Origin: Dehalococcoidia bacterium
GTDB lineage: Bacteria; Chloroflexota; Dehalococcoidia; Bin125
Length of the DNA stretch: 64,000 nt
Reading direction: 5' to 3'
Assembly (NCBI GenBank): GCA_963555985.3
Contig: OY820591.1
Coordinates: forward strand, 1,728,001-1,792,000
The notes beneath the pieces were generated by a model that saw only the letters and a program-made list of their open reading frames with translations, did not search any database and was not told where the DNA came from. Positions 1 to 64,000 of this stretch are shown one piece after another (within the stretch, counting starts at the first letter, position 1; every line of letters starts with the position of its first letter). The position numbers were made by a program, and so were the translations under genes.

Positions 1-599
1 CGCTCGCGATGATCGAGCGCGGCTATGAGTGCGATAGCCGCAAAGTGCGGAACGAGGAAATCGGTATACGCGACACCAGTGCCGATTGGCTCTTCGCCCG
101 GGTAGTGGGTGAGGTGCGAGATACTGGCGGCGGCCTGGAGCACGTGTCCGTAGCCCTGCCACATCGACCACGGACCGGTGGAGCCGTACATCGGCATCGA
201 GATCATGATTACGTCGGGTCTGACCTGGCGCAGATCTTCGTAGGTCATGCCCCAGGCGCGCATGGCTTTGGGGGTGAACGACTCGGTCACGATGTCGCAT
301 TCGGCGACGATTCGCTTGGCCAGCGCGACGCCGTCGGGGTGTTGGAGATTGAGCGAGCAACAGAACTTCGAGGAGTTGAAGTCGGCGTAGTAGCCGCTGT
401 TATCGAGTCCGGGCTGATCGTTGACGAAAGGAGGGGCGCGGCGCAGGGGCTCAGGGCGGACACTGCTCTCGATCCGGATCACCTCTGCGCCGTGGTCGGC
501 GAGGTACTTCGAGACGAGCGGCCCGACCCCGACCCAGGCGAAGTCGGCGATGCGGATGCCCTCGAACACGTTGGCGGGGAGAGAGCCGTTGCTGGTCAT
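1..599 (-). CDS. CoA transferase family III (CaiB/BaiF), 3' part outside window
   Basis: Manual translation from ATG at 599: MTSNGSLPANVFEGIRIADFAWVGVGPLVSKYLADHGAEVIRIE, a typical family III N-terminus; runs off the window edge. Confidence 0.85.
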   Translation of the reverse strand, partial: MTSNGSLPANVFEGIRIADFAWVGVGPLVSKYLADHGAEVIRIESSVRPEPLRRAPPFVNDQPGLDNSGYYADFNSSKFCCSLNLQHPDGVALAKRIVAECDIVTESFTPKAMRAWGMTYEDLRQVRPDVIMISMPMYGSTGPWSMWQGYGHVLQAAASISHLTHYPGEEPIGTGVAYTDFLVPHFAAIALIAALDHRE

Positions 600-608
600 G
601 GTCGCGTC

Positions 609-1889
609 CTAGATCACACCGTCGGCGGCAAGTTGGTCAATTTCGTCGTTGGAGAGGCCGAGCAGGTCGCCGTAGACCTCACGGTTATGTTCGCCAAGCT
701 GCGGCGCTCGGCGGCGCACAGCCAGCGGCGTGGCGCTGAGCTTTGCCCACGGTCCGGGATAGGTGATCTGCTCGCCGATCTCCTCGTGTTCAAGTTCGGT
801 CCAATAGTCGCGCGCGGCGAGGTGCTCATTCTCGAGCAGGTCGGCTGGGGTGTGGACGACGCCCCAGCCGTTGCGGATCTGCTGGGCCTCGGAGACAAGT
901 TGAGCACGGGTGAAGCCCTTGCAGAAGCGGACCAGCACATCGTTGAGATGATCCGCGTCCTCGCCAGCAGGCGGAATCAGCACGCCTTGGGTCGCGTCCA
1001 GCTTCTCCATCCACTCGTCGGAGGTGAGGTCTTCAGCCATCCCGTGATAGTCGAGCCACTCGATCGTCTGACGCGCCGTAAGGCCGAACAGACCGCCGTA
1101 GGAGAGCGCAGCGATGTGTCCATCGGCGGCCTCGTAGACGTACTGACCCATCTTGAATCCGCCGATGTTGCGTCCGTTACCGGGGCGCTCGATATTGACC
1201 CTGCGGATGTCCCAGGTAGGCATGGCGTTGTCGTGGGTGAAGGTGACCGCTTCCTGCATCGACTGGTCGACATGCTGACCCTGACCGGTGCGGGTGCGGT
1301 GGAAGTGCGCGATCATCGTGCCGACGACGGCCTGAGCGGACGCCTGCGTGTAGCCCTGCGCGGCGGAAGGGCGGATCGGAGGGCGATCGGGCGATCCACA
1401 GAGCGAGGCAAGGCCGCCCATTGCGACGCCGATCAGGTCAGTGGCCTTCCATTGCGCGTAGGGACCGTCCTGTCCGAACGGCGTGATCGAAGTCATCACC
1501 AGACGAGGGTTGCGCTCGTGGATTGTGTCCCAGCCGAGGTCGACCGTCTCCATCGCACCGGGCGGCGTGGATTCGACGATGAAGTCGGCCAGAGCGACCA
1601 GTTGCAGGAACAGATCGCGTCCGCGCGGCTGGCTGAGGTCGATGGTGATCCCGCGCTTGGAGTGGTTGAACGTCCACCAGAAAAGGGAGCGCTCCGGATG
1701 CGGTTCGTCGCGGTAGAAGGGTCGGTTCCAACGGGCGGGATCGCCTTCGGGAGGCTCGAACTTGATCACGTCCGCGCCGAGTTCAGCCAGCATCCGTCCG
1801 GCCAGATGTCCGAGTTCGTTGGTGAGATCGAGCACGCGGAAGGGGGCGAGCGGTCCGTTGGATGGAGGTGGGTTGGTCATGGGGCGCAT
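609..1889 (-). CDS. CoA transferase family III (CaiB/BaiF)
   Basis: PLAPFRVLDLT...LAELGADVIKFEPPEGD and C-terminal APQLGEHN motifs; start may be 1880. Confidence 0.9.
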   Translation of the reverse strand: MRPMTNPPPSNGPLAPFRVLDLTNELGHLAGRMLAELGADVIKFEPPEGDPARWNRPFYRDEPHPERSLFWWTFNHSKRGITIDLSQPRGRDLFLQLVALADFIVESTPPGAMETVDLGWDTIHERNPRLVMTSITPFGQDGPYAQWKATDLIGVAMGGLASLCGSPDRPPIRPSAAQGYTQASAQAVVGTMIAHFHRTRTGQGQHVDQSMQEAVTFTHDNAMPTWDIRRVNIERPGNGRNIGGFKMGQYVYEAADGHIAALSYGGLFGLTARQTIEWLDYHGMAEDLTSDEWMEKLDATQGVLIPPAGEDADHLNDVLVRFCKGFTRAQLVSEAQQIRNGWGVVHTPADLLENEHLAARDYWTELEHEEIGEQITYPGPWAKLSATPLAVRRRAPQLGEHNREVYGDLLGLSNDEIDQLAADGVI

Positions 1890-1906
1890 GGTAGCTGTAG
1901 GTTCGA

Positions 1907-2917
1907 GTGGCGAGGGAGTTCATGCAGCGTTGGCTGGCGGAAGCGATCGATGCGGCGGCGCTGCGCTTGCAGGCGCGCTCGGCGCAGCTGCGCCGGCGCA
2001 CGCTCTGGCCCGATCCGAACGAGCTGAGAGCGTTGCAGGAAGGCACTTGGCAGCCGCCGTCTCTGGATGATCCCGGCGCACCGAGCGAAGTAGCTCGAAT
2101 CCCATTGGCGTTGGAAGCGAACGGTGCTGACGAGGGATTCTGGTTTTCGTCCTCGCCGCCGTACGCGCAGGAGCATGACCGCGCCGCGCAGGGACTGCTA
2201 TATCTGCCCCCAACCCCGACACGTGGTGTCGTGATCCTCGCGCCTGGGGCCTTTGCCGGGGCGGGCGGGCGCATCTCCGAGCGGATCTACCCGCAGATCG
2301 CGCGAACGTTTGGCAAGGCAGGCTTTGCAGCGGCGCAGTTGATGCTGCCCTTGCATGAGCGACGGTCGCCGCCCGGCGAGATTTCGGGTCACAACCTCTT
2401 GCACGGGGACATCTTCAGCTATGTGCGCGGACTTTGCCAAAGCGTCCGCGATGTTCGAGCGATGATCGGTTGGCTCGCGCCGGAATTCGGGGCGGTCGGC
2501 TATTGGGGCCTCAGCCTCGGCGCCGGGATTGGCTCGCTGGTCGCCGCGCACGACTCGCGGCTCGCGTTTGCGGTGCTGTTGGAGCCGCCGCTGCGGACGG
2601 ATGCTGCATTCCGTTCGCCCTTGACACGCATTTGGCGCGACCAGCTCAGCGAGAGCGGGGTACGCGACGACGACATCCGCACTGTGCTACGCGCTGTCGA
2701 GCCGGACGGCCCGCCTGCCGTCGCGCCGGAACGCATCCTCCTCCAGGGAGGCAGGTGGGACAAGCTGGCGCCGCCGGACGGGATCGAGCGGTTGGCTGAG
2801 CGCTGGCCCGGGTCGCATGTGCGCTGGTACTCGGACGGGCACATCTCGATGCTGATGGGACGCCGCAGCTGGCTGCGCGACGCAGTGGCGTTCGCGTCGG
2901 AAGCGATGGGCGGCTAA
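1907..2917 (+). CDS. Alpha/beta hydrolase fold protein
   Basis: GLSLG nucleophile elbow; D in WDKLAP and H in DGHIS fit a catalytic triad. Confidence 0.75.
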   Translation: MAREFMQRWLAEAIDAAALRLQARSAQLRRRTLWPDPNELRALQEGTWQPPSLDDPGAPSEVARIPLALEANGADEGFWFSSSPPYAQEHDRAAQGLLYLPPTPTRGVVILAPGAFAGAGGRISERIYPQIARTFGKAGFAAAQLMLPLHERRSPPGEISGHNLLHGDIFSYVRGLCQSVRDVRAMIGWLAPEFGAVGYWGLSLGAGIGSLVAAHDSRLAFAVLLEPPLRTDAAFRSPLTRIWRDQLSESGVRDDDIRTVLRAVEPDGPPAVAPERILLQGGRWDKLAPPDGIERLAERWPGSHVRWYSDGHISMLMGRRSWLRDAVAFASEAMGG

Positions 2918-4089
2918 CTCGGCGCGACGGGCTGGCGAGTGATGATGTGTACTCCGTCGAGGGTCGGCAAGAGGGTCTCGATTGCTTGGCGAAGGTCGTC
3001 GAGGTGGTCTCGTTCCAGCGCCGACACCGCGACGGTACCGTCGCCAAAGTGCTCGAGCACGTCTGAGAGCGGGATCTCAAGAGCGTCGATCTTGTTGAGC
3101 ACGGTCAGCGTGGGGCGCTGATCGACGCCCAACTCGTGGAGCGTGTTCTCGACGCTGGCAGCCTGTTCGGCGGCGTCGGGGTGGGTGGCGTCGACGACGT
3201 GAAGGAGCAGGTCGGCCTCTTCCAGTTCTTCGAGCGTGGCGCGGAATGCCGCCACGAGTTGGGTCGGAAGCTTCTGGATGAAGCCGACGGTGTCGCTCAG
3301 GAGCACGGTGTGTTCCTCCGAGAGGCGGCAACGGCGGGTGGTTGGATCGAGGGTCTCGAAGAGCCGATCGCGAGCGGTGACCTTCGCATTGGTGAGCGCG
3401 TTCATCAGCGTGGACTTGCCCGCGTTGGTGTAGCCCACGAGCGCGACCAGCGGGATGCCGGCGCGGTCGCGGCGGCGGCGGTGCTGCTGGCGGTGGGTGC
3501 GGACACGATCGAGGTCTTGCTTGAGGCGCTTGATCTGGATGCGGATCAGGCGGCGGTCGGTTTCGAGCTGGGTCTCGCCCGGACCACGCGAGCCGATTGC
3601 GCCTTCCATGCGCTCAAGGTGCTCCCACTGTCCAGTCAGGCGGGGCAGCAGGTATTCGTGCTGGGCGAGGGCAACCTGGACGACGCCTTCGCGGGTGCGG
3701 GCTCGCTGGCTGAAAATGTCGAGAATCAATGCCGTCCGATCGATGATCTTGATCTCCAGCCGCTGTTCGAGGTTGCGCTGTTGGGCTGGAGTCAGTTCAT
3801 CGTCGAAGATGGCGACTGTGGCCTTGAGATCGTCGCGCAGCGCGGCGATCTCTTCCAATTTGCCCTTGCCCACGTAGGAACGCCGGTCGGGATGGCGCAG
3901 TCGTTGCGTGACCCGAGCCATCGGCATCGCGCCGGCGGTCTCGGCGAGTTGCGCGAGCTCTTCAACAGAAGCGTGAATGTTCCAGTGGGCGGAGCGGCGC
4001 GAGTCGACGCCGACAAGGATGGCGCGTTCGCGGGGAGGGCGAGTGGGGTGGTGTTTGCGGCGTCCGCCGCGGTTGCGAATGCGTGGGAT
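2914..4089 (-). CDS. hflX: Ribosome-associated GTPase HflX (probable non-canonical ATC start)
   Basis: GPGETQLETDRR, GYTNAGKST, LFETLDPT, DTVGFI and NKID motifs; the N-terminal ERAILVGV...EELAQLAETAG segment lies upstream of the first ATG (3927). Confidence 0.93.
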   Translation of the reverse strand: MPRIRNRGGRRKHHPTRPPRERAILVGVDSRRSAHWNIHASVEELAQLAETAGAMPMARVTQRLRHPDRRSYVGKGKLEEIAALRDDLKATVAIFDDELTPAQQRNLEQRLEIKIIDRTALILDIFSQRARTREGVVQVALAQHEYLLPRLTGQWEHLERMEGAIGSRGPGETQLETDRRLIRIQIKRLKQDLDRVRTHRQQHRRRRDRAGIPLVALVGYTNAGKSTLMNALTNAKVTARDRLFETLDPTTRRCRLSEEHTVLLSDTVGFIQKLPTQLVAAFRATLEELEEADLLLHVVDATHPDAAEQAASVENTLHELGVDQRPTLTVLNKIDALEIPLSDVLEHFGDGTVAVSALERDHLDDLRQAIETLLPTLDGVHIITRQPVAPS

Positions 4090-4339
4090 GGGAGTCTCCG
4101 TCGCTACGCCCGACCCGCAGATCGGGCGCGAATCAGTCTAGTCAGTGTGTGACGACGGAAACTAGATGCGCATCTCGCCACTTCTTTCTCGCTTGGTAAG
4201 GCTCTATCGAATTCTAGCGCCTGTACAGGCTCGCGGTTCTTGTGATTGCCATAGAAGCGAAGCGCGCCTCTGCTTCCAATCGAACAGGGAGTGGAGACGA
4301 AACAGAATTTCGCGGGGCGGTCCGGGAAAAACGGCGGGC

Positions 4340-4440
4340 GGTGTTCAGGGAGAATTTTTTTCTGGCAGGGTGGATCGCGGATCTCCTGTGCTGGCTGGGC
4401 TGAACGCTGTTCAGGGCGTTCAGCTTTGTTCAGGTTCGGT
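4340..4440. repeat. Dispersed ~100 bp intergenic element, copy 1 (copy 2 at 29812-29910)
   Basis: Collinear shared blocks GGTGTTCAGGGAGAA, T-run+TGGC, GATCTCCTGTG, GTTCAG..TTGTTCAGGTT. Confidence 0.7.
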
Positions 4441-4582
4441 TGGGGAGGAGGGAGGCGAGCAATGCTCGTTGCCGAATATGAGTTCTGTTCAGGGTAGACG
4501 GTTTGAGCGAGATGGCGGATGGTTGAATGTAATGTGCGTAACAGTGGTGAGCGGTCGCTGTGAAGCGGATGCTCTCTGCCTA

Positions 4583-4617
4583 CCTTCCTCTCCTTCGCAG
4601 AGCGGGAGAGAGGAAGG
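4583..4617. terminator. Hairpin downstream of dapL (terminator or REP-like)
   Basis: 10-bp perfect inverted repeat CCTTCCTCTC / GAGAGGAAGG about 20 bp after the dapL stop; no clear U-tract. Confidence 0.45.
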
Positions 4618-4638
4618 GATGCGCAGTGTGAATCGACC

Positions 4639-5802
4639 TTAGCCTGACGTGAAGGCCGCGATCCGTTCGACGCCTTCGTCGACTTCTTCGTCGGGCAAGG
4701 TCAGGGAGAGGCGGATGTAGCCCTCGCCGGCGGGGCCGTAGCCGTTGCCGGGGGTGACGACGACTCCCTGCTCCTCGATCAGGCGGGCGGCGAAGTCGGC
4801 GGAGGTGTCGCCTTCGGGGATTTTGGCCCAGATGTAGAGGGATGCCTTGGGGTTGGTGACTTCGAGGCCGATGGAGCGGAGGGCGTCGACGACTTTGTCT
4901 CGACGACCCTGGATGATGGCGTTGTTGGCCTCGATCACCGACTGATCGCCGTCGAGGGCGGCGATGGCCATTTGCTGGATTGCCTGGGGGATGCCGGAGT
5001 CGATGTTGGACTTGACGCGGAGGAGCGGATCGACCAGTTCGGCGTTGCCGCAGGCCCAGCCGAGCCGCCAGCCGGTCATGTTGAAGGTCTTGGAGAGGGA
5101 GAAGTACTCCATGCCGGAGGCCATGCCCGAGGGGGCTTGGAGGAAGGCGGGAGCTTCGTAACCGTCGAAGGTGACGTCGCAGTAGGCGTTGTCGTGGAGG
5201 ACGGCGATCTCGTTGTCGAGGCCGAACTGGGCGGCGCGCTCGAAGAAGTCGAGGTCGGCCAGTGCTCCAGTTGGGTTGTTGGGATAGTTGATCCAGAGGA
5301 CGCGGGCGCGTTCGCTCACGTCAGCTGGGATCGCATCCAGGTCGGGGAGGAAGTCGTTGTCTGCGGTCAAGGGCATGTAGTGAGATTCGCCGCCGGCGAA
5401 CATCGTGCCGATTGCGTAGACGGGATAGGCGGGGTCGGGGACAAGAGCGATATCGCCCGGGTCGATGAAGCAGAGGGCGGAGTTGGCGATGCCTTCCTTT
5501 GCCCCGATCAGGGGGACGATCTCGGTGGCCGGATCGAGCGCGACCTCGAAGCGCTGCGCCATCCAGCGGGCGATGCACTCGCGCAATTCGGGCAGGCCCT
5601 CGGTCTCCGGGTAGCGATGGTTGGCGGGCACGTCGGCGTGTTCGTGGAGGGCTTCGAGGATGTGCGGGTGTGTGGGTAGGTCGGGATCGCCGATACCAAA
5701 GGAGATCACGCGCACGCCTTTTTCGCGCTGCTCGGCGATTTTGCGGGAGATTTCGACGAAGAGGTAGGGCGGGAGGGATTGGACACGCTTGGCAGTGCGC
5801 AT
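4639..5802 (-). CDS. dapL: LL-diaminopimelate aminotransferase
   Basis: MRTAKRVQSLPPYLF, NYPNNPTG, DNAY, SLSKTFNMTGWR; located near dapF. Confidence 0.85.
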   Translation of the reverse strand: MRTAKRVQSLPPYLFVEISRKIAEQREKGVRVISFGIGDPDLPTHPHILEALHEHADVPANHRYPETEGLPELRECIARWMAQRFEVALDPATEIVPLIGAKEGIANSALCFIDPGDIALVPDPAYPVYAIGTMFAGGESHYMPLTADNDFLPDLDAIPADVSERARVLWINYPNNPTGALADLDFFERAAQFGLDNEIAVLHDNAYCDVTFDGYEAPAFLQAPSGMASGMEYFSLSKTFNMTGWRLGWACGNAELVDPLLRVKSNIDSGIPQAIQQMAIAALDGDQSVIEANNAIIQGRRDKVVDALRSIGLEVTNPKASLYIWAKIPEGDTSADFAARLIEEQGVVVTPGNGYGPAGEGYIRLSLTLPDEEVDEGVERIAAFTSG

Positions 5803-5867
5803 GGGGAGACCTCTGAACGATTTGCGGCGAGTGGTTGCTCGGTTCGGGAGCATCCCGGTATCTGACG

Positions 5868-5920
5868 GGACCCCCTCTGTCACTTCGTGACATCTCCCCC
5901 CGCAGCGCGGGGGGAGGGAT
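5868..5920. repeat. REP-like double-hairpin repeat, copy 1 (copy 2 at 33879-33936)
   Basis: ACCCCCTCTGTC-N-GACATCTCCCCC-N-GGGGGGAG at both sites. Confidence 0.8.
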
Positions 5921-5933
5921 TTTCAGAACTTCC

Positions 5934-6869
5934 TTAGAACCGTCCCCAGATTTTGCCGACTTTGACGTAGGTGGTGATCTTGTCGTCGTGGCGGCGCTGG
6001 ACCTCGGCCGGGTCGGCGGGGCGCTGGTAGGTGAGTTCGTTGGTGACGTGGCGGAAACCGAACTCGCGCAGGAGCGGGTCGCCGACATTGTCCATGCCGA
6101 CGCGGAGCGTGAGCGCGCGGCGGTTTTGCTCGGCACCCCAACTCATCGCGGCTGAGAGTAGAGCGCGAGAGACCTCGGCGTGGTCGGCGTCGGGGTGGAT
6201 GATCAGCTCTTCGGCGCTGAGACCTCGCTTCTCGGCCTCTGCGAGGTGGATGTAGCCGACGGGCGTCTCGTCGACTTCCGCGAGGCCTACCCAGGCGGCT
6301 TGGGGAAAGAATTGGTCGGCGAGCGGCGGCGCGTGCGCGGCTTCGCCGGCGGCTGCTTGCTCGACCTCGACAATGGCGTCGGAGTCGGCGTCGGGCAGTG
6401 CTTCCCGCACTGAGATTGCGTCGTCGGTCTCGGGCAGCTTCTGGGAGCGCATGTCGCGGCAACGGACGATTGAGACCTCTGCCGGGGAAGGGAACTCAGC
6501 GCCGATCAACATCGGTTCGACGTAGTGGCGATGGGGGAAGTCGTTGTAGTCGAGCACCATCAGTTCGGCGTCGGAGTACTCGTTGGCGAGTTCACCCATT
6601 TCGTTGAGCAGATTGGTGAGGTGGAGACGAATGTGGTTGATCGTGTCGAACTCGTAGAAGAGGCGCAGATGGCGTCCGTAGGGGACGCCGATCACGTGGC
6701 CGTCGTCGCACTGCGTGGAGAGGATTCGCGGCAAGCGAACCAGTTGGTCGTAGTCGAACTCAGGCTGATTGCGGTAGACGAGGGGTTTGGTGGCGAGGGT
6801 TTCGTGCAGTTCGCGGACGTAGCCCGGGGCGCGATCTTGGTCGAAGCGGGTGTAGTCGGGGGTGACCAT
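5934..6869 (-). CDS. Hypothetical protein with C-terminal GNAT acetyltransferase-like domain
   Basis: ISVREALPDAD...LAEVDETPVGYI...LIIHPD...ALLSAAMSW...LLREFGF follows the GNAT pattern. Confidence 0.6.
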   Translation of the reverse strand: MVTPDYTRFDQDRAPGYVRELHETLATKPLVYRNQPEFDYDQLVRLPRILSTQCDDGHVIGVPYGRHLRLFYEFDTINHIRLHLTNLLNEMGELANEYSDAELMVLDYNDFPHRHYVEPMLIGAEFPSPAEVSIVRCRDMRSQKLPETDDAISVREALPDADSDAIVEVEQAAAGEAAHAPPLADQFFPQAAWVGLAEVDETPVGYIHLAEAEKRGLSAEELIIHPDADHAEVSRALLSAAMSWGAEQNRRALTLRVGMDNVGDPLLREFGFRHVTNELTYQRPADPAEVQRRHDDKITTYVKVGKIWGRF

Positions 6870-6888
6870 ATGGGGTCCGTTCGGTCGC

Positions 6889-7773
6889 TCAGCTGATGGC
6901 GGGTTCGGGGAGGATGCCCTCGAAGGAGAATTGGGCGGGGCCGGTCATGTAGACGGAGGCTGCGGGATCGTCGAGGCCGTTCCAGGCGATCTCGAGGTCT
7001 CCGCCTGGAAGGGAAACAGTGGCCTGCTCGTCGGCCAGTCCGCGCAGCCGGGCGGCGACCAGCACGGCGCAAGCGCCCGAGCCACAGGCGAGGGTAATGC
7101 CGACGCCGCGTTCCCAGACTCGCATCTTGAGGTGATCGGGCGCGAGCACGTTGACGATCTCGAAGTTGGTCTTCTTGGGGAAATCCGGATGCGTCTCGAT
7201 CAGAGGACCAATCTCAGTGAGAGGGAAGTCATCGACCGGCGTATCCGTAAACCAGACCGCGTGGGGGTTGCCCATGCTGACGCAGGTGAGGTCGTAGGTC
7301 TCAGCGTTGACGGTGATCCGGTGATGCAGCACTGGGGCGGGTCCGTCGTTCAGTACCGGCACCTCGTGCGGTTCGAGCCAAGCTGGGCCCATGGCGACGC
7401 GGACCCGGTCGACGGTTGGACCAACCTCGCCGAGTTCGGCGTGGAGGACGCCCGCGCCGGTTTCGATGGCGAGGCGCCCACCGTTGGGCGTGAAGCCTGC
7501 TCGCTCGACCAGATACTTGGTGAAGCAGCGAAAGCCGTTGCCGCACATCTCGCCGTCGGAGCCGTCGGCGTTGACGATCACCATGCGGGCGTCGGCGCGG
7601 TCGGTGTCGCGGGCGATCAGGATGCCGTCTGCGCCGACGCCGAAGTGGCGGTCGCAGACCTGCGGGGCGACAGCGGCCCAGTCGACGTCCAGGCGGTGGG
7701 CATTCGAGCCGAGGGCGTCGATCAGAACGAAGTCGTTGCCGGCACCTTGGACTTTGAGAAACGGAATAGCCAT
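6889..7773 (-). CDS. dapF: Diaminopimelate epimerase
   Basis: GAGNDF, GVGADG, NADGSDGEMCGNG, SMGNPH, ERGVGITLACGSG. Confidence 0.97.
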   Translation of the reverse strand: MAIPFLKVQGAGNDFVLIDALGSNAHRLDVDWAAVAPQVCDRHFGVGADGILIARDTDRADARMVIVNADGSDGEMCGNGFRCFTKYLVERAGFTPNGGRLAIETGAGVLHAELGEVGPTVDRVRVAMGPAWLEPHEVPVLNDGPAPVLHHRITVNAETYDLTCVSMGNPHAVWFTDTPVDDFPLTEIGPLIETHPDFPKKTNFEIVNVLAPDHLKMRVWERGVGITLACGSGACAVLVAARLRGLADEQATVSLPGGDLEIAWNGLDDPAASVYMTGPAQFSFEGILPEPAIS

Positions 7774-7782
7774 GCGCTCATC

Positions 7783-8712
7783 TTACTCAAGCAGGGCGAA
7801 CGGGATAGTTGCGGCCCAGTGAATGTTGGGATCGTCGCGGCGGAACCAGGCGTATTGCCGACGGGCGAGGCGGCGGGTCTGTTGGGTGACGCTCTCAATG
7901 GCGGTGGGAAGATCAAACTCGCCGCGAATGTGGGCGAGCACTTCCCGATAGCCAATCGAGTCGAATCCGGGGGCAGATTCAGGAACGCCTTCAGCGAGAA
8001 GTGCTGTGACTTCCTCAACGAACCCATTGTCGAACATCGCCTGGGTTCGCTCAGCGATGCGCTGATCGAGTGTCTCTTGCTCCAGAGCGGGTGCGACGGC
8101 GGTGTAGGAGACGGGCTCGCGGCGGCGCTGCCACTCGGAGATGGTGATACCGGTGAATTCGTGTACTTCCAGGGCTCGGCTGACTCGGCGGATGTTGTTG
8201 GCTGGAATTCGGGATGCGGCCACGGGATCGATTTCGAGCAGGCGACGGTGCAGCGCCTCAGCGCCGTGCAGCTCAGCGAAGCGTTCATAATCGGCGCGAA
8301 GTGTCCGGTCGGGTTCTACCGGCGGCGTCTGCCAGCCTTCGAGTAGGGCGCGCATGTGCTGTCCGGCGCCGCCGGCGAGCACGACCCGCCGCCCGCGCTC
8401 GTGAATGTCGGCGATGGCGGCGCGCGCGGCGATCAGGTATTGGCCGAGCGAGAAGGTTTCGGGCGGTTCTATGAGATCGAGGCACCAATGCGGTACTGTC
8501 TCGCGCATTTCGGCGGTGGGTTTGGCTGTGCCGATGTCGAGGCGGCGATAGATTTGGCGGCTGTCGATGTTGACGATCTCAGCGTTGAGGCAAGCGGCGA
8601 TTTCGAGCGCCCAAGCGGACTTACCGCTGGCCGTGGGGCCGACGACTGCAATCAGGTGCGGCGCAATCGTCTCAGGCGTTGGCGATTGCGCGGGTGATGG
8701 CGAGGAAGGCAT
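7783..8712 (-). CDS. miaA: tRNA dimethylallyltransferase
   Basis: VVGPTASGKS, DSRQIYRRLDIGTAKP, RRVSRALEV, SIGYRE; start uncertain (ATG 8712 overlaps tpiA). Confidence 0.93.
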   Translation of the reverse strand: MPSSPSPAQSPTPETIAPHLIAVVGPTASGKSAWALEIAACLNAEIVNIDSRQIYRRLDIGTAKPTAEMRETVPHWCLDLIEPPETFSLGQYLIAARAAIADIHERGRRVVLAGGAGQHMRALLEGWQTPPVEPDRTLRADYERFAELHGAEALHRRLLEIDPVAASRIPANNIRRVSRALEVHEFTGITISEWQRRREPVSYTAVAPALEQETLDQRIAERTQAMFDNGFVEEVTALLAEGVPESAPGFDSIGYREVLAHIRGEFDLPTAIESVTQQTRRLARRQYAWFRRDDPNIHWAATIPFALLE

Positions 8713-9424
8713 CGGGATCGAGTGAGGCTCCGCCAACGAGCGCGCCGTCGACGTCGGGTTGGGCGGCGAAGTCGGCGACGTTTTCAGGCTTGACGGAGCC
8801 GCCGTAGAGGATTCGGGTCGCGTCGGCGACGGCGGAGCCGAGTTTGTCGGCGACGATTGAGCGGATGTGAGCGGCGGCCTGCTCGGCTTCGCCGGGGGTT
8901 GCGGCCTTGCCGGTACCGATCGCCCAGACGGGTTCGTACGCGATGACGAGGCCCGGCGGGGCCGGGTTATCGCCGAGGGCGATTGAGACCTGGCGGGTGA
9001 GGACGGTGTTGGTGCGTCGGTTTTCGCGTTCAGCTTCGGTTTCGCCAACGCAGAGGATTGGCGTGAGGCCGTGTTCCACGGCTGCGAGCAGCTTGAGTTC
9101 GAGGGCTTGGTCATCCTCGCAGAAGAATTGTCTCCGCTCCGAGTGTCCGAGGATGACGGTGTCGGCGATTTCGGCGAGCTGTCGCGGTGAGACTTCGCCG
9201 GTGAAAGCCCCCGAGGGCTTGGTGTGCATGTTTTGGCCAGCGATGTGGACGCTGGTCTGGGCAAAGTGCCGCGAGACGATCGGCAGCTGTAAGAACGAGG
9301 GCGAGAGCACGACCTCAACGTTGGGAATCTGATCGATCCCGGCGAGGCCGGCGCAGAGTGCGTCGGCTTCCGCGTTGGTGCCGTTCATTTTCCAATTACC
9401 GGCGCTAATCGGAATGCGTGCCAT
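8672..9424 (-). CDS. tpiA: Triosephosphate isomerase
   Basis: AGNWKMN, GHSERR, AYEPVWAIGTG, YGGSV, LVGGASL. Confidence 0.98.
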   Translation of the reverse strand: MARIPISAGNWKMNGTNAEADALCAGLAGIDQIPNVEVVLSPSFLQLPIVSRHFAQTSVHIAGQNMHTKPSGAFTGEVSPRQLAEIADTVILGHSERRQFFCEDDQALELKLLAAVEHGLTPILCVGETEAERENRRTNTVLTRQVSIALGDNPAPPGLVIAYEPVWAIGTGKAATPGEAEQAAAHIRSIVADKLGSAVADATRILYGGSVKPENVADFAAQPDVDGALVGGASLDPDAFLAITRAIANA

Positions 9425-9465
9425 GGACTGCCTATCCGCTGGGAGGTCGGGGATCCGCTTCGAGC

Positions 9466-10659
9466 TTAGTTGTCGCGGTCGGGGAGTGCGGCAATGCCCG
9501 GGAGTTCGATGCCCTGGAGGTATTCGAGCGCCGCACCGCCGCCGGTGCTGACATGGGTCATCTTGCGGGTGAGGTGGTATTGCGCGACGGCGGCCGCGGT
9601 TTCGCCGCCGCAGATGATGGTGTTGGCTTCGAGTTTGCTGAGCGCCTCGGCCATTGCGCGAGTACCGCCCGAGAACGCCTCTCGCTCGAACAGACCGAGC
9701 GGCCCGTTCCAGACGATGGTGTCGCAATCGCTGATCGCTTTGACGAAGTTCTCAATCGTCTGCGGCCCGACATCGAGGATTTGCCAATCGTCGGGCAGCG
9801 CTTCTTCTGTGAAGACCAGCGGTCTGGCGCGGGGAGGCTGATCGGCGCCGCGAGCGATCACGCAGTCAACCGGAATCACGAGTTGGCAGTCCTCGACCTC
9901 GGCGGTTGCGGCGATGTCGTTGGCGGCGTCGACCATCTCCGGTTCGAGCAGGGAGGCCCCGGTAGGTAGTCCCTGAGCGAGGAGGAAGGTGTTGGCCATG
10001 GCGCCGCCGATCGCGAGCGCGGAGGCGCGCTGCGCGAGTCGTTCGAGGAGCGCGAGTTTGTCCGAGATCTTGGCGCCGCCGCAGATGAATCCGAGCTTGC
10101 CAGTTTCGCCTCGCGCGATGGGCTCGAGGGCGGCGATTTCGCGTTCGAGTAGGAGCCCGGCGGCGGAGGGCAGCAGCTCTGCGACAGCGGCGGTGGAGGC
10201 ATGGGCGCGGTGAGCGGCGCCGAAGGCGTCGTTGACGTAGATATCGGCGAGGTCGGCCAACTGCGCGGCGAAGTCCGGATCGTTTGCTTCCTCTTCTTCA
10301 TGGAAGCGGAGGTTTTGCAGGACCAGGACTTCTCCGGGCTTGAGCGCGCTCGCCATCTCGGTAGCGACAGGGCCGATGCAATCCGGAGCCATGCCGATGT
10401 TCATCTTGAGCGTGCGCGCGAGCCGGACAGCCGCCGGGGTCAGATCGTAGGCAGGGTCTCGGCGGCCGCGGGGACGGCCGAGATGCGAGCAGCAGATGAC
10501 GGACGCGCCGCGGTCGAGGAGGTACTTGACGGTGGGTGCGGCGGCGGCGATGCGAGTGTCGTCGAGTACGCGCCCGCCGTCCAGAGGGACGTTGAGATCG
10601 AGGCGGAGGAGGACGCGCCGGCCATCAAGGTCGAGGTCGCGAACAGAGCGTTTCTGCAT
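9466..10659 (-). CDS. pgk: Phosphoglycerate kinase
   Basis: RLDLNVP, SHLGRP, NDAFGAAHRAHAS, WNGPLG, HVSTGGGA. Confidence 0.98.
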   Translation of the reverse strand: MQKRSVRDLDLDGRRVLLRLDLNVPLDGGRVLDDTRIAAAAPTVKYLLDRGASVICCSHLGRPRGRRDPAYDLTPAAVRLARTLKMNIGMAPDCIGPVATEMASALKPGEVLVLQNLRFHEEEEANDPDFAAQLADLADIYVNDAFGAAHRAHASTAAVAELLPSAAGLLLEREIAALEPIARGETGKLGFICGGAKISDKLALLERLAQRASALAIGGAMANTFLLAQGLPTGASLLEPEMVDAANDIAATAEVEDCQLVIPVDCVIARGADQPPRARPLVFTEEALPDDWQILDVGPQTIENFVKAISDCDTIVWNGPLGLFEREAFSGGTRAMAEALSKLEANTIICGGETAAAVAQYHLTRKMTHVSTGGGAALEYLQGIELPGIAALPDRDN

Positions 10660-10701
10660 CGGTCGGCTTCCGAACCGGGGATTGTCGGGCGGTGAGAATG
10701 A

Positions 10702-11202
10702 TCAGCGTGGGGTTTGCGCCGGTTCGGTCGATTCCTGTGGTGTGGAGATGCGGTCGGGGTCGTACTCGTGCTCAATCGCGGCGAGCTTGGCCAGCCGCCG
10801 GACATGCCGTCCGCCCTCGAATGTCGCATTCACAAAGGCGTCGACGATTTCTTGGGCAACAGCCGGCCCGACGGCGTAGGAGCCGAGCGCGAGGATGTTG
10901 CAGTCGGTGTGTTCGCGCGCACGTCGCGCAGTCCAAGAGTCTGCGCAGAGCGCTGCACGGGCACCGCGTACCTTGTTGGCCGCGATGCTGACGCCGACAC
11001 CGTTGGAGCAGACGAGAATGCCCAACTGACGGCGGCCGGCGACGACCGCTTCCGCCAACGGCGCGGCAACATCCGGATAGTCGATCGGCGCGTCGGAGTC
11101 AGGCCCGAAGTCTGCGACCTCATGGCCACTGGCGATCAGATGGTCGCGGAGACGCTGCTTGAGTTGGAAGCCGGCGTGGTCGCTGCCGATGGCGATGCGC
11201 AC
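10702..11202 (-). CDS. rpiB: Ribose-5-phosphate isomerase B
   Basis: GSDHAG, DYPD, CSNGVGVSIAANK, FEGGRH. Confidence 0.96.
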   Translation of the reverse strand: MRIAIGSDHAGFQLKQRLRDHLIASGHEVADFGPDSDAPIDYPDVAAPLAEAVVAGRRQLGILVCSNGVGVSIAANKVRGARAALCADSWTARRAREHTDCNILALGSYAVGPAVAQEIVDAFVNATFEGGRHVRRLAKLAAIEHEYDPDRISTPQESTEPAQTPR

Positions 11203-11230
11203 GTGTCTAAGACTCCTTCACTGACGCGAA

Positions 11231-11887
11231 CTAGCTCACGGTGTCGGATTCTGAAAGGCCCCAGTGCTGCATCAGCAACTCCCCGACCTTGGGCGCAAGT
11301 TCGGCTCCGCGCCGCAGCACGCGCGGCACGTGCCCCGTACATTCCAAGATAGTAGAGGGCGCACCCGCAGGCGCTACCGCTCCAGGCCGAACGATGTGAA
11401 CTGCGTTGCCTAACTGATCGCGAATGTCTTGGGGAAGTAGCGCGGCAGGCTGTCCATGCAGGTTGGCGCTCGTTCCCGTGAGCGGCTCATCGACTATGTC
11501 TAGCAAGGCAAGGGCGATGGGGTGGTCGGGGATGCGCAGGGCGACAGTGCCGCCGCTGACAGCGCTCGAACGCCAGTCGCTGCGCCGATTGACGATCAGG
11601 GTGAGAGCTCCGGGCCAGGCTTGTTCGGCCAGTGCCAGGACACGAGAGTCGAGGGGCTCGGCGATGGCGTGAAGATGTTCGCGCCAGCGGGCGGGCGGGA
11701 GAAAGACCGGCAAGTTCTCGCCGCTGGGGCGCTGCTTGAGGCGGAAGATCTCGTCAATCGCGCGATCGTCGTTTGCGATTCCGCTGAGCGCGTACTGCGT
11801 GTCGGTCGGCAGCGCGATCACACCGCCTTGCAGGAGAATCTCAGCTGCTCGCCGGAGCTGGTCGTTGCTTGGCGCTTCTTCGGTCAT
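11231..11887 (-). CDS. tsaC: L-threonylcarbamoyl-AMP synthase (Sua5/YrdC)
   Basis: LPTDTQYAL, KQRP, WPGALT, LRIPDHP, TSANLHG. Confidence 0.92.
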   Translation of the reverse strand: MTEEAPSNDQLRRAAEILLQGGVIALPTDTQYALSGIANDDRAIDEIFRLKQRPSGENLPVFLPPARWREHLHAIAEPLDSRVLALAEQAWPGALTLIVNRRSDWRSSAVSGGTVALRIPDHPIALALLDIVDEPLTGTSANLHGQPAALLPQDIRDQLGNAVHIVRPGAVAPAGAPSTILECTGHVPRVLRRGAELAPKVGELLMQHWGLSESDTVS

Positions 11888-11936
11888 GCTCGCATCGCCA
11901 ACCTGATCCGTGGCACGCTAGGGATAGCATGGCTGA

Positions 11937-13526
11937 ATGACGGAGTTTGCGACAGCACCGGATGTGAGAGATTCGCCACATGAGTCGATCGTGATTGTTG
12001 ATCTCGGCTCGCAGACAGCGATGTTGATTGCGCGGCGGGTTCGGGAACTGAATGTGTATTGCGAGCTCGCACCGCCGACGGCGAGTTGGGCGGAGGTGGA
12101 ACGGCTGCGACCGCGCGGCATCATTCTCTCCGGCGGTCCGGCCTCGGTGCATGACGCCGGCGCTCCAGTGGCGCCCGATTGGGCGCTTGACGGGCGGCTG
12201 CCCGTGCTCGGCATTTGCTACGGGATGCAGACGATGGCACAGCAGTTGGGGGGGCATGTGGAAGCGGGCCGGGAACGGGAGTTTGGCGCCGCTTCGATCT
12301 ACTCATCGGACGACTCGCCGTTGCTAGAGGGACTGCCGCGACCGATGCCGGTCTGGATGTCTCACGGAGATCGGGTCGATCAACTGCCGCCGGGCTTCCA
12401 ACCGTTGGCGACTACTGACTCGATTCCGGTCGCGGCGATGGGCGACGGTGAAGGGCGGTATGGCATCCAGTTTCACCCGGAGGTCGTGCATACGCCGCAG
12501 GGTGTGGAGCTGCTGCGCAATTTTGTGCGCGGGATTTGCCGCTGTTCCGGCGATTGGGACGCGGCGCATTTCATCACGGAGACCGTCGAAGCAGTACGCC
12601 GCCAAGTCGGATCGGGGCGCGTGATCTGCGGTTTGAGCGGGGGTGTGGACTCAGCCGTGGCAGCGGCGCTCGTGCATCGCGCCGTGGGCGATCAGTTGAC
12701 CTGCATTTATGTAGACAACGGACTGATGCGCTTGGGCGAGACGGAACAGGTCGCGGATACGTTCGAGCGGCATATGGGGATGAACCTTCACGTGGAGCGC
12801 GCCGGTGATCGTTTCCTCGAAGAGCTTGCCGGCGTGATCGATCCGGAGACCAAGCGCAAACGGGTGGGCGAGACCTTCATTTCGATCTTCGAGGAGGCGG
12901 CGATTGAGATCGCGCACGACGATCATGGCGTGGACTACCTCGTGCAGGGCACGACGTATCCCGATGTCGTGGAATCGGCTGGCTCCGGGCACGGATCGGC
13001 GACAGCGGTGATCAAATCGCACCACAACGTGGGCGGGCTGCCGGACGATCTGCGCTTTGAGCTGGTTGAGCCGCTGCGATATCTGTTTAAGGATGAGGTG
13101 CGCGAGGTCGGGCGGGAGCTTGGGTTGGCGGAAGAGATCGTGGGGCGGCAGCCGTATCCGGGACCCGGTTTGTCGATTCGGATTATTGGCGAGGTCACGC
13201 CCTCGAAGGTGCGAGTCTTGCAGCGCGCCGACGCAGTGGTGATGGAGGAAGTTCGGGCTGCCGGTCTCTACGACGAGTTATGGCAATCGTTCGCGATCCT
13301 GACCGATACGCGCTCGGTGGGAGTGCAAGGGGACGCGCGGACGTACGGCTGGGTCGTGGCGCTGCGAGCGGTGACGGCAGATGATGCGATGACCGCCGAC
13401 TGGGCGCGTTTGCCCTATGAGGTGCTGGGGCGAATTGCGAACCGGATCGTGAATGAGATCCCCGAGGTCAACCGGGTGGTCTACGACATCACGTCGAAGC
13501 CGCCGGGCACGATTGAGTGGGAGTGA
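11937..13526 (+). CDS. guaA: GMP synthase (glutamine-hydrolysing)
   Basis: [27 protein letters not shown], ends KPPGTIEWE. Confidence 0.98.
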
Positions 13527-13532
13527 TGCTCC

Positions 13533-13949
13533 GTGGTGATCACGATCTGCATGAGCATGTCGCTGCGGCATCGGCTGCCGGAGATCTGCCGTGAGCTGGA
13601 GCGGGCGGGCCACGTGGTGCTGACGCCGGTCGATACGAAAGAGTTCGACTACGAGGGCGCCAACGACCTCGAGCGGGCGGACTTGAAACGCGACCGCGAC
13701 CTGATTCGGACACACTACGAGAAGATCAAGGTCTCGGATGCGATTTTCGTGCTCAACGAAGACCTGCCGGGCAGACCCAACTACATCGGCGGCAACAGCT
13801 TCCTGGAGATGGGCTTCGCCCATGTGCTGCACATCCCAATCTACCTGATGCAAGACGTGCCGGAGTCGCCGTATCGCTCCGAAATGCTGGCGATGGATCC
13901 GATTGTGATTGGCGGTGATCTGTCACGGGTTGGGGAAGCGGCGATCTGA
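13533..13949 (+). CDS. Hypothetical protein, nucleoside 2-deoxyribosyltransferase-like fold
   Basis: KIKVSDAIFVLN...YIGGNSFLEMGFA resembles the D...E-x-G motifs of the NDT superfamily. Confidence 0.55.
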   Translation: MVITICMSMSLRHRLPEICRELERAGHVVLTPVDTKEFDYEGANDLERADLKRDRDLIRTHYEKIKVSDAIFVLNEDLPGRPNYIGGNSFLEMGFAHVLHIPIYLMQDVPESPYRSEMLAMDPIVIGGDLSRVGEAAI

Positions 13950-13977
13950 GTGGGATAGCTGCGAGTAGGATCGCGCT

Positions 13978-15246
13978 ATGCGCATCCTGATCGTCGGCGG
14001 CGGAGGACGCGAGCACGCTCTCGCTTGGAAACTTGCCCAGTCTCCCCGCTGCGAGGCGATCTTCGCGGCCCCGGGCAATGCCGGCACGGCTGCGCTTGGC
14101 GAGAATCTGCCTGTCTCAGACTCGGACACTGACGGCATTTGCGACTCCGCCGAGCAGCGCCGGATCGACCTGGTTGTGGTCGGTCCGGAAGCGCCTCTCG
14201 CAGCCGGACTCGTGGACGCCCTCGGCCGGCGCGGCATTCTCAGTTTTGGTCCGACGCAGCAGGCGGCGCGGCTCGAATCATCCAAGTGGTACGCCAAATC
14301 AGTGATGCGCGACGCCGGCGTCCCGCACGCTCAGGGCGAACTCTTCACCTCTGCCGGAGCAGCCCACAAGTGGCTCGAAATGTTGGGGCCCGACGAGCTC
14401 CCGGTACTCAAGGCCGACGGACTTGCGGCGGGCAAGGGCGTGATCGTGCCTGATCACATTGACGACGCTCACGCTGCGATTGATGATCTCTTCGGGGGTA
14501 GGTTCGGGTCGGCGGGGGAACAGGTCGTGATCGAGGATCGGCTCGCGGGCATGGAAGCGTCGGCGATGGCGATCGTCTCCGGCGCGGACATTCTGCCCTT
14601 GCCCCTGAGCTGCGACTACAAGCGCATCCTGGACGGAGATCAGGGGCCAAACACCGGCGGCATGGGCGTCTATGCACCGCCGGGCTTTGTCGGCAATGCG
14701 GAGGATGTGTACGCCCAAATCCACCAGCCGGTCGCTGAGCAGATGGCCGCCGGCGGTCACGAATTCCGCGGTCTGCTCTACGCAGGACTGATGATTGAGG
14801 GCGATGAGACCAACGTGCTCGAGTTCAACGTGCGCTTCGGAGATCCCGAAACTCAGGCGGTGCTGCCTCTGCTTGAGGGCGACCTGCTGCCCGTTCTCGA
14901 AGCAGCTGCGCGCGGCGAGTCGCTGCCTCGTGACGCGATCAGTCATTCAGGGCGAGCGTCGGTCAGCGTAGCGATCGTCAGCGGCGGGTATCCAGGCTCT
15001 TACGAGACCGGCAAACCGATCCACGGGTTGGACGCCGTTGACGAAGCTGTGGATGTGTTCCACGCCGGAACGCAACTCGGCGACGATGGGCGGGTACTCA
15101 CGTCGGGCGGGCGCGTTGTGGCAGTAACAGCGGTGGCGGATACGCTCGAAGAAGCCAGAGGGATCGCTTACGACAATGTTCGCCGGATCAGCTTTGATGG
15201 GGCCTACCATCGCACCGACATCGCACTGAGGGAGATGCAGGCATGA
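13978..15246 (+). CDS. purD: Phosphoribosylamine-glycine ligase
   Basis: GGGGREHAL, KADGLAAGKGV, GPNTGGMG, EFNVRFGDPE. Confidence 0.98.
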   Translation: MRILIVGGGGREHALAWKLAQSPRCEAIFAAPGNAGTAALGENLPVSDSDTDGICDSAEQRRIDLVVVGPEAPLAAGLVDALGRRGILSFGPTQQAARLESSKWYAKSVMRDAGVPHAQGELFTSAGAAHKWLEMLGPDELPVLKADGLAAGKGVIVPDHIDDAHAAIDDLFGGRFGSAGEQVVIEDRLAGMEASAMAIVSGADILPLPLSCDYKRILDGDQGPNTGGMGVYAPPGFVGNAEDVYAQIHQPVAEQMAAGGHEFRGLLYAGLMIEGDETNVLEFNVRFGDPETQAVLPLLEGDLLPVLEAAARGESLPRDAISHSGRASVSVAIVSGGYPGSYETGKPIHGLDAVDEAVDVFHAGTQLGDDGRVLTSGGRVVAVTAVADTLEEARGIAYDNVRRISFDGAYHRTDIALREMQA

Positions 15247-15590
15247 CGACTCGCACGGTTCGACCGAATCTACAGGCGCACGACGATGCGCTGCGGGTAG
15301 AGATGTTCCCCGGCGTGGCGCGGCGCACCCTCAACGCCGGCGAGCAGACCTCGATTCACGAGATCGAGATCGCGGCGGGATGCGTCGTGCCCATGCACAC
15401 ACATCCGCACGAGCAGATCGGCTACCTGGTCTGCGGGCGCGTGAAGTTTGAGCTCGGGGATGAGATCAAGGAACTGAGCGCGGGTGACTCCTGGGTGATT
15501 CCTTCCGAGATTCCGCACGAGGTCACCGCGCTTGAGGATGCCGTCGCGATTGACATCTTCTCTCCGGCGCGCGAGGAGTACATCCCCTAA
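15243..15590 (+). CDS. Cupin domain protein
   Basis: HTHPHEQ...IPSEIPH...DIFSPARE. Confidence 0.85.
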   Translation: MTTRTVRPNLQAHDDALRVEMFPGVARRTLNAGEQTSIHEIEIAAGCVVPMHTHPHEQIGYLVCGRVKFELGDEIKELSAGDSWVIPSEIPHEVTALEDAVAIDIFSPAREEYIP

Positions 15591-16882
15591 TGATCCCCCG
15601 CTATCAACGCGCGGAGATGGCCGCGCTCTGGACCGACGACGCCAAGTGGCGGCGCTGGCTCGATGTCGAGATCGCCGTCGTGAACGCCTGGGCCGACGAA
15701 GGGGTCGTGCCGCGTGAAGACGCCGAACTGGTCGCGGCCAACGCGGGCTACAACGTCGCCGATATCGACCGCTATCAGGCGGCGGTGCATCACGACACGC
15801 TGGCGTTCCTGCGCTCGGTCGCGGACACGCTGGGGCCGGAGTCGCGCTGGGTGCATCACGGCCTGACCACTTCCGATGTTTGGGACACTGCCTCAGCGCT
15901 CCAGATCCGCGATGCGGCGCGGATCATCGAAGACGACCTCGAGCGGCTGGAGGCCTCGATCACGAAGCGCGCAGTCGAGCATAAGCACACGCTCTGCGTG
16001 GGTCGCACGCACGGGATTCATGGCGAGCCGACGACATTCGGGCTGAAACTGGCCAGTTGGATTGACGAAACGCGCCGCAACCGGCGCAGGCTGGCGGATG
16101 CGATCGAATCCGTGGCAGTGGGCAAGATCTCGGGCACGGTGGGTACCCACGCGACAGTGCCGCCGCATATCGAGGAGCGGGTTTGCCGCGAGTTGGGACT
16201 TGGGGTGGAGGCGATTTCGACGCAGGTGGTCCAGCGCGATCGTCACGCTCAGTTCCTCTCCACGCTTGCGCTGATCGCTGCATCTCTGGAGCGCTTCGCC
16301 ACCGAAATTCGCCATTTGCAACGCACCGAGGTGCGGGAGGTACGCGAGCCGTTTGCCGAAGGTCAGGCCGGTTCGTCGGCGATGCCGCACAAGCGCAACC
16401 CGGAGAAGGCGGAGCGCGTTTGTGGTCTGGCGCGGACGATTCGCGCGAACGCAATGACCGCGATCGAAAACGTCGCGCTCTGGCACGAACGCGACATCTC
16501 GCACACATCCGCCGAACGGATTGCGATCCCCGACGCCTGCTTCGCGCTCGACTACATCACCGACATGATGGCTTGGATCATCGACGGCCTAGTGATCGAC
16601 GCGGAGCGAATGCGCGCGAACCTGGACTCGTCGTACGGGCTGATCTACAGCCAGCGGGTGATGCTCGCGCTGACCGAAGCGGGCGTCGGCCGCGACGACG
16701 CCTACAAGCGGGTGCAGCGTTACGCGATGCAGGCGTGGGACGAGGGGATGCAGTTCCGCGGACTGATCGAGGGTGACGCGGTGATCACATCGGCGCTGGA
16801 TCAGGCAGCAATGGATGATGTCTTCGATCCCGGCTATTTCACGCGCTACGTGGACGAGTCGTTTGCGCGGCTGGGGCTGTAA
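15590..16882 (+). CDS. purB: Adenylosuccinate lyase
   Basis: GRTHGIHGEPTT and the SSAMPHKRNP signature. Confidence 0.97.
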   Translation: MIPRYQRAEMAALWTDDAKWRRWLDVEIAVVNAWADEGVVPREDAELVAANAGYNVADIDRYQAAVHHDTLAFLRSVADTLGPESRWVHHGLTTSDVWDTASALQIRDAARIIEDDLERLEASITKRAVEHKHTLCVGRTHGIHGEPTTFGLKLASWIDETRRNRRRLADAIESVAVGKISGTVGTHATVPPHIEERVCRELGLGVEAISTQVVQRDRHAQFLSTLALIAASLERFATEIRHLQRTEVREVREPFAEGQAGSSAMPHKRNPEKAERVCGLARTIRANAMTAIENVALWHERDISHTSAERIAIPDACFALDYITDMMAWIIDGLVIDAERMRANLDSSYGLIYSQRVMLALTEAGVGRDDAYKRVQRYAMQAWDEGMQFRGLIEGDAVITSALDQAAMDDVFDPGYFTRYVDESFARLGL

Positions 16883-17071
16883 GGAGACGGCGGCGCCGCA
16901 CCCGGCGGGCGGGATTTGCCGGTACTAGGGAATCTCGAACTCGCTGCTGAGCCAGTCAATCGGATTCCGGCCGGCAGGGAACTTGCGGGTCGTGGGCAAG
17001 ATGCGCTCACCGTCGTCGTTGACGAAGTGATCCCTCCGCAGTGACCGCGACATCGCCGCCCACCGACCATG

Positions 17072-19726
17072 TCATTCGCCGCCCATCGCGGAGTCGTCGT
17101 CGCCTGCGGTAGGTTCTCCGCATCTGCCCGTGTTCGAGTCGATCTTCTTGACGTCGTATTCGACAGCGGCCCATTGCATGAGGCAGTCCTTCATTTCGTG
17201 TTGATCCACTCCAAACTGCCGCTCCAAGGCACCCTCGGTGAACCACCAGGACCACCAGACCAACGTCTGGTGGTCAGCGAACTGACGATAATACGAAAGC
17301 AGCGACCGTTCACCACCCATGTGAACGAGCAATTCGGTCGCAATCGCGCCCAAGTCGTATGCGAAGTTCTCCAGATACTCTTCCAACTGTTCCACATCTG
17401 CGAGATCGCAATCAAATGTCTTCTCTGCCTTACGGCACAGCTTTTTCTTCGCCTCGACCCGGAAGCTGCTCCACCGCTCTGTCTGGAGCCGGGCATAGTC
17501 GACGTACTTTCGATCGAAGTATCGAGCATTTCCTTCGTACAGCCACTCCGGGGCAAGGGAAGCTTTATCGTATCCAGCATCAAAGGCATGCAGAAATCCC
17601 TCGTAGTCCGCCGAGGCCAACTGAAGAAGGTGGAAGTACTCGTGGGCTACGACTCTCTTCGTAACCTCGAGTCCAGGTTCGTTGTACATGTCATAACGAA
17701 ATCGGATGGCTGCGTGACCCGTGCGGGCCTGGGGAGGTGCAAGTGGGTTAACACTGTTTGGAGTACTTCTTGCCGCCCGTCCCGCTGCGTTCTTCTTCTC
17801 CGTCTCCAGGTCCAACACGTCGAAGGGGATCTCGTAGTGGTACTGCTCCATCAGCTGAGCGAAATCTTCAACGAAATACGGACCGACGTACAGGAAAGCG
17901 TCCTCCGACAGAGTTCCGCCGAATCGCGCTTCGGCGAAGTGCTCGATCGGCTTGATCGACGCCGCCAACTCGGCGATGGCATAGTGATCGTCCAGGAGGA
18001 AGTTCGCCTGCGCGCGCGTTTGATCGCCGGGCACGATCGCCAGGGCGTACTTGCCCTCGGCGAGCCGGTTGATGGAAGTGACGTCGATATAGTAGGTCCC
18101 GGGTTTGAGGACGAAGGTCGCGCCGGCGCCATAGGGTCCGAACCGACCGGCCCCGCTATCGCTGTAGTCATCGCCGCGCGACAGGCGGAACTCCACTGGC
18201 AGTTCGCTCGAGATTAAGTCGACTCGAACTTCGCGCTCCCCGTCCACCGTAAACGCGTATCGGTCAACCCGGCGCGACGGCGATGGATTGAGACTGAGGC
18301 AATCGCCCGATTCCAGGTGGCCATGCCCGACCAAACTATGCCGAACGTCCGTGGTGTCGATCGTGCCGAGTTCGATCGAGCCGCAGTCCCCGCCTGTTCC
18401 CGTCCGGCCATCGGAACCAAGTGAGACGCTGAGCTCATAGTTCCCAAGGCCGTCATAAGTTTGAGCGGCGACGATCTGGTAGTCGCCTGGGGCGAGGGAC
18501 TGGGTGATCTGGGAGCGCAACCCAGTTTCATCATCACCCGGAACAATTTCCCGTCCAGACCCATCCAGCAGGCGGACATACTCCGAGAAATCGCCGGAAC
18601 TCATCTTGATCGTCACCTCGGCGCTTTGCTCAAGCTTGAATGAGTAGAGGTCTGCGCGCTGTTCGGAGTCCAGCGGATCGCGGCAGTCGTCCCAGTAAGA
18701 GAGCAAGCCGGAGCGGTACGCGCCGAGCGAGCGCAACGTTCCCAGATCGTGGGCCGCGCAAGCGGCGACGCCGCCCTGCGTCACGCGCAGGCCGGCCGGC
18801 GGACTCGACTGACCATTGTCGTCGTCGCCCCAGCAATGGACCGCGCCTGACGCCGTCAGCCCGCAGGTGTAACCCCAGCCCGCGCTGACCTGCGTGAAAC
18901 GCCCGGCCGGCGGACTCGACTGGCCGGATTCGTCGTCGCCCCAGCACTGGACTGCGCCCGACGCCGTCAGCCCGCAGCTGTGTGTCCCGCCCGCGCTGAC
19001 CTGCGTGAAACGCCCGGCCGGCGGACTCCACTCGGTCGGCGGACTCCACTGGTCAAAGTTCACGTAGCCCCAGCACTGGACTTCCTTCGACGCCGTTAGC
19101 CCGCAGGTGTGCAACGAGCCCGCGCTGACCTGCGTGAAACGCCCGGCCGGCGGACTCGACTGGCCCGCCCAGTCGTCGCCCCAGCACTGGACCGCGCCCG
19201 AGGTCGTCAGCCCGCAGGTGTGCAACGCGCCCGCGCTGACCTGCGTGAAACGCCCGGCCGGCGGACTCGACTGGCCGAATTTGTCGTTGCCCCAGCACTG
19301 GACCGCGCTCGACGCCGTCACCCCGCAGCTGTGAAAAAAGCCTGCGCTGACTTGGGTGAAGCGACCCGCCGGCGGACTCGACTGGCCGTAGTCGTTCCGG
19401 CCCCAGCACTGCGCCGCGCCCGACGCCGTCACGCCGCAGCTGTGATGTACGTCCGCGCTGACCTGCGTGAAGCGCCCGGCCGGCGGACTCGACTGACCTT
19501 CGTCGTCCCCGCCCCAACACTGCACAGCGCCGGACTCCGTCACTACGCAGGTGTGATCCCCGCCCGCGCTGAGGGTTTCGACTAAACTCGATCCGCCCGA
19601 CTGCGCCTCTGCCGACCCGGCCTCAAGCCCCCAAACCGCAGCCGCAGCGACGACCGCGATGACCGCGAGCGCGGCCAGCCGCAGTTGCAATCTGAACCCA
19701 CCGTCTCCCATTTGCCGGAATGTCAT
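17072..19726 (-). CDS. Secreted multidomain protein: signal peptide, 7 RCC1-like repeats, two PPC-like domains, HExxH metallopeptidase-like C-terminus
   Basis: Hydrophobic N-terminus ending AEAQ; repeated VSAGxxHxCGLTASGAVQCWG; DLYSFKL/PGDYQI and PGTYYI modules; AHEYFH...PEWLYEG. Confidence 0.8.
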   Translation of the reverse strand: MTFRQMGDGGFRLQLRLAALAVIAVVAAAAVWGLEAGSAEAQSGGSSLVETLSAGGDHTCVVTESGAVQCWGGDDEGQSSPPAGRFTQVSADVHHSCGVTASGAAQCWGRNDYGQSSPPAGRFTQVSAGFFHSCGVTASSAVQCWGNDKFGQSSPPAGRFTQVSAGALHTCGLTTSGAVQCWGDDWAGQSSPPAGRFTQVSAGSLHTCGLTASKEVQCWGYVNFDQWSPPTEWSPPAGRFTQVSAGGTHSCGLTASGAVQCWGDDESGQSSPPAGRFTQVSAGWGYTCGLTASGAVHCWGDDDNGQSSPPAGLRVTQGGVAACAAHDLGTLRSLGAYRSGLLSYWDDCRDPLDSEQRADLYSFKLEQSAEVTIKMSSGDFSEYVRLLDGSGREIVPGDDETGLRSQITQSLAPGDYQIVAAQTYDGLGNYELSVSLGSDGRTGTGGDCGSIELGTIDTTDVRHSLVGHGHLESGDCLSLNPSPSRRVDRYAFTVDGEREVRVDLISSELPVEFRLSRGDDYSDSGAGRFGPYGAGATFVLKPGTYYIDVTSINRLAEGKYALAIVPGDQTRAQANFLLDDHYAIAELAASIKPIEHFAEARFGGTLSEDAFLYVGPYFVEDFAQLMEQYHYEIPFDVLDLETEKKNAAGRAARSTPNSVNPLAPPQARTGHAAIRFRYDMYNEPGLEVTKRVVAHEYFHLLQLASADYEGFLHAFDAGYDKASLAPEWLYEGNARYFDRKYVDYARLQTERWSSFRVEAKKKLCRKAEKTFDCDLADVEQLEEYLENFAYDLGAIATELLVHMGGERSLLSYYRQFADHQTLVWWSWWFTEGALERQFGVDQHEMKDCLMQWAAVEYDVKKIDSNTGRCGEPTAGDDDSAMGGE
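18790..19578 (-). repeat. Intragenic 111-bp tandem repeats (37-aa RCC1-like units)
   Basis: Near-identical units at 18881, 18992, 19121, 19232 and onward; one unit carries an extra 18 bp (WSPPTE). Confidence 0.9.
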
Positions 19727-20171
19727 GAATGAGCAGCCTCTCCGCGCGAGAGGCTACAGGCATGACGGGTGTGCGTCCAATATCGGTGTGAGATTGGCAG
19801 TAGCGCTATGTATCCGAATGATGTGTGTCATGCTGGCGCGTGTATGTGAAGCTGCGACCATCCCTCATGCACGACATTCGGCTACACGCCCACTTGATAA
19901 GCTGGCAATCAGGTTTTTGTCTCCGCATATCGCCTCGCAAAGCGTCCTCAACGCGGTCACGTCGTCCATGTTCTCATCCATTCCTCGCTATGCGCCGTCT
20001 CAACTTGAGGGCTCTGACCGGACCGGACGAGTTCGACGCGGTCGTAGTCCGGGCTGGTCATGGGAAACTGCTCGGGGCGGGTCGGCAGGCGACCAAGGCG
20101 GCGACGCTCGTTATCCACAGAGGCCGATCATTCCCTCAACCTGACCTAAGATCGCCCCAAAGGAGTCTGCG

Positions 20172-21083
20172 ATGAGCGTGATGATGGAATCCAACCTGGA
20201 CCTGCCCAAGCACTCGGGCAAGGTGCGGGATATTTACGACCTGGGCGACCGGCTACTGCTGGTCACGACCGACCGCGTGTCGGCCTTTGATGTGGTGTTG
20301 CCCACAGGCATTCCCGACAAGGGCTGCGTACTCACCCAGATGTCGGCCTTCTGGTTCGAGACGACCGAATCGGTGGTGCCCAACCACATGATTCGGGTGA
20401 TCGATTCGACCGACAATCCCGACATTCCGGTACCGCTCGGCCCCGAGTACATCGGGCGCACGATGCTCGTGCGCAAGTGCGCGCCGGTCAAGCTGGAGGC
20501 GATCGTGCGCGGCTATCTGGCCGGTTCGGGTTGGGCCGAGTACCAGCGCGACGGCACCGTCTGCGGGATTCCCCTGCCGCCCGGTCTCTCGGAGTCCGAG
20601 CCGCTGCCCAATCCGATCTTTACGCCCTCGACCAAGGGCGAGATCGGCGAGCACGACGAGAACATCACCTACGAGCGCGCCTGCGAGATCGTGGGCGAGG
20701 ATGTCGCCAACACGGTGCGCGTGCGCTCGATGGCGCTCTACACCTACGGCCTCTCGCGGGCGCAGGAGGCGGGTTTCTACCTCGCCGACACCAAGTTTGA
20801 GTTCGGCGCCACTGAGAACGAGCAGGGCGAGGACGAGATCATCCTGATCGACGAGGCGCTGACGCCGGATTCGTCGCGCTTCTGGGATGCGGAGATCTAC
20901 AAGCCCGGCCGCTCGCAGCCGTCGTATGACAAGCAGCCCTTGCGCGACTGGCTCTCGGCGACAGGCTGGGACAAGGAACCGCCCGGCCCCGCCTTGCCGG
21001 ATGAGGTGGTGGACAACATTCGCGGCCGCTATCGCACTGCGTTTGAGCGCGTCACCGGGCGCGAGTTGATCACGGCGGGCTAG
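20172..21083 (+). CDS. purC: SAICAR synthetase
   Basis: GKVRDIY, TDRVSAFD, ADTKFEFG, DEALTPDSSRFW. Confidence 0.97.
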   Translation: MSVMMESNLDLPKHSGKVRDIYDLGDRLLLVTTDRVSAFDVVLPTGIPDKGCVLTQMSAFWFETTESVVPNHMIRVIDSTDNPDIPVPLGPEYIGRTMLVRKCAPVKLEAIVRGYLAGSGWAEYQRDGTVCGIPLPPGLSESEPLPNPIFTPSTKGEIGEHDENITYERACEIVGEDVANTVRVRSMALYTYGLSRAQEAGFYLADTKFEFGATENEQGEDEIILIDEALTPDSSRFWDAEIYKPGRSQPSYDKQPLRDWLSATGWDKEPPGPALPDEVVDNIRGRYRTAFERVTGRELITAG

Positions 21084-21091
21084 GGGTTGGC

Positions 21092-21355
21092 GTGCGCTAC
21101 AAGGCGGAGATTCACGTCACGCTGAAGCGGACCGTGAACGACCCGCAGGGGTTGGCCATTCGCGGCGGCCTGCACTCGTTGGGCTATGAGGGAGTAGAAG
21201 CAGTGCGGGCGGGCAAGTTCATTGAGGTCTGGCTGGAGGCCGAATCAGCAGAAGAAGCCCAGCGGCAAGCGGATGAGATGTCCGACCAACTGCTGGCGAA
21301 TCCGGTGATCGAGGATTACGTGATCTCGGTGGCGGAGGCCGTCGCTACGAGCTGA
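21092..21355 (+). CDS. purS: FGAM synthase subunit PurS
   Basis: DPQG...LLANPVIEDY. Confidence 0.95.
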   Translation: MRYKAEIHVTLKRTVNDPQGLAIRGGLHSLGYEGVEAVRAGKFIEVWLEAESAEEAQRQADEMSDQLLANPVIEDYVISVAEAVATS

Positions 21356-21932
21356 GCGTGCCCTTGGTGCTCGGAGCCCCTGATTCGTCCACGACCCGCA
21401 CGGCGTCGCGCAGGCAGCGCGCGAGCGCTTTGAAGGTCGCCTCGATGATGTGGTGCTCGTTCTCGCCGGCGAGTTGGCGGATGTGCAGCGCGAAACGACC
21501 CTCAAACGCGATCGTCTCCAAGATGTGCTTGGCCATTGACGAGGGCAGTTCGCCGATCATCGGCGCGGGGAAGCGCAGATCGATCACCGCATAGGGCCGC
21601 CCACTCAGATCGAGTGCGACCTGGATCAGCGACTCGTCCAGCGGGACGGTGCGATCGGCGAAGCGGGCGATGCCGGCGCGGTCGCCCAGGGCGTCATTCA
21701 ATGCTCGTCCGACCGCGATGGCGACGTCTTCCGAGGTGTGATGCGCGTCCACTTCGAGGTCGCCGGACGCACGCACGGTCAAGTCCAACCCGCCGTGCCG
21801 CGCCAGTTGGTGCAGCATGTGATCGAGCATTCCGACGCCTGTGGCGACGGACGCCTTGCCGGAGCCGTCGAGATTGAGCTCGACGCTGATCGAGGTTTCG
21901 CCGGTTTCGCGGAGAACTGTGGCGGTGCGCAT
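21345..21932 (-). CDS. hisB: Imidazoleglycerol-phosphate dehydratase
   Basis: RETGET, DAHHTSED, NEHHIIEATFK, PSTKG. Confidence 0.97.
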   Translation of the reverse strand: MRTATVLRETGETSISVELNLDGSGKASVATGVGMLDHMLHQLARHGGLDLTVRASGDLEVDAHHTSEDVAIAVGRALNDALGDRAGIARFADRTVPLDESLIQVALDLSGRPYAVIDLRFPAPMIGELPSSMAKHILETIAFEGRFALHIRQLAGENEHHIIEATFKALARCLRDAVRVVDESGAPSTKGTLSS

Positions 21933-21976
21933 AGGTACACGTTGCCCGAATGGGTTACGCCTGTCTAGTGACGGCG

Positions 21977-22834
21977 TTACGTCGGACGCTCGGTCGTGCG
22001 CTCCTCGATCGCGTAGAGCTCGTCCATGCCTGCCATGTGCTGGACTTCTCGGTAGAGCGACATCAGCTCGTCCACCTCACGCCCCGACCCGCCGCTGGCG
22101 GCGATGCTGCGGTAGGCGTCGCGCATCGCGCCGTAGGCGGCGACCTGGCCGGTGAAGGGGTCGATCAGGACGTTGAAACCGTGTCCAGCCAGCGTCTCGC
22201 GGTCGAGCCGATCGGCGGGAGCCATGATCGAGAGCGGCCCGCCCAGCACTCTGCCCGCCTCGGCGATCTGCTCAGGATCGTTGGTGAACAGCATCAGCAC
22301 GTCCGCGCCGGCCTCGCGGTAGGCGGCCGACCGCTCCAGCGCCCGCTCGAACGATTCGTTTCGCACCGCGCCGGTGCGGGCGATGATGATGAAATCTGGA
22401 TCCGTGCGGGCGGCGACTGCCTCGCGCACCTTGTCCACCATCATCTCCAGCGAGACCAGATGCTCGACGCCCTTGTGATGATGCGCGCGCTTGGGCGCAA
22501 CCTGGTCCTCGATCTCAATCGCCGCCGCGCCCGCCGCCTCAATCTCACGCACGGCGCGAGTCGTATGCAGCGCGTCGCCGAAGCCAACGCCGCCGTCAAC
22601 GATCAGGGGCACGTTGGAGCGAGCGGTGATCTGGCGGGTCAGCCCCGCGACCTCGGTAATCGTGAGCAGCGCTTCGGAGACGGAGAGCTGAAAGCCGAAA
22701 CCGCCGCCGGAGAGATAGGCGGCCTCAAAGCCAAGCGACTCCACGAGCCGCGCAGAGAGCGGATCAAGCGCGACCGGCGCGAGGATCGGCTGTCCGCTGC
22801 GGACGAGGTTGGCGAATGCGGTGCGATCTGCCAT
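21977..22834 (-). CDS. Isocitrate lyase/PEP mutase family protein (methylisocitrate lyase-like)
   Basis: YLSG, DGGVGFG, IEDQVAPKRAHH, IIART. Confidence 0.85.
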   Translation of the reverse strand: MADRTAFANLVRSGQPILAPVALDPLSARLVESLGFEAAYLSGGGFGFQLSVSEALLTITEVAGLTRQITARSNVPLIVDGGVGFGDALHTTRAVREIEAAGAAAIEIEDQVAPKRAHHHKGVEHLVSLEMMVDKVREAVAARTDPDFIIIARTGAVRNESFERALERSAAYREAGADVLMLFTNDPEQIAEAGRVLGGPLSIMAPADRLDRETLAGHGFNVLIDPFTGQVAAYGAMRDAYRSIAASGGSGREVDELMSLYREVQHMAGMDELYAIEERTTERPT

Positions 22835-24045
22835 TACTGATCTCCTTCGTCAAGAGACACGACGCCGCCCTCGACCAGACGCTCAATTTCTGCCGCCGAG
22901 CGGCCGATCAGCGCAAGCGCTTCGCGGGTGTGCTCGCCGATGGCGGAGGCTCCGCGCTTGAGTTTGATTGGCGTTCGGGAGAGGTGGACGGGGGAGCCGG
23001 AGACCTTGATCGTCTTCTGAGACTTGGCGACGGGGAGTTCGGCGATCATGCCCCGGGCTGCGATGTGGGGATCGTTGATGATCTGGGGGACGGTGTTCAT
23101 GGGAGCGGCGATGCAGACGCCTTCAAGCTCGGCTTCCCACTCGGCGGTGGTGCGACGCTTGAAGGCCTCGAAGAGGATCGGTTCCAGGTCGGCGTGGTGC
23201 TCGGTGCGGTCGGGGTTGGTCTGGAAACGGTCGTCGTGGAGCAGGTCGTCGCGCTCGATCTTGACGCAGAAGAGTTGCCAGTCCTTGACCCCGGCGATCA
23301 CCATCCAACCGTCGGCGGTGGGCAGCGCCTGGAAGGGCGTCACAAGCGGGTGGCGGGTGCCGATTGGCCCGGGCGCCTCATCGGTGTTGGCGGCGCGAAC
23401 GACGGCGTTCTCCAGCAGCGCCACCTGTGCGTCCAACATGGCGACGTCGACGTGCTGACCCAGACCGGAGGACTCGCGCTCGTGCATGGCGGCGAGCACG
23501 CCGATCGCGGTGTACATGCCGCCGGCCATGTCGCCGATGCTGTAGCCCGGTCGCGCGGGCGGGCCGCCGGGGTGTCCGGTGATGCTCATCACGCCGCCCA
23601 TGCCCTGCACGATCACGTCCACGGCCGGTCTGTGTTGGTAGGGGCCGGTGTGCCCGAAGCCCGAGGTGGAGGCGTAAATCAGGCGCGGGTTGACGGCCGA
23701 CAGATCGTCGTAGCCGAGACCCAGCCGTCCCATCGCGCCGGGGCGGAAGTTCTCGGTGAGCACGTCGATGCCGCCGCCGCTGGGGTCGATCAGGTCTTTG
23801 ACGATCTGGACGGCTTCGGGCTGCTTGAGGTCCAGCGTGAGCGACTTCTTGCCGCGATTGACGCTGAAGAAGTAGGTCGAGACGCCGTGCACGTAGGGGC
23901 CGGCACCGCGATGGCGCTCGTTGGTCTCGACGTGTTCGACCTTGTAGACATCGGCGCCGAGGTCGGTGAGGATCATCGAGCCGTAAGGCCCGGCGAGAGC
24001 CCAGGTGAAGTCGAGGATGCGGAGGCCTTCAAGTGGTCCGGGCAT
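22834..24045 (-). CDS. CoA transferase family III (CaiB/BaiF)
   Basis: GPLEGLRILDFTWALAGP, NRGKKS, ENFRPG. Confidence 0.93.
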   Translation of the reverse strand: MPGPLEGLRILDFTWALAGPYGSMILTDLGADVYKVEHVETNERHRGAGPYVHGVSTYFFSVNRGKKSLTLDLKQPEAVQIVKDLIDPSGGGIDVLTENFRPGAMGRLGLGYDDLSAVNPRLIYASTSGFGHTGPYQHRPAVDVIVQGMGGVMSITGHPGGPPARPGYSIGDMAGGMYTAIGVLAAMHERESSGLGQHVDVAMLDAQVALLENAVVRAANTDEAPGPIGTRHPLVTPFQALPTADGWMVIAGVKDWQLFCVKIERDDLLHDDRFQTNPDRTEHHADLEPILFEAFKRRTTAEWEAELEGVCIAAPMNTVPQIINDPHIAARGMIAELPVAKSQKTIKVSGSPVHLSRTPIKLKRGASAIGEHTREALALIGRSAAEIERLVEGGVVSLDEGDQ

Positions 24046-24061
24046 GATTCGGCCTCTCCAG

Positions 24062-24622
24062 CTATTCGAGTTCGAGTCCCGGCGTACCCGGTTCGAGCTG
24101 GACGCCGAGTGTGTTCAGCGCCATTGAGACGAGGTTGTACTGTCCGGCGGCGAAGACGACGTCCATTAGCTGTTTGGTGTCGTAGGTCTTGGCCAAGGTG
24201 TCCCAGGTCTCGTCGCTCACGAATGCGTCGGCGTGGAGTTCGTCCGCCGCTCGCAGGAGCGCCGCTTCATGCTCGCTCCAGGCGGCGTGATCGGGGCCTG
24301 CCTTGGTGCGTTCGACCTCTTCGAGTGAGAGTCCCGCTTGCTGCCCGATCCGCCGGTGCTGGCCAAACTCGTAGCCGGATTGGCAGTTCCAGCCCATGCG
24401 CAGGATCACCAATTCACGCTCGCGCTCGGGCAGCGACGATCCGGCGAGGACGTGCCGGGCGAAGTAACCCCACGCCGAGGAGAGTTCGGGGTAGTGCGCG
24501 AGCGTGCGGGTGATGTTCAGCACCGGTCCGCCGCGAGCCTCGGCGCGCTCCAGTTGGGCGCGTGATTCGCCTTCGGCGGTTTCGATGGTGAGCGGTTGCA
24601 AACGTGGTTCGGAGAGTCGCAT
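24062..24622 (-). CDS. Carboxymuconolactone decarboxylase/AhpD family protein
   Basis: RELVILRMGWNCQSGYEFGQH. Confidence 0.85.
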   Translation of the reverse strand: MRLSEPRLQPLTIETAEGESRAQLERAEARGGPVLNITRTLAHYPELSSAWGYFARHVLAGSSLPERERELVILRMGWNCQSGYEFGQHRRIGQQAGLSLEEVERTKAGPDHAAWSEHEAALLRAADELHADAFVSDETWDTLAKTYDTKQLMDVVFAAGQYNLVSMALNTLGVQLEPGTPGLELE

Positions 24623-24682
24623 CCGAGCAGCCTTTCGTGTTGGCCGCTGGCAGGATACGGCCTGGCGGCGCGAGCGCGAGAG

Positions 24683-25804
24683 TCAGTCTGCGAGCAACGC
24701 GGTCTGTAGGCGTTGGGCGAGCGACTCCAGCTGATCGGGCCGGGGAACGCTGATCCGCAGGCAATGTTCCAGGCGTGGATCGCTGTAGGTGCGAGTGAAG
24801 ACACCGAGCGAGGCGAGGCGGTCGTGCAAGTCTCTGCCGGAGCCGCGCTCGACCTCGACCAGGATGAAGTTGGCTTGGGATGGGATCGGGGAGAGGCCGT
24901 CCAAGCCGTTGATGATCTCGAAGAGCCGGTCGCGGCATGAGCGGATCTCTGCGATCTGCTTGTGCAGTTCGTTTGCGTGTTGCAATGCGGCCAGCGCGGC
25001 GACTTCCGCCGCCTGATTGATGTTGTAGGGCTGTTTGACCTTGATCAGCGCTTCGACCAGCTCTGCATTGGCCATTGCGTAGCCCACTCGCAGACCGGCG
25101 ATGCCGGCCCATTTGCTGAAGGTGCGGAGGATGAGCAGACGCGGGTACTGATCGAGCAACGGCACCGCGGACGCCTCTTCGCCGGCGAACTCAATGTAGG
25201 CCTCATCCAGCATCACGGTTGCGCCGGTGTCGAGGAGCTCGTGGATTGTGTCGCGCGCAATCAGATCGCCGCTGGGATTGTTGGGGGAAGTGAGCATCAC
25301 GACCCCGCGATGCTCCTGCGCAGCCTCAAGCAGTGGTTTGCGGGGGAGATCGAACCGTTCTCCACGCGGGATCTCAATCAGGCGAAGCTGGTTAACGTCG
25401 GCCAGGAACGGGTACATGCCAAACGAGGGAGGCGCGGTGATCACAGCCTCGCCAGGCTTCAGCAGCGCCCGGAAGGTGAGATCCAGGAGCTCGTCCGCGC
25501 CCGCGCCCGCGATGATTCGTTCCGCCTCCACGCCGGTGTAGCCGGCTAGCGCTGAGCGCAGCGCCGCCTGATTCGGATCGGGATAGATCGAGCCAAAATG
25601 CGGATCGGCGAGTGCGGATCGGAGCGCGGCGCGTACTCGCGGGTGCATCCCAAAGGGGTTCTCGTTGGCGTCGAGTTTGAGCGCATCGGCGGGATCGATT
25701 CCGGCGGCTCGGGCGCGCTCCGCGAGTGGAACTACGGGTGCGTAGCCCGGGAGTTTGGCCAGGTGCGGCAAAACCTGCGGGGGTTGGCTGCGCCAGTCGC
25801 TCAT
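24683..25804 (-). CDS. hisC: Histidinol-phosphate aminotransferase
   Basis: KLDANENP, SPNNPSG, DEAYIEF, RTFSKWAGIAGLRVG. Confidence 0.95.
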   Translation of the reverse strand: MSDWRSQPPQVLPHLAKLPGYAPVVPLAERARAAGIDPADALKLDANENPFGMHPRVRAALRSALADPHFGSIYPDPNQAALRSALAGYTGVEAERIIAGAGADELLDLTFRALLKPGEAVITAPPSFGMYPFLADVNQLRLIEIPRGERFDLPRKPLLEAAQEHRGVVMLTSPNNPSGDLIARDTIHELLDTGATVMLDEAYIEFAGEEASAVPLLDQYPRLLILRTFSKWAGIAGLRVGYAMANAELVEALIKVKQPYNINQAAEVAALAALQHANELHKQIAEIRSCRDRLFEIINGLDGLSPIPSQANFILVEVERGSGRDLHDRLASLGVFTRTYSDPRLEHCLRISVPRPDQLESLAQRLQTALLAD

Positions 25805-27159
25805 TGGTCGAGTCGGCGCCGCTCGAGTGAGCGCGCGTGTGCGTCGAGCAGCTCGGCATGGGCGATCAGCTCGGCGTCGGGCGCGATCTGGTCAAGCAGG
25901 TCGTCGGTGACTTGTACGACCGTGGTGATTTTCATGAACTCACCCACGTTGAGGGCGGAGGCGAAGCGCGCAGAGCCTCCGGTCGGCATCACGTGGGAAG
26001 GGCCGGCCACGTAGTCGCCGAGCGCCTCCGGGGAGGCTTCGCCGACGAACAGGCCGCCGGCGTTTCGCACCTGATCGATGCGCTGATGCGCGTCGGCCGT
26101 GACCAGCGCCAGGTGTTCGGGGGCGTATTGGTTTGCGAGCGCGAGCGCATCGTCGAGGTTGGGCACGTAGGCCAGGCCGCCGCGATTGCGGACGGCGTTG
26201 AGGGCGATCTCGCGGCGGGGCAGATCGGCGGCCTGGACGGTGAGTTGGGCGGCGACTCGCTCGGCCAGTTCTGCGCTGGTGCTGATCAGGATCGGGGCGG
26301 CGAAGTTGTCGTGTTCCGCTTGGGCGAGCAGGTCTGCGGCGACCAGCTCGGGATTGGCGGAGTCGTCGGCGATGATCAGCGTTTCGGTGGGTCCGTAGAT
26401 GGCGTCGATCCCGACGACTCCGTAGAGGCGGCGCTTGGCGGCGGTGACGAAGCGGTTGCCGGGGCCGAAGATCTTGTCGACGGGCGGGATTGACTCCGTA
26501 CCGTAGGCCAGCGCGGCGATCGCTTGAGCGCCGCCAATTTTGTAGACCGTGCTCACGCCCGCGATTTCGGCTGCGACCAGCTTGAGCGGATTGACTTGGG
26601 CGCGCCCGTCGGAGCCGGGCGTCGCCGGGCTTGCGATCACGACATCCTCGACTCCGGCGACGCGGGCCGGGATCGCGGTGTGCAGCACGGTTGAGGGATA
26701 TACGGCTGCGGTGCCGGGGACGTACAAGCCAACGCGTGCAAGCGGGCGCACGATTTGGCCGAGACCTTCGTGTGAAAATGATTGCGCGGCGTGTTTGAGT
26801 TGTAATTCGTGGTAGCGGCGCACGCGGTCGGCGGCGTTCTGGAGGGCGGTGAGCAGTTCGGGTGCGACCGTTGCGCGAGCCTCGGCGAATTCCTGCTCCA
26901 TTACTAGCAGATTGTCGGGCGCGGCGCCGTCGATCGCTTCTGCGAGCTCGCGCAGCGCGGTGTCGCCGCCTTCGCGGACTTGCTGGATGATCCGGCGAAC
27001 GGCCTCTTCGAAGCCGGGATCGTCAGCGAAGAGTCTGCGCAAGATGACGCGCTCCGGTTCGGTGAGCGCATCGTCGTCGGGACGGCGGCGCGCCAGGAGT
27101 TGGGCGCGCACCTCGTTCAGGCCGCGCCAGATCGGAATGGGATCGGAGGCGATAGTCAT
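25801..27159 (-). CDS. hisD: Histidinol dehydrogenase
   Basis: GLYVPG, GGAQAIAALAYG, GPGN, QAEH, APEHL, GDYVAGPSHVMPT. Confidence 0.97.
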   Translation of the reverse strand: MTIASDPIPIWRGLNEVRAQLLARRRPDDDALTEPERVILRRLFADDPGFEEAVRRIIQQVREGGDTALRELAEAIDGAAPDNLLVMEQEFAEARATVAPELLTALQNAADRVRRYHELQLKHAAQSFSHEGLGQIVRPLARVGLYVPGTAAVYPSTVLHTAIPARVAGVEDVVIASPATPGSDGRAQVNPLKLVAAEIAGVSTVYKIGGAQAIAALAYGTESIPPVDKIFGPGNRFVTAAKRRLYGVVGIDAIYGPTETLIIADDSANPELVAADLLAQAEHDNFAAPILISTSAELAERVAAQLTVQAADLPRREIALNAVRNRGGLAYVPNLDDALALANQYAPEHLALVTADAHQRIDQVRNAGGLFVGEASPEALGDYVAGPSHVMPTGGSARFASALNVGEFMKITTVVQVTDDLLDQIAPDAELIAHAELLDAHARSLERRRLDQ

Positions 27160-27920
27160 CGGGCGCGGCCCAGGTAGTCGCTCAGGATGTCGGCGGTTCG
27201 TTGCGCGGTGGACTCGAAAAATCCGTCCAGCACATGCTGATCGACGTGACTCAAGGTGTCGTCGAGCAGTTGCGGGATCGTTTCCATGAACTCGCGCAGG
27301 CCGGATTCGCCGGTGATGCCGGCTCCGCGCAAGTGACGGGAGGCGATGAAGCTGAAGCGCTCCCAGTCAGGCGGGTGCTCGGTCATGGCGGCGGTAGTGT
27401 CGCGCCATTGCTCCAGCAAAGAGCGATCGACGAAGCCTGCGTCGATTTCGACGGCGGAGGTGAAGAGGGCGCGGCGAATGCCTTGCATCTCCCCTCCATG
27501 TTCGCGTTCGCGGCGATCGAGCTCGTATTGGAGGATGCGATCGAGGAGGTTGGCGTGGGAGTCGCCGCCCAGGACCGAGCGGTTGCCGAAGAAGGGCCGA
27601 TAGATCTGCATCACGTATTCCTGATCCATGATCAGGTGGGTGAGATAGCCGCAAACCCAGTAGCGGGTCTCGTTGGAGAGGTGCTCCGGATCGCGGAAGC
27701 TGCGATGGGCGGCGAAGAAGTTCTCGACGCAGTCCTGGTGGCCGTCGTCGTAGATGTCGAAGAAGTGGGTACGTTCTCGATCCCAGCGGGTGAGCACGCG
27801 GATATCGGGCGTGGTCGCGCCGAGCAGGAATTCGCCGTTGCGAAGGGTGAGGCCGGCATCGCCAGCGACGCGCTCGCCGGCGCGGCAGGCGGCGATCATG
27901 TGGGAGACCAGGGGCGGCAT
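27156..27920 (-). CDS. Hypothetical protein, Zn-dependent phospholipase C-like
   Basis: MPxxxxH, LGATTPD, THF, GYLTHLIMD metal-ligand pattern. Confidence 0.6.
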   Translation of the reverse strand: MPPLVSHMIAACRAGERVAGDAGLTLRNGEFLLGATTPDIRVLTRWDRERTHFFDIYDDGHQDCVENFFAAHRSFRDPEHLSNETRYWVCGYLTHLIMDQEYVMQIYRPFFGNRSVLGGDSHANLLDRILQYELDRREREHGGEMQGIRRALFTSAVEIDAGFVDRSLLEQWRDTTAAMTEHPPDWERFSFIASRHLRGAGITGESGLREFMETIPQLLDDTLSHVDQHVLDGFFESTAQRTADILSDYLGRAR

Positions 27921-27996
27921 GGAGGCAGATTATCGCGCGAGCGAACGCCGCGCCAATCGCGCTCAGGCTGCAATTTGCCGATCTACACTCGTTGAT

Positions 27997-29313
27997 ATGA
28001 CCCGCTACATCGCGTTGATGCTGATCGCCGCCGGGATAGTGCTGGCTGCCTGTTCGCCCGATCTGCCGCGGGGCGCGGTGCATGTCTCGACTCTGGCCGA
28101 TGACATTGGCCCGGTCTCGGCCAACTTCATCAAGCGGGCTCTGGATCGGGCTGAAGAGGCGGGTGCGGTTGCCTGGATCCTCGAGCTAGACACGCCAGGC
28201 GGGTTGATCTCGTCGACCGACGACATCGTGCAGCGGATTCTGGCGGCTGAGGTTCCGGTGGTGATCTTCGTCAGTCCGGCGGGGGCGCGGGCGGCTTCGG
28301 CGGGGACGTTCATCACGCTGGCGGGCAATATCGCGGCGATGGCTCCGAACACCCAGATTGGGGCGGCGCATCCGGTGGCGGGGGGCGGGGAGGACATTGA
28401 CGGCGACCTGGGCGACAAGGTGACCAACGACGCCGCGGCGGACATTCGCGGGATTGCGGAGCATCGAGGGCGAAACGCGGAATGGGCAGAACAGGCCGTG
28501 CGCGAGTCGGTCTCGATCACCGGCAGTGAAGCGGTTGAGCTTGGCGTCGTTGATCTCGTAGCTGACGACCTGGACGATCTCCTGGAGCAACTCGACGGGA
28601 TGGTGGTGGACGGATTCGGCGCGCTTGCGGTGTCGGGCGCGCCGATGGTGGAGACGGACTACACGTTTGCCGAGAACGTGCTTGACGTGATCGCCGATCC
28701 GAACATCGCCTTCATTCTGATCAACATCGGCGGACTGCTCTTGATCGTGGAGGCGTTCTCGCCGGGGCTGGTCGGTCCGGGCGTCTTCGGCGTGATCATG
28801 CTGATCGTGGGCTTCTTCGCCCTGGGCCCGCTGGACACGAATCCGGCGGGGATTGCGCTGCTGGTGCTGGGCTTGATCTTGCTCGTGGCCGAGGTCTTTG
28901 TGGCCGGCTTCGGCTTTCTCGGCATCGGCGGGATCATTGCGTTGGTGATCGGGGGGCTGATCCTGATTGGGGATGCGTCGGTGGATGCGGAGAAGGTGTC
29001 GGTCTGGGCGTTGATCGTTGGCGCGGGCTTGATCGGAGCGGTGGTGTTGGGGATCGGCATGTTGGTCGGGATTGACCGGCGGCGGCCGAAGTGGCGGCCT
29101 CGGCTCACGAGCCAGGATTCGGACGGGATCGTGGGCAAGGCGGGGGTGGCGCACAACCTGCTCTCGCCGCAGGGCACGGTCGTGGTCGATGCGGAGTTGT
29201 GGTCGGCGCGGGCGGCGGCGGGGGTGGAGATCGCGCAGGGAGCGTCTGTGCGCGTGATTGGGATGGACGGTCTGACGGCGATTGTGGAGGCGGAAGAGAG
29301 CGAGCCTCAGTAG
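27997..29313 (+). CDS. nfeD: NfeD family membrane-bound serine protease (ClpP-like domain, TM helices, OB fold)
   Basis: LDTPGG, AASAG, IGAAHPV, several TM helices, ELWSAR. Confidence 0.9.
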
Positions 29314-29675
29314 GAGTGGATGGCGCGTTTGGCGTTGCGGGGGCGCTGGGGGATGCGTGCGGCGCGGCCGGTGCGTCCGCGGAGGTAGTAGAGGCGGCTG
29401 CGGCGGACGCGGCCGCGGCGGACGACTTCGACTTTGAGCACGCGCGGGGAGTGGTAGAGGAAGGTGCGCTCGACGCCGATGCCCTGGGTGACGCGGCGGA
29501 CGGTGAAGTTGGAGGAGGAGCCCTTCTTCTTGCGCCGGATGACGACGCCTTCGAAGACCTGGGTGCGCTCGCGGTCGCCTTCGACGATGAGAGCATGGAC
29601 GCGCACGGTGTCGCCGGGTTGAAACGGTTGGATTTCCTCGTTGCGTTCAAGGGTGAGCAGGTCGCTGCGGTCCAT
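29307..29675 (-). CDS. rplS: 50S ribosomal protein L19
   Basis: [35 protein letters not shown]. Confidence 0.98.
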
Positions 29676-29811
29676 CGTTCGTTCTCTCGGCGTGTTGGGC
29701 GGGAACTGCCAGTGTACGCGGGGGGTTGGCTTTGGCCTAGCGCCCGATCGGGGTGACCCTCAGGCGGAGCGTGACGCGGGATACATCCACAAGGGGATTG
29801 TTCGGCTTGGG

Positions 29812-29940
29812 GGTGTTCAGGGAGAAATTTATTTTGGCGTGCGGGGATGCTGATCTCCTGTGTTTTCTGGGGTTTTGGCGTTTGGGGTGTTCAGTCTTGT
29901 TCAGGTTTGGGTGTTCGATTGCGTTCGATTGCGTTCGATT
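29812..29940. repeat. Dispersed intergenic element copy 2, followed by a 10-bp tandem repeat (GTTCGATTGC x ~2.8)
   Basis: Collinear with 4340-4440; tandem unit at 29913-29940. Confidence 0.7.
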
Positions 29941-30009
29941 TTGGACGGATTTGTGCGGACTTGGACGGGGGCGTTCGGGTGGTGTTTGGGATGTGCGCGT
30001 GGTGTCACC

Positions 30010-30243
30010 CGTTGCGTCACCGGCCATTTCGGAGGCTCCTCAACGCAAGGAGCGCGGCACCTATTCGATGATCCACGTTGCGTCACCGGCCATTTCGGAG
30101 GCTCCTCAACGGTCCTCTACCCCAACCCGCACGGCTACTACCGTTGCGTCACCGGCCATTTCGGAGGCTCCTCAACGAGCGTTGCGCGTTGCGTATCCGT
30201 TCGCCATCGTTGCGTCACCGGCCATTTCGGAGGCTCCTCAACG
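30010..30243 (-). CRISPR. CRISPR array: 4 identical 36-bp repeats and 3 spacers of 30 bp
   Basis: CGTTGCGTCACCGGCCATTTCGGAGGCTCCTCAACG at 30010-30045, 30076-30111, 30142-30177 and 30208-30243; unique spacers; minus orientation inferred from the adjacent gene and anti-repeat. Confidence 0.95.
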
Positions 30244-31830
30244 AGATAGCAGCCGGAAGCCGGGCAGCGACGCCTGCGTTGAGTGACCTCCTCCATGATG
30301 GGCGAATTCTGGGCGGCTCCCCCGTTCCAGGTGGTTCGGGATCACAGCGGCCGGGGCGGGAACGCAACACCCGCCCTCTGTCAGAGACAGTTGTAAGACG
30401 TTACGCGCCGCGTTCACGTCGGCGTTGGCGGCGTAGCCGCAGGCGGGGCAGTCGAACGTCTCGCCCTGCCGCGCACCCGGCTCGATCGCGCCACACGCTG
30501 AACATGCTCGGGACGTGTAGGGGGCCGGGACCCTGACTAGATGCCCGCCGTGCTTCTCGGCTTTTTCTCCCACGAGCGTCAGGAATTGGCCCCACGTCTG
30601 TTCGCTGATGCTTCGGTTCAGTCCTCGTTTCTGTTTGACGTTCCGCCCCGGCTCCTCCACGGTGCCGGCAGCGCTCTTGGTCATGTTCGGAATCCGCAAG
30701 TCCTCGGCGGCGATGTGGTCGTAACGCCGCACCAGAGCCTGTGCGATGCGGTGATCCTGCTGGCGACGGCGGATGCGGTTCTTGCGCTTGAGCTTGGCGA
30801 GTCGGCGTTTTCGCCGCTCCAGGGTCTTGCTGCCTTTCCGCGACGGCCGGCGGCGGCTGCGCTTCTTGGTCTTGGTTGCGGTCAGCCGCTGCAAGCGCTT
30901 TTCTTCGCTGTCGTCGGGTTCGCGCTTCGGAATCATGATCCCGTCTGAGAGCGCGACGCGAGTGTTGACACCCAGGTCGAGACCGACCATTTTGCCGGCC
31001 TTGGGCAGCGGTTCACGCTCCACCTCACAGACCAGATCGACGTAGAGGCCGTTTGGAGTGAGGTTGAAGCGCACCTCTTTGGGCTTGCAATCGGGCAAGG
31101 TTCCGGGTGACTTCAGCTTGATCCGCAGGTAGTGCTTTCCCTTATGCTGCTGCGCCTTGTGAAACACCACCTCCGCGCGATGCCCGCAGGCCGAGCGCTT
31201 GACATTGCCAGCCTTGATCATCTTGGAGCCGATGCAGCGCCAGCGCTCGCGCTTCTGGTACTTCGGCATCCCGCGAATTCCACTGAGGTGCGCCTGGATG
31301 CTGTTCTGAGCCTTTGCAATCGCCCAGGCCAGCAATCCAAAGTCGAAATCCCGAAGCTCTGGGAACTCGGCGCGCAGAGGCTTGAGGTCGTAGGTCATGG
31401 AGTTGTAGCCGCGGAAGGCCGGCACGCCCGCTTTGGTTCTGCGGTAGTTGTTGGTCTCGGGCAGTTGACGGCGCTCGCGCTCGGCGTCGGTTCGCTCGCC
31501 TACCACCTCCCACCACTTTTGCCCGGTCTCCTCCTCATCTTCCTTCGTCCACCAGGGCGGCTTGTAGACCTTGCGGTAGACCGGCTCGCCGTTTTCGAGG
31601 ACTGGCTTGCCGTTCTTCATTCTCGGCACGATCCAGTACTGTCCCTGCGGGCCGATGCCCTGCTCCCGCATTCGGCGATAGTCGCGGAAGGCGCGGTATT
31701 CCTCGACGACGGCGTTGTAGATGGCGCACTGGACTCCGGCGATGCGGTGGAGCTTGTCGTAGTCGCTGCGGCGGGCGCGGACGGCGCGTCGCTGGAGGGT
31801 TCGGACGAGAGGTTTGGGGGTGTCGGGCAT
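30238..31830 (-). CDS. tnpB: CRISPR-associated TnpB/Cas12f-like RNA-guided RuvC nuclease (~530 aa)
   Basis: RuvC-I GLDLG, RuvC-II AAEDLRIPNM, GLNRSI, zinc finger CSAC...CPAC, RuvC-III NADVNAARN; start at 31830 (GAGG upstream) or 31872. Confidence 0.93.
   Translation of the reverse strand: MPDTPKPLVRTLQRRAVRARRSDYDKLHRIAGVQCAIYNAVVEEYRAFRDYRRMREQGIGPQGQYWIVPRMKNGKPVLENGEPVYRKVYKPPWWTKEDEEETGQKWWEVVGERTDAERERRQLPETNNYRRTKAGVPAFRGYNSMTYDLKPLRAEFPELRDFDFGLLAWAIAKAQNSIQAHLSGIRGMPKYQKRERWRCIGSKMIKAGNVKRSACGHRAEVVFHKAQQHKGKHYLRIKLKSPGTLPDCKPKEVRFNLTPNGLYVDLVCEVEREPLPKAGKMVGLDLGVNTRVALSDGIMIPKREPDDSEEKRLQRLTATKTKKRSRRRPSRKGSKTLERRKRRLAKLKRKNRIRRRQQDHRIAQALVRRYDHIAAEDLRIPNMTKSAAGTVEEPGRNVKQKRGLNRSISEQTWGQFLTLVGEKAEKHGGHLVRVPAPYTSRACSACGAIEPGARQGETFDCPACGYAANADVNAARNVLQLSLTEGGCCVPAPAAVIPNHLERGSRPEFAHHGGGHSTQASLPGFRLLSR
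30277..30395 (-). ncRNA. Putative tracrRNA/omegaRNA scaffold embedded in the 3' end of tnpB
   Basis: Anti-repeat at 30277-30291; hairpin 30354-30376 whose loop is complementary to the repeat 3' end; boundaries approximate. Confidence 0.65.
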
Positions 31831-31968
31831 CTGTTGGTTTGCCTCGTTTGGGGGATACTCATATGTTCGCATAGTTTGGGCTGAATGGCAAATGGGGGGT
31901 GCTGCGAGGTTGCTGGATTTGTCGTTCAGGAGCAGGCGATGATCCGCGCTCTAGTCGACACGCCGCAT

Positions 31969-32124
31969 GGATTCCCGCGTTCGCGGGAATGACGGAAACA
32001 GAAGTTTTGCACAGGTCTCTCTACGCAGGGGCAGGATTTTGCCGCGCTCCGCCGCGACAATCTCGCCGTGTGAGCGACGACGGTGCAGGTCACAGCGAGA
32101 TACCCGCGGCAAGCGCGGGTATGA
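31969..32124. repeat. Cluster of REP-like palindromes (ATTCCCGCG..CGGGAATGAC family)
   Basis: Palindrome at 31971-31990; 32090-32124 is identical (35 bp) to 60825-60859. Confidence 0.8.
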
Positions 32125-32163
32125 TGGAAGTGAGGGGCGGACCCCCTCTATCCCCTGTTCGGG

Positions 32164-33063
32164 CTAGGGGGAGGCGAGCGGGTAAGAGGAGAGCTCGAAT
32201 ACGCGGGCTGGTTGGCAGGGTTCGTAGTTGAGCCAGAGGGATTCTTGGCGGGTGGTGCGGACGGAGTGGGCTAGGCGGGGATTGGCGTCGACTCGGTTCC
32301 AGTTAGCGAAGAGGTCGTCGTAGAGGGTGGAACGGTAGCCGGAGATAGCGGCGCGGCCTTTGATTGTTTGGAGCAGTTCGGCGAGTTCGCGGTGATCGTC
32401 GTCGGTCATTTCTGCGCCGTAGGCGGCAGCGTCGCCGCGGGACTCGTGGACGTAGGGGGGATCGAGGTAGAAGAGCGTGTCGGGGGTGTCGTAGCGCTGA
32501 ATTATTTCGAGGGCGGGGGCGTTCTCGATCTGGATGCGTTGCAGGCGCTGGACGATCTCGGAGAGGCCCTCAACGGAGCCGAGCCAGCGCGAGACGGCGC
32601 CGGCCATTCCGGCGCGGGAGGTGAGCAGGCAATGCGCCCAGCGTCCTTCGGATGATGTCTGAGCCAAGCCGGTGCGGGTCTGGCGGGCGCGGACGAAGAA
32701 GCGGCGGGCGCGTTCGAGCGGGTCGGCACCGTTCGGGGGCTCGCAGGCTAAGGCCAGTTCCTCGCGCGAAAAGGGAGTGAGGCCGATCGCGCGGATGAGG
32801 TCGTCGCTGGTTTCGGGGTCTCGGAGGACGCGGAAGAAGTTGACCAGTTCGGAATCGAGGTCGTTGTAGGTTTCGACGGGGGCGGGGGCGCGGTTGATGA
32901 TCACGGCGGCGGAACCGCCGAAGACGTCGCAGAAGTGGCGCTCGTCGGTGGGCAGGTTGGGGAGGATGAAGTCGAGGTGGCTGAATTTGCCGCCGTACCA
33001 GCCGAAGGCGATCATGCACTTTCGGCGTCGGGCGGCGTTCTTGACAATGCGGCGGGTAACCAT
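32164..33063 (-). CDS. DNA adenine methyltransferase (Dam/D12 class), no cognate endonuclease seen
   Basis: WYGGK, DVFGGS, YNDL, FYLDPPY motifs. Confidence 0.92.
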   Translation of the reverse strand: MVTRRIVKNAARRRKCMIAFGWYGGKFSHLDFILPNLPTDERHFCDVFGGSAAVIINRAPAPVETYNDLDSELVNFFRVLRDPETSDDLIRAIGLTPFSREELALACEPPNGADPLERARRFFVRARQTRTGLAQTSSEGRWAHCLLTSRAGMAGAVSRWLGSVEGLSEIVQRLQRIQIENAPALEIIQRYDTPDTLFYLDPPYVHESRGDAAAYGAEMTDDDHRELAELLQTIKGRAAISGYRSTLYDDLFANWNRVDANPRLAHSVRTTRQESLWLNYEPCQPARVFELSSYPLASP

Positions 33064-33166
33064 CGGCGGCCTCCTGGGACTCCGTGCATACGTTCGCATG
33101 AATTGTCCGGTTTGGCAAGTGGGTTGGGTGGTCTGTACATAGTGGATGGAGGTGTGCAGAGGATGT

Positions 33167-33859
33167 CTAGTTTGTGTCGCCTTCGCCGGGTAGGAGATCG
33201 GGGCGTCTGGCGCGGGTGCGGCGGCGTTGTTGCTGCCGACGCCAGTGTTCGATTTGGGCGTGGTGTCCGCTGAGGAGGATGTCGGGGACTCGCCAGCCGC
33301 GAAACTCCGGCGGTCTGGTGTATTGGGGGTATTCCAGCAGGCCGTCGGAGAAGGATTCGTCGAGGGCGGACTCGGCCGAGCCGAGCGCTCCGGGTTGGAG
33401 GCGGACAACGGCGTCGACGACTACGGCGGCAGCCGGCTCTCCACCTGAGAGCACGTAATCGCCAATCGAGATTTCAGCGTCGGCGAGGTGTTCGCGGACT
33501 CGCTCGTCGATGCCCTCGTAGCGGGCGCAGAGGAGGATGAGGCGATCTTCGCTGGCGAGTTCGCGCACGATTGCCTGGTCCAGCCGGCGTCCCTGGGGGG
33601 TAAGGAGGACGGCGCGGCCGGGATTGCCTTGCGTCCGCAGCGATTCGACGGCTCGGAACCAGGGTTCGGGGCGCATGACCATGCCCGCGCCGCCGCCGTA
33701 GGGCGGCGCGTCTACGCTTCGGTGTCTGTCGGTGGTGTAGTCGCGTAGATCGTGCAGGCGGAGATCGAGGATTCCGGCTGAGCGGGCGCGCCGGATGATG
33801 CTCGCCTCGAAGGCGCCGGCGAGCAGTTGCGGAAAGATCGTGAGGATGTCGATCCGCAT
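33167..33859 (-). CDS. trmD: tRNA (guanine37-N1)-methyltransferase
   Basis: [37 protein letters not shown]. Confidence 0.98.
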
Positions 33860-33878
33860 GTTGCGTGTGTATTCGGTC

Positions 33879-33936
33879 GGACCCCCCTCTGTCCCTCCGG
33901 GACATCTCCCCCCACAGTGCGGGGGGAGAGGGGATT
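33879..33936. repeat. REP-like double-hairpin repeat, copy 2
   Basis: Matches 5868-5920, with compensating stem changes (GTCAC/GTGAC vs GTCCC/GGGAC). Confidence 0.8.
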
Positions 33937-33969
33937 GGGTTTGGACTGCTCTCCCGTTGCGGGGAAGGG

Positions 33970-35205
<1,236 letters not shown>

Positions 35206-35291
35206 GCGTGGGGTCTCCTGTCGGTGCTCGGGCGCTGGGCGGTGTTTGCTTGCGACGCCGCTCGCTGTGCGGGCGGCGGACGGGGGCGGGT

Positions 35292-36560
35292 TTAGTTGGG
35301 ATTGAAGACGCGCGCGAAGCTGAGCAAGCTGCGGGCGATTGCTCCGACAGCGGGGGCGGCGCTGCCGGATTGGCGGGCAACAGGCGTGGAATGAGGCGAG
35401 AGGTCGGTTGCATCGAGCATCCAGTCGAGTAGACCGACCGCAGCAGTGGAAGAGCCGTCGCCGAGGCGATCGGCGAGTCCGTAGACGCCGCTCGGTGCGG
35501 CGACACGCACCGCCGAGCCGGTGAGCGCCTCGAAGAGCGTGTCGACGCCTACGAGTTGCGATCCGCCGCCGGTGAGGATCACGCCGCCGGCGAGAGACTG
35601 GTGCAGTTGTCGCTCGGACACGCGCTCGAGCAGCAGGGCGACGATTTCGACGATTCGGTCGCGGACGATCTCGGAGAGAAACACGGGCGAGACCGAGTGC
35701 GTGCGGCCCTCGCTGAAGCCGGAGAGTTCGATCGGTTCGGGATCGGGCGGGATCAGATCGGGGACGGCTTGTCCGTATTGACGTTTGGCCGCTTCAGCGG
35801 TCTCGGGCGAGCAGCGCAAGCCGATGGAGAGATCGCGGGTGATGTGATTGCCGCCGACGGGGAGCGACGTCGTATGCGCGATCGCGCCGTCGGCGTAGGC
35901 GACGATATCGGTGGTTCCGGCACCGAGGTCGACGACCAGGACGCCCTGCTCGGCTTCATCAGGGCGGACGAGATGGGCGGCAGAGACGACCGCCTGGGAG
36001 GCGATCAGTTCGACGCCGATGCCGGCTTGTTCGACGCAGTGGACGGCGTTCTGGATCGCGCCCTGGGAGGCCGTGACGAGGTGGATTTCGACATCGAGGC
36101 GCTGTCCGTGCATCCCGCGCGGATCGAGCACGCGGTTCTGCGAATCGACGACGTAGAAGCGGGGGATGGCGTGGATCAGGGTGCGCGAGGGGTCGAGCGT
36201 GACCGCGCGTCCGGCGTCGATGGCGCGGCGGAGATCGTCGTCCTGGATGGGGAATTCGAGCGATGGGATTGCTGCGACGCCGCGATTGTTGAGGCTCTCG
36301 ATATGGGCTCCGCTGAGGGCGATGCCGGCTGAGAGGATCTGCCGCCCGGAGGAGCGTTCGGCCTGATCGACGGAGGCCGTGATCGACTGCGCGGCGCGAG
36401 CGACGTGACTGATCTGGCCGGCTTCGATTCCGCCTGCGGGCACTGCGCCGACGCCGAGGACGTGCAGGTAGCCGTGCTCGCTGCGCTCGCCGACGACGGT
36501 GGTCACGACGGAGGAGCCGAGATCAATTGCGGCGATGGCGGTCGGGGGCGGCTGCGGCAT
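35292..36560 (-). CDS. ftsA: Cell division protein FtsA
   Basis: IDLGSS, DLGAGTT, GGNHITRD, LTGGGS; directly upstream of ftsZ. Confidence 0.95.
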   Translation of the reverse strand: MPQPPPTAIAAIDLGSSVVTTVVGERSEHGYLHVLGVGAVPAGGIEAGQISHVARAAQSITASVDQAERSSGRQILSAGIALSGAHIESLNNRGVAAIPSLEFPIQDDDLRRAIDAGRAVTLDPSRTLIHAIPRFYVVDSQNRVLDPRGMHGQRLDVEIHLVTASQGAIQNAVHCVEQAGIGVELIASQAVVSAAHLVRPDEAEQGVLVVDLGAGTTDIVAYADGAIAHTTSLPVGGNHITRDLSIGLRCSPETAEAAKRQYGQAVPDLIPPDPEPIELSGFSEGRTHSVSPVFLSEIVRDRIVEIVALLLERVSERQLHQSLAGGVILTGGGSQLVGVDTLFEALTGSAVRVAAPSGVYGLADRLGDGSSTAAVGLLDWMLDATDLSPHSTPVARQSGSAAPAVGAIARSLLSFARVFNPN

Positions 36561-36591
36561 AGAGCGACTCCTGTGCGGCTGGCGCAATGAA

Positions 36592-37404
36592 TCAGCGGGC
36601 GATGTTGCGGAGGGCGCGGCCTTGCTCGAGGCCGATTTCGACTCTGGGACGGAGGCCGAAGCGAAGATCGGCGAGCAGCAGCGGCTCGCCGCGACTGATC
36701 GCTTCGAGTTCGAGCTGGGTCCAGACGTCGTACTTGTAATCGAGGCCTTCGGCGTCGCCGAAGACGATCCGTCCGTGCTCGGTGATGACGACGAGACCGA
36801 GCTGTTGCGACCACTCGTAGGAGACGATGGCGGGCAGATCGACCGGCGCGCCGCGCTCGTCGAGTTCGGCGACGAGTTCGACCGCAGTGGTGTCGATCCG
36901 CTGTCCCGCGCGCACGGGGGGCAGGGCAGAGGTCTGAGTAATGATCGGCCCGTAGGCCGGCGGCGCGACGCCTTCGAGGATCACGCCCTCGCGGTCAATT
37001 GCCCACACGGTGTCGTTTGCCCGCCACCGGCCCCACGGCCTGCGTTCCACTATGACAAGCTTGACCCGATTTGGCCAACTGCGGTGGATTTCGATCTCGC
37101 GCACCATGGGCAAGGCGAGCACCGGCTCGCGGGCGGCGGCGAGGTCGGCGCGGATGATGTTCTGTCCGCGCAAGCCCGTGAGTTGCGCAACGGAAGCCGG
37201 GGACACCACGCTCGTGCCGCTGACTTCGACTTCGCTGATGTCGAACAGGCTGGAATTGAGCGCGACGATCGAAACGACAATCAGCGCGGCCAGCGTGACC
37301 GAGACGATCGTGCGGGACCAGCCGATTCTGGGCCGGAGTCGGCGGGGCAGGTTGGTCTCACCGTCCGCTCTGCCGACCGGCTCTGGGCCGGGGCCGGCGC
37401 TCAC
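36592..37404 (-). CDS. ftsQ: Cell division protein FtsQ/DivIB
   Basis: One TM helix, POTRA-like region (WPNRVKLVIVER), C-terminal DLR; dcw position. Confidence 0.85.
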   Translation of the reverse strand: MSAGPGPEPVGRADGETNLPRRLRPRIGWSRTIVSVTLAALIVVSIVALNSSLFDISEVEVSGTSVVSPASVAQLTGLRGQNIIRADLAAAREPVLALPMVREIEIHRSWPNRVKLVIVERRPWGRWRANDTVWAIDREGVILEGVAPPAYGPIITQTSALPPVRAGQRIDTTAVELVAELDERGAPVDLPAIVSYEWSQQLGLVVITEHGRIVFGDAEGLDYKYDVWTQLELEAISRGEPLLLADLRFGLRPRVEIGLEQGRALRNIAR

Positions 37405-38519
37405 GATTGCATCTCCTGACGCTGCTCAAGACGGCGCAGACGGTAGGCGAAGGCCAAGTCCACGAGGCGCTCAACGAGCTGCTGCAAGGGAAGGCCGTCG
37501 ACTTCAAACAGGCGCGGATACATCGAGGCGCTGGTAAATCCGGGGATGGTGTTGAGTTCGCCCAGCCAGAACTCTCCGGCGCGCGGCCCGGAGTCCGCGA
37601 GCAGGAAGTCGGCGCGGAGCATCCCGCTTGCGCCAATCGCGTGGTAGGCGTCAAGCGCGGCCTGACGAATCTGCTCGGCGGTTGGGTGATCGAGTTCGGC
37701 CGGCAGTAGCAGCTCGGTCGCCGGATCTTCGTACTTGGCGGTGTAGTCGTAGAACGCGCGCCGGGTGCGAATTTCGCCGAGCGAGGAGGCGATTGGAGCG
37801 TCTTCACCATCAGGGCCGATCGAGCCGAGGATGCCGCACTCGATCTCGCGGGCGTTGGGCATGGCCTCTTCGACCAGGATCTCGTCGTCGCAGGCGGCGG
37901 CCGCATCGAAGGCGGCGGGCAAGTCTTCGCGCGACTCGACTCTGGTGATGCCAATGCTCGAACCGCCGCGCGCGGGTTTGAGGAATTGGGGGAAACCGAG
38001 CGCGGCGGCCTCGCGGATCAGGCGGGTCGGGGCGGATCGCCAGTCGGCGGCGCGGACGGTGATCGAGGGCGCGACCGGAATGCCGGCTGCGCTCAGGAGC
38101 TGTTTGCAGCGGGACTTGTCCATCGCGATCGCGGAGGCTTCGACGCCGGGGCCGACATAGGCGAGATCGAGCGTCTCGAGAAAACCCTGTAGGACTCCGT
38201 CCTCGCCGGACGTACCGTGAATGAGCGGGAAGATCGCGTCGCACTGGAGCAGGGCTGCGATTGTTGCGGGCGGGATTGGGGCGCTGGGTTGGCCGGGTGG
38301 ATCGGCGATTCGCTCCGGAGCGCCGAAGTCGATGGCGGTCAGCGCACTGCGGGAGGCGTCCGGGGTAAGCCAGCGGCCGTTGCGTGAGACGGCGAAGGGA
38401 ATGACTCGAAAGCGCTGCGGATCGGCGGCGGCGATCACGGCCCGGGCGGAGCGGACGCTAATCGTATGTTCGACCGATGCGCCGCCGAGGATGACTCCGA
38501 GGGTCTGCTGTTCGCTCAT
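37401..38519 (-). CDS. ddl: D-alanine--D-alanine ligase
   Basis: GGASVEHTIS, HGTSGEDG, GGSSIGI, ELNTIPGFT. Confidence 0.96.
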   Translation of the reverse strand: MSEQQTLGVILGGASVEHTISVRSARAVIAAADPQRFRVIPFAVSRNGRWLTPDASRSALTAIDFGAPERIADPPGQPSAPIPPATIAALLQCDAIFPLIHGTSGEDGVLQGFLETLDLAYVGPGVEASAIAMDKSRCKQLLSAAGIPVAPSITVRAADWRSAPTRLIREAAALGFPQFLKPARGGSSIGITRVESREDLPAAFDAAAACDDEILVEEAMPNAREIECGILGSIGPDGEDAPIASSLGEIRTRRAFYDYTAKYEDPATELLLPAELDHPTAEQIRQAALDAYHAIGASGMLRADFLLADSGPRAGEFWLGELNTIPGFTSASMYPRLFEVDGLPLQQLVERLVDLAFAYRLRRLEQRQEMQS

Positions 38520-39454
38520 GGCGCCTCCTCTCCAAGCAGTGCGATTTCGGGTTCGAGGCTGATCCCGAACTGGTCGCGTACTTGCTGCTGAATGTGTTCG
38601 ATGAGCGCGATGAAGTCAGCCGCTGTCGCGTTCGCTACGTCCCGATTGAGGATGTAGTTGGCGTGGAGCGTTGACACTTGCGCAGCGCCGAAGCGGTGAC
38701 CGCGCAGTCCCGCCTGGTCGATCAGCACGCCTGCACTGCGATGGTCGCCGGGCGGATTCCTGAAGGTGGAACCGAGGCTCGGTCCGGTGGGCGCGTTGGT
38801 TTTGCGCAAACGCTCGACCCGCTCGATCTCGGCGAACGCAGCCTGCGGGTCGCCTTTGCGCAACCGAAGCCGCACGCTGGTCACGATGAGCTCGGCGTGC
38901 GGGCCGCTGCGCAGGGCGGAGTCGCGGTAGCGGAGATCGATATCGCCCGGCCACAGTGTGATCTCAGTACCGTCCGGTGCGACTGTCTCGGCGCTGACGA
39001 AGATGTCGGCCAGTTCTCCGCCATAGGCGCCTGCGTTGGTGGGTAGTCCGCCGCCGACTGCGCCGGGGATGCCCGCCGCCCACTCCAGGCCGATCAGGCC
39101 AGCGCGTGCCGTGGCACGCGCGAGGGTGGCGAAGCGTGCGCCGCTGTCGATCTCGATGACCTGAACGGACGGATCGTTGTCGGCGTCCGATACCAAGCGG
39201 CAAGCGCGGGATTCGTTCTTGATCACCAGGCCGCGAAGGCCGCCGTCGCGAATGAGGACGTTCGAGCCGGCGCCGAGCACGTGGAGGGGAAGTTCGCATT
39301 CGCGCGCGACTGCGAGCGCACTGGTGAGTTCGCAACGGTTCCGCACCGTCAGGAACCAGTCAGCCGGACCGCCCACCTGGACGAAGGTGTGACGCGCCAG
39401 CGGCACGTTGGGCGCCGCGCCAAGCTCGGCCATTGCCTGTTCGACGCTGTTCAT
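38516..39454 (-). CDS. murB: UDP-N-acetylenolpyruvoylglucosamine reductase
   Basis: GAGSN, GIPGAVGG, NAGAYG, GSTFRNP, HAN. Confidence 0.96.
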   Translation of the reverse strand: MNSVEQAMAELGAAPNVPLARHTFVQVGGPADWFLTVRNRCELTSALAVARECELPLHVLGAGSNVLIRDGGLRGLVIKNESRACRLVSDADNDPSVQVIEIDSGARFATLARATARAGLIGLEWAAGIPGAVGGGLPTNAGAYGGELADIFVSAETVAPDGTEITLWPGDIDLRYRDSALRSGPHAELIVTSVRLRLRKGDPQAAFAEIERVERLRKTNAPTGPSLGSTFRNPPGDHRSAGVLIDQAGLRGHRFGAAQVSTLHANYILNRDVANATAADFIALIEHIQQQVRDQFGISLEPEIALLGEEAP

Positions 39455-40818
39455 GCGCGCCCTCGCAGATGTTCGAGTACGGCTGCGGGAGCGGCGTCGA
39501 TGTCGCCCGCGCCCATCGTGACGATCAGGTCGTCCGGTTGCGCAGCGGCCGCGGCCACAGCCGCGGTCTCAGCGACTGAGCCTGCGTAGATGGCGCAGGG
39601 CGAGCTGACCAGCGGCGCGAGTTGAGCCGCGGACATGCCGCGATCGGGGTCTTCGCGCGCGGCATAGGTGTCGGCGATGTAGAGCAGGTCGGCGTCGCTG
39701 AAGCAGGTTCTGAACTCTTCCAGCAAGTACTGCGTTCTGGTGTATGTATGGGGCTGGAAGAGGACGACCAGGCGGCGCTCGGGATAGCGGGCTTTCGCGG
39801 CTGCGAGGGCGGAGCGGATCTCGGTCGGGTGATGGGCATAGTCATCGAGGACCAGGACGCCCTCATGCTCACCGACGATCTGAAAGCGGCGCTGCACGCC
39901 GCGGAAATCCGCGATTGCGGCGGCCGACGTAGCCAGGTCGAAACCGGCGAGCTCGGTTGCGGCGAGCGCGGCTGCGGCATTGCGCAGGTTGTAGACGCCC
40001 GGCAGTTGTAGTTGGGAGAGCAGAGTCGCATCCGGCGTTTCAAGGAGGTAGGACTGTCCGGTCTCGTCTTCGGCTTCGATCCGATAGTCGGCGTCGCGAT
40101 CGGCGGCAAAGGTGTAGACGCGCAGATCGGGGCGCTCGCAGGACAGCCGCTCCGCGATCGCCTCTGCGCCGGCTGAGTCAATCCCGACGATCAATGCCCC
40201 GTTCGGGCGCAGAGTGCGTGTGTATTGGAGGAAGGCTTCGGTGAGAGCCGCCTCGCTCCCGTAGTAATCGAGGTGATCGGGTTCGACGTTGGTGAGCACG
40301 GCAACCGCAGGGGCGTAGTGGTGGAAGGCGCGAGCGTACTCGTCTGCTTCGAGCACGAGCCAAGGATCGGTTCCGCGCCTGGCGTGGATGTCGAAGTCGG
40401 CCGCTTCGCCGCCGAGCACGTAGCCCGTGTCTCGCCCAGAGGCGCGCATGGCCTGCGCGATCAGGGCGGTCGTCGTGGTTTTGCCATGCGATCCGCCCAC
40501 GGCAATCACGTCGCGGCGGGAAGCGATCTCCGCCAAGAGTTCGGCGCGTGTCTGACAGGGAATGCCGAGCTCCACAGCGGCCGCGATTTCGGGGTGATCC
40601 GGGGGCACGGCGGCGGTGCGGACGACGCGCGTCGCCGTCGTCACGTGGCTCGCGCGATGACCGATCACGATGCGCGCGCCGCGATCGCGCAGCGGTTGCA
40701 GGATCGGTGCGTCAACGCGGTCGCAGCCGCTCACGACGACGCCGTCGTCCAGCAGGATGTGGGCGAGCGCGGACATATGAATCCCGCCGATGCCGACGAA
40801 GTGGACGTTGATCGTCAT
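39451..40818 (-). CDS. murC: UDP-N-acetylmuramate--L-alanine ligase
   Basis: HFVGIGGIHMS, GSHGKTTTT, EADE, DDYAHHPTE, FQPH. Confidence 0.96.
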   Translation of the reverse strand: MTINVHFVGIGGIHMSALAHILLDDGVVVSGCDRVDAPILQPLRDRGARIVIGHRASHVTTATRVVRTAAVPPDHPEIAAAVELGIPCQTRAELLAEIASRRDVIAVGGSHGKTTTTALIAQAMRASGRDTGYVLGGEAADFDIHARRGTDPWLVLEADEYARAFHHYAPAVAVLTNVEPDHLDYYGSEAALTEAFLQYTRTLRPNGALIVGIDSAGAEAIAERLSCERPDLRVYTFAADRDADYRIEAEDETGQSYLLETPDATLLSQLQLPGVYNLRNAAAALAATELAGFDLATSAAAIADFRGVQRRFQIVGEHEGVLVLDDYAHHPTEIRSALAAAKARYPERRLVVLFQPHTYTRTQYLLEEFRTCFSDADLLYIADTYAAREDPDRGMSAAQLAPLVSSPCAIYAGSVAETAAVAAAAAQPDDLIVTMGAGDIDAAPAAVLEHLRGRA

Positions 40819-41930
40819 CCCGCTGCCCTCGAGTCGTTTGGACGCGCGACATCGAGGATGGTTCGGGCGATGGCGCGGCCTGCGTCAAGCTGCCGCAGTT
40901 TGAGGACCTGTTCGCGCATTGCCGCCAGCCGCTCGCGGTCGGCAAGGAGGGCGGCGGCGCGGGGATAGAGATCGTCTTCAACCCGCTGATCATCAACGAT
41001 CACTGCGGCCCCGGCGTCGGCGAGCGTCTGTGCATTAAAGCGTTGATGACCGCCGGCCTCGCCCAGCGGCACGAGTACGGCGGGAAGTCCAGCGGCCGGA
41101 TACTCGCCCATCACCGAGGCGCCGGCGCGGGAGACAGCCAGATCGCAGGCGGCCATCGCTAGCGGCATTTCGTCGGAGAGATAGGGATAGAGGCGGTAGC
41201 GGCTGCGCAGGGTCGGGGGTAACTGCTCACGTAGCGCGTTGAGGCGTTCGAAGTCGGCTTGGCCCGAGACATGGATCAACTGGGTCGTATCGAGTAGATC
41301 GCGGAGATGCTCGGCGATGCAGTTGTTGATGCGCTGCGCGCCTCGAACCGCTCCGGTGACGAGCAGCGCAGGCCCGCCGTTGAGTTGGAAGTGGGCGCGG
41401 GCCAAAGGGCGATCGAGGTCTCGGAACCCTTCCCGCAGCGGGTATCCGGTGACGACGGCTTTGCCTGATCGATAGCGGCGCGCGGAGCGCTCGTGCGTGA
41501 CACAGATGCGGGTGGCGACGGGAGCCAAGAAGCGAAGCGTCCAGCCCGGCTCAATGTCGGGTTGGAAGAGCACGATCGGCCGCCGCGCGATCCAGGCCGC
41601 GACACCGACCGGCGCGGAGACATAGCCGCCGGTGAGGAAGACGGCGTGCGGCCGGAATTTCAGAATCAAGCCAAGCGCATCCAATGCGCCGGTGGCGGCG
41701 GCTCCAACGGAGATCAGTTGACTGAACGGGTTGCGTCCGCGCAGCGGTCTTGCGGCGATCGAGGAATAGGGGATGCCGATTGAGGCGGCGAGCTCAGACT
41801 CAACCCCGTCGGCGGTACCGGCAAAGCGGAACTCGACGGGTTGGGCGCTGAGTTGGCCGAGGGCGTCGGCTACGGCGAACGCGGGGAAGACATGACCGCC
41901 GGATCCGCCTCCGGAGAGCAAGATGCGCAA
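40815..41930 (-). CDS. murG: Lipid II GlcNAc transferase
   Basis: GGGSGGHVFP, GGYVS, SRAGAS, HQRFNA; TTG start. Confidence 0.95.
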   Translation of the reverse strand: MRILLSGGGSGGHVFPAFAVADALGQLSAQPVEFRFAGTADGVESELAASIGIPYSSIAARPLRGRNPFSQLISVGAAATGALDALGLILKFRPHAVFLTGGYVSAPVGVAAWIARRPIVLFQPDIEPGWTLRFLAPVATRICVTHERSARRYRSGKAVVTGYPLREGFRDLDRPLARAHFQLNGGPALLVTGAVRGAQRINNCIAEHLRDLLDTTQLIHVSGQADFERLNALREQLPPTLRSRYRLYPYLSDEMPLAMAACDLAVSRAGASVMGEYPAAGLPAVLVPLGEAGGHQRFNAQTLADAGAAVIVDDQRVEDDLYPRAAALLADRERLAAMREQVLKLRQLDAGRAIARTILDVARPNDSRAAG

Positions 41931-41961
41931 CGTCAATCCTCCTCTCAAGCGCTTGACGACG

Positions 41962-43335
41962 CTAGGAACCGTCACCGCGACCGCTGTGCAGCGGATCGGC
42001 GCGTTTCGGTTCGGATGGTTTGCCGGGAGCCGCGTCCCGCGTCGGGAGGCTCTCGTCGCCGGTCTCGAACGCGGGGCGGCTGCCCTGACTATGGCGAGAG
42101 ATGTTGACCAGGATGCCGGCCGCGGCCAGCGATGCGATCAGCGCAGACGAGCCGAAACTGATGAACGGCAGCGGGATGCCGGTCAACACGATCGTGCGGG
42201 TGACGCCGGCGACATTGAAGAACGCCTGCACCGCGAACCAGCTGACGATCCCGAACGCGAGCAGGGTGCCGAAACGATCCTGCGCTCGCATTCCTGCGCG
42301 GATGCCTCGAGAGATCAGGACCCCGAAGATCGTCAGTACGATCATCGCCCCGAGCAAACCCGTTTCCTCACCGATGATCGCGAAGACGCCGTCGGTGTGC
42401 GCGGAGGGTACGTAGAAGAACTTCTGGCGTGAGGCGCCGAGTCCGACCCCGGTCAGGCCGCCGGAGCCGAGTGTGGAGACCAAGTTGATGATCTGAAAGC
42501 CCGCATCCTGGGCCATCTCTTCGGCATTGAAGAAGGCGCGGAAGCGGTCGAGTCCGTAGCCAACAACGAAGATGATTCCGAACAGCGTGGCGGAGCCGCC
42601 GAGCACCAGTACGGTCATGTGCCGCAGCGCCGCGCCGGCGAGGAAGAACATGATCACGCCGATGGCCGCAATGGTGGCGAACGTGCCCAGATCGGGTTCA
42701 GCCATCAGGAGGAATCCGACGATGGCGATGATGATCGAGAAGGGGAATAGGCCGAATGGGATTCGCTTGATGTCCTCGCCTTTGGCTACGAGCCAGGCGG
42801 CGACGTAGATGCAGATGGCGAGCTTGGCGAATTCGGACGGCTGAAAGGGCGGCAAGCCGCCTATCTGAATCCAGCGGGTTGCGCCGTTCTGCTCACTGCC
42901 GATGCCCGGCGCGAGCACCAACAACAACAGCGCAATTGCGCCGCCCATGACGATGGGTGAGTAGCGCCGCCAGAAGCGGTAGTCGATTCGTGAGCAGATG
43001 ATGAACGCAACCAGCCCGATCGCGGCCCCGAGCAGTTGGCGAGTTGCGAAGTAGCGGGTATCGCCGTGGAGTTCGAGCGAGATCGCGAAGGAGGAAGAGA
43101 AGACGAAGACGAGGCCGATGAAGGTGAGAACGATCACGGCCCCGATCAATACCCAGTCGGGCGCGGCGGCGGGGCGGCGGATGTGTTCGAAGATTCGGCG
43201 CCCAACCGCGGGGGCGTCCACCGCGACCAGCGGCATTGAGTGGCGCGGGGCCTTCGGAGCGCCGGTCGCTACGCGGCGCAAGCTGGTCTGAGGAGGTTGC
43301 GCCGCGCGTTCGGCGGGACGATGCATCGTTGTCAT
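41962..43335 (-). CDS. ftsW: Peptidoglycan glycosyltransferase FtsW
   Basis: GATRWI, QPSEFAK, EPDLG, AHTDGVF, TGIPLPFISFG. Confidence 0.95.
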   Translation of the reverse strand: MTTMHRPAERAAQPPQTSLRRVATGAPKAPRHSMPLVAVDAPAVGRRIFEHIRRPAAAPDWVLIGAVIVLTFIGLVFVFSSSFAISLELHGDTRYFATRQLLGAAIGLVAFIICSRIDYRFWRRYSPIVMGGAIALLLLVLAPGIGSEQNGATRWIQIGGLPPFQPSEFAKLAICIYVAAWLVAKGEDIKRIPFGLFPFSIIIAIVGFLLMAEPDLGTFATIAAIGVIMFFLAGAALRHMTVLVLGGSATLFGIIFVVGYGLDRFRAFFNAEEMAQDAGFQIINLVSTLGSGGLTGVGLGASRQKFFYVPSAHTDGVFAIIGEETGLLGAMIVLTIFGVLISRGIRAGMRAQDRFGTLLAFGIVSWFAVQAFFNVAGVTRTIVLTGIPLPFISFGSSALIASLAAAGILVNISRHSQGSRPAFETGDESLPTRDAAPGKPSEPKRADPLHSGRGDGS

Positions 43336-44798
43336 GCGCGCTGCTCGCTTTCCCCGCCGGCACAGGACTGCGAGCGCAGGTTGGCGACCAAGGAGCGAAA
43401 GCGATCGCCTCTCGCGGCAAAGTTCGGGTATTGGTCGAATGAGGTACCCGCGGGCGACATCAGCACTGCGTCGCCCGGTTGCGCGCGCTCTGTCGCGAGC
43501 GCCAGAGCTTGATCGAGCGACTCGACGACCGCATCGGGAGCGAGGCCGCGCTCTGTGAGCCAAGCGCCCCAGACCGGCGCCGCTTCACCGAAGATCACGG
43601 TTGCGCGAACGCGGCGGCGGAGTTCATTCACCAGCGGATCGAGCGGGAGGTGCTTGTCGCGACCGCCGAGGAGCAGGACGATCGGTCCTGGGATCGCGCA
43701 CAGGCCGGCGAGCGTGCGCTCCGGCGTGGTGGCGATTGAGTCGTTGATGTAGCGCACATCATTGATCACCGCGACTTGTTCCAGCCGGTGAGGGACGCCC
43801 CTGAACGACCGCAGGGTCTCCGCGACAGCTTCGACCGGGGCGAGTTCAGCAGTGATCGCGATCGCCGCGAGCGCGTTGCGCAGATTGTGTTCGCCGGGGA
43901 TCAGGAGCTCGCTCGCTGCGAGCATGGTTATGTCGCGTCCGTCGCAGCGGAGGTAGAGGCTTGCGCCGTCGCTCCAGGCGAATGTGGTCTCGGAGCCGCC
44001 GTACTGCGCCGGCGGCTCGCCAATGCCGAAGCGGGCGATCCGCGCCGGCGTACAGACAGCCGCCGCAAGCGGTTCGTCGAACGGCAGGACGGCGTGGTCG
44101 TCTGCGGTCTGATAGGCGAAGATGCGTCGCTTGAGATGCTGATACTGCTCCCAGCTGAACTGGTCGAGGTGGTTGGGCGTGACATTGAGCAGCGCCGCGA
44201 TCTGGGGACTGTGCGTGAGTCGGAGCAGCTGCGTATGGCTGATCTCCGCAGTCACGATCGTCTCAGGTCCGAGCCGGGGGAGTTGTTCCAACAGACCTTG
44301 CCCGATGTTCCCGCCGGCGACCGAGGGCAGGCCGGCGTGTTGCAGGATCCGATGTACAAGTGTGGTCGTCGTGGTCTTGCCGGCGCTGCCGGTGATCCCA
44401 ATCAGCGGGGCCTGGCGGCGCGTCTCCCAGCGCGCCAGGGCGAGTTGCATCGGTCCGTAGACAGGAATGCCCCGTTCGGCGGCGGCGCGGAGTAGGGGGT
44501 GATAGTGGGGTACGCCCTGGCTGGCGATCAGGCAGTCGAGACGATTAAGCACACCCAGATCGCCGGTCGAGCTGAGTGGCGCTTCGGGCAATTCGTGTCC
44601 ATGCTCGGCCAGGCTTGAGCGAAGCTCGGATTCGGGCTTGTCGTCGACCAGGGTGATCTGCGCACCCTCGCGTCGGAGCAGGTGCAGCGCATCACGGCCT
44701 TCAATGCCGAGGCCGACCACAGCAACGCGCTGTCCGGCAAAGGTCGCGGGCGCGACTTGCGGCTTGGGCAGCGCGGCAGGGATTTGTGTGCGCGTCAT
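43332..44798 (-). CDS. murD: UDP-MurNAc-L-Ala--D-Glu ligase
   Basis: ITGSAGKTTT, GGNIG, HRLE, NDSIAT, SPAGTSFDQY. Confidence 0.95.
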   Translation of the reverse strand: MTRTQIPAALPKPQVAPATFAGQRVAVVGLGIEGRDALHLLRREGAQITLVDDKPESELRSSLAEHGHELPEAPLSSTGDLGVLNRLDCLIASQGVPHYHPLLRAAAERGIPVYGPMQLALARWETRRQAPLIGITGSAGKTTTTTLVHRILQHAGLPSVAGGNIGQGLLEQLPRLGPETIVTAEISHTQLLRLTHSPQIAALLNVTPNHLDQFSWEQYQHLKRRIFAYQTADDHAVLPFDEPLAAAVCTPARIARFGIGEPPAQYGGSETTFAWSDGASLYLRCDGRDITMLAASELLIPGEHNLRNALAAIAITAELAPVEAVAETLRSFRGVPHRLEQVAVINDVRYINDSIATTPERTLAGLCAIPGPIVLLLGGRDKHLPLDPLVNELRRRVRATVIFGEAAPVWGAWLTERGLAPDAVVESLDQALALATERAQPGDAVLMSPAGTSFDQYPNFAARGDRFRSLVANLRSQSCAGGESEQRA

Positions 44799-45781
44799 GG
44801 TGTTTGCAATGCCAGAGCTACGCCGAGGATCGCGCCGGCGATTCCGATGAGCCAGAAGCGAGTGACGATCTGCGGCTCCGACCAGCCTCCGAGCTCGAAG
44901 TGGTTGTGGAGCGGAGCCATACGGAAGACGCGGCGGCCTTCACCCGCCCTCCTCCGAGTCCACTTGAACCAGCCGACCTGGATCACGTCGGAGGCGCCTT
45001 CAAGCACGAAGACAATCCCGATTACGGGCAGCAGCAGCCAATGACCGGTCATCAGCGCGAGGATCGCCAGCGTTCCTCCCAGCGCCATCGCGCCGGTATC
45101 GCCCATGAAGACCTGCGCCGGGTGAGCGTTGAACCAGAGGAAGCCAAGCAACGCGCCCACGGTCGTGAAGGCAAAGCGGACGATGAAATCCTGCTCCTGT
45201 CCGATCGCGATCACGCCGAAGGCGGCGATCGCGATCGCGCCCGTCCCTCCCGTGAGGGTGTCGAGTCCGTCCGAGACGCCGACCGAGATGATCGTGGCGA
45301 AGACGGTGAGCGCGGCGATCACGATGTAAGCGGGGCCAAGCTCGAACTTGCCCGCCCAGGGCAGATTGAGCGACTGCACATCAAGCGCGAAGTAGAGCAC
45401 GACTCCTACTGCGACCGAGAACGCCAGCAGCAAGGCGAACTTGACCCGCCAGGACAGGCCCTTCTGGACTCGACCGATCAGCGTGCCCATGTCATCGATG
45501 TAGCCGAGCGCGCCGAGCGCGACCGCTCCGATCAGCGGCAGCAGGATGGACCAACGGTCTCCGCCGGCCAGATTGGTGATAATCGTGAGCAGCGCGATCG
45601 GGACGAGAAAGATGATCCCGCCCATGGTCGGCGTTCCCGCTTTGACCAGGTGAGTTTGAGGGCCCTCGTCGGAGATGGACTTTCCGCTGGCGCGAGAGCG
45701 CAACCAGCGCAAGATGAACGGGCCAATGGCCAACGCGACTACAAACGCGATCCCTGCTGTGGCAAGTGAGAAGGTGGTCAT
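44795..45781 (-). CDS. mraY: Phospho-MurNAc-pentapeptide transferase
   Basis: KAGTPTMGG, DGLD, VFMGDTG, MAPLHNHFE. Confidence 0.96.
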   Translation of the reverse strand: MTTFSLATAGIAFVVALAIGPFILRWLRSRASGKSISDEGPQTHLVKAGTPTMGGIIFLVPIALLTIITNLAGGDRWSILLPLIGAVALGALGYIDDMGTLIGRVQKGLSWRVKFALLLAFSVAVGVVLYFALDVQSLNLPWAGKFELGPAYIVIAALTVFATIISVGVSDGLDTLTGGTGAIAIAAFGVIAIGQEQDFIVRFAFTTVGALLGFLWFNAHPAQVFMGDTGAMALGGTLAILALMTGHWLLLPVIGIVFVLEGASDVIQVGWFKWTRRRAGEGRRVFRMAPLHNHFELGGWSEPQIVTRFWLIGIAGAILGVALALQTP

Positions 45782-47175
45782 GCCGGATCGCCGCCGCCGT
45801 CTGCACTGTAACCGGTTAAGTAACTGACCACAGCTTCGAGATGGATGCCGTGGGAGGCTTTGACCAGCACCGTGTCGCTCGGACGCAGCACATGCTGCGC
45901 CAGTTCCGCCGCCTGATCGGGCGTGCGCCGCCATTCGACTTGAGCGAGTCCTGCCTCCCGCGCCGCTTTCGCAAGTTCGCGCGAGCGTTCGCCCACAGCG
46001 ATCAACAAATCGCAACGAGACGCGGCATACTCACCGATCTCGCGGTGCGATGCTCGTTCCTCCGGGCCAAGTTCGAGCATGTCGCCGAGCACCGCGATTC
46101 GGCGCAGCGGCTCGGATGCGAGCAGATCCAGCGCGGCGCGCATTGAGAGCGGCGCAGCGTTGTAGGCGTCGTCGATGATCGTCGCGCCGTTGCCTGCCGC
46201 CCTCTTCCGCAGGCGTGAGCCCGGCTGAAGCCGGCGCAGCGAATTCGCGATCCGGGGCAGGCTCAGACCGGCTCGTAGGCCGACCGCAGCGGCGGCAAGC
46301 GCCGTCCCGGCTTGGTGCGAGCCGATCAACGGCGTCTCGACTTGGACTCGCTCGCCGCTTCGATTGTCCTGAAGCTGGAAGCTGATGCCGTCAAAGCCGC
46401 GAGTCTCAACTTGGATCGCTTGCAGATCCGCATCATCGCCTAGCCCGATCTTGATCACTTCGGCGACAGTGCGATCGCGCATTCGTCGCGTAACGGGATC
46501 GTCCGCGTTGAGGATTGCGAGCCCGCCGGCGGGTAGAGACTCCGGCAACAAACCCTTGATCCGTTCCGTGTCAGCGAGGGTGCCGAAGCGTTCGAGGTGA
46601 GTTGGACCGACATTGGTAACGATGCCAATGTCGGCCGCGGCGGCCGAAACCAGGAATTCCATCTCCGCTTGCGAGTAGGGGCCGATTTCGATCACTGCCC
46701 ACTCGTGCTGGGGACCAATCCCCATCAACGCAATCGGCAGGCCGATATCGCCGTTGTAGTTGCGCGGAGATTGGTGCGTGGGCACGTGCTGCGAAAGTAG
46801 TTGCGCCGTCGCCTCGCGGACAGTGGTCTTGCCCACGCTGCCGGTGATGCCGACGATCCGGGCGCGTTGCTCACGCCGCCAGCGGATCGCCGCATCTTGC
46901 ATTGCCGTGAGCGTGTCGGCAACGACGAAGTTCGTAACGCCCTGGACGGCGGCGTCCGGATCTGAAATCAGCAGATTCGCCGCGCCGCGACGAACGGCGT
47001 CGGCGGTGAACCGGTGGCCGTCATGAGTCTCGCCCGGCAAAGCGACGAAGAGCGCGCCGGGCTTGGCCTCGCGCGAGTCAATCACGATTTCGCTGAGGGG
47101 CGAAGCGGAGGGCGTCTCCGGCTCGCAAGCAAGATGCGGTTGAAGCAGACGCGCGAGGTCTTGCGGGGAGATCAT
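45778..47175 (-). CDS. murF: UDP-MurNAc-tripeptide--D-Ala-D-Ala ligase
   Basis: ITGSVGKTT, DDAYNAAP, LGDMLELG, VKASHG. Confidence 0.95.
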   Translation of the reverse strand: MISPQDLARLLQPHLACEPETPSASPLSEIVIDSREAKPGALFVALPGETHDGHRFTADAVRRGAANLLISDPDAAVQGVTNFVVADTLTAMQDAAIRWRREQRARIVGITGSVGKTTVREATAQLLSQHVPTHQSPRNYNGDIGLPIALMGIGPQHEWAVIEIGPYSQAEMEFLVSAAAADIGIVTNVGPTHLERFGTLADTERIKGLLPESLPAGGLAILNADDPVTRRMRDRTVAEVIKIGLGDDADLQAIQVETRGFDGISFQLQDNRSGERVQVETPLIGSHQAGTALAAAAVGLRAGLSLPRIANSLRRLQPGSRLRKRAAGNGATIIDDAYNAAPLSMRAALDLLASEPLRRIAVLGDMLELGPEERASHREIGEYAASRCDLLIAVGERSRELAKAAREAGLAQVEWRRTPDQAAELAQHVLRPSDTVLVKASHGIHLEAVVSYLTGYSADGGGDPA

Positions 47176-49145
47176 TCGCTCACCTGCGCAGCGCTCGGAT
47201 CGGACTCCGGAGCGTCGTCGCCGGCGGCTTCCGCTCGCTCAGCATCCTCTTCGTCGTTGCTGAGTGTGGGAGCGGCGTCACTCTCACCGGCGGCATCGTC
47301 CGGCTCCGCCTGCGGCCTGGCTTCGGAATCCTCGCTCGCAACTTGATCGCCGTCCGGCTCGTAGCGATCGTCGGGGATGGCTGCATGGTCAGCGCCGGTG
47401 TGCCAATCTTGCGGGCGCGCAATGTATGAGGTTGGGGGCACGCCGAGATACGGCATCGCCGCCTTCACGACCTCGCTGAATACCGGGGCGGCCACGATTC
47501 CGCCGTACAGCTCCCCCTGGGGCCGGTCGATCCGAACCATCACCACCAGCCGCGGGTGTTCGATCGGCGTAAAGCCAACGAAGCTGGCCAGCGATTCGCC
47601 TTCCAGATAGACGCCGGCCTCGGCAACATCGGAAGTCCCCGATTTGCCCGCCACCGTCCAACCGGGCGCTTGCGCCGGATGGCCCAGCACCCCATCCACT
47701 ACCGCCTGCATCATCATCTTCAGCGCATCAGCCGTCTCCTCCGAAATCACACGCTCGCCCACCACCGGCTCAAAGGTCTCCACTCCGTCCTCGGTGATCA
47801 GCGCCCGAACGAGACGCGGACGAATCATCTCTCCGCCCCGTGCGATCGTCGCATACGCCTGCATGATCTGGAACGGAGTGACGCCGATCCCCTGCCCAAA
47901 GGAGTTGGTCGCCATTTGCACCGGACTCCAATGAATGTGGTCCGGAGCAATCATCAGGCCCTCAGTTTCACCCGGCAGTCCCGAATGCGTTTCCGAACCG
48001 AAGCCGAAACGCGCCAGATATTCATAAAAGCGATCCGCGCCCATCAATTGGGTCAACCAGACCGTGCCCGTGTTCAAAGAGCGTTGCAGCAGCTGGATCA
48101 TGGTCTGCTCACCGTGGTAACCGAGGTCGAAATTGCGAATCGTCTGCTCCCCAATCACCACTGCGCCCGTATCGACAAAGGTCGTCCACGGAGTGACCAG
48201 TCCGGTATCGAGCGCCGCCGCCATCGTGACCACCTTGAACACAGAGCCCGGCTCATAGACGTCCGAGGCGGCCGTGCTGCGGAGCAAGCCAAGGTCGATC
48301 TCGGGATCGGAAAGGTCGAATTCGGCTGGGTTATAGGAGGGCAGGGTGGCCACCGCCAGGATGTCGCCGTTGCTCGGATCCATCATGATGATCACGCCGC
48401 CTTGCGCCTGCCGTTCGGCTACCGCCTCGGCGAGGATGTCCTCCGCGATCCGCTGCAAATTGCGATCGATCGTGAGCACCACATCCGCGCCGCGGCGGTA
48501 GGGCAGCTCTTCCCGGTTGCCGAATGGAATCGGCTGACCGAGCCCGTCCCGCTCGTAGACCAGCACCCCCGCTTCACCCGCAAGCGTGCCCTCCAGCGCC
48601 CATTCCAACCCCGCCAGACCTTGCTCATCCCGGCCCACAATGCCAATCACCTGGGCCGCCATCGCTCCTTCCGGGTAGCGCCGCGAACTGGACTTGGTCA
48701 CGTACACGCCGTGCAGCGACTCTGCGTGAATCTGCGCGCCCAGGTCGTTGGATACATAGGCGATCAGGGCGTCTCTCCCACCGCCCTGCGACGCCTGCAC
48801 AGCCAAGCTCAGCACCGTCTCCTCAGGCGCCCGCAGCAGCTCCGCCAAGCGCCTCGAAGCGTCGGTCGATTGGAACTGCGATCGCGACCAGAGCCAAGTA
48901 TCGACATGCACTTCCCACCCGTCCACGGAAGTCACGAGCGGAAATCCGTTGCGATCCAGAATCGCCCCGCGCGGACTTTTGGTCTCGATCATCCAGGTGC
49001 GGTTGGCGAACTCGTCGTGCTGCTCATGCTGCACGACCTGGATTTGGATCAGACGAGCGACGACCACCACGGCAAGCGCGGCGAACACGATGATCACGAG
49101 CCGCATTCGCCAGCCGCTGACCCGCTCGAAGTCCATCCGCGTCAC
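47172..49145 (-). CDS. ftsI: Class B penicillin-binding protein (FtsI-like)
   Basis: PRGAILDRNG, EPGSVFK (SxxK), SLN (SxN), KSG; dcw position. Confidence 0.92.
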   Translation of the reverse strand: MTRMDFERVSGWRMRLVIIVFAALAVVVVARLIQIQVVQHEQHDEFANRTWMIETKSPRGAILDRNGFPLVTSVDGWEVHVDTWLWSRSQFQSTDASRRLAELLRAPEETVLSLAVQASQGGGRDALIAYVSNDLGAQIHAESLHGVYVTKSSSRRYPEGAMAAQVIGIVGRDEQGLAGLEWALEGTLAGEAGVLVYERDGLGQPIPFGNREELPYRRGADVVLTIDRNLQRIAEDILAEAVAERQAQGGVIIMMDPSNGDILAVATLPSYNPAEFDLSDPEIDLGLLRSTAASDVYEPGSVFKVVTMAAALDTGLVTPWTTFVDTGAVVIGEQTIRNFDLGYHGEQTMIQLLQRSLNTGTVWLTQLMGADRFYEYLARFGFGSETHSGLPGETEGLMIAPDHIHWSPVQMATNSFGQGIGVTPFQIMQAYATIARGGEMIRPRLVRALITEDGVETFEPVVGERVISEETADALKMMMQAVVDGVLGHPAQAPGWTVAGKSGTSDVAEAGVYLEGESLASFVGFTPIEHPRLVVMVRIDRPQGELYGGIVAAPVFSEVVKAAMPYLGVPPTSYIARPQDWHTGADHAAIPDDRYEPDGDQVASEDSEARPQAEPDDAAGESDAAPTLSNDEEDAERAEAAGDDAPESDPSAAQVSE

Positions 49146-49194
49146 TCCGTCGTACTGCGTGCTTGTGCGCCAACGCTCCCGGCCGACTCGCGGC

Positions 49195-49701
49195 CTAATC
49201 GAAAATCAAGAGCCCAAGCAGCGCCGACCAGCCGGAAGATTCCGACTGCGGCGCGCGAATGACGGGCTCGTGGTGCGGGAGGAAGCGCGACGGCATGACC
49301 CGCGCCGGCGCGGGATGATCGACGGTGACGATCACGGTCGGATCGGCGCGAACCATATTGAGCCGCGCCTGAGCCTCCTCCGCCACCCGCGTGAGCGAAC
49401 CGAGCTTGCCGACGTGGGTGGCGAGGCTGCGGACTTCCGACTTGAGCCGCTCGCGCTCGGCCTCCAGAGCCAGCAGTTCCGCACCGCTCTCGGCGACGTT
49501 GGAACTTTGGATCACGGGCAAAACCGCCGCGATACAGAGACCGAAGATGGCGATCCAGCCCCAGGCGGGCATCCGTCCGGTGTATCGCGGTCGCGCAGGC
49601 AGGCTGGGTTTCGGCAGATGCGCCCCGACATCAAAGGCCGGGCTCACGCCGCGCGGCAGACCTGGGCTGCGCTGCACGGTCAGACTGCTTCCGATGAGCA
49701 T
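49195..49701 (-). CDS. FtsL-like membrane protein
   Basis: One TM helix plus a coiled coil, between rsmH and ftsI; start uncertain. Confidence 0.6.
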   Translation of the reverse strand: MLIGSSLTVQRSPGLPRGVSPAFDVGAHLPKPSLPARPRYTGRMPAWGWIAIFGLCIAAVLPVIQSSNVAESGAELLALEAERERLKSEVRSLATHVGKLGSLTRVAEEAQARLNMVRADPTVIVTVDHPAPARVMPSRFLPHHEPVIRAPQSESSGWSALLGLLIFD

Positions 49702-49812
49702 CGAAGCGGCGCCGCGAGCAGCATGCGCTCGGAGATTCTCCGGATCACGCATCGCCAGCGCAAGAAGGTCGTAGAGTAGAGATGACGCGCAGAGGGGCCG
49801 GGACGCAGAGTC

Positions 49813-49985
49813 GTTCGCAGGCCGTTGAGCAGTTCGCGCGTGCAGACAAGGGGATATGGCCCGCGAACATCCCAGCCTAGGGCCAGGCGTGATCGCAGTC
49901 CGAGGTGGTGGCGGCGGGGCTTCTCCTTAACTTCAGTGGTTTGCAGGGGATCCCCTGCGCGCGAACTGCTCAACGGCCTGTGAAC
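49813..49985. repeat. ~170 bp element with 23-bp perfect terminal inverted repeats (MITE-like or structured RNA)
   Basis: CAGGCCGTTGAGCAGTTCGCGCG at 49818-49840 and its reverse complement at 49958-49980. Confidence 0.75.
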
Positions 49986-50068
49986 ATCTTTCAACCGGCG
50001 GCCGCGGCCGGCTCGGTGCCCCGGATGGGCGCATCGCTGGGTGGACTGGGCGGCGAAGCAAGGCATGA

Positions 50069-50998
50069 TCAGATCGCCTCCGCCGCCCGCAACCGCGCGC
50101 TGCGCGCGCGCGGATTACGACTGACTTCATCGCTGTGCGGACGCAGTACGCGCCGCGTCAGCACGTGGTACTCGGGGCTGGGCGCGCTGGCCCGCGATTG
50201 CAGGAAGCGCTTCACCAGACGGTCTTCGAGCGAGTGGAACGCGATCACGACCAGACGCCCGCCTCGGCGCAGAATCGAGCGGCTTTGCGCCAGGAAGTCG
50301 TCAAGCCGCTCCAGTTCGCGGTTGACCCCCAGCCGCAGCGCCTGAAACACCCGCGTCGCCGGATGAATTCGCGCACCCGGACGCCGCCCAATCGCAGCGA
50401 CAACCGCCTCCGCGAGTTCGGTCGTCGTGCGAAGCGGGCGACGCTCCACGAGCACACGCGCGATCCGGCGCGAACGGCGTTCTTCGCCGTACTGGTAGAT
50501 CAGGTCGGCGAGCTCATCCTCAGACCAGCCATTGACGATTTCCCCGGCGGTCAGTGCTTCGCCGGAACGACTGTGATCGGGACCGAAACGCATATCGAGC
50601 GGGCCTTCGCGTTGGAATGTGAATCCTCGCTCAGGACGATCGAGTTGCAGCGACGAGAGCCCGAGGTCGCAGAGAATCCCGTCCAGAGGAACGAAACCGT
50701 CTGACCGAGCGGTCTGCGGAGCCTGATCGAGCCAGGCTTGACGCAGCGCCGTGCGCCCGGCGAACGGTGCGAGTCGCTTAGCCGCGATTTCGAGCGCGGC
50801 GGGGTCGGCGTCGGTCCCGAGCAGATGGCCATCGGACGCGGAGGCGCTCAGGATCGCGGCGGCGTGCCCGCCCAATCCCACGGTCGCATCCAGGTAACGT
50901 CCGCCTGGGCGAACATCAAGCATCGCCAGAGCTTCGGTCAGCATCACCGGCTCGTGAGTCGGCTCGCTTGGGTCAGTGTGGTCGTGGAGACGAGTCAT
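50069..50998 (-). CDS. rsmH: 16S rRNA m4C1402 methyltransferase
   Basis: HEPVM, DATVGLGGH, DLGLSSLQLD, FHSLEDRLVK, NPRARSARLR. Confidence 0.97.
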   Translation of the reverse strand: MTRLHDHTDPSEPTHEPVMLTEALAMLDVRPGGRYLDATVGLGGHAAAILSASASDGHLLGTDADPAALEIAAKRLAPFAGRTALRQAWLDQAPQTARSDGFVPLDGILCDLGLSSLQLDRPERGFTFQREGPLDMRFGPDHSRSGEALTAGEIVNGWSEDELADLIYQYGEERRSRRIARVLVERRPLRTTTELAEAVVAAIGRRPGARIHPATRVFQALRLGVNRELERLDDFLAQSRSILRRGGRLVVIAFHSLEDRLVKRFLQSRASAPSPEYHVLTRRVLRPHSDEVSRNPRARSARLRAAEAI

Positions 50999-51435
50999 GA
51001 TCCGCCTCCCTGCGCCGGCTCGAGCAGGTCGGCGTAGTCGCCGATCTGCTGCTGCTCTGCTTGCCAGCGCTCAGCGCTCCAGATTTCGAGACACTCGCCG
51101 TTGCCCGCGATCACGGTCGCGCCGCCGAGTTGGTGAGACTCCCGGAATGGCAACGGAAGCACGATCCGGCCCTGTCGGTCGATTGGGACCTCGAAAGCGT
51201 TCGCGTAGAGCGCGCGGCGCAGCTGTCGGGCGGCGCGACCGCGCGGCGCCGCGGCGATCAGCTCGGCGACCACGCGCTCGTGGTCATCGGGGGTGTACAG
51301 ATCGATCGAGCCGTCGGGTCCGGGCATCACGATGCCGACTTTCTCGAAGCGCGCCCGATAGCGCGCCGGGATCGCGAGGCGGCCACGATCGTCGAGCTGG
51401 TGCTCGAACAGTCCCCGGAAGCCGTTGCTCGCCAT
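50995..51435 (-). CDS. mraZ: Transcriptional regulator MraZ
   Basis: Two DxxGR motifs (DDRGR, DRQGR); first gene of the dcw cluster. Confidence 0.95.
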   Translation of the reverse strand: MASNGFRGLFEHQLDDRGRLAIPARYRARFEKVGIVMPGPDGSIDLYTPDDHERVVAELIAAAPRGRAARQLRRALYANAFEVPIDRQGRIVLPLPFRESHQLGGATVIAGNGECLEIWSAERWQAEQQQIGDYADLLEPAQGGGS

Positions 51436-51644
51436 TGGACGCCTCGCCCTATCTGGTCAGCTTGGGGTCGATTCCCCATTTCGATCCATTTCGTGGGCAT
51501 GTCGGCACTGTATGCAGGAGACCGCGCGGCAAGCAAAGGTAAATTCGGTGAAGGGGCGAAAATCCGCTGTCTATCCCCGAATTGTCCACTACAAAACGTG
51601 GACTGGGGGAAAATCAGCGGCGTAAACCGAAAGACGGCCAAGTT

Positions 51645-52169
51645 ATGACACGAGACCAATCCGCTCGATTTACCGCTGGCGTGCTCACATTGTCCGACAA
51701 AGGCGCGCTCGGACAGCGCGAGGACACGTCCGGACCGCTCATCGTCCGGCGCTTAACGGAAATGGGTCTTGACGTACGCGAACGCGCCTTGATCCCCGAC
51801 GATCCTGCGGGAATCACTGGGCAACTGCGATTGTGGGTCGAAATGGGGCTTGCGCTCGTCGTGACCACCGGCGGCACCGGCTTCGGCCCGCGCGATCATG
51901 CGCCGGAGGCCACCCGCGCGGTGATCGAGCGGGAAGCGCCCGGCCTGGCCGAGCTGATGCGCGCCGAAGGTCTGCGCAAGACCCCGATGGCAGCGCTCAG
52001 CCGGGGCGTCTGCGGGATTGCGCAGCGCACCTTGATCGTCAATCTGCCCGGCTCGGAGAAAGCCGTGAGCGAGAACCTCGCTGCGCTCGCGCCCGTGCTG
52101 CCTCATGCCTTACAGCTGATCGGCGGCGACACCGAGCACAACCCCGTAGACAACCCCGCACAGCCATAA
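51645..52169 (+). CDS. MogA/MoaB family molybdenum cofactor biosynthesis protein
   Basis: LSDKG, REDTSG, TTGGTGFGPRD, NLPGS. Confidence 0.92.
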   Translation: MTRDQSARFTAGVLTLSDKGALGQREDTSGPLIVRRLTEMGLDVRERALIPDDPAGITGQLRLWVEMGLALVVTTGGTGFGPRDHAPEATRAVIEREAPGLAELMRAEGLRKTPMAALSRGVCGIAQRTLIVNLPGSEKAVSENLAALAPVLPHALQLIGGDTEHNPVDNPAQP

Positions 52170-52189
52170 GGCGTCTGTACACTCGCCTT

Positions 52190-53947
52190 ATGGCCCGCCG
52201 CAGCGTCTCCAGAACAATCGCCGAAGCCCGCCGCAGGCTCGCCGCCGAGTCGGGAGCGGTCGTCAAAGACTGGGGCGGACGCCTGCCGGTCGCGCTGGTC
52301 TACCCCAACTCCTACTACCTGGGCATGTCCAACCTCGGCCTGCAAACGATCTACGGCCTGCTCAACCAGCGAGCCGATGTCGTCTGCGAGCGAGCTTTCT
52401 ACGATCCGCCGCCGAAAACGGAGCGCGGCGACGACCGCTCGCTCGGCCCGGTCACGGTCGAATCACAACGGCCGTTAGCCGACTTTCCCGTCGTCGCCTA
52501 CACGCTCACCTACGAAATCGACTACTACCACGTCGTCCGCTCGTTGCAGGCCGCCGGCATTGCTCCGCTGAGCGTCGATCGCAGCGACGGCGATCCGCTC
52601 TTGATCGCCGGCGGCGCTGCCGTGATCACCAATCCGCTCCCGCTCGCCGACTGCTTCGACGCCTTCGTGATCGGAGAAGCCGAACCGATCCTCCAAGAGC
52701 TCATCGACACGCTGGCCGAGCACGCCTGGTCACCGCGCGCAGACCAACTCGAAGCGCTTGCGCAGATCCCGGGCGTCTACGTTCCCGCGATGGGCGCCGG
52801 CAACGGGGTAGAGCGCCAGTGGGTTCGCAACATCGGCACGACTGAGGCGATGTCGCTGGTGCTCACCGACGAGACCGAGTTTCAGCAGATGACGCTGATC
52901 GAAGCGGCGCGCGGCTGCGGTCGCGGCTGCCGCTTCTGCATCGCCGGCTACGTCTTCCGTCCCCCCCGCTACAGACCGTTGGAGTCGCTTCTAAACCAAG
53001 TGACCAGGGGGCTCGAGCGGACAGATCGCGTCGGACTGCTGGGCGCAGCTGTCGCCGATCATCCTCAACTCGCCGACCTCGCGGTCGCCGCCGACCGTAT
53101 GGGCGCGCGCGTCTCCGTCTCCTCCTTGCGCGTCGATAACCTCGCCCTGGAACTGCTGCAAGTGCTCGCCCGAGGCGGCACGCGCACGGTCACGCTCGCA
53201 CCCGAAGCCGGCTCCGAGCGAATGCGGAAGCGCATCAACAAAGAAGTCTCCGAAGAACAGATCCTGCTCGCCGCCGACCGCGTCGGCGAGGCGGCGATGC
53301 GCCGGCTCAAGCTCTACTTCATGATCGGCCTGCCCGACGAAGAGGAAGAAGACGTCGAGGCGATGGCGAATCTCGGTCTGGCCATCAAGGATCGCCTGGA
53401 CAGTCACGGCCACGGCACTGAACTCGTGATGAGCGTTGGCCCGCTCGTGCCCAAGCCGGCGACCGCCTATCAGGAGTTGCCCCAGTCAGAAGCCGCGCTC
53501 GTGCGCGACCGTCAGAAAATCCTCCAGCGCGCCTTTCGCGGTACCGGCATTCGTTTGCGCGGCGACTCGCCCACCTGGGCGCGGATCGATGACATCTGCT
53601 CACGCTCCGATCAGCGCTTGGCGCACGCCATCCTCGAGATGCAGCAACCCTCGGCAAGCGAATGGATGCGAGTCGCTGCCGAGTGGGGCCTGGACGGACC
53701 GCAACCCTGGGGCGGCGGCCCGATGCCCTGGTCGGCAGTCGAGACCGGGATCACCGCGCGCTTCTTCGAGCGCGAAATGGCGAAGCATCTGCGCGGTCGC
53801 TCCACGATCGCCTGCCCCCCGCCCGAGCTGGGCTGCAACATGTGCGGCGTCTGCGGCGGCGAAGAGATTCCCAGCTACTCGCCTCACGCTGTAGTGGGTC
53901 TTGAGCAGATCGGCGCAGCCCCAACCGAAGTCCCGCTCGGAGTGTGA
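52190..53947 (+). CDS. Radical SAM protein (B12-binding-like N-terminal domain)
   Basis: YPNSYYLGMSNLG, CxxxCxxC (GCGRGCRFC), APEAGSER, YFMIGLP, C-terminal Cys cluster. Confidence 0.9.
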   Translation: MARRSVSRTIAEARRRLAAESGAVVKDWGGRLPVALVYPNSYYLGMSNLGLQTIYGLLNQRADVVCERAFYDPPPKTERGDDRSLGPVTVESQRPLADFPVVAYTLTYEIDYYHVVRSLQAAGIAPLSVDRSDGDPLLIAGGAAVITNPLPLADCFDAFVIGEAEPILQELIDTLAEHAWSPRADQLEALAQIPGVYVPAMGAGNGVERQWVRNIGTTEAMSLVLTDETEFQQMTLIEAARGCGRGCRFCIAGYVFRPPRYRPLESLLNQVTRGLERTDRVGLLGAAVADHPQLADLAVAADRMGARVSVSSLRVDNLALELLQVLARGGTRTVTLAPEAGSERMRKRINKEVSEEQILLAADRVGEAAMRRLKLYFMIGLPDEEEEDVEAMANLGLAIKDRLDSHGHGTELVMSVGPLVPKPATAYQELPQSEAALVRDRQKILQRAFRGTGIRLRGDSPTWARIDDICSRSDQRLAHAILEMQQPSASEWMRVAAEWGLDGPQPWGGGPMPWSAVETGITARFFEREMAKHLRGRSTIACPPPELGCNMCGVCGGEEIPSYSPHAVVGLEQIGAAPTEVPLGV

Positions 53948-54633
53948 TCGTGGCGCAGCTCTCCGTCGCCGGTGGCGTGGCCCAGCGACTACGCACGGTG
54001 CATCAGTCAATCGCCGAGGCCTGCCATACCGCCGACCGTGATCCGTCCGAGGTCAGACTGATCGCCGTCTCAAAGACCTTCCCAGCCGAGGCGATCGCTG
54101 AAGCCTACGACGCCGGACAGCGAGACTTCGGCGAGAATCGAGTGCAAGAGGGCCTGGCCAAGCTGGATCGCATCGCCGAACTGGGCCTGACAGACGCCCG
54201 CGTCCACCTGATCGGACATCTCCAGCGCAACAAAGCCCGCCACGCAGGAGCATTCGCCTCCGTGCAGTCGGTAGACAGCCTGCGCCTCGCGCAGGCAATC
54301 TCACGCCGCCTGGAAGCGCCGCTCCCGATCCTGCTGGAAGTGAATCTGGCTGCCGAAGAGTCAAAACAAGGCTTCGCCCCAGCTGAACTGGAACAGGCGA
54401 AAGCGGACATCCAAGACCTGCCCCACCTCGACGTGCAGGGACTCATGACCGTCCCACCGTTGGTTGACGACCCCGAACAGGTGCGTCCGCTGTTTCGGGA
54501 ACTGCGCCAATGGCGCGATCGTCTCGGACTGCGCGAACTCAGCATGGGCATGTCCAATGACTACGCTGTCGCCATCGAGGAAGGCGCGACGATGGTGCGA
54601 ATCGGCCGCGCCGTCTTTGGGGAGCGCGGATAA
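53944..54633 (+). CDS. yggS: PLP homeostasis protein YggS
   Basis: IAVSKT, FGENRVQE, IGHLQRNK, LSMGMSND. Confidence 0.96.
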   Translation: MIVAQLSVAGGVAQRLRTVHQSIAEACHTADRDPSEVRLIAVSKTFPAEAIAEAYDAGQRDFGENRVQEGLAKLDRIAELGLTDARVHLIGHLQRNKARHAGAFASVQSVDSLRLAQAISRRLEAPLPILLEVNLAAEESKQGFAPAELEQAKADIQDLPHLDVQGLMTVPPLVDDPEQVRPLFRELRQWRDRLGLRELSMGMSNDYAVAIEEGATMVRIGRAVFGERG

Positions 54634-55433
54634 TGGGCGCGATCGCGGTCATCGGCGGAGGCACGATGGGCGCCACCTTCATCCGCGCCGTCACCTCCGC
54701 AAACCTGGCCTCCCACGCCGAAATCGCCGTCTGCGAAGCGCTGGACGCAAGACGCGCCTGGCTGACAGACGAGTTTGACGGGATCAACGTAACCGGCGAC
54801 TTCGCCCGCGCCATCCGCGACGCCGACGTGCTCTACCTCTCCGTCAAACCTCAAGACCTCTCCTCACTCCACCCGGGACTCCTCGATCCATCGCAGCTGG
54901 CGATCTCCATCCTCGCCGGATCAACAATGGCCAGCGTGCAAGCCGCCCTCGGACACGAACGAGTGATCCGCGCTATGCCCAACACTCCCGCCCAGATCGG
55001 GCGCGGCCTCACCGTCTGGACCGCCGCCGAATGTGTGACCCGGCAAGAACGCGAACGCACCCGAGAGCTGCTCGGCGCGATGGGCGTCGAAATCTACGCC
55101 GACGACGAGTCCATGATCGACAAGGCCACCGCCATCAACGGCTCCGGCCCGGCCTACGTCTTCCTCCTGATCGAAGCCATGATCAACGGCGCGGTCTCAA
55201 TCGGACTGCGCCCGGATGAGGCCCGTCGCATGGTCCTGGAGACCGTAATCGGTTCAGCCGAGTTCGTTTCACAATCAGGTGAACATCCCGCCGTACTGCG
55301 AGATATGGTGACATCACCGGCAGGCACCACCGCAGCCGGTGTCAGAGTGCTGGAGAATCGCGCCGTGCGCGCGGCCATGATCGAGGCAATTGCAGCGGCC
55401 CACGCCCGCGCCGAAGAGTTGGGACGAGCATGA
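54633..55433 (+). CDS. proC: Pyrroline-5-carboxylate reductase
   Basis: GGGTMG, RAMPNTP, GSGPAY, VTSPAGTT. Confidence 0.96.
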   Translation: MGAIAVIGGGTMGATFIRAVTSANLASHAEIAVCEALDARRAWLTDEFDGINVTGDFARAIRDADVLYLSVKPQDLSSLHPGLLDPSQLAISILAGSTMASVQAALGHERVIRAMPNTPAQIGRGLTVWTAAECVTRQERERTRELLGAMGVEIYADDESMIDKATAINGSGPAYVFLLIEAMINGAVSIGLRPDEARRMVLETVIGSAEFVSQSGEHPAVLRDMVTSPAGTTAAGVRVLENRAVRAAMIEAIAAAHARAEELGRA

Positions 55434-55696
55434 GCGAAGCGCTCAACATCATCGCCACCGTGCTCACGATCTACAGCTTCATCGTGCTCGCCCGAGTCCT
55501 GATGAGCTGGGTGCCGATGTTCACCGGCCGTCCGCTCGACCCTTCCAACCCACTGGTCAAGTTCCTGCTCGATGTAACCGAACCGATCATGGCCCCCGTT
55601 CGCCGCTACACGACCATCGGCATGATTGACCTCTCGCCCCTGGTCGTCCTGATCGGGCTACAGATCATCGCCGGCATCCTCCGCGGGGCTGCCTAA
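55430..55696 (+). CDS. yggT: YggT family membrane protein
   Basis: VTEPIMAPVRR...IDLSPLV. Confidence 0.9.
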   Translation: MSEALNIIATVLTIYSFIVLARVLMSWVPMFTGRPLDPSNPLVKFLLDVTEPIMAPVRRYTTIGMIDLSPLVVLIGLQIIAGILRGAA

Positions 55697-55735
55697 CCGG
55701 AGGCTGACGAAATTGCGGCGGATCCGAACAAAGAG

Positions 55736-55769
55736 TTGACATTGACTCAAATCTGCCGTACATTCGTTC
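55736..55769 (+). promoter_or_regulatory. Sigma70-type recA promoter with overlapping LexA (SOS) box
   Basis: TTGACA (55736)-N17-TACATT (55759); GTAC-N4-GTTC at 55758-55769, one mismatch to GAAC-N4-GTTC. Confidence 0.75.
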
Positions 55770-55828
55770 CGTGACGCCTCGGCAACCATCCACTTGAGGC
55801 GATCAGACGAGAACGAAAGGCGCAGGAC

Positions 55829-57046
55829 ATGATCGAGCCGATCGACCTGTTCACCGAGAAAGCGACGGAGCAGATGCCAAAGTCCGACACAACCAGCGAA
55901 TCCCTGCCAAGCGCTCAGGATCAAACGCCCGCCTCCGAGCCGCCGCCCGCCGTGACCGAGCTCTTGGGCGACATGGAACGCCGCTTTGGCGAAGGCTCGC
56001 TGATGCGGCTGGGCGACGCCACCGCCAGAATGACCGTCGCCGGAATCCCCACCGGCGCCCTCTCCCTCGATGTAGCGCTCGGAATCGGCGGACTCCCGCG
56101 CGGACGCATCGTCGAAATCTACGGCCCTGAAAGCGCCGGCAAGTCCACCGTCGCCCAGCACGTGATCGCCGAAGCCCAGCGACTTGGCGGCCAAGCAGCC
56201 TACATCGACGTCGAACACGCCCTCGATCCGGAGTTCGCCGAGCGCATCGGGATCGACACCACCTCACTGCTGGTCGCTCAACCGGACACCGGCGAACAAG
56301 CCCTGGAAATCGCCGAAGCGCTTGTCCGCAGCAACGCCATCGACGTGGTCGTGATCGACTCCGTCGCCGCGCTCGTGCCTCGCGCCGAGATCGAGGGCGA
56401 GATGGGCGATGTCCAGGTCGGCCTCCAGGCGCGCCTGATGTCACAGGCTCTGCGCAAGCTCACCGGCGTCGTCTCGCGCTCCAAGACCGTGCTGATCTTC
56501 ATCAACCAGCTGCGCGAAAAGGTCGGCATCGTCTTCGGCAACCCGGAGACCACACCCGGCGGACGTGCGCTCAAGTTCTACTCCTCCGTCCGGATCGAAC
56601 TGCGCCGCGCCGAAACGCTCAAAAACGGCCAGACCGTGATCGGCTCCCGCGTCAAGGCCAAGGTCGTCAAGAACAAAGTCGCCCCGCCCTTCCGCACCGC
56701 CGAGTTCGACCTCATGTTCACCACCAGCGAGTACGGCATCTCCAAGACCGGCTGCCTGCTCGACCTGGGCGTCGACGCCGCCCCGGGCGCGCCGACCGGA
56801 ACCGATCCGGTCATTCGCAAGATGGGCACCTTCTACTCCTACGGCGAACAGCGCCTGGGCCAGGGACGCGAGCGCTCAAAGGCGTTCATGCGCGAACACC
56901 CCGAGCTGGCCCAAGAGATTGAGCAGAAGATTCGCGAGCAGTTCGGCGTCCAGTCGGCGCCCGAGCTCACTCCCGCATCAACCGACGCCGCCTCGCCGAT
57001 CGAGAAACCCGCACCGCGCAAACGGGGACGCGCTCGCTCTGCCTAA
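55829..57046 (+). CDS. recA: Recombinase RecA
   Basis: [50 protein letters not shown]. Confidence 0.99.
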
Positions 57047-57067
57047 CCGAGCAGCCGGAGCGACGAG

Positions 57068-57559
57068 ATGACTCTCGTGCTGGACATCCACCGCCGCGGA
57101 CCCGTCTGCGTCGTGCAGTTCGAGAACGCCGACGAACTGCATTGCACCCGCTCGTTCGCCCAGCGCATCCGCATCGGCCGCGGCCAACAGATCGAGCCCG
57201 CCCTGCTCGAGCGCCTGCGCGAGACCGCTGGAATCGAACTGGGCCTGGACCTGGCCCGTCGCCGGCTCGCGCACGGCCTCCACAGCCGCTCCGAGCTCAA
57301 CCAACGCCTGCTCGCAGCAGGCGTGCCCAGAGCCGCGGCAGCCGCCGCCCTCGATCAGCTCGAAGAACTCCACGAACTCGACGACGCGACCAGCGCACTA
57401 GCCCTGGCCCGCCTCAACCTCCGAGAGCGAGACGCCGACTGGCCCGCCTATCGAACTCGCTGCGGACGCCGCCTCCAACGACGCGGATTCGCCGCCCCCG
57501 AGATTGCAAAAGCCCTCAGCGCCGCCTGGTCGGAAGCCAACCAACCCCCCACCGACTAG
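57068..57559 (+). CDS. recX: RecX family regulator
   Basis: Directly after recA; HSRSELNQRL, LDD, LQRRGF. Confidence 0.75.
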   Translation: MTLVLDIHRRGPVCVVQFENADELHCTRSFAQRIRIGRGQQIEPALLERLRETAGIELGLDLARRRLAHGLHSRSELNQRLLAAGVPRAAAAAALDQLEELHELDDATSALALARLNLRERDADWPAYRTRCGRRLQRRGFAAPEIAKALSAAWSEANQPPTD

Positions 57560-57682
57560 CGCATCGCACCCATTCGGCGGTAGGCTTGCAGTAGCTGACA
57601 ACGCCCCGCGCTGCACGGAAGACGCGGAGCGCCTATCTGGTAGCGCGCAAACCGATGCCGATCTACCTGAGTCGAGGACATT

Positions 57683-59161
57683 ATGTGGGGAGCCCTGATG
57701 CGGCTCCTGCGCGGTGGGCCCGATCCACGCGACGAGGCCCAACTCGAAGCCGAACGAATCCTCCAGCGAGCAGAGCAGGAGGCGCGTGAACGGCTTCTCG
57801 AAGCGCAGGAACAGGCCATTGCACAGCGTGATGAAGTTCTGACCGACGCCCGTGAGACACGTGCGGAGGCCCAACGGCTCGAAAGCCGCCTCATCCGGCG
57901 CGAAGAGTCGCTGGACGAGCGTCAGCGCAACCTCGAAAGCACCGAGCAGCGCCAACGCAAGCTCGAGCAGCGCCTGCAAAAGCGAGCCTCTCAGCTCGAT
58001 CAGCGCGAGGCCGAGCACGACCAGCGCCTCCAAGAGATCTCGAGCATGACCCGCGACGAAGCTCGCGCCATCCTCTTCGACCAGGTCGAGCAGGAAATCT
58101 CCGACGAGGCCGGCCGCCGCGTCCGCGAAGCCGAGCAGAAGGCCCGCGACGAAGCCGAGGAGCGCGCCCGCAAGATCGTCGCCACCGCCATTCAGCGCGT
58201 CGCCTCCGAAGTCACCACCGAATCCACCGTCTCCGTCGTCCAGATCCCTAACGACGAGATGAAAGGCCGCATCATCGGCCGCGAAGGACGCAACATCCGC
58301 GCCCTTGAAGCCGCCATCGGCTGCGATCTGATCATTGACGACACCCCCGACGTCGTCACCGTCTCCGGCTTCGACCCGGTCCGCCGCGAGGTCGGACGCC
58401 TCTCACTCAGCCGCCTCGTCGCCGACGGCCGCATCCACCCCTCTCGAATCGAGGAAACCGTCGCCAAAGCCCAGCGCGATGTTGACCGGATCGTCCGCGA
58501 CGCCGGCGAAGAAGCCGCCATCGAAGCCCATTGCAGCGGACTCCCCCGCGACATGCTCGACATCTTCGGGCGGCTCCGCTTCCGCACCAGCTACGGACAG
58601 AACCAGCTCCGCCACGCGGTCGAAACCGCCCACATCGGCGCGATGATCGCGCAGGAGATCCACGCCGATGTCGAGGTCACGCGGCGCGGGTCGCTCCTCC
58701 ACGACGTAGGCAAGGCGATCGACCACGAGGTCGAAGGAACTCACGCCATCATCGGCGGAGACCTCGCCCGCCGCTTCAAGATGTCCGAGGACATCGCCCA
58801 CTGCATTGAGGCCCACCACGATGAAGTCGAGCTGCGCACCGTCGAAGCGATCATCGTCCAAATGGCCGACGCCATCTCCGGCGGCAGACCGGGCGCGCGC
58901 CGCGAATCGGTCGAGCGCTACATCGAGCGCCTCCGCAGCCTCGAAGACATCGCCACCTCCTTCGGCGGCGTCGGTCAGGCCTACGCCATCCAAGCCGGAC
59001 GCGAAGTCCGCGTGATCGTCGATCCCCGCGAAGTCGACGACCTCGGCTCTATGCGCCTCGCCCGCGACATCTCCAAGAAGATCGAAGAAACCTTGCAGTA
59101 CCCGGGCCAGATCCGAGTCACCGTTCTCCGCGAAACCCGAGCCGCCGAGTACGCGCGCTAG
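57683..59161 (+). CDS. rny: Ribonuclease Y
   Basis: Coiled coil, KH domain ([11 protein letters not shown]), HD domain (LLHDVGK), ends [10 protein letters not shown]. Confidence 0.97.
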
Positions 59162-59173
59162 CGATCGGAACCA

Positions 59174-60037
59174 ATGCCGCCGCTCGACCTCCACACCCAC
59201 AGCACCCGCTCCGACGGAGTCAAATCACCAAGCTGGGTCATCCGCCGAGCCGCAGCCAACGGCGCCAACACCATCGCTCTCACCGACCACGACACCCTCG
59301 CCGGAGTCCCCGAAGCAATCCGCGCCGGGCGCGAACATGGCCTGCGCATAATCGCCGGCGTCGAACTCGGCGTACATACCGACGCGCTCGGCGAACTCCA
59401 CGTCCTCGGCTACTTCCCCGCAGTCAACGATCCCTCCGATCCTCGTCTCTTCCAGTTCGAGCGCCAACTGGCCATATACCGCGACGACCGAGACGCTCGT
59501 GCCGAGTCGATCATCGAGCGCCTGGCCGAACTGGGCTGCCCAATCGAGCTCGCCCGCGTCAAGCACTTCGCCAGCGACGGCTCCGTCGGCCGCCCCCACA
59601 TCGCCAGAGCCGTAGTGGAAGCAGGTCACGTGGAGTCCGTCCAAGAAGCGTTCGACCGCTACCTCCACGATCACGGACCCGCTTATGTCGCCCGAGAACT
59701 GCTCAGCCTCGAAGCCTCGATCCAGTTGATCCACGATGCCGGCGGCTTGGCTTCTCTCGCCCACCCCTCGAGATACCGCGAGCCGGACGCTGCAATCGAC
59801 GAGTTCGCCGCCTCAGGCGGCGACGCCATCGAGGTCTACTACCGCAACGACGACCGCGAGACGATCGCCCGCGGCGAGCAGAAGGCCCGTCAGCGCCGCT
59901 TGCTGATGACCGTCGGCTCCGACTGGCACGGCCTCCACGAGGGAGAATCCGAACCTGCGACCGTTGCCGTCCCAGCCGAAGCTGTGGAGCGGCTATTGGC
60001 CGCGTTCGCAACCTTGGAAGCGGAGCCGATCCGATGA
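59174..60037 (+). CDS. PHP domain phosphoesterase
   Basis: [30 protein letters not shown]. Confidence 0.92.
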
Positions 60038-60486
60038 GCGAAACCCAACTCGACATCCGCGCCATTCAGCGCATCATCCCCCACCGCTTCCCCATCCTCC
60101 TGATCGACCGCATCATCGAACTCGAACCCGGCAAGCGCGCCGTCGCGCTCAAGAATGTCACCGTCAACGAGTGGTTCTTCGAAGGCCACTTCCCGGGCAA
60201 CCCGATTATGCCCGGAGTCCTGATCGTCGAAGCCCTCGCCCAAACCGGAGCTGTCGCCGCCCTCAGCGCCGATCAATTCGCCGGCAAACTCGGCCTCTTC
60301 GCCGGCATCGACAACCTCCGCTTCCGCCGCCAGGTCGTCCCCGGAGATCAACTCCGCCTAGAGGTCACGATGGAGCGCCTCCGAGGCCCCATCGGCCGAG
60401 CCAGCGCCCAAGCCACGGTCGACGGCGAACTGGCCTGCGAAGGCCGCCTCACCTTCGCCCTCGTCGACCCGCCCGAAGACGACTAG
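60034..60486 (+). CDS. fabZ: 3-hydroxyacyl-ACP dehydratase
   Basis: [31 protein letters not shown]. Confidence 0.97.
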
Positions 60487-60522
60487 CAACCTACAACACC
60501 CGCGAAAGCCTCACCCGTACTC

Positions 60523-60865
60523 ACTCCGTCATTCCCGCGCTCCGTCGCGGGAATCTCGCCGAGTCCTGCACCGCCGTCTCACTCGGAAGCAATCCCCTGC
60601 ACTGAATCGCTCAGCTGCATCTGGCTGCTGTGCCGCTCACAGAGACCGATGCATAGCCCTTGTTCCGTCATTCCCGCGAAAGGAGGCCTTTGCAAAACGG
60701 CCATTTCCGTCATTCCAGGCTTGACCTGGAATCTCGTTCGGAGTTCGGTCTATCTGGTCGGGCGAGATTCCAGCTTTCGCTGGAATGACGAGCTCAGCCG
60801 ATCGCGGGGTTATGCATCGGTCCCTCACAGCGAGATACCCGCGGCAAGCGCGGGTATGACGGAGT
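60523..60865. repeat. Compound REP-like element containing a nested MITE-like insert
   Basis: Outer inverted repeat ACTCCGTCATTCCCGCGC / GCGCGGGTATGACGGAGT; several internal GTCATTCC palindromes. Confidence 0.75.
60642..60824. mobile_element. MITE-like element with 18-bp imperfect TIRs and TCACA direct repeats
   Basis: GAGACCGATGCATAGCCC ... GGGTTATGCATCGGTCCC (16/18 match), flanked by TCACA at 60637-60641 and 60825-60829. Confidence 0.65.
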
Positions 60866-60909
60866 CCAGGAGTGGGGACTGCAAGGACATGCTCAATACG
60901 AACACACTC

Positions 60910-61294
60910 TTAAAACGTAATCGCCGCCCACAGCGCCAACACCAACGTCACCGCAGTTACCGTCGTAATCGCAACCCACTTCAGGTCGCCCCGCACATAG
61001 TGAAAATCATGCATCGCCGCCGCCGCCCGCGCCCGCCGATCCTGACGCTCCGCCCCCGTCGGACTCGAACGCCTGCCCTGGGCCGGCGTGCCCGCAAGCT
61101 CCGGGCGTCCCCGCACCTGCACATTGCCCCGCATCGAAGCATTCGCAGGCGCATTCGCCGCTCCGGGCTGCGCCGTTGGCAAACGGTCGGCCTGTGCGCG
61201 CCTGCCGCGCTGTCGCCGCGCCGCCTGCTGAGGCCGGTTCGCCCCGCCCCGTCCGCGTCGTGATCCTCGTGCCATCTGTCGCCTCCGTCACCAT
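60910..61294 (-). CDS. Small Arg-rich protein with C-terminal TM helix
   Basis: ORF 60910-61275 ends YVRGDLKWVAITTVTAVTLVLALWAAITF; start uncertain. Confidence 0.55.
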
Positions 61295-61369
61295 CCTATC
61301 CGCGCACGACCGCCAATGCGAGCGCTCCCCTATTGCCGATCCTCCCCGAGGCGGCTAGGCTGAACGCAC

Positions 61370-61446
61370 GGCCCCGTGGTGTAGCGGCCTAACACGCCAC
61401 CCTGTCAAGGTGGAGACCGGCGGTTCGAATCCGCTCGGGGTCGCCA
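61370..61446 (+). tRNA. tRNA-Asp (GTC)
   Basis: Acceptor stem GGCCCCG/CGGGGTC, anticodon arm CCACC-CTGTCAA-GGTGG, GGTTCGAATCC T arm, encoded CCA. Confidence 0.97.
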
Positions 61447-61468
61447 CCCAACCCTCCCTCGGTTCTCC

Positions 61469-64000
61469 TTACCACGTGTCGATATACGGACGCTTCTTCC
61501 TCGTTCGCTCCGGTGTCGGCGGCAGACGCTTGATCCCGTTCGCGATCCATTCGCGCGTGTCGGCGGGATCAATCACGTCGTCCAGACCGCCGCCCGCAGC
61601 CGCGTTCACAGCTTTCGCGTTGTCATATGCACGCTCCACTCGCCGCTCAAACTCCGCCGTGCGCTCGTCAACATCGTCAATCGCCGCCAACTCCTTGCGA
61701 TACCCCAGCTTCACCGACCCCTCGATGTTCATCCCCGCAAACTCCGCCGTCGGCCACGCCACTGTGAAGAATCCCACCAGCGCGCTCGCCCCGCACATCG
61801 CCTGCACGCCCAGACCATACGCCTTGCGCACCACCACCCCGAACAGCGGCACGCTCAGATTCGCCCCAGTGTTAAACATCCGCGCGCAGTGCCGAACCAG
61901 CGCGGTCGCCTCCACATCCGGCCCCACCATCATCCCCGGACAGTCCATCAAACTCAGCACCGGAATATCGAACGCATCGCACAGCTGGAGGAAACGCGCC
62001 CCCTTATCCGATCCGTCCGAATCAATCGCCCCCGCCAGGTGGTGCGGGTTATTGGCGATCACCCCGATCGGATGCCCCTCCACCCGGATGAACGCCGTGA
62101 TGATCCCAATCCCGAACTTCTCCCGAATCTCCAGCACCGAACCCTCATCGGCAATCGTGTCGATGATCTCGCGCATGTCATACAGCCGCAGCCGATTCTC
62201 CGGCACGATATGCCGCAAACGGCGCTGATCAGGAGCCGACCACTCCTGGATCGGACCCTGGAAATAGCTCAGGTACTTCTTGGCGACCTCGGTTGCCTCC
62301 TCCTCGTCCTTGCAGAGAATGTCCACCACCCCGTTCGGCACCTGGAACGACATCGGTCCCACTTCTTCCGGCGTGTATATCCCCAGACCGCCGCCCTCGA
62401 TCATCGCCGGCCCGCCCATCGCCACCGTCGAACCCTCAGTCGCAATGATCACGTCGCAACACGCCAGCAGCGCCGTATTCCCCGCAAAACAGCGACCGTT
62501 GGTCACCCCGACCAGCGGAACCAGCCCGCTCAGCTTCGAGAACTGCGTGAACGTATACGTGTCGAACGCAACCCCGGGACCCGTGCGGTCGTCCCCGGGC
62601 CGGCCACCGCCGCCCTCCGTGTAGAACACGATCGGGAAGCGGAACCGGTTCGCCATCTCAAACATGCGATCCTGCTTGTAGTGGTTGCGGCCGCCCTGCG
62701 TGCCCGCCAGCACCGTGTAGTCGTAATGCACGACAATCGCCCGCGCATCCCGCTCCTCGAATAGATCCCCATTGATCGTCGCCGTGCCCGCCAGCAATCC
62801 GTCCGCCGGCGTCGCCTCACGCAGACCCTCGTCCGTGTAACGCTGATGCTGCCGCGCCACAATCAGCGGCCAATACTCCTGGAACGAACCCGGATCCACC
62901 AGTTGCTCAATATTCTCGCGCGGCATCCGATAACCCCGAGCCTGCCGCTTGGCGACCGCGATCGGACGATGCTCATCGAGCGTGTAGGCGTGGCGGTCAA
63001 TCAATTCCTGAAGGTCGGGCCGGATGAAGTCGGGATCCAGCGCAACCTCGCCCCCGACCGCCTCAACCGAAACTTCCGCCTCCAGAATGAAGACCAACGG
63101 GAAGCCCTCCCGAATCACATCGCCAACCGCACAGCCGAGCGCGCGCACCACCCCATCCCGATCCGCATGGATCACGTGCTCCATCTTCATCGCCTCCATC
63201 ACCACCAGGTCTTGCCCCTCCAGCACCTCCTGCCCTTCCTCAACCAGAATCGCCACAATCGTCCCCTGAATCGGCGCAGGCAGGCCAATCGACCCGTCCG
63301 GACCGGAGAGGTCCGGAGCATCATCGTCAACAGCCACGCCCGACTGCGCCGCCTTGACCGCCTCGTCGTGCTTGAACAGAGCCAGCGGGTCGCTGCTATC
63401 GACCCGCGCCCCCGCGAAACCCTGATCCCCGGCCGCAGCCTCCGAGCCGATGTAGCGAGCGCGGTGAGTCCCATGATCCGCAGCGAGCGCCGCCATCTGC
63501 TCGTCAACCCAGCGCGTATGCACCCCGCCCTCCGAGAGGTCCGAGTGGCTCAGCACGTTCAGAAGAAACGGAATGTTCGTCGCTACCCCCTCAATCCGAA
63601 ACTCCGACAGCGCCCGCTGCGTGCGCGTCACCGCATCGCCGAAACGCGGCGTCGGCGAATGCGCGATCACCTTGGCCAGCAGCGAATCAAATGAACTGGA
63701 CGTCTGATATCCCACATACCCAAACCCGTCCGTGCGCACGCCCGGACCCGAAGGCGCTTCATACGCCTTGAGCGTCCCCGATGCGGGGCGAACCGCGCCG
63801 TCCGCAGTCAGCGTCTCCATGTTTACGCGAGCCTGAATTGCATACCCCCGTGGCCGCAGCCAATCCGGATCATCCAACCCCAACTCCCCAATCGCCTCTC
63901 CCTGCGCCACGCGAAGCTGCGACTGCACCAAATCAACCCCGGTCACCTGCTCGGTCACGGTGTGCTCGACCTGGAGCCGCGCGTTCGCCTCCAGGAAATA
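61469..64000 (-). CDS. Fused biotin-dependent acyl-CoA carboxylase (BC, BCCP, CT domains); 5' part outside window
   Basis: EANARLQVEHTVTE, biotin site EAMKME, carboxyltransferase motifs GGGRPGD and RKAYGLG. Confidence 0.93.
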   Translation of the reverse strand, partial: YFLEANARLQVEHTVTEQVTGVDLVQSQLRVAQGEAIGELGLDDPDWLRPRGYAIQARVNMETLTADGAVRPASGTLKAYEAPSGPGVRTDGFGYVGYQTSSSFDSLLAKVIAHSPTPRFGDAVTRTQRALSEFRIEGVATNIPFLLNVLSHSDLSEGGVHTRWVDEQMAALAADHGTHRARYIGSEAAAGDQGFAGARVDSSDPLALFKHDEAVKAAQSGVAVDDDAPDLSGPDGSIGLPAPIQGTIVAILVEEGQEVLEGQDLVVMEAMKMEHVIHADRDGVVRALGCAVGDVIREGFPLVFILEAEVSVEAVGGEVALDPDFIRPDLQELIDRHAYTLDEHRPIAVAKRQARGYRMPRENIEQLVDPGSFQEYWPLIVARQHQRYTDEGLREATPADGLLAGTATINGDLFEERDARAIVVHYDYTVLAGTQGGRNHYKQDRMFEMANRFRFPIVFYTEGGGGRPGDDRTGPGVAFDTYTFTQFSKLSGLVPLVGVTNGRCFAGNTALLACCDVIIATEGSTVAMGGPAMIEGGGLGIYTPEEVGPMSFQVPNGVVDILCKDEEEATEVAKKYLSYFQGPIQEWSAPDQRRLRHIVPENRLRLYDMREIIDTIADEGSVLEIREKFGIGIITAFIRVEGHPIGVIANNPHHLAGAIDSDGSDKGARFLQLCDAFDIPVLSLMDCPGMMVGPDVEATALVRHCARMFNTGANLSVPLFGVVVRKAYGLGVQAMCGASALVGFFTVAWPTAEFAGMNIEGSVKLGYRKELAAIDDVDERTAEFERRVERAYDNAKAVNAAAGGGLDDVIDPADTREWIANGIKRLPPTPERTRKKRPYIDTW

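Follow-up and report, generated by a model that had tools for sequence, protein, structure and literature searches.

A Cas12-like/TnpB-superfamily nuclease gene and a CRISPR mini-array overlap on the minus strand of the window, which is the whole stretch of 64,000 nucleotides (64 kb) that was analysed. The gene is located at 30238..31830 and encodes a protein of 530 amino acids, followed by a stop codon. A longer open reading frame (ORF; 30238-31872, minus strand), counted from the first in-frame ATG, comprises 544 amino acids, and the form found in the protein libraries is the one of 530 amino acids with the ATG at 31830 as start. Without its C-terminal tail, the protein has about 486 residues, and a single copy of it is present in the window. 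The codons of the RuvC catalytic triad lie within 30418..30978 (minus strand), with D285 at 30976-30978, E376 at 30703-30705 and D471 at 30418-30420. These residues are part of the motifs VGLDLGV, AAEDL and ADVNAA, respectively, and the zinc-ribbon cysteines C443, C446, C461 and C464 (CSAC...CPAC) are found between E376 and D471. The triad and the four cysteines are invariant in an alignment of 12 sequences; in an alignment of 112 sequences, no variation was seen at E376, C443 or C461, and D285, D471, C446 and C464 are conserved in at least 90%. The preliminary description of this DNA had reported a TnpB-type protein of about 530 residues with these motifs, all of which are present, and judging from its sequence the nuclease is most likely catalytically intact.

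The mini-array is located at 30010..30243 on the minus strand and consists of four identical 36-nt repeats (30010-30045, 30076-30111, 30142-30177 and 30208-30243) and three spacers of 30 nt each (30046-30075, 30112-30141 and 30178-30207), with a repeat period of 66 nt. The repeat occurs in four exact copies in the window, with 0 mismatches, and these copies are not a chance product, because matches were seen in 0 of 100 shuffles; the array as first reported is thereby confirmed. No second array was found in the 64 kb. The array had been said to follow the gene at once, which understates the arrangement: the stop codon of the nuclease gene (TGA, 30238-30240) lies within the adjoining repeat (30208-30243), and the gene shares 6 nt with the array. 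Since the nuclease gene, trmD, the methyltransferase (MTase) gene and rplS are all on the minus strand, this strand was taken as the one from which the array would be transcribed.

The spacers had been called unrelated. This applies to spacers 1 and 2, which show no resemblance to the repeat (P=0.77), but not to spacer 3: once a 3-nt insertion is allowed for, it agrees with the repeat at 16 of the repeat's first 18 bases (P~0.018 compared with random 30-mers drawn from the window). A blastn search with the whole array revealed no target of any spacer among 50,697 phage or 72,556 plasmid records (best E=0.8 and 0.2, respectively), and the matches obtained were all short and straddled repeats. 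Within the 64-kb window, with up to nine mismatches allowed, the spacers match themselves only. The gene rplS was considered as a target of spacer 2 and was rejected, as the inverted match of 17/21 is at chance level. The small number of spacers (three, one of which is repeat-like) and the lack of a spacer target were counted against a type V reading of the locus.

The chromosome is Chloroflexi-like, and the locus is flanked by trmD and the methyltransferase gene on one side and by rplS on the other. Between the array and the start of rplS lies a non-coding stretch of 334 nt (29676..30009, minus strand) that is A/C-rich, with a GC content of 0.58 versus 0.65 for the window, and the ORFs within it have no Pfam match. 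Domains of Cas1, Cas2, Cas4, Y1 transposases and resolvases were not found by Pfam in 115 ORF translations, which agrees with the earlier statement that tnpA, cas1, cas2 and cas4 are absent; the scan covered all 63 ORFs of at least 50 aa in 27000-35000 and, beyond that region, selected ORFs of at least 150 aa, so a distant small gene could escape it. The related protein P0003 comes from a single contig of 12,327 bp, and a contig of the same length, likewise a single one, is the source of a homologue with 91% identity to the neighbouring methyltransferase. These matching contigs suggest that the nuclease gene occupies the corresponding chromosomal site in a related organism, in contrast to a mobile TnpB. 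The methyltransferase was also considered as a component of the system and was rejected in view of its 7997 homologues at E<=1e-10, the best of them at 72-91% identity and many on Mb-sized contigs, and of its absence from all 80 related loci.

The protein belongs to the RuvC nucleases of the TnpB superfamily, which includes Cas12. It reaches 177 bits with the NCBIfam profile NF040570 guided_TnpB (cut-off 100), 51 bits with Pfam PF01385 (cut-off 30.5) and 73 bits with PF07282 (cut-off 26.3), and it contains the Pfam domains OrfB_IS605 and Cas12f1-like_TNB. The NCBIfam profile V_cas_c2c8 (type V-U2) gives 125.7 bits, below its cut-off of 350, and matches the C-terminal part only, and CRISPR_Cas12f2 gives 70.2 bits, below its cut-off of 450. 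The Cas12u4, Cas12f and Cas12u2 profiles of PADLOC each match the C-terminal half only. Subtyping with the PADLOC profiles was abandoned, as equal or higher scores are reached by plain TnpB-like relatives and by 19 relatives of greater length; with the V-U4 profile, 158 bits are obtained here versus 184-244 bits for ordinary TnpB-like relatives. These profiles are therefore non-discriminating. In the ESM Atlas, the look-alikes are from generic TnpB clusters only.

The AlphaFold2 model of the nuclease has a mean pLDDT of 81.7 and is confident except for residues 111-127 and 487-530. The best structural matches found with Foldseek are ISFba1 TnpB (TM 0.77 on target), AsCas12f, Cas12p and ISDra2 TnpB. 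Among solved structures, RdCas12n (PDB 9J09) is the best relative by sequence, with E=2e-24 for the single sequence and 5e-28 for the family profile. This similarity is limited to residues 291-493, the RuvC half, and none is detectable in the N-terminal half. In addition, 9J09 is absent from the 50 best structural matches. Both observations were counted against a Cas12n-like reading.

In two protein libraries, one full-length relative (71% identity by BLASTP; 530 aa, intact) and one fragment were found. The lineage thus comprises three sequences among about 15 billion proteins and is very rare. The remaining matches are TnpB-like proteins of about 400 aa with at most 41% identity. Alignment with these proteins revealed a lineage-specific N-terminal insertion of about 85 aa (about residues 57-140; 31411..31662, minus strand) in the REC/WED region, which is absent from all of the ~400-aa relatives and is modelled with a pLDDT of 44-80. 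Nothing but the query aligns with residues 1-127 among 1.84 billion representatives, and a tblastn search with residues 1-145 gave 0 matches in the 80 related loci. The nuclease is on a long stem branch of 0.9 substitutions per site. In the tree, a protein of 518 aa (P0183) is placed as its sister with weak support (85); it was not assigned to the same lineage because its extra length stems from a different insertion, inside RuvC.

The preliminary description had proposed to compare homologues for arrays, and this was answered in part: in the 80 related TnpB-like loci, no intact gene (0/80) is adjoined by an array, indicating that the array is tied to the derived lineage with the insertion. 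One related locus (L005) has an array inside a TnpB-like gene, with no cas genes nearby. The apparent array of another (L002) was discarded as a coding tandem repeat and not CRISPR. In a multi-copy relative of 1.43 kb, the right end of the element is located about 185 nt past the catalytic Asp codon. The first repeat here covers nt 177-213 past this codon and, by analogy, would sit where an omega-RNA meets its guide.

The C-terminal tail of the nuclease (residues 486-530; 30241..30375, minus strand) is predicted to be disordered, with a pLDDT below 50 for residues 487-530. Together with 30376-30390, this region may form a putative scaffold resembling a tracrRNA or omega-RNA that extends over the 3' end of the ORF. 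Two candidate anti-repeats were observed in it. Candidate A (30349..30369, minus strand) can pair with the final 16 nt of the sense repeat at -23.5 kcal/mol (P=0.01), and candidate B (30276..30292, minus strand) with the first 16 nt at -23.3 kcal/mol (P=0.014), where the P values are derived from 1000 dinucleotide shuffles of the tail. For the whole repeat against the tail P=0.07, and the split into half-repeats was chosen post hoc, after the data had been seen. Candidate A encodes the conserved residues GGCC.PA, and candidate B, which doubles as inverted repeat I1, encodes the conserved residues GG..TQ; both fall on residues that are kept in the two relatives.

With z=-0.79 and -0.60 for the two strands, the tail folded together with the repeat is not more stable than shuffled sequences. 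Between these relatives, P0003 and P0122, tail identity (43/44) is higher than core identity (149/174; Fisher p=0.034). Between the protein studied here (P0002) and P0003, identity in the tail (22/45) is below that in the core (133/174), which was counted against the type V reading. At the nucleotide level, only chance matches of 10-12 nt were found between the tail and the 3' regions of those of the 80 loci that have at least 250 nt past the catalytic Asp codon. The strongest duplex of the window, at -46 kcal/mol, is formed by 32537-32577 in the methyltransferase gene. This segment was dropped as an anti-repeat because unrelated places in the GC-rich window pair nearly as strongly (-45.4 and -43.7 kcal/mol). 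Chance duplexes of down to -45 kcal/mol elsewhere in the window were counted against the evidence for tail pairing.

The overall build of the locus is known from other systems. Cas12n (type V-N, formerly V-U4 or c2c9) has been described as a TnpB-like effector of 400-800 aa (mean 544 aa; RdCas12n 540 aa) with an array directly behind it and no cas1, cas2 or cas4. It has an unstructured, dispensable C-terminal tail past the last catalytic Asp, and its tracrRNA lies in the 3' end of the ORF and includes an anti-repeat that matches the final 16 nt of the repeat. A 5'-AAN PAM and RNA-guided cleavage of dsDNA as a monomer also characterise this type. The locus is similar in protein size (530 aa compared with a mean of 544), in the adjoining array and in having no adaptation genes found nearby. 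The predicted unstructured tail past D471 (487-530) and the candidate anti-repeats in the ORF tail would be further likenesses to Cas12n. RdCas12n and this protein also share the RuvC insertion GT.E.PG.NV..K.GLNR. They differ in the N-terminal half, and the position of 9J09 outside the top 50 structural matches sets them further apart.

The transposon-CRISPR intermediates named TranC are a second group for comparison, with at least 24 further clades in print. TranC nucleases are described as TnpB-derived and about 300-600 aa in size, with short arrays and without cas1, cas2 or cas4, all of which resembles the locus. TranC and Cas12n arrays have a median of 4.5-5 repeats and are reported to lack adaptation genes. 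Clade 20 has a mean of 513 aa, repeats of 36 or 38 nt and 3-12 repeats per array, compared with 530 aa, 36 nt and four repeats here. The published 'RNA splitting' model derives both crRNA and tracrRNA from a right-end RNA, and such an origin fits the geometry of the present locus. According to the preprint, no TranC clade in it has a Cas12n-like unstructured tail, whereas such a tail is predicted here. LaTranC (PDB 9JFO/9JFQ) is a weak match (E=1.5e-7), in the C-terminal part only.

ISDra2 and ISFba1 TnpB have the same fold and catalytic core (TM 0.70-0.78 on target, Foldseek), and a guide-scaffold RNA overlapping the 3' end of the gene, which is putative here, would be common to transposon TnpBs and this locus. 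In contrast to transposon-borne TnpB, an array replaces the single guide, and no tnpA, recognisable element ends or second copy of the gene are found at the locus or in the 64-kb window. The extra N-terminal insertion of about 85 aa and the probably fixed chromosomal position are further differences. Cas12f resembles the nuclease in its miniature size, its TnpB-like core and its tracrRNA dependence, which is putative here, and AsCas12f is among the best structural matches. Cas12f, which works as a homodimer, differs in having no unstructured, tracr-bearing tail.

Taken together, the locus is probably a miniature type V CRISPR-Cas system that is TnpB-proximal, similar to Cas12n or TranC and equipped with its own array. 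The reading of the preliminary description as a miniature TnpB-derived nuclease coupled to its own mini-array is retained as the most likely one, and the nearest relatives of the lineage are array-less TnpB-like genes. The claim of a new kind of compact layout was overstated: since Cas12n and the TranC clades already show the same architecture and evolutionary story, the locus is not a new principle. In the proposed mechanism, a 530-aa, monomer-sized RuvC nuclease would have derived from TnpBs of a lineage often found in Chloroflexota and Actinomycetota and would have gained the ~85-aa insertion in its N-terminal recognition lobe, and a four-repeat array would have taken the place of the single guide of the transposon omega-RNA. 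Gene and array would be co-transcribed from the minus strand. The tail-encoded RNA (about 30244-30390) would serve as a tracrRNA-like scaffold, two segments of which would pair with each repeat, one with its 3' half and one with its 5' half. In the resulting complex, the spacer would follow the repeat on its 3' side, and the single RuvC site would cut matching dsDNA beside a PAM. Any new spacers would have to be supplied by adaptation genes at other places of the genome. Minus-strand transcription, a tracrRNA, DNA cleavage and a role in defence are what this model would entail.

It is unlikely, by comparison, that a domesticated TnpB had its right-end guide RNA multiplied into a proto-array of four units, as an independent and very young TnpB-to-CRISPR transition. 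In that case, the TnpB may have become fixed between the conserved methyltransferase gene and rplS, with a first unit covalently continuous with the scaffold and one 'spacer' that retains repeat sequence. It may work without adaptation machinery, possibly on a host-chosen target and not in defence. An origin of this array by tandem duplication or ectopic integration at the 3' end of the omega-RNA, followed by a static existence with a host function from a fixed site, is likewise doubtful; the 'spacers' may then not be invader trophies and may have a host role, for example, in regulation or in the exclusion of a specific element. The identity of the four repeats, the presence of only three spacers and the echo of the 5' half of the repeat in spacer 3 (P~0.018) fit such a proto-array, but regular 30-nt spacers of unrelated sequence are the outcome expected from acquisition, and spacers 1 and 2 are unlike the repeat. 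The lack of a spacer target in phages, plasmids and the window would also fit, although missing matches are common for uncultured hosts. Adaptation genes were not found nearby, yet the published arrays of TranC and Cas12n are equally short and likewise lack such genes. The site between trmD/MTase and rplS, probably the same in a relative, and the first repeat at the place where a TnpB guide would begin point in the direction of a proto-array, and L005 indicates that arrays can arise in such genes.

A chance adjacency is also improbable. The nuclease would then be an ordinary, possibly domesticated TnpB with a conventional omega-RNA, and the array an orphan or one served by another CRISPR-Cas system. 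This would explain why Cas12 profiles match the C-terminal half only and are outscored by ordinary relatives on PADLOC V-U4, and it agrees with the lack of a thermodynamic signal of structured RNA and with the orphan array at the TnpB-like gene of L005. It is made less likely by the stop codon inside the repeat, which leaves a gap of zero between gene and array, by the pairing of the repeat with two conserved tail segments and by the array being at the guide position. The recognition-lobe insertion and the long stem branch are expected after a change of function, and no other array or cas gene was found in the 64 kb. Least likely is a decaying relic, a once-working mini type V system or transposon copy that is now inactive, for which the tiny array, the lack of spacer targets, the rarity of the lineage and its patchy distribution among organisms sharing the neighbouring methyltransferase at 86-91% identity could be cited, but the full-length ORF with all catalytic and zinc-binding residues retained, the equally intact 530-aa relative at 71% identity and the four identical repeats speak against decay.

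Interest in miniature RNA-guided nucleases with a size of about 500 aa stems from genome editing, as they fit delivery vectors, and TnpB-proximal systems inform how CRISPR arrays originated from transposon guide RNAs. The locus adds a very rare lineage with its own recognition-lobe insertion, the overlap of gene and array, and a candidate two-part anti-repeat in the ORF. The locus is an extra data point on TnpB-to-CRISPR transitions. With regard to its expression, no sigma-70-like promoter was found in 29200-32400. An element upstream of the nuclease gene (31860..31901, minus strand) resembles a copy at 33087-33130, upstream of the methyltransferase gene. The two elements match in 34 of 44 aligned columns (36 of 44 when two transitions marked as similar are included), and their core 13-mer occurs at these two sites of the window only, with 0.04 expected.

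A 36-nt repeat is present four times without mismatches, at 30010, 30076, 30142 and 30208 (none expected in shuffled sequence), and the period of 66 nt leaves three spacers of 30 nt. The array adjoins an open reading frame on the minus strand (31872 to 30238) that encodes 544 aa; the 530-aa form starting at the ATG at 31830 is the version in the protein library (P0002). The gene ends within the array: its TGA stop codon (30238-30240) falls in the repeat at 30208-30243, for an overlap of six bases. The array and adjoining nuclease gene claimed in the preliminary description (30010-31830) are thus confirmed. In line with the lack of tnpA, cas1, cas2 and cas4 described there, no Cas1, Cas2, Cas4, Y1 transposase or resolvase was detected by Pfam among 115 ORF translations from across the window, comprising all 63 ORFs of at least 50 aa in 27000-35000 and selected ORFs of at least 150 aa elsewhere. 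No second array is present in the 64-kb window. The locus is probably a working miniature type V system, and this is the most likely reading. The nuclease would assemble with crRNAs of the array and a scaffold RNA encoded in the ORF tail, and the complex would cut matching DNA next to a PAM.

As far as the accessible part of the Cas12n description goes, the locus architecture agrees with it point for point, the disordered tail being a prediction and the tracrRNA within the ORF a candidate. Cas12n effectors are described there as monomeric, tracrRNA-dependent proteins of 400-800 aa, with a mean of 544 aa (485 aa without the tail). The best solved sequence relative of P0002 is PDB entry 9J09 (E=2e-24, and 5e-28 with the family profile; RuvC half only), identified in a publication as RdCas12n, a type V-N effector. 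In contrast, the N-terminal half of P0002 resembles no Cas12n compared. Transposon-CRISPR intermediates, named TranC, carry short arrays and fall into at least 24 clades that arose independently from TnpB, according to the accessible part of a 2026 preprint; clade 20 has a mean length of 513 aa and repeats of 36 or 38 nt, and an unstructured Cas12n-like tail is described there for none of the clades. The new type of system that had been proposed for this locus was not borne out, since the same architecture, in the part of the account available, has already been published for Cas12n. The lineage is very rare and has its own insertion, yet it is a known kind of system. It is doubtful that the locus represents an independent, very young transition in which the first guide unit is still continuous.

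The array is presumably transcribed together with the nuclease gene, because this gene and the flanking genes all lie on the minus strand; no promoter was found in a promoter scan. The tail, i.e., the predicted-disordered C-terminal residues 487-530 and the RNA encoded there, was tested as a stretch of 147 nt (30390 to 30244) from ten codons past D471 to the array. Two segments of this stretch pair with the repeat: 30349-30369 with its last 16 nt (-23.5 kcal/mol, matched by 1% of 1000 dinucleotide-shuffled tails) and 30276-30292 with its first 16 nt (-23.3 kcal/mol, matched by 1.4% of them). Both duplexes form in the minimum-free-energy fold of the tail with the first repeat. Both pairing segments encode residues (GGCC.PA and GG..TQ) that are kept in the tails of the full-length relative P0003 and the fragment P0122. 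Between these two relatives, 43 of 44 residues are identical in the predicted-disordered tail and 149 of 174 in the folded core (Fisher p=0.034), which would be the pattern expected from an overlapping functional RNA. In a multi-copy relative of 1.43 kb, the element ends ~185 nt past the catalytic Asp codon, and at the P0002 locus the first repeat occupies nt 177-213 past this codon, a position that fits an omega-RNA origin. On the other hand, several results count against an RNA role. Pairing of the whole repeat with the tail reaches only P=0.07, the tail with the repeat does not fold more stably than shuffled sequence, whichever strand is used, and duplexes with the repeat of similar or greater strength occur by chance elsewhere in the GC-rich window. 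Also, P0002 and P0003 differ more in the tail (22/45 identical) than in the core (133/174), and no nucleotide similarity was found between the tail and the 3' regions of relatives.

Searches with the spacers against 50,697 phage records, 72,556 plasmid records and the rest of the window gave no significant match. A proto-array that arose through duplication or ectopic integration and serves a purpose other than defence is unlikely. Once a 3-nt insertion is allowed for, spacer 3 (30178-30207) matches the opening 18 bases of the repeat at 16 positions (P ~0.018 per spacer); it also contains CGTTGCG twice. This likeness to the 5' half of the repeat could be due to chance or could be a remnant of repeat duplication.

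A genome scan yielded at least 80 related loci with 29-49% identity, the window's own genome not being among those listed. The sources listed are mostly metagenome-assembled genomes (MAGs) of Dehalococcoidia and other Chloroflexota, a Rhodobacterales MAG and many actinomycetes. These loci were scanned for arrays using exact 14-mers with at least three occurrences at 45-110-nt spacing, so that degenerate arrays or those of only two repeats may escape detection. Among the 80 loci, L002 and L005 were flagged, and the supposed array of L002 is a coding tandem repeat. No array adjoins an intact gene at any of the 80 loci, within the flanks examined, some loci being short. A relative of 1.43 kb is multi-copy; the closest kin thus act like mobile TnpB elements. 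Chance adjacency, with an ordinary TnpB lying beside an orphan array, is judged improbable for the P0002 locus. The Rhodobacterales MAG OZ244777.1 carries at least three almost complete copies (L006:5732-7164, L009 and L017; 96-98% identical) of the 1.43-kb TnpB-only element as well as two shorter variants, and one copy is found in a Paracoccaceae MAG (L007). All copies terminate at one common right-end sequence. In L005 (Dehalococcoidia MAG, contig OZ253670.1; region 5100-6714), a true 11-repeat array with a ~28-nt repeat and a 60-nt period (5264-5886) lies within a disrupted TnpB-like gene, of which the N-terminal part stops near 5230 and the frame resumes near 5900. A DDE_3 transposase lies upstream, and no cas gene was detected by Pfam among the 15 ORFs of this 12.7-kb locus. 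This array may be ectopically formed or an orphan.

The nuclease motifs named in the preliminary description, D285, E376, D471 and four zinc-ribbon cysteines, are all present and are invariant across 12 aligned sequences. In an alignment of 112 sequences, E376, C443 and C461 are invariant and D285, D471, C446 and C464 are at least 90% conserved; that the locus is an inactive relic is the least probable explanation. The OrfB_IS605 and Cas12f1-like TNB domains of Pfam are each detected above their cut-offs, and with 177 bits P0002 also exceeds the cut-off (100 bits) of the NCBIfam model guided_TnpB. Membership of V-U2 and Cas12f2 fails the curated cut-offs, with 126 bits against 350 for the NCBIfam C2c8 (V-U2) model and 70 bits against 450 for the Cas12f2 model. 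The PADLOC profiles Cas12u4, Cas12f and Cas12u2 match P0002 over the C-terminal half only. In a Cas12u4 control with seven relatives, P0003 scored 155 bits compared to 158 for P0002, and six TnpB-like relatives of ~400 aa scored higher (184-244 bits); the profiles behaved in the same way on 19 longer relatives. Because the control relatives score alike or higher, these profiles mark this particular TnpB clade and no subtype. An AlphaFold2 model built on the 112 sequences is confident, with a mean pLDDT of 81.7 and a pTM of 0.74, except at residues 111-127 and over the last 44 (487-530), which have a pLDDT below 50. Foldseek against the PDB ranked ISFba1 TnpB first (TM 0.77 on target), followed by AsCas12f, Cas12p, ISDra2 TnpB and Fanzor2.

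Close relatives are very few. A word-indexed search of 5.8 billion clusters returned P0002 itself and one full-length relative, P0003 (530 aa, 71% identity), followed only by TnpB-like proteins of ~400 aa with at most 41% identity. Exhaustive searching of 1.84 billion representatives with HMMER contributed one further sequence, the 217-aa fragment P0122 (72%). No protein in that search except the query aligned to residues 1-127, because the short relatives lack an insertion that P0002 and P0003 have in common, ~85 residues long and situated in the N-terminal recognition region (approximately 57-140). In a FastTree tree of 171 sequences, the stem leading to this pair measures 0.9 substitutions per site, and no well-supported wider clade surrounds the pair. 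The 518-aa protein P0183, a weak sister (support 85), was rejected as the same lineage; its length is due to a different insertion.

The named genes around the locus are all on the minus strand in a housekeeping stretch, in the transcription order dcw cluster (PBP to ftsZ), trmD (33167-33859), a Dam-family N6-adenine methyltransferase (32164-33099, DPPY motif intact), the nuclease gene, the array, 334 nt of non-coding sequence that is A/C-rich on the minus strand, and rplS (29307-29675). The genes trmD and rplS are usually adjacent, in the rpsP-rimM-trmD-rplS operon; here, they are separated by ~3.5 kb (within 29307-33859) containing the methyltransferase, nuclease gene, array and 334-nt stretch. 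The GC content is 0.64 for the nuclease gene and 0.65 for the window. The methyltransferase was rejected as a system component: it has 7997 homologues at E <=1e-10, with top matches at 72-91% identity and many on Mb-sized contigs, and it is absent from all 80 related loci. This orphan enzyme, which has no restriction partner nearby, is widespread and extremely well conserved, and its gene seems to belong to the core genes of the bacterial group, not to island cargo. Its 91% identical homologue P0392 and P0003 each come from a single contig of 12,327 bp, so their genes are probably neighbours in the relative's genome too. If so, divergence would have been much quicker in the nuclease (71%) than in the methyltransferase (91%). 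The best RecA homologue found, on another contig, gives a scale, as it too is 91% identical. The RecA relatives that carry names are MAGs of Chloroflexota/Dehalococcoidia, and the host is therefore probably an uncultured representative of this phylum. In further organisms whose methyltransferase is 86-90% identical, no nuclease homologue was found; the distribution of the nuclease gene is patchy.

An element of 42-44 nt is present on the minus strand upstream of both the nuclease gene (31860-31901) and the methyltransferase gene (33087-33130), with matches in 34 of 44 aligned columns. It terminates in ATGCGAACRTATG, which gives MRTY as a possible start for both ORFs, and its 13-mer core occurs at these two sites only in the 64 kb. 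This element is possibly a common promoter/operator or a duplicated junction. Identical GC-rich palindromes, CCCGCGGCAAGCGCGGG, are found at two distant sites (32103-32119 and 60838-60854), and the intergenic sequence preceding the nuclease gene contains a comparable hairpin (31961-31990); all of them are possibly REP-like or terminator-like elements. The minus strand at 17072-19726 encodes a large protein that has RCC1 repeats together with a PPC domain, and its gene contains 111-nt tandem repeats (18792-19572) that are coding and unrelated to the nuclease locus.

Follow-up and report, generated by a model that had tools for sequence, protein, structure and literature searches.

Described systems closest to the locus

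Cas12 effectors have arisen repeatedly from TnpB. PMC10691335 and PMC12669027 give ~50 independent TnpB-to-Cas12 origins and 40 published V-U candidate branches, in agreement with an earlier note on this DNA that had given such repeated origins as known, and PMC13565253 names transposon-CRISPR intermediates TranC. A guide-pseudoknot-stem layout is described for both TnpB omegaRNA and Cas12 guides (PMC10097598). In Cas12n (V-N/V-U4; RdCas12n, PDB 9J09), which averages 544 aa with its tail, this disordered C-terminal tail overlaps the tracrRNA according to PMC12216341 and bioRxiv 10.64898/2026.03.27.714800. TranC systems and the V-U6 to V-U45 branches combine a TnpB-grade effector with a short downstream array of ~4-5 repeats, the repeats being 36 nt, lack cas1/cas2 and have multiple independent origins (PMC10691335 and the same preprint). 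The TranC clades that the preprint looked at (3, 4, 6, 9, 11, 20 and 24) show no Cas12n-like unstructured tail, and the Cas12f tracrRNA lies outside the ORF.

An effector gene that ends within a CRISPR repeat

In the window, by which we mean the whole 64,000-nt stretch of DNA that was analysed, a gene for a TnpB-fold RuvC effector of 530 aa (P0002) occupies 30238-31830 of the minus strand. The assignment draws on motifs, Pfam, NCBIfam and an AlphaFold model. The ORF itself spans 30238-31872 on the minus strand and would encode 544 aa from its first ATG and 530 aa from the ATG at 31830; the latter start agrees with the alignment to homologue P0003 and is also supported because the first ATG sits inside a promoter-like element. 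The earlier note had described a ~530-aa TnpB-type protein with an intact RuvC D/E/D triad and a CxxC/CxxC pair, and motifs, Pfam and NCBIfam bear this out. Specifically, GLDLG (aa 283), AEDL (375), CxxC (443 and 461) and ADVNAA (470) supply the catalytic residues D285 (30978-30976), E376 (30705-30703) and D471 (30420-30418), all on the minus strand, together with an intact CCCC zinc ribbon, and the three catalytic residues and four zinc cysteines are invariant in 64 aligned homologues. A nuclease-dead TnpB derivative (TldR, Cas12m or Cas12k) was rejected, the RuvC catalytic residues being all kept and not rearranged. Pfam PF01385 and PF07282 (OrfB_IS605 and Cas12f1-like TNB domains) match above their cut-offs, as does NCBIfam guided_TnpB, with 177 bits where 100 are required. 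P0002 is the sole TnpB locus in the genome.

The AlphaFold model has a pLDDT of 82, falling below 50 at residues 495-503 and 511-530, and its top structural match is ISDra2 TnpB 8EXA (Z 24.0, rmsd 3.0, 325 aligned residues, for a predicted model). Within residues ~57-140 of the REC domain lies a lineage-specific insertion (31411-31662, minus strand) that adds ~65 aa beyond the nearest TnpBs and is predicted to form beta-hairpins and short helices at a model confidence of 43-82. This insertion is present in P0002 and P0003 and absent from 6 other aligned proteins; it has no Pfam match and no informative Atlas match.

The gene runs directly into a CRISPR array of four repeats and three spacers (30010-30243, minus strand), oriented by a predicted pseudoknot and an anti-repeat on the gene's strand. 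Repeats 1-4 lie in order at 30208-30243, 30142-30177, 30076-30111 and 30010-30045, and spacers 1-3 at 30178-30207, 30112-30141 and 30046-30075, all on the minus strand. The four 36-nt repeats are identical (4/4) with a period of 66 nt, each spacer is 30 nt long, and the effector stop codon (30240-30238) falls within repeat 1. The four identical repeats and three spacers directly after the gene are just as the earlier note had read them. Its observation that cas1, cas2 and tnpA are missing, made for the window, extends, with tnpA of the Y1 type, to the host assembly (3.33 Mb, 96% complete, 7.5% contamination): no cas1 or cas2 was found in the whole assembly at this completeness, and Y1 tnpA (PF01797) had no match in it. 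A whole-assembly scan detected a single array of at least three repeats, and the repeat occurs in 0 viral contigs and in 0 of 400 genomes of the class at up to 3 mismatches.

Short-read evidence, in the form of Logan contigs, which end at repeats, agrees with the assembled locus. A 1769-nt contig from run X1 spans 30216-31984, including the gene-repeat junction, with 1 difference, and a 90-nt contig from the same run covers spacer 3 with 0 differences. Because run X1 is perhaps the source sample, these contigs serve as a check of the assembly rather than as independent support. The locus is near-identical in runs X1-X3, all from one study. Among the sequencing runs listed with the locus none was an RNA run, which carries no information on its expression.

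Upstream of the gene, a promoter-like element (31863-31891, minus strand) consists of TTGCCA, 17 nt, and GAACAT preceded by TG. Against 0.02 expected, the genome contains 9 copies of the pattern, and the other 8 copies precede DNA-methyltransferase-like ORFs with DPPY/DPPF motifs. The element is a putative promoter of the effector; it fails a sigma-70 consensus scan, and its -10 part is far from consensus. A LexA box was set aside as the identity of the motif, since the half site alone matches, and remains a lead.

A predicted RNA scaffold in the ORF tail

The last ~45 codons, which are disordered in the AlphaFold model, are predicted to encode a tracr/omegaRNA scaffold matched to the repeat of the locus's own array. 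Its predicted stem 1 (30354-30376, minus strand) is a perfect 7-bp stem with a 9-nt loop that complements the repeat's final bases and would form a pseudoknot with them; hairpins of this type number 23 in 6.67 million positions, or 5.5e-4 expected by chance in 160 nt. By eye, the same layout of hairpin loop and 3' end is also seen in locus L002 and, in different letters, in L015 and the solo TnpBs L096-L099.

The scaffold middle (30314-30352, minus strand) is conserved at the nucleotide level. When 30352-30314 is translated in a shifted frame, 11 of 13 residues agree with the in-frame tail of P0003 and of P0122, a second homologue, which indicates that the tail is conserved as RNA or nucleotides and not as protein. 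It is followed by an anti-repeat (30277-30307, minus strand) that complements the repeat over its full length, in degenerate form but without gaps, with 19 Watson-Crick and 3 G-U pairs over 31 positions; 150 equally good sites occur in 6.67 million. The duplex is computed at -30.7 kcal/mol, a value that 420 of 19,998 random 35-mers reach (2%, a moderate result), and the predicted pair probability is 0.96-1.0 for the 13 proximal pairs. By minimum free energy the scaffold does not stand out (z-scores of -1.1 to 0), and Rfam has no match for the region.

Between anti-repeat and repeat 1 lies a 33-nt linker (30244-30276, minus strand) that is predicted to fold as a capping hairpin. The residues of P0003 and P0122 that align to the linker are similar to those of P0002, which argues that it is not a spacer; both homologues keep the tail, with their stop codons at the aligned position. 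Because the linker couples the anti-repeat to repeat 1, the first unit of the array would constitute a natural single guide.

Comparison with known subtypes

P0002 resembles Cas12n in size, in a disordered C-terminal tail that overlaps the tracrRNA, in a repeat-anti-repeat stem and in a TnpB-like fold, these features being predicted for P0002 and described for Cas12n in the papers above. Its best PDB sequence match is likewise RdCas12n 9J09 (E 2e-24), a match that covers the RuvC domain alone (residues 277-479). Against the V-U4 profile P0002 scores 158 bits, with an alignment limited to positions 239-439 of the 488 in the profile, again the RuvC part only; many unrelated TnpBs score higher (up to 296 bits, and 345-404 in other scans). 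Assignment to Cas12n by profile was therefore rejected, the similarity to V-U4 and RdCas12n being confined to RuvC with REC/WED unmatched. For the modelled REC lobe, TnpB 8EX9 (Z 16.0, rmsd 2.7, 163 aligned) is a fit no worse than 9J09 (Z 14.2, rmsd 3.0, 182 aligned). For a comparison with the A-rich PAM of Cas12n (5'-AAN) the locus offers one protospacer, which lies in its own genome and is flanked on the 5' side by G/C-rich sequence. The shared RNA layout is probably a convergent repeat of the Cas12n architecture.

With the TranC and V-U6 to V-U45 systems the locus shares the TnpB-grade effector, the short downstream array, the 36-nt repeats, their number and the lack of cas1/cas2. Distinct from the TranC clades named above, P0002 has an unstructured tail, and its similarity to LaTranC is a weak match in sequence (E 1.6e-7) with a structural Z of 16.2. 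ISDra2 TnpB, the closest fold to the P0002 model, has in common with it an RNA that overlaps a disordered 3' tail, a pseudoknot at the 3' end of the scaffold and a natural single-guide arrangement (predicted for P0002). The two differ in that P0002 is single-copy in a genome with no Y1 tnpA, carries the ~65-aa REC insertion and has an array in place of the single right-end guide. A mobile IS200/IS605 TnpB element was rejected on two of these grounds, no match to Y1 TnpA (PF01797) and one TnpB locus in the genome.

Cas12f (V-F, C2c8/Cas14-type) also pairs a compact RuvC effector with a tracrRNA, a repeat-anti-repeat stem and a pseudoknot, the RNA of P0002 being predicted. NCBIfam scores of 126 bits for C2c8 (cut-off 350) and 70 for Cas12f2 (cut-off 450) led us to reject this assignment, and the predicted P0002 scaffold lies inside the ORF tail, unlike the external Cas12f tracrRNA.

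Relatives and origin

Among 5.8 billion clusters P0003 is the sole full-length relative (71% identity, 3 members) and keeps the catalytic and zinc residues; P0122, found in a representative search, is a 217-aa fragment. In other relatives identity over the C-terminal part is ~40% and the ~65-aa REC insertion is absent, and a query with residues 1-250 retrieves P0002 and P0003 alone among 808 candidates. The effector occurs in 0 of 64 other genomes of the family. No close-homologue locus was found in metagenome and viral contigs with P0002 as query, or in genome contigs with a three-protein alignment as query. An array lies within 400 nt of the gene in 4 of 107 related loci, none is present in 82, and 21 are too short to judge (ORFs of at least 340 aa; shorter ORFs and copies of the locus itself excluded).

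In a tree of 35 proteins drawn from these 107 loci and from later loci, P0002 and P0003 form a group (SH-aLRT 100) on a branch of ~1.0, with P0004 and L015 as sister (SH-aLRT 84), and the enclosing clade (SH-aLRT 99) takes in the array-less L015, L096 and L097. A FastTree of 130 proteins places P0002 and P0003 within a 36-leaf clade with no exact sister resolved. Both trees were built without confirmed Cas12n, V-U6-45 or TranC sequences, and the long P0002-P0003 branch could be misplaced. L002, from the same 36-leaf clade, has its own unrelated three-repeat mini-array, which implies that arrays were gained repeatedly in the clade or that the link to arrays is older than it appears; this array-bearing locus is a singleton, found in 1 of 22 genomes of its genus. 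An AU test speaks against grouping P0002 with the 7 top scorers of the V-U4 profile (p 6.3e-5), but these scorers are array-less and thus serve as Cas12n proxies only, so that the tree test against Cas12n is not conclusive. A search of 401 phylum and 104 genus genomes (actinomycete) for a confirmed Cas12n locus gave 13 top loci, none with an array.

Because P0002 is not Cas12f, C2c8 or Cas12n by profile and has its own long branch among solo TnpBs, the best reading is that the locus probably records an independent TnpB-to-Cas12 transition, a separate and very rare origin as judged against the subtypes tested. The profiles and the tree thus support the independent or early transition that the earlier note had suggested. 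Of the novelty raised there, one part stands, in that the P0002 lineage lies outside the subtypes tested; the other does not, the class of event being already published (~50 origins, TranC). It is possible, if rather doubtful, that the clade itself is already listed in the published V-U, TranC or Cas12n catalogues. We know of no paper tied to the locus or clade in a literature search whose coverage left out most subscription journals. PMC10691335 asks that two or more clusters of a clade be associated with arrays, and the DNA context of the P0002 lineage is read at one locus. Taken together, the locus appears to be an internally coherent compact type V system whose grade is known and whose origin is probably separate; its self spacer is unexplained. 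That it is a stand-alone system of TranC/V-U grade, derived from a solo IS200/IS605-type TnpB independently of Cas12n and working as set out below, is in our judgement reasonably probable.

Proposed mechanism

We propose that a methylase-type promoter at 31891 may drive a single transcript across gene and array, from whose 3' end a ~170-nt scaffold would be freed, as in TnpB and Cas12n. The natural single guide would consist of the scaffold together with the linker, repeat 1 and spacer 1, while repeats 2-3 would pair in trans with the scaffold via anti-repeat and pseudoknot. The effector, as a monomer, would read a 5' TAM/PAM, and RuvC would cut double-stranded DNA. The spacers may have been deposited by a Cas1-Cas2 that acted in trans or in a previous host, leaving an array that is now frozen, and spacer 3 might be tolerated because the sequence flanking its chromosomal match cannot serve as a TAM. 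The steps beyond the features of the sequence are our extrapolation from TnpB and Cas12n, and the chances that the effector cuts DNA today seem evenly balanced.

A protein that still acts as an ordinary TnpB on a single omegaRNA (scaffold plus repeat 1 and spacer 1), for which repeats 2-4 and spacers 2-3 are an unloaded archive, would explain why a conserved 33-nt hairpin covalently joins repeat 1 to the anti-repeat, would suit a fold nearest to ISDra2 TnpB, and would account for a harmless self-matching spacer 3. However, the four repeats have been kept perfectly identical, the anti-repeat is long enough for pairing in trans, and the REC insertion is the type of accretion seen in Cas12 lineages (PMC10691335), so that we regard such cis-only guidance as unlikely.

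Under the favoured reading of a stand-alone type V system with guides both in cis and in trans, an active effector would be a programmable nuclease of 530 aa (~490 aa if the tail is left off) whose TnpB branch matches none of the subtypes tested, with probably its own PAM and a single-guide design supplied by the locus itself. Since the scaffold and repeat 1 have not yet been separated, the locus offers a direct test of whether omegaRNA-like guides in cis and tracr-crRNA guides in trans exist side by side, which bears on the TnpB-to-Cas12 transition.

Spacers and the self-match

The earlier note had called the three spacers unrelated. Two refinements can be added: spacer 1 weakly resembles the 3' half of the repeat (118 of 5000 random 30-mers do equally well), and spacer 3 corresponds to the host chromosome. 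Spacer 3 matches C1:139399-139428, on the template strand of an APH-family phosphotransferase gene (PF01636), at 29/30 positions, or 32/33 with flanks, where 3e-9 is expected by chance. The single mismatch falls at spacer position 24, leaving 23 perfect PAM-proximal positions; by comparison, the specificity of ISDra2 TnpB is set by ~12 proximal base pairs (PMC10097598). The target gene is intact, the site lies mid-gene and not in a promoter, and its 5' flank is G/C-rich. Of 64 family genomes, 5 contain the site with 3 mismatches, and all 5 carry the host base at position 24, indicating that the spacer is the derived side and that no escape has taken place in the target.

For spacers 1 and 2 their own genome offers nothing under 7 mismatches, and none of the 64 family genomes contains either at 3 mismatches or fewer. 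The spacers gave 0 matches to viral contigs with exact 20-23-nt seeds; among phages and plasmids the best E-value was 0.3, and on a spacer nothing was better than E 1. Two matchless spacers and a third that matches self weigh against a simple antiviral reading, although the viruses of this host are likely to be poorly covered by the collections searched. By eye, spacer 2 resembles coding sequence.

An unrestricted active nuclease should not tolerate spacer 3, and one further explanation addresses this point. A once-active compact type V locus may have taken up the self spacer and survived barely expressed or non-cutting: the target is unmutated, no adaptation genes were found, the effector is missing from all 64 other family genomes, and the -10 element is far from consensus. 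Against such silencing or decay, which we hold to be quite unlikely, stand an ORF, catalytic triad, promoter-like element and predicted RNA pairings that are all intact, and a locus that is near-identical across runs X1-X3 of the one study. In a bolder reading, which strikes us as quite improbable, the locus would be a CRISPR system caught midway through guide splitting and put to use for the host. Its first guide would still be an unsplit omegaRNA encoded by the tail and stop codon of the gene, its effector would be tied to a DNA-methyltransferase promoter with no adaptation machinery at hand, and its guides would address bacterial chromosomal genes, serving either to control a gene of the host itself or to act against the DNA of close relatives.

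An RNA-guided regulator or binder that represses host genes such as the phosphotransferase without lethal cutting, co-regulated with DNA methyltransferases, would fit a sole identified target on the template strand of a host gene, the coding-like look of spacer 2 by eye, and a promoter-like element common to 8 methyltransferase ORFs. Yet the RuvC triad is canonical, unlike that of TldR and Cas12m (PMC13565253), the target lies mid-gene rather than in a promoter, and spacers 1-2 are unmatched in the own and family genomes at the thresholds above, which together make this very unlikely. A solo TnpB that happens to sit beside an orphan array of another system, the outcome against which the earlier note had weighed its proposal, is highly improbable and already largely refuted: most related TnpB loci lack an array (82 of 107) and the repeat ends are unlike those of the omegaRNAs that belong to the nearest solo TnpBs, but the ORF tail is complementary to the repeat at two separate sites, the stop codon falls within repeat 1, and no other array, adaptation gene or Cas system was detected in the genome, so that gene and array are, on sequence grounds, one unit and not a chance pairing.

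If the locus is an active type V system, as the favoured reading holds, its tolerated self spacer provides a convenient way to test how autoimmunity is avoided in early type V systems.

Genomic setting

A Dam-family (D12) DNA methyltransferase gene (32164-33063, minus strand; PF02086) neighbours the effector and has the same promoter-like element. The two genes are inserted together between trmD and rplS; both are absent from 29 rplS loci of relatives, and the trmD-rplS distance is ~215 nt or less in 15 of 18 family genomes. GC3 is like that of the host, at 0.81 against 0.78-0.87.

Related TnpB loci with and without arrays

A second array-associated TnpB, L002 (400 aa; L163:9336-10760, equivalent to G041:C4:201335-202760), belongs to the same broad clade as the 530-aa effector P0002 and carries an apparent WED deletion. 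A mini-array of three repeats, two of them identical over 36 nt and one degenerate, begins 15 nt after the L002 gene, and the pseudoknot hairpin predicted at this locus matches the mini-array. L002 is a candidate for a second TnpB-to-CRISPR transition; among the 22 genomes of the genus, 1 carries it. Additionally, array-bearing TnpB-like loci are found on metagenome contigs (L027:2011-2367, L042:1517-1728 and L077:3686-4105). Their genes, encoding 383-433 aa, are more distant, with arrays 124-184 nt downstream, and in the tree they lie remote from P0002 and also from one another.

The solo TnpB elements L096-L099 (genomes G431, G145, G192 and G133) are useful as array-less comparators. These multi-copy elements encode approximately 385 aa and a compact predicted omegaRNA of approximately 110 nt; no array accompanies them, and no tnpA is seen within 300 nt upstream. 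An actinomycete protein with a long tail, L256 (G938:C656:37201-38553), scores 404 bits against the V-U4 (Cas12n) profile, and an array is absent from the 1.27 kb downstream. Very high V-U4 profile scores occur in array-less proteins.

Spacer 1 and flanking palindromic elements

Spacer 1 (window 30178-30207) is similar to the 3' half of the repeat, with 16 matches and a 3-nt gap, a score equalled by 2.4% of random 30-mers. Spacer 1 could derive from the guide scaffold of a related element, or the likeness could be chance.

Dispersed palindromic (REP/MITE-like) elements lie on either side of the effector-array locus, at window 31954-32127 and 29810-29946. Among 60 near-full copies compared, the best match of the 90-nt copy at 32038-32127 (4 mismatches in 89), tied with one other, sits approximately 400 nt from the chromosomal target of spacer 3; this nearness is possibly due to chance.

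A shared promoter-like element

In the host assembly, a promoter-like element (TTGCCA, 17-18 nt, GAAC[AG]TAT) occurs in 9 copies versus 0.02 expected, located upstream of the effector and of each of eight DNA-methyltransferase-like ORFs. Six copies lie on contig C1 (1759891, 1761118, 1857035, 1863953, 2752781 and 3066631) and the others on small contigs (C2:3065, C10:5046 and C10:12023). Since its sequence is similar to one half of the GTAC-N4-GTTC box present at the recA promoter, the element may mark a methylase regulon. C2 and C10 carry near-duplicates of C1 methyltransferase loci, in keeping with strain variants and with the 7.5% contamination figure of the assembly.

Follow-up and report, generated by a model that had tools for sequence, protein, structure and literature searches.

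The locus described here, in a 64-kb window (the whole stretch of DNA analysed), is probably a TnpB-derived CRISPR system of the type V-N (V-U4, Cas12n) kind, in which a scaffold RNA drawn from the tail of the nuclease ORF would dock on the repeats of the adjoining array. The feature flagged in an earlier note, a two-part complementarity between the end of the gene and the CRISPR repeat, is real and was, for the most part, correctly read; the locus itself appears to be a rare, divergent relative of Cas12n. The features on which this reading draws are as follows.

30238..31872, minus strand: ORF of 544 aa (P0001), a TnpB-family, Cas12n-like nuclease by its Pfam, PDB, NCBIfam and PADLOC matches
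30238..30381, minus strand: C-terminal ORF tail following RuvC-III (residues 498-544), doubling as a predicted tracrRNA/omegaRNA-like scaffold
30354..30376, minus strand: stem 1, a 7-bp GC stem (30376-30370 / 30360-30354) with a 9-nt loop, TGTTGCGTT (30369-30361)
30306..30353, minus strand: central scaffold with predicted internal stems (stem 2-like), from folds only
30277..30305, minus strand: putative anti-repeat, core GGAGGTCACTCAACG at 30291-30277, of modest significance against shuffles
30244..30276, minus strand: 33-nt linker from the putative anti-repeat to repeat 1, with a small CCGG-CTT-CCGG hairpin
30214..30341, strand not given: 128-nt metatranscriptome contig with 1 difference (run X6, record 24)
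30010..30243, minus strand: CRISPR mini-array of four identical 36-nt repeats (CGTTGAGGAGCCTCCGAAATGGCCGGTGACGCAACG) and three 30-nt spacers
Last 9 nt of each repeat, minus strand: repeat 3' end GACGCAACG, predicted pseudoknot partner adjoining the spacer
30046..30075, minus strand: spacer 3, a 29/30 match to the organism's own chromosome
29980..30009, minus strand: sequence after repeat 4, a possible fourth, terminal guide, beginning with GGTGACACCACG

The nuclease and its array

Sequence comparisons support the assignment of the 544-aa protein to the TnpB family as a Cas12n-like nuclease, its apparent placement with Cas12n drawing on the C-terminal half only. Pfam identifies OrfB_IS605 and Cas12f1-like_TNB. 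The match to the NCBIfam model guided_TnpB reaches 177 bits (cut-off 100), and the "exception" models IS200_TnpB and IS607_TnpB stay below their own cut-offs. The top PADLOC defence profile is Cas12u4 (157.8 bits), with a Cas12f model 1.8 bits behind at 156. The top PDB match is RdCas12n (9j09, E 2e-24, 89 bits, against 70 bits for TnpB-type chains), in a phmmer alignment that covers residues 291-493 only, with nothing similar before residue 291. With a family profile, a TnpB-type chain reaches 210 bits and RdCas12n 197 bits, and the profile aligns to ISDra2 TnpB (PDB 8H1J, 8EXA) over its full length. An insertion, MTxSAxGTxExPGxNV, is common to the protein and RdCas12n. No relatives of the N-terminal ~150 residues were found apart from P0003 (71% identity). 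The RuvC residues D299, E390 and D485 are invariant among 16 relatives, as are the zinc finger cysteines C457, C460, C475 and C478 (CxxC...CxxC) in 16 sequences; with its D-E-D triad unbroken, the protein is presumably an active nuclease. The database form of the protein is 530 aa long and starts at M15, and the stop codon (TGA, 30240-30238) falls within repeat 1.

Nothing places the gene within a mobile element: it is single copy, has housekeeping neighbours and carries an array at the guide position. It differs from IS200/IS605 TnpB genes in its single copy in its own genome, in the lack of a transposase among its scanned neighbours (hisD, NfeD, a D12 methyltransferase, trmD and ftsZ), in its N-terminal extensions, and in having a repeat-spacer array in place of a single flanking guide. 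No homologues at E <= 1e-20 occur in any of 36 genomes of the same family.

The array lies directly downstream of the nuclease gene on the same strand, with repeats at 30243-30208, 30177-30142, 30111-30076 and 30045-30010. The 36-nt repeat has no copy in the rest of the genome. Array-like repeats at C1:425780 and C9:16063 were judged by eye to be in-frame tandem repeats in protein-coding regions, not CRISPR. Three DNA runs (X1-X3), which may include the source sample, have identical spacers wherever the array is covered. No credible phage or plasmid protospacers were found for the array spacers (best E 0.2-0.9). Spacer 3 matches G000:C1:139428-139399, antisense to an APH-family phosphotransferase gene. 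The PAM of Cas12n is 5'-AAN, whereas this sole self-protospacer has the 5' flank ...GGCG and is thus preceded by GCG. Self-matching spacers are present in two loci of the clade, the window locus and one relative.

Stem 1 and the repeat 3' end

The earlier note described a hairpin loop complementary to the repeat 3' end, and this is found exactly as claimed. On the minus strand the hairpin reads GGGCGGG-TGTTGCGTT-CCCGCCC, and its loop meets the last 9 nt of the repeat, GACGCAACG, in 7 Watson-Crick and 2 G-U pairs (9/9), although a 9-nt loop cannot, for steric reasons, form all 9 pairs. Stem 1 appears in both the minimum-free-energy and the centroid folds and is the strongest hairpin after RuvC-III, located without reference to the repeat. 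The same holds in two further loci: in the window locus (L001), L002 and L008, the strongest post-RuvC-III hairpin, found without use of the repeat, combines a stem of 6-7 bp with a loop of 9 nt and sits 6-12 nt past the anchor residue. The stem itself reads GGGCGGG, GACGGG, GGGGC or GCCGGC, depending on the lineage.

Within the window locus the loop match is only moderately unlikely. A fixed-register scan of the minus strand over all 64 kb of the window finds 9/9 partners of the repeat 3' 9-mer at two sites, and 13/500 shuffles of the 178-nt tracr zone reach the score observed for the 3' part of the repeat (any sub-block). The match is convincing because of covariation in other loci. Loop and repeat 3' end vary together among lineages, as GTTGCG/CGCAAC, GTGTAC/GTACAC, GTTGAG/CTCAAC, GTTCCGGTC/GACTGGAAC and GAAACG/CGTTTC. 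In a 5x5 loop-by-repeat matrix of five related lineages with 36/37-nt repeats, the diagonal sum is 71, which is reached by 1/120 permutations, the true pairing; the best derangement sums to 38 (43 with 16-nt repeat tails). The loops of L006 and L007 were found via their complementarity to the repeat, so that two of the five diagonal cells are partly circular. In L008 the repeat 3' boundary is uncertain (2 copies, the second degenerate), and the complement lies 6 nt inside the assumed end. The covariation that the earlier note had proposed as a check is thus observed for the loop in five lineages, with two of the five loops located via the repeat, and the pairing of the loop with the repeat 3' end is, as a reading of these sequences, well supported.

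Sister loci and distribution

The sister transposon-type TnpB loci L176-L178 and L010 share stem 1. In these loci a complement of the loop, AAGTCCC or AAGCCCC, lies exactly at the end of inter-locus homology, which is taken as the putative scaffold/guide junction. Because the sister loci have both the hairpin and its complement at this junction, the array orientation (repeat, then spacer) is fixed and gene and array are linked, as the earlier note had proposed.

A general pseudoknot test on array-less relatives proved too weak to be of use (mean best loop complement 11.85, against 11.09 when shuffled). In this set, a hairpin with 5 bp or more is present close to the anchor in 71/180 loci, and nine of these 71 stand out in the loop-complement test.

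In a 157-tip FastTree, six array loci fall within a 13-tip clade, alongside the multi-copy IS-type L176-L178. L001 is on a long branch and in no well-supported set; a related locus, L005, has degenerate repeats. Among 80 metagenome loci, none has an array within 700 nt downstream (loci with <150 nt downstream being skipped). Six of 80 viral loci have repeats of other periods (57-77 nt), of which L109 and L128 were viewed and L121 was judged by its repeat seed. Family-level searches around G181 and G382 yielded array-less relatives only, and a scan of genome contigs for array-bearing relatives yielded one distant locus. P0145 and P0146, considered as an own-locus control for RdCas12n, were set aside, as neither is RdCas12n.

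The putative anti-repeat

The other pairing in the earlier note, 13 of 15 positions between 30291-30277 and the 5' part of the repeat, is also there: GGAGGTCACTCAACG forms 12 Watson-Crick pairs and 1 G-U pair with repeat nt 1-15, CGTTGAGGAGCCTCC. RNAduplex extends this, pairing 30277-30305 co-linearly with repeat nt 1-29 in blocks of 7+6+4+5 bp (22 bp in total). In the fixed-register scan of the window's minus strand (64 kb), three sites have at least 13/15 pairs with the repeat 15-mer, and only 30291-30277 has 12 Watson-Crick pairs among them.

The dedicated anti-repeat role that the earlier note gave to this segment does not receive independent support, as shuffle and cross-locus controls leave it indistinguishable from background in the other loci. 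The score for the 5' part of the repeat is reached by 30/500 shuffles of the 178-nt tracr zone (any sub-block). When the 90 nt upstream are paired with repeat nt 1-29, RNAduplex gives -32.7 kcal/mol, an energy at least equalled by 3/300 shuffles, and by a fraction of 0.023 in a second shuffle run; over the tests, p is ~0.01-0.06. A whole-locus scan finds an ungapped chance match that is as good or better elsewhere in the gene. Own-locus scores are no better than cross-locus scores, either as ungapped local scores or as RNAduplex energies. By base-pair and span statistics, the four loci with a co-linear full-span duplex have such duplexes in 58-92% of their shuffles; L002 has none itself, and 27% of its shuffles give one. 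In all, four scoring approaches fail to separate own-locus from cross-locus or shuffled pairings in these GC-rich loci, and the covariation seen for the loop is not found for the anti-repeat.

It is possible, at rather less than even probability, that the pseudoknot is real and that 30291-30277 is not a dedicated anti-repeat at all but the vestigial 3' end of an ancestral omegaRNA, in which the former pseudoknot strand leads into the former guide position. This idea follows from the resemblance of 30288-30277 (GGTCACTCAACG) to the repeat 3' end, with 10/12 identities to the repeat 3' 12-mer. Complementarity to the repeat 5' end would then arise because the repeat ends are mutually complementary, and the termini are indeed self-complementary in L001, L002 and L006, and weakly so in L007. 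The position is also suitable: the segment ends 100 nt from the start of stem 1, and the sister omegaRNA-type scaffolds are ~92-95 nt long from the same point (hand count). Further 10/12 copies of the 12-mer occur in spacer 1 (30198-30187) and, as GGTGACACCACG, after repeat 4 (30009-29998), against a background of 7 such sites in the 64-kb window, both strands counted. Between the loop and the repeat end the match is 9/9; with 30288-30277 it is poorer and has an internal mismatch (hand alignment). Such a strand may still act as a tether by a strand swap, if the repeat 5' end captures it and thereby leaves the loop to the repeat 3' end.

Against this, the interval from stem 1 to repeat 1 contains no copy of the repeat 3' 12-mer at 9/12 or better in L002, L006, L007 or L008, and the vestigial pattern is therefore limited to one lineage. 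Resemblance to the repeat is confined to the last 12 of 36 nt (the rest matching at 7/24 positions, by hand count). A vestigial origin would, moreover, be compatible with a present anti-repeat function.

Scaffold folding and RNA data

RuvC-III aligns up to residue 492 of the 540-aa RdCas12n, and the C-terminal tails are of similar length (47-51 aa here). Two relatives with 71% identity retain the tail patches GGCC, PEFA and TQxSLPGF. In P0003 and P0122, at this identity, the tail has GGCCDPA in place of the GGCCVPA of the window locus, so that the last two bases of the loop differ, and the model predicts a corresponding change at repeat nt 28-29. As a whole, the 193-nt fold is no more stable than its shuffles (z = -1.03), and no Rfam family matches at E <= 1. 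A pattern scan finds no sigma-70-like promoter and no minus-strand terminator-like site; the single terminator-like site that it reports falls on the plus strand and scores below the shuffle mean. In the RNA library, the 128-nt contig runs across the central scaffold, putative anti-repeat and linker and into repeat 1, as far as its nt 30. It stops short of stem 1 and is without strand information, and it may reflect DNA carry-over; the parts of the gene left uncovered in run X6 are no evidence of absence.

Other readings of the complementarities

Classic tracrRNA:crRNA pairs form a plain linear duplex. It could accordingly be asked whether there is any hairpin here, or whether the loop and the 3' arm of stem 1 (30369-30354, TGTTGCGTTCCCGCCC) form a linear anti-repeat, in a 16-nt duplex with repeat nt 21-36. 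A repeat search does find 15-nt arms with 80% complementarity between 30354-30368 and each repeat, and the ungapped score over repeat nt 21-36 is 20, the same as for the 5' anti-repeat. This reading nevertheless seems improbable. In L002 and L007 the complementarity ends after 7-9 nt, before the 3' arm of the stem (hand alignment), and the stem is kept by different sequences in each lineage; a hairpin loop is what the sister omegaRNAs and RdCas12n use (PMC12216341).

It is very unlikely that the system is crRNA-only, with a repeat that folds on itself via CGTTG...CAACG for binding and processing by the nuclease, no tracrRNA, and intragenic matches that are leftovers or due to chance. Three to four lineages do have repeats with self-complementary ends, and there is a precedent in Cas12m, a miniature type V effector that needs no tracrRNA according to the review PMC11641405. 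Neither the covariation of the loop with the repeat 3' end nor the conserved position of stem 1, shared with omegaRNA-bearing sisters, would be expected in such a system, and the nearest characterised relatives, Cas12n and TnpB, require a long scaffold RNA (PMC12216341). Least probable of all is a decaying or inactive locus whose complementarities are without present function: the array is limited to 4 repeats, a search of the 96%-complete genome found no Cas1 (PF01867), phages and plasmids yielded no protospacers, one spacer matches the chromosome and the related L005 has degenerate repeats, but the ORF is intact with its catalytic residues kept, the four repeats are identical, the loop:repeat match is perfect and an RNA-library contig covers the scaffold/repeat junction.

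Relation to known systems

An ORF-embedded tracrRNA and a loop:repeat pseudoknot are already known from Cas12n, and the novelty of the feature was overstated. PMC12216341 describes a Cas12n tracrRNA that overlaps the effector ORF, as is predicted for the window locus, and a pseudoknot in RdCas12n between repeat nt -4 to -2 and stem-1 loop nt -168 to -170, the last nucleotides of the repeat being paired with the same loop as here. Stem 5 of RdCas12n is read here as a repeat:anti-repeat stem, which would precede the pseudoknot as the putative stem would in the window locus. Further likenesses to Cas12n (RdCas12n, PDB 9J09/9UDI; AcCas12n) are the size of the protein (544 against 540 aa, within the 400-700 aa of type V-N effectors), a RuvC-III that ends ~50 aa from the C-terminus in both this protein and RdCas12n, and an array adjoining the gene with no Cas1 found in the genome. 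There are also differences: 3 bp are resolved in the RdCas12n pseudoknot, whereas the complementarity here is 6-9 nt, and the RdCas12n crRNA keeps 20 nt of the repeat, whereas the proposed anti-repeat pairs with the repeat 5' part. The RdCas12n structure is further marked by a REC extension and an expanded WED.

The locus resembles TnpB/omegaRNA (IS200/IS605) systems in a scaffold RNA that is predicted to begin in the 3' end of the ORF, in the pairing of the stem-1 loop with a strand immediately 5' to the guide, and in a scaffold of ~92-100 nt. An L-shaped core of stems 1 and 2 and the pseudoknot is common to TnpB, RdCas12n and Cas12f1 (PMC12216341). Cas12f (Un1Cas12f1, AsCas12f1) shares stems 1 and 2 and a pseudoknot adjoining the 3' guide, but it is a dimer, and its PDB matches are weaker (E 1e-13 to 1e-1). 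The idea of a "split omegaRNA" is likewise published, for TranC, by Jin et al. (Cell 2025, as cited in PMC13565253). According to PMC13565253 and bioRxiv 10.1101/2025.09.28.678669, TranC are TnpB-clade effectors of ~300-600 aa with CRISPR arrays, and their tracrRNA and crRNA represent a functional split of the omegaRNA. Use of both omegaRNA-type and CRISPR-type guides is a further characteristic of TranC. In the tree obtained here, loci with arrays appear to be mingled with transposon-type loci, as in TranC. Similarity of the protein to the solved LaTranC (E 1.5e-7) is much weaker than to RdCas12n.

Proposed mechanism and significance

In the model that we favour, the last ~145 nt of the ORF, which encode the C-terminal tail, would also serve as a scaffold RNA of the tracrRNA/omegaRNA kind. 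Stem 1 (30376-30354) has a loop that pairs with the last 6-9 nt of the repeat, next to the spacer, as the covariation shows, and this pseudoknot would seat the guide in the protein. The segment 30305-30277 may pair with the 5' two-thirds of the repeat and so hold the crRNA on the scaffold as a tether. With repeat 1 in cis, the result would be a long stem closed via a 33-nt loop, resembling a natural single-guide RNA. The guide would be the 30-nt spacer 3' of each repeat.

It may even be, although we regard this as doubtful, that the locus is a snapshot of an omegaRNA in the course of splitting, with the old strand (30288-30277) and the old guide slot (the 33-nt linker) kept, the loop re-tuned and the crRNA loaded by a strand swap. 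Strand-swap loading would account for the mutually complementary repeat ends in several lineages. In the same doubtful reading, arrays of this clade that lack adaptation genes would carry spacers derived from host genes, as in the window locus and one relative, and these might serve to bind or regulate such genes rather than in defence. The self-matching spacers themselves, in a setting where no Cas1 was found (one of the two genomes was checked), raise the question of how spacers are gained and what they target.

For a miniature nuclease that is rare and very divergent, the analysis offers a guide RNA design open to testing: the scaffold at 30376-30277, then the tether and repeat, and a 3' guide. 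It also lends comparative support to the view that pseudoknot pairing of the repeat end with the stem-1 loop, as in RdCas12n, is conserved and covaries across this TnpB/Cas12n clade. With both multi-copy transposon forms and array-bearing forms, this clade should be useful for understanding how a tracrRNA and a crRNA originated from an omegaRNA.

The nuclease gene, its array and their relatives

The core of the locus is the gene encoding P0001, a TnpB-family, Cas12n-like nuclease whose stop codon falls within the first repeat of the array:

31872 to 30238, minus strand: ORF call for P0001, 544 aa
30376-30354, minus strand: stem 1, a GGGCGGG/CCCGCCC hairpin whose 9-nt loop is the predicted pseudoknot strand
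30305-30277, minus strand: putative anti-repeat
30276-30244, minus strand: linker
30243-30208, 30177-30142, 30111-30076 and 30045-30010, minus strand: four identical 36-nt repeats with 30-nt spacers between them

P0001 has the Pfam domains OrfB_IS605 and Cas12f1-like_TNB and scores 177 bits with the NCBIfam guided_TnpB model, above its cut-off of 100. Across 16 aligned relatives, D299, E390 and D485 of RuvC never vary, nor do four cysteines of the zinc finger. The best solved relative is RdCas12n (PDB 9J09, E 2e-24), whose residues 279-492 of 540 align with residues 291-493 of P0001, and the top PADLOC model is Cas12u4 at 157.8 bits, with a Cas12f model just 1.8 bits behind. Close relatives of P0001 are almost lacking: there is one at 71% identity (P0003) and one fragment (P0122); all others are at most 48% identical, and in the C-terminal half only. 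P0001 may belong to Cas12n proper, but similarity is limited to that half and the profile scores lie near those of TnpB and Cas12f models.

The nuclease gene is present once in the 3.33-Mb genome and is surrounded by housekeeping genes; no Cas1 was found in that genome (completeness 96%). Directly upstream, before trmD, is a minus-strand ORF for a D12-class N6-adenine DNA methyltransferase (32164-33408). A tandem array at 18792-19572 is unrelated to the nuclease locus; its units measure 111-129 nt and form overlapping arrays with copy numbers of about 2 to 4.6 and identities of 80-88%.

Relatives were sought in 61, 401, 121, 99 and 401 genomes and in metagenome, viral and genome-contig scans, yielding 204 loci, duplicates among them. 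An array directly 3' of the gene, with 36/37-nt repeats and a 65-67-nt period, occurs at six distinct loci (the window, L002, L005, L006, L007 and L008), which represent five lineages, since the proteins of L005 and L006 share 92% identity. In a FastTree built from 157 dereplicated proteins, all six lie in one 13-tip clade, which also includes the array-less loci L010, L093, L094 and L123 and the multi-copy transposon-type loci L176-L178; P0001 itself is on a long branch, with weak support. The L176-L178 genes (genomes G898, G641 and G684) encode a 392-aa TnpB, with at least four matches each in G898 and G641. On the viral contig L128 (about 3770-4370), at least nine 37-nt repeats with spacers of varying length form an array that begins ~280 nt downstream of a distant TnpB-like gene; the tests applied to the array loci gave no clear loop or anti-repeat signal there.

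Probable pairing of the stem-1 loop with the repeat 3' end

The earlier note had proposed that a region within tnpB pairs with the array repeats in two parts, through a pseudoknot loop and an anti-repeat. Both complementarities are in the window sequence exactly as described, and the two-part complementarity is a real feature. Within the window locus alone, the pairings are suggestive, not decisive. The loop, in its 7-bp GC hairpin, matches the repeat 3' end at 7 Watson-Crick and 2 G-U positions of 9, and the 15-mer at 30291-30277 matches the repeat 5' part at 12 Watson-Crick positions and 1 G-U of 15. In fixed register and counted post hoc, these match levels are rare, with two and three minus-strand sites in 64 kb, respectively. 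When any sub-block is allowed, the observed scores are equalled in 13/500 shuffles of the 178-nt zone for the repeat 3' part and in 30/500 for the 5' part.

Comparison between loci is more informative for the loop. A search that made no use of the repeat gave, as the strongest hairpin downstream of RuvC-III in the window, L002 and L008, one with a GC stem of 6-7 bp and a loop of 9 nt, starting 6-12 nt past the anchor residue. L006 has a 4-bp version in the same place, and in L007 a version with a 12-nt loop lies 75 nt further along. Loops and repeat 3' ends vary between loci, yet match within each locus, and the complementarity block stops 0-1 nt from the repeat/spacer junction (6 nt in L008, where the repeat end is uncertain). 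In a 5x5 loop-by-repeat matrix, in which the L006 and L007 loops had been found via the repeat, the diagonal sum of 71 is reached by the identity permutation only (1/120); the best derangement is 38, or 43 with 16-nt repeat tails. Covariation of the loop with the repeat 3' end, which had been suggested as a check, is present across five lineages.

The same stem 1 recurs at L176-L178 and L010, sister loci of transposon type, and there the loop complement (AAGTCCC or AAGCCCC) lies exactly at the end of inter-locus homology, which is probably the scaffold/guide junction of an omegaRNA. The L176-L178 scaffold is compact, at about 95 nt, ending ...TATATAAGYCCC. The shared stem 1 and the placement of its loop complement support the pseudoknot loop independently. 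With the within-locus matching and the permutation result, the hairpin-loop half of the proposal is well supported. The window's loop/repeat-end pairing and ORF-tail scaffold resemble the architecture solved for RdCas12n, in which stem-1 loop nt -168 to -170 are paired with repeat nt -4 to -2 and the tracrRNA and ORF overlap (PMC12216341). A review likewise describes Cas12n mRNA as containing the tracrRNA (PMC11641405).

The putative anti-repeat

By RNAduplex, 30305-30277 pairs co-linearly with repeat nt 1-29 through 22 bp in four blocks, so that the final 7 repeat nucleotides stay available to the loop. The energy of the 90 nt upstream against nt 1-29 is -32.7 kcal/mol, equalled by 3/300 shuffles (fraction 0.023 in a second run). 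Similar co-linear duplexes are present at L006, L007 and L008. However, at the four loci showing one, such duplexes arise in 58-92% of shuffles; own-locus energies are no better than cross-locus energies, and ungapped scans find chance matches of equal score elsewhere in the genes. These shuffle, cross-locus and whole-gene controls do not bear out the anti-repeat.

It may be that 30288-30277 is an old omegaRNA end, with the repeat 5' pairing a by-product or part of strand-swap loading. This segment agrees at 10/12 positions with the 3'-terminal 12-mer of the repeat itself (a level reached at seven sites on both strands in the rest of the window), and two more 10/12 copies occur within spacer 1 (30198-30187) and immediately after repeat 4 (30009-29998). 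The distance from the stem-1 start to the anti-repeat end is 100 nt, near the 92-95 nt of sister omegaRNA scaffolds, and the repeat ends are mutually complementary in three to four lineages. However, no such copy of the repeat 3' 12-mer was found between stem 1 and repeat 1 in the other lineages. The anti-repeat half is plausible but unproven, with this alternative origin. In L007, two spacers have 9/12 copies at a similar offset (21-22 nt); these degenerate repeat-end copies may reflect slippage or be a trace of unit addition.

Spacer targets

Phage and plasmid searches gave no credible protospacer. Spacer 3 (30075-30046) matches its own chromosome outside the window at 29/30 positions (G000:C1:139399-139428), differing at spacer nt 24. 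This target is antisense to a phosphotransferase gene of the APH family, beside a class-III aminotransferase gene, and its 5' flank ends GCG, the final CG resembling the repeat's own end. At L007 (about 16 repeats), one spacer (2930-2961) matches its own chromosome at 32/32 (G382:C1:2410496-2410527; L206 3997-4028). The 32 positions include flanking repeat (2 nt plus 1 nt), and the target lies antisense to a "putative cyclase" gene (PF04199). The L002 and L006 spacers have no self match.

Expression and implications

Part of the window stretch is present in six public runs. A metatranscriptome library among them contains a 128-nt contig that matches 30214-30341 apart from one difference; the contig spans the central scaffold, putative anti-repeat, linker and repeat 1 and stops inside the repeat, as DNA contigs do. 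It is a weak hint of expression, being strandless and possibly DNA carry-over. An Rfam search found no family, a scan found no sigma-70-like promoter or minus-strand terminator-like site, and folding of the 193-nt stretch shows no unusual stability (z = -1.03 versus shuffles). Downstream of the array is an A/C-rich low-complexity stretch (29860-29990) with a 10-nt tandem repeat at 29913-29940; behind 29925, one public run has an insertion of 20 nt, and 29883-29909 holds several linked base differences.

Most likely, the scaffold RNA lies in the ORF tail, the guide is 3' of the repeat, and gene and array are functionally linked. The locus is of a known kind (Cas12n/V-U4, in a TranC-like evolutionary position), and what is new is a divergent member. 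For the question of how the RNA became split, L176-L178 could serve as a transposon-type comparator.
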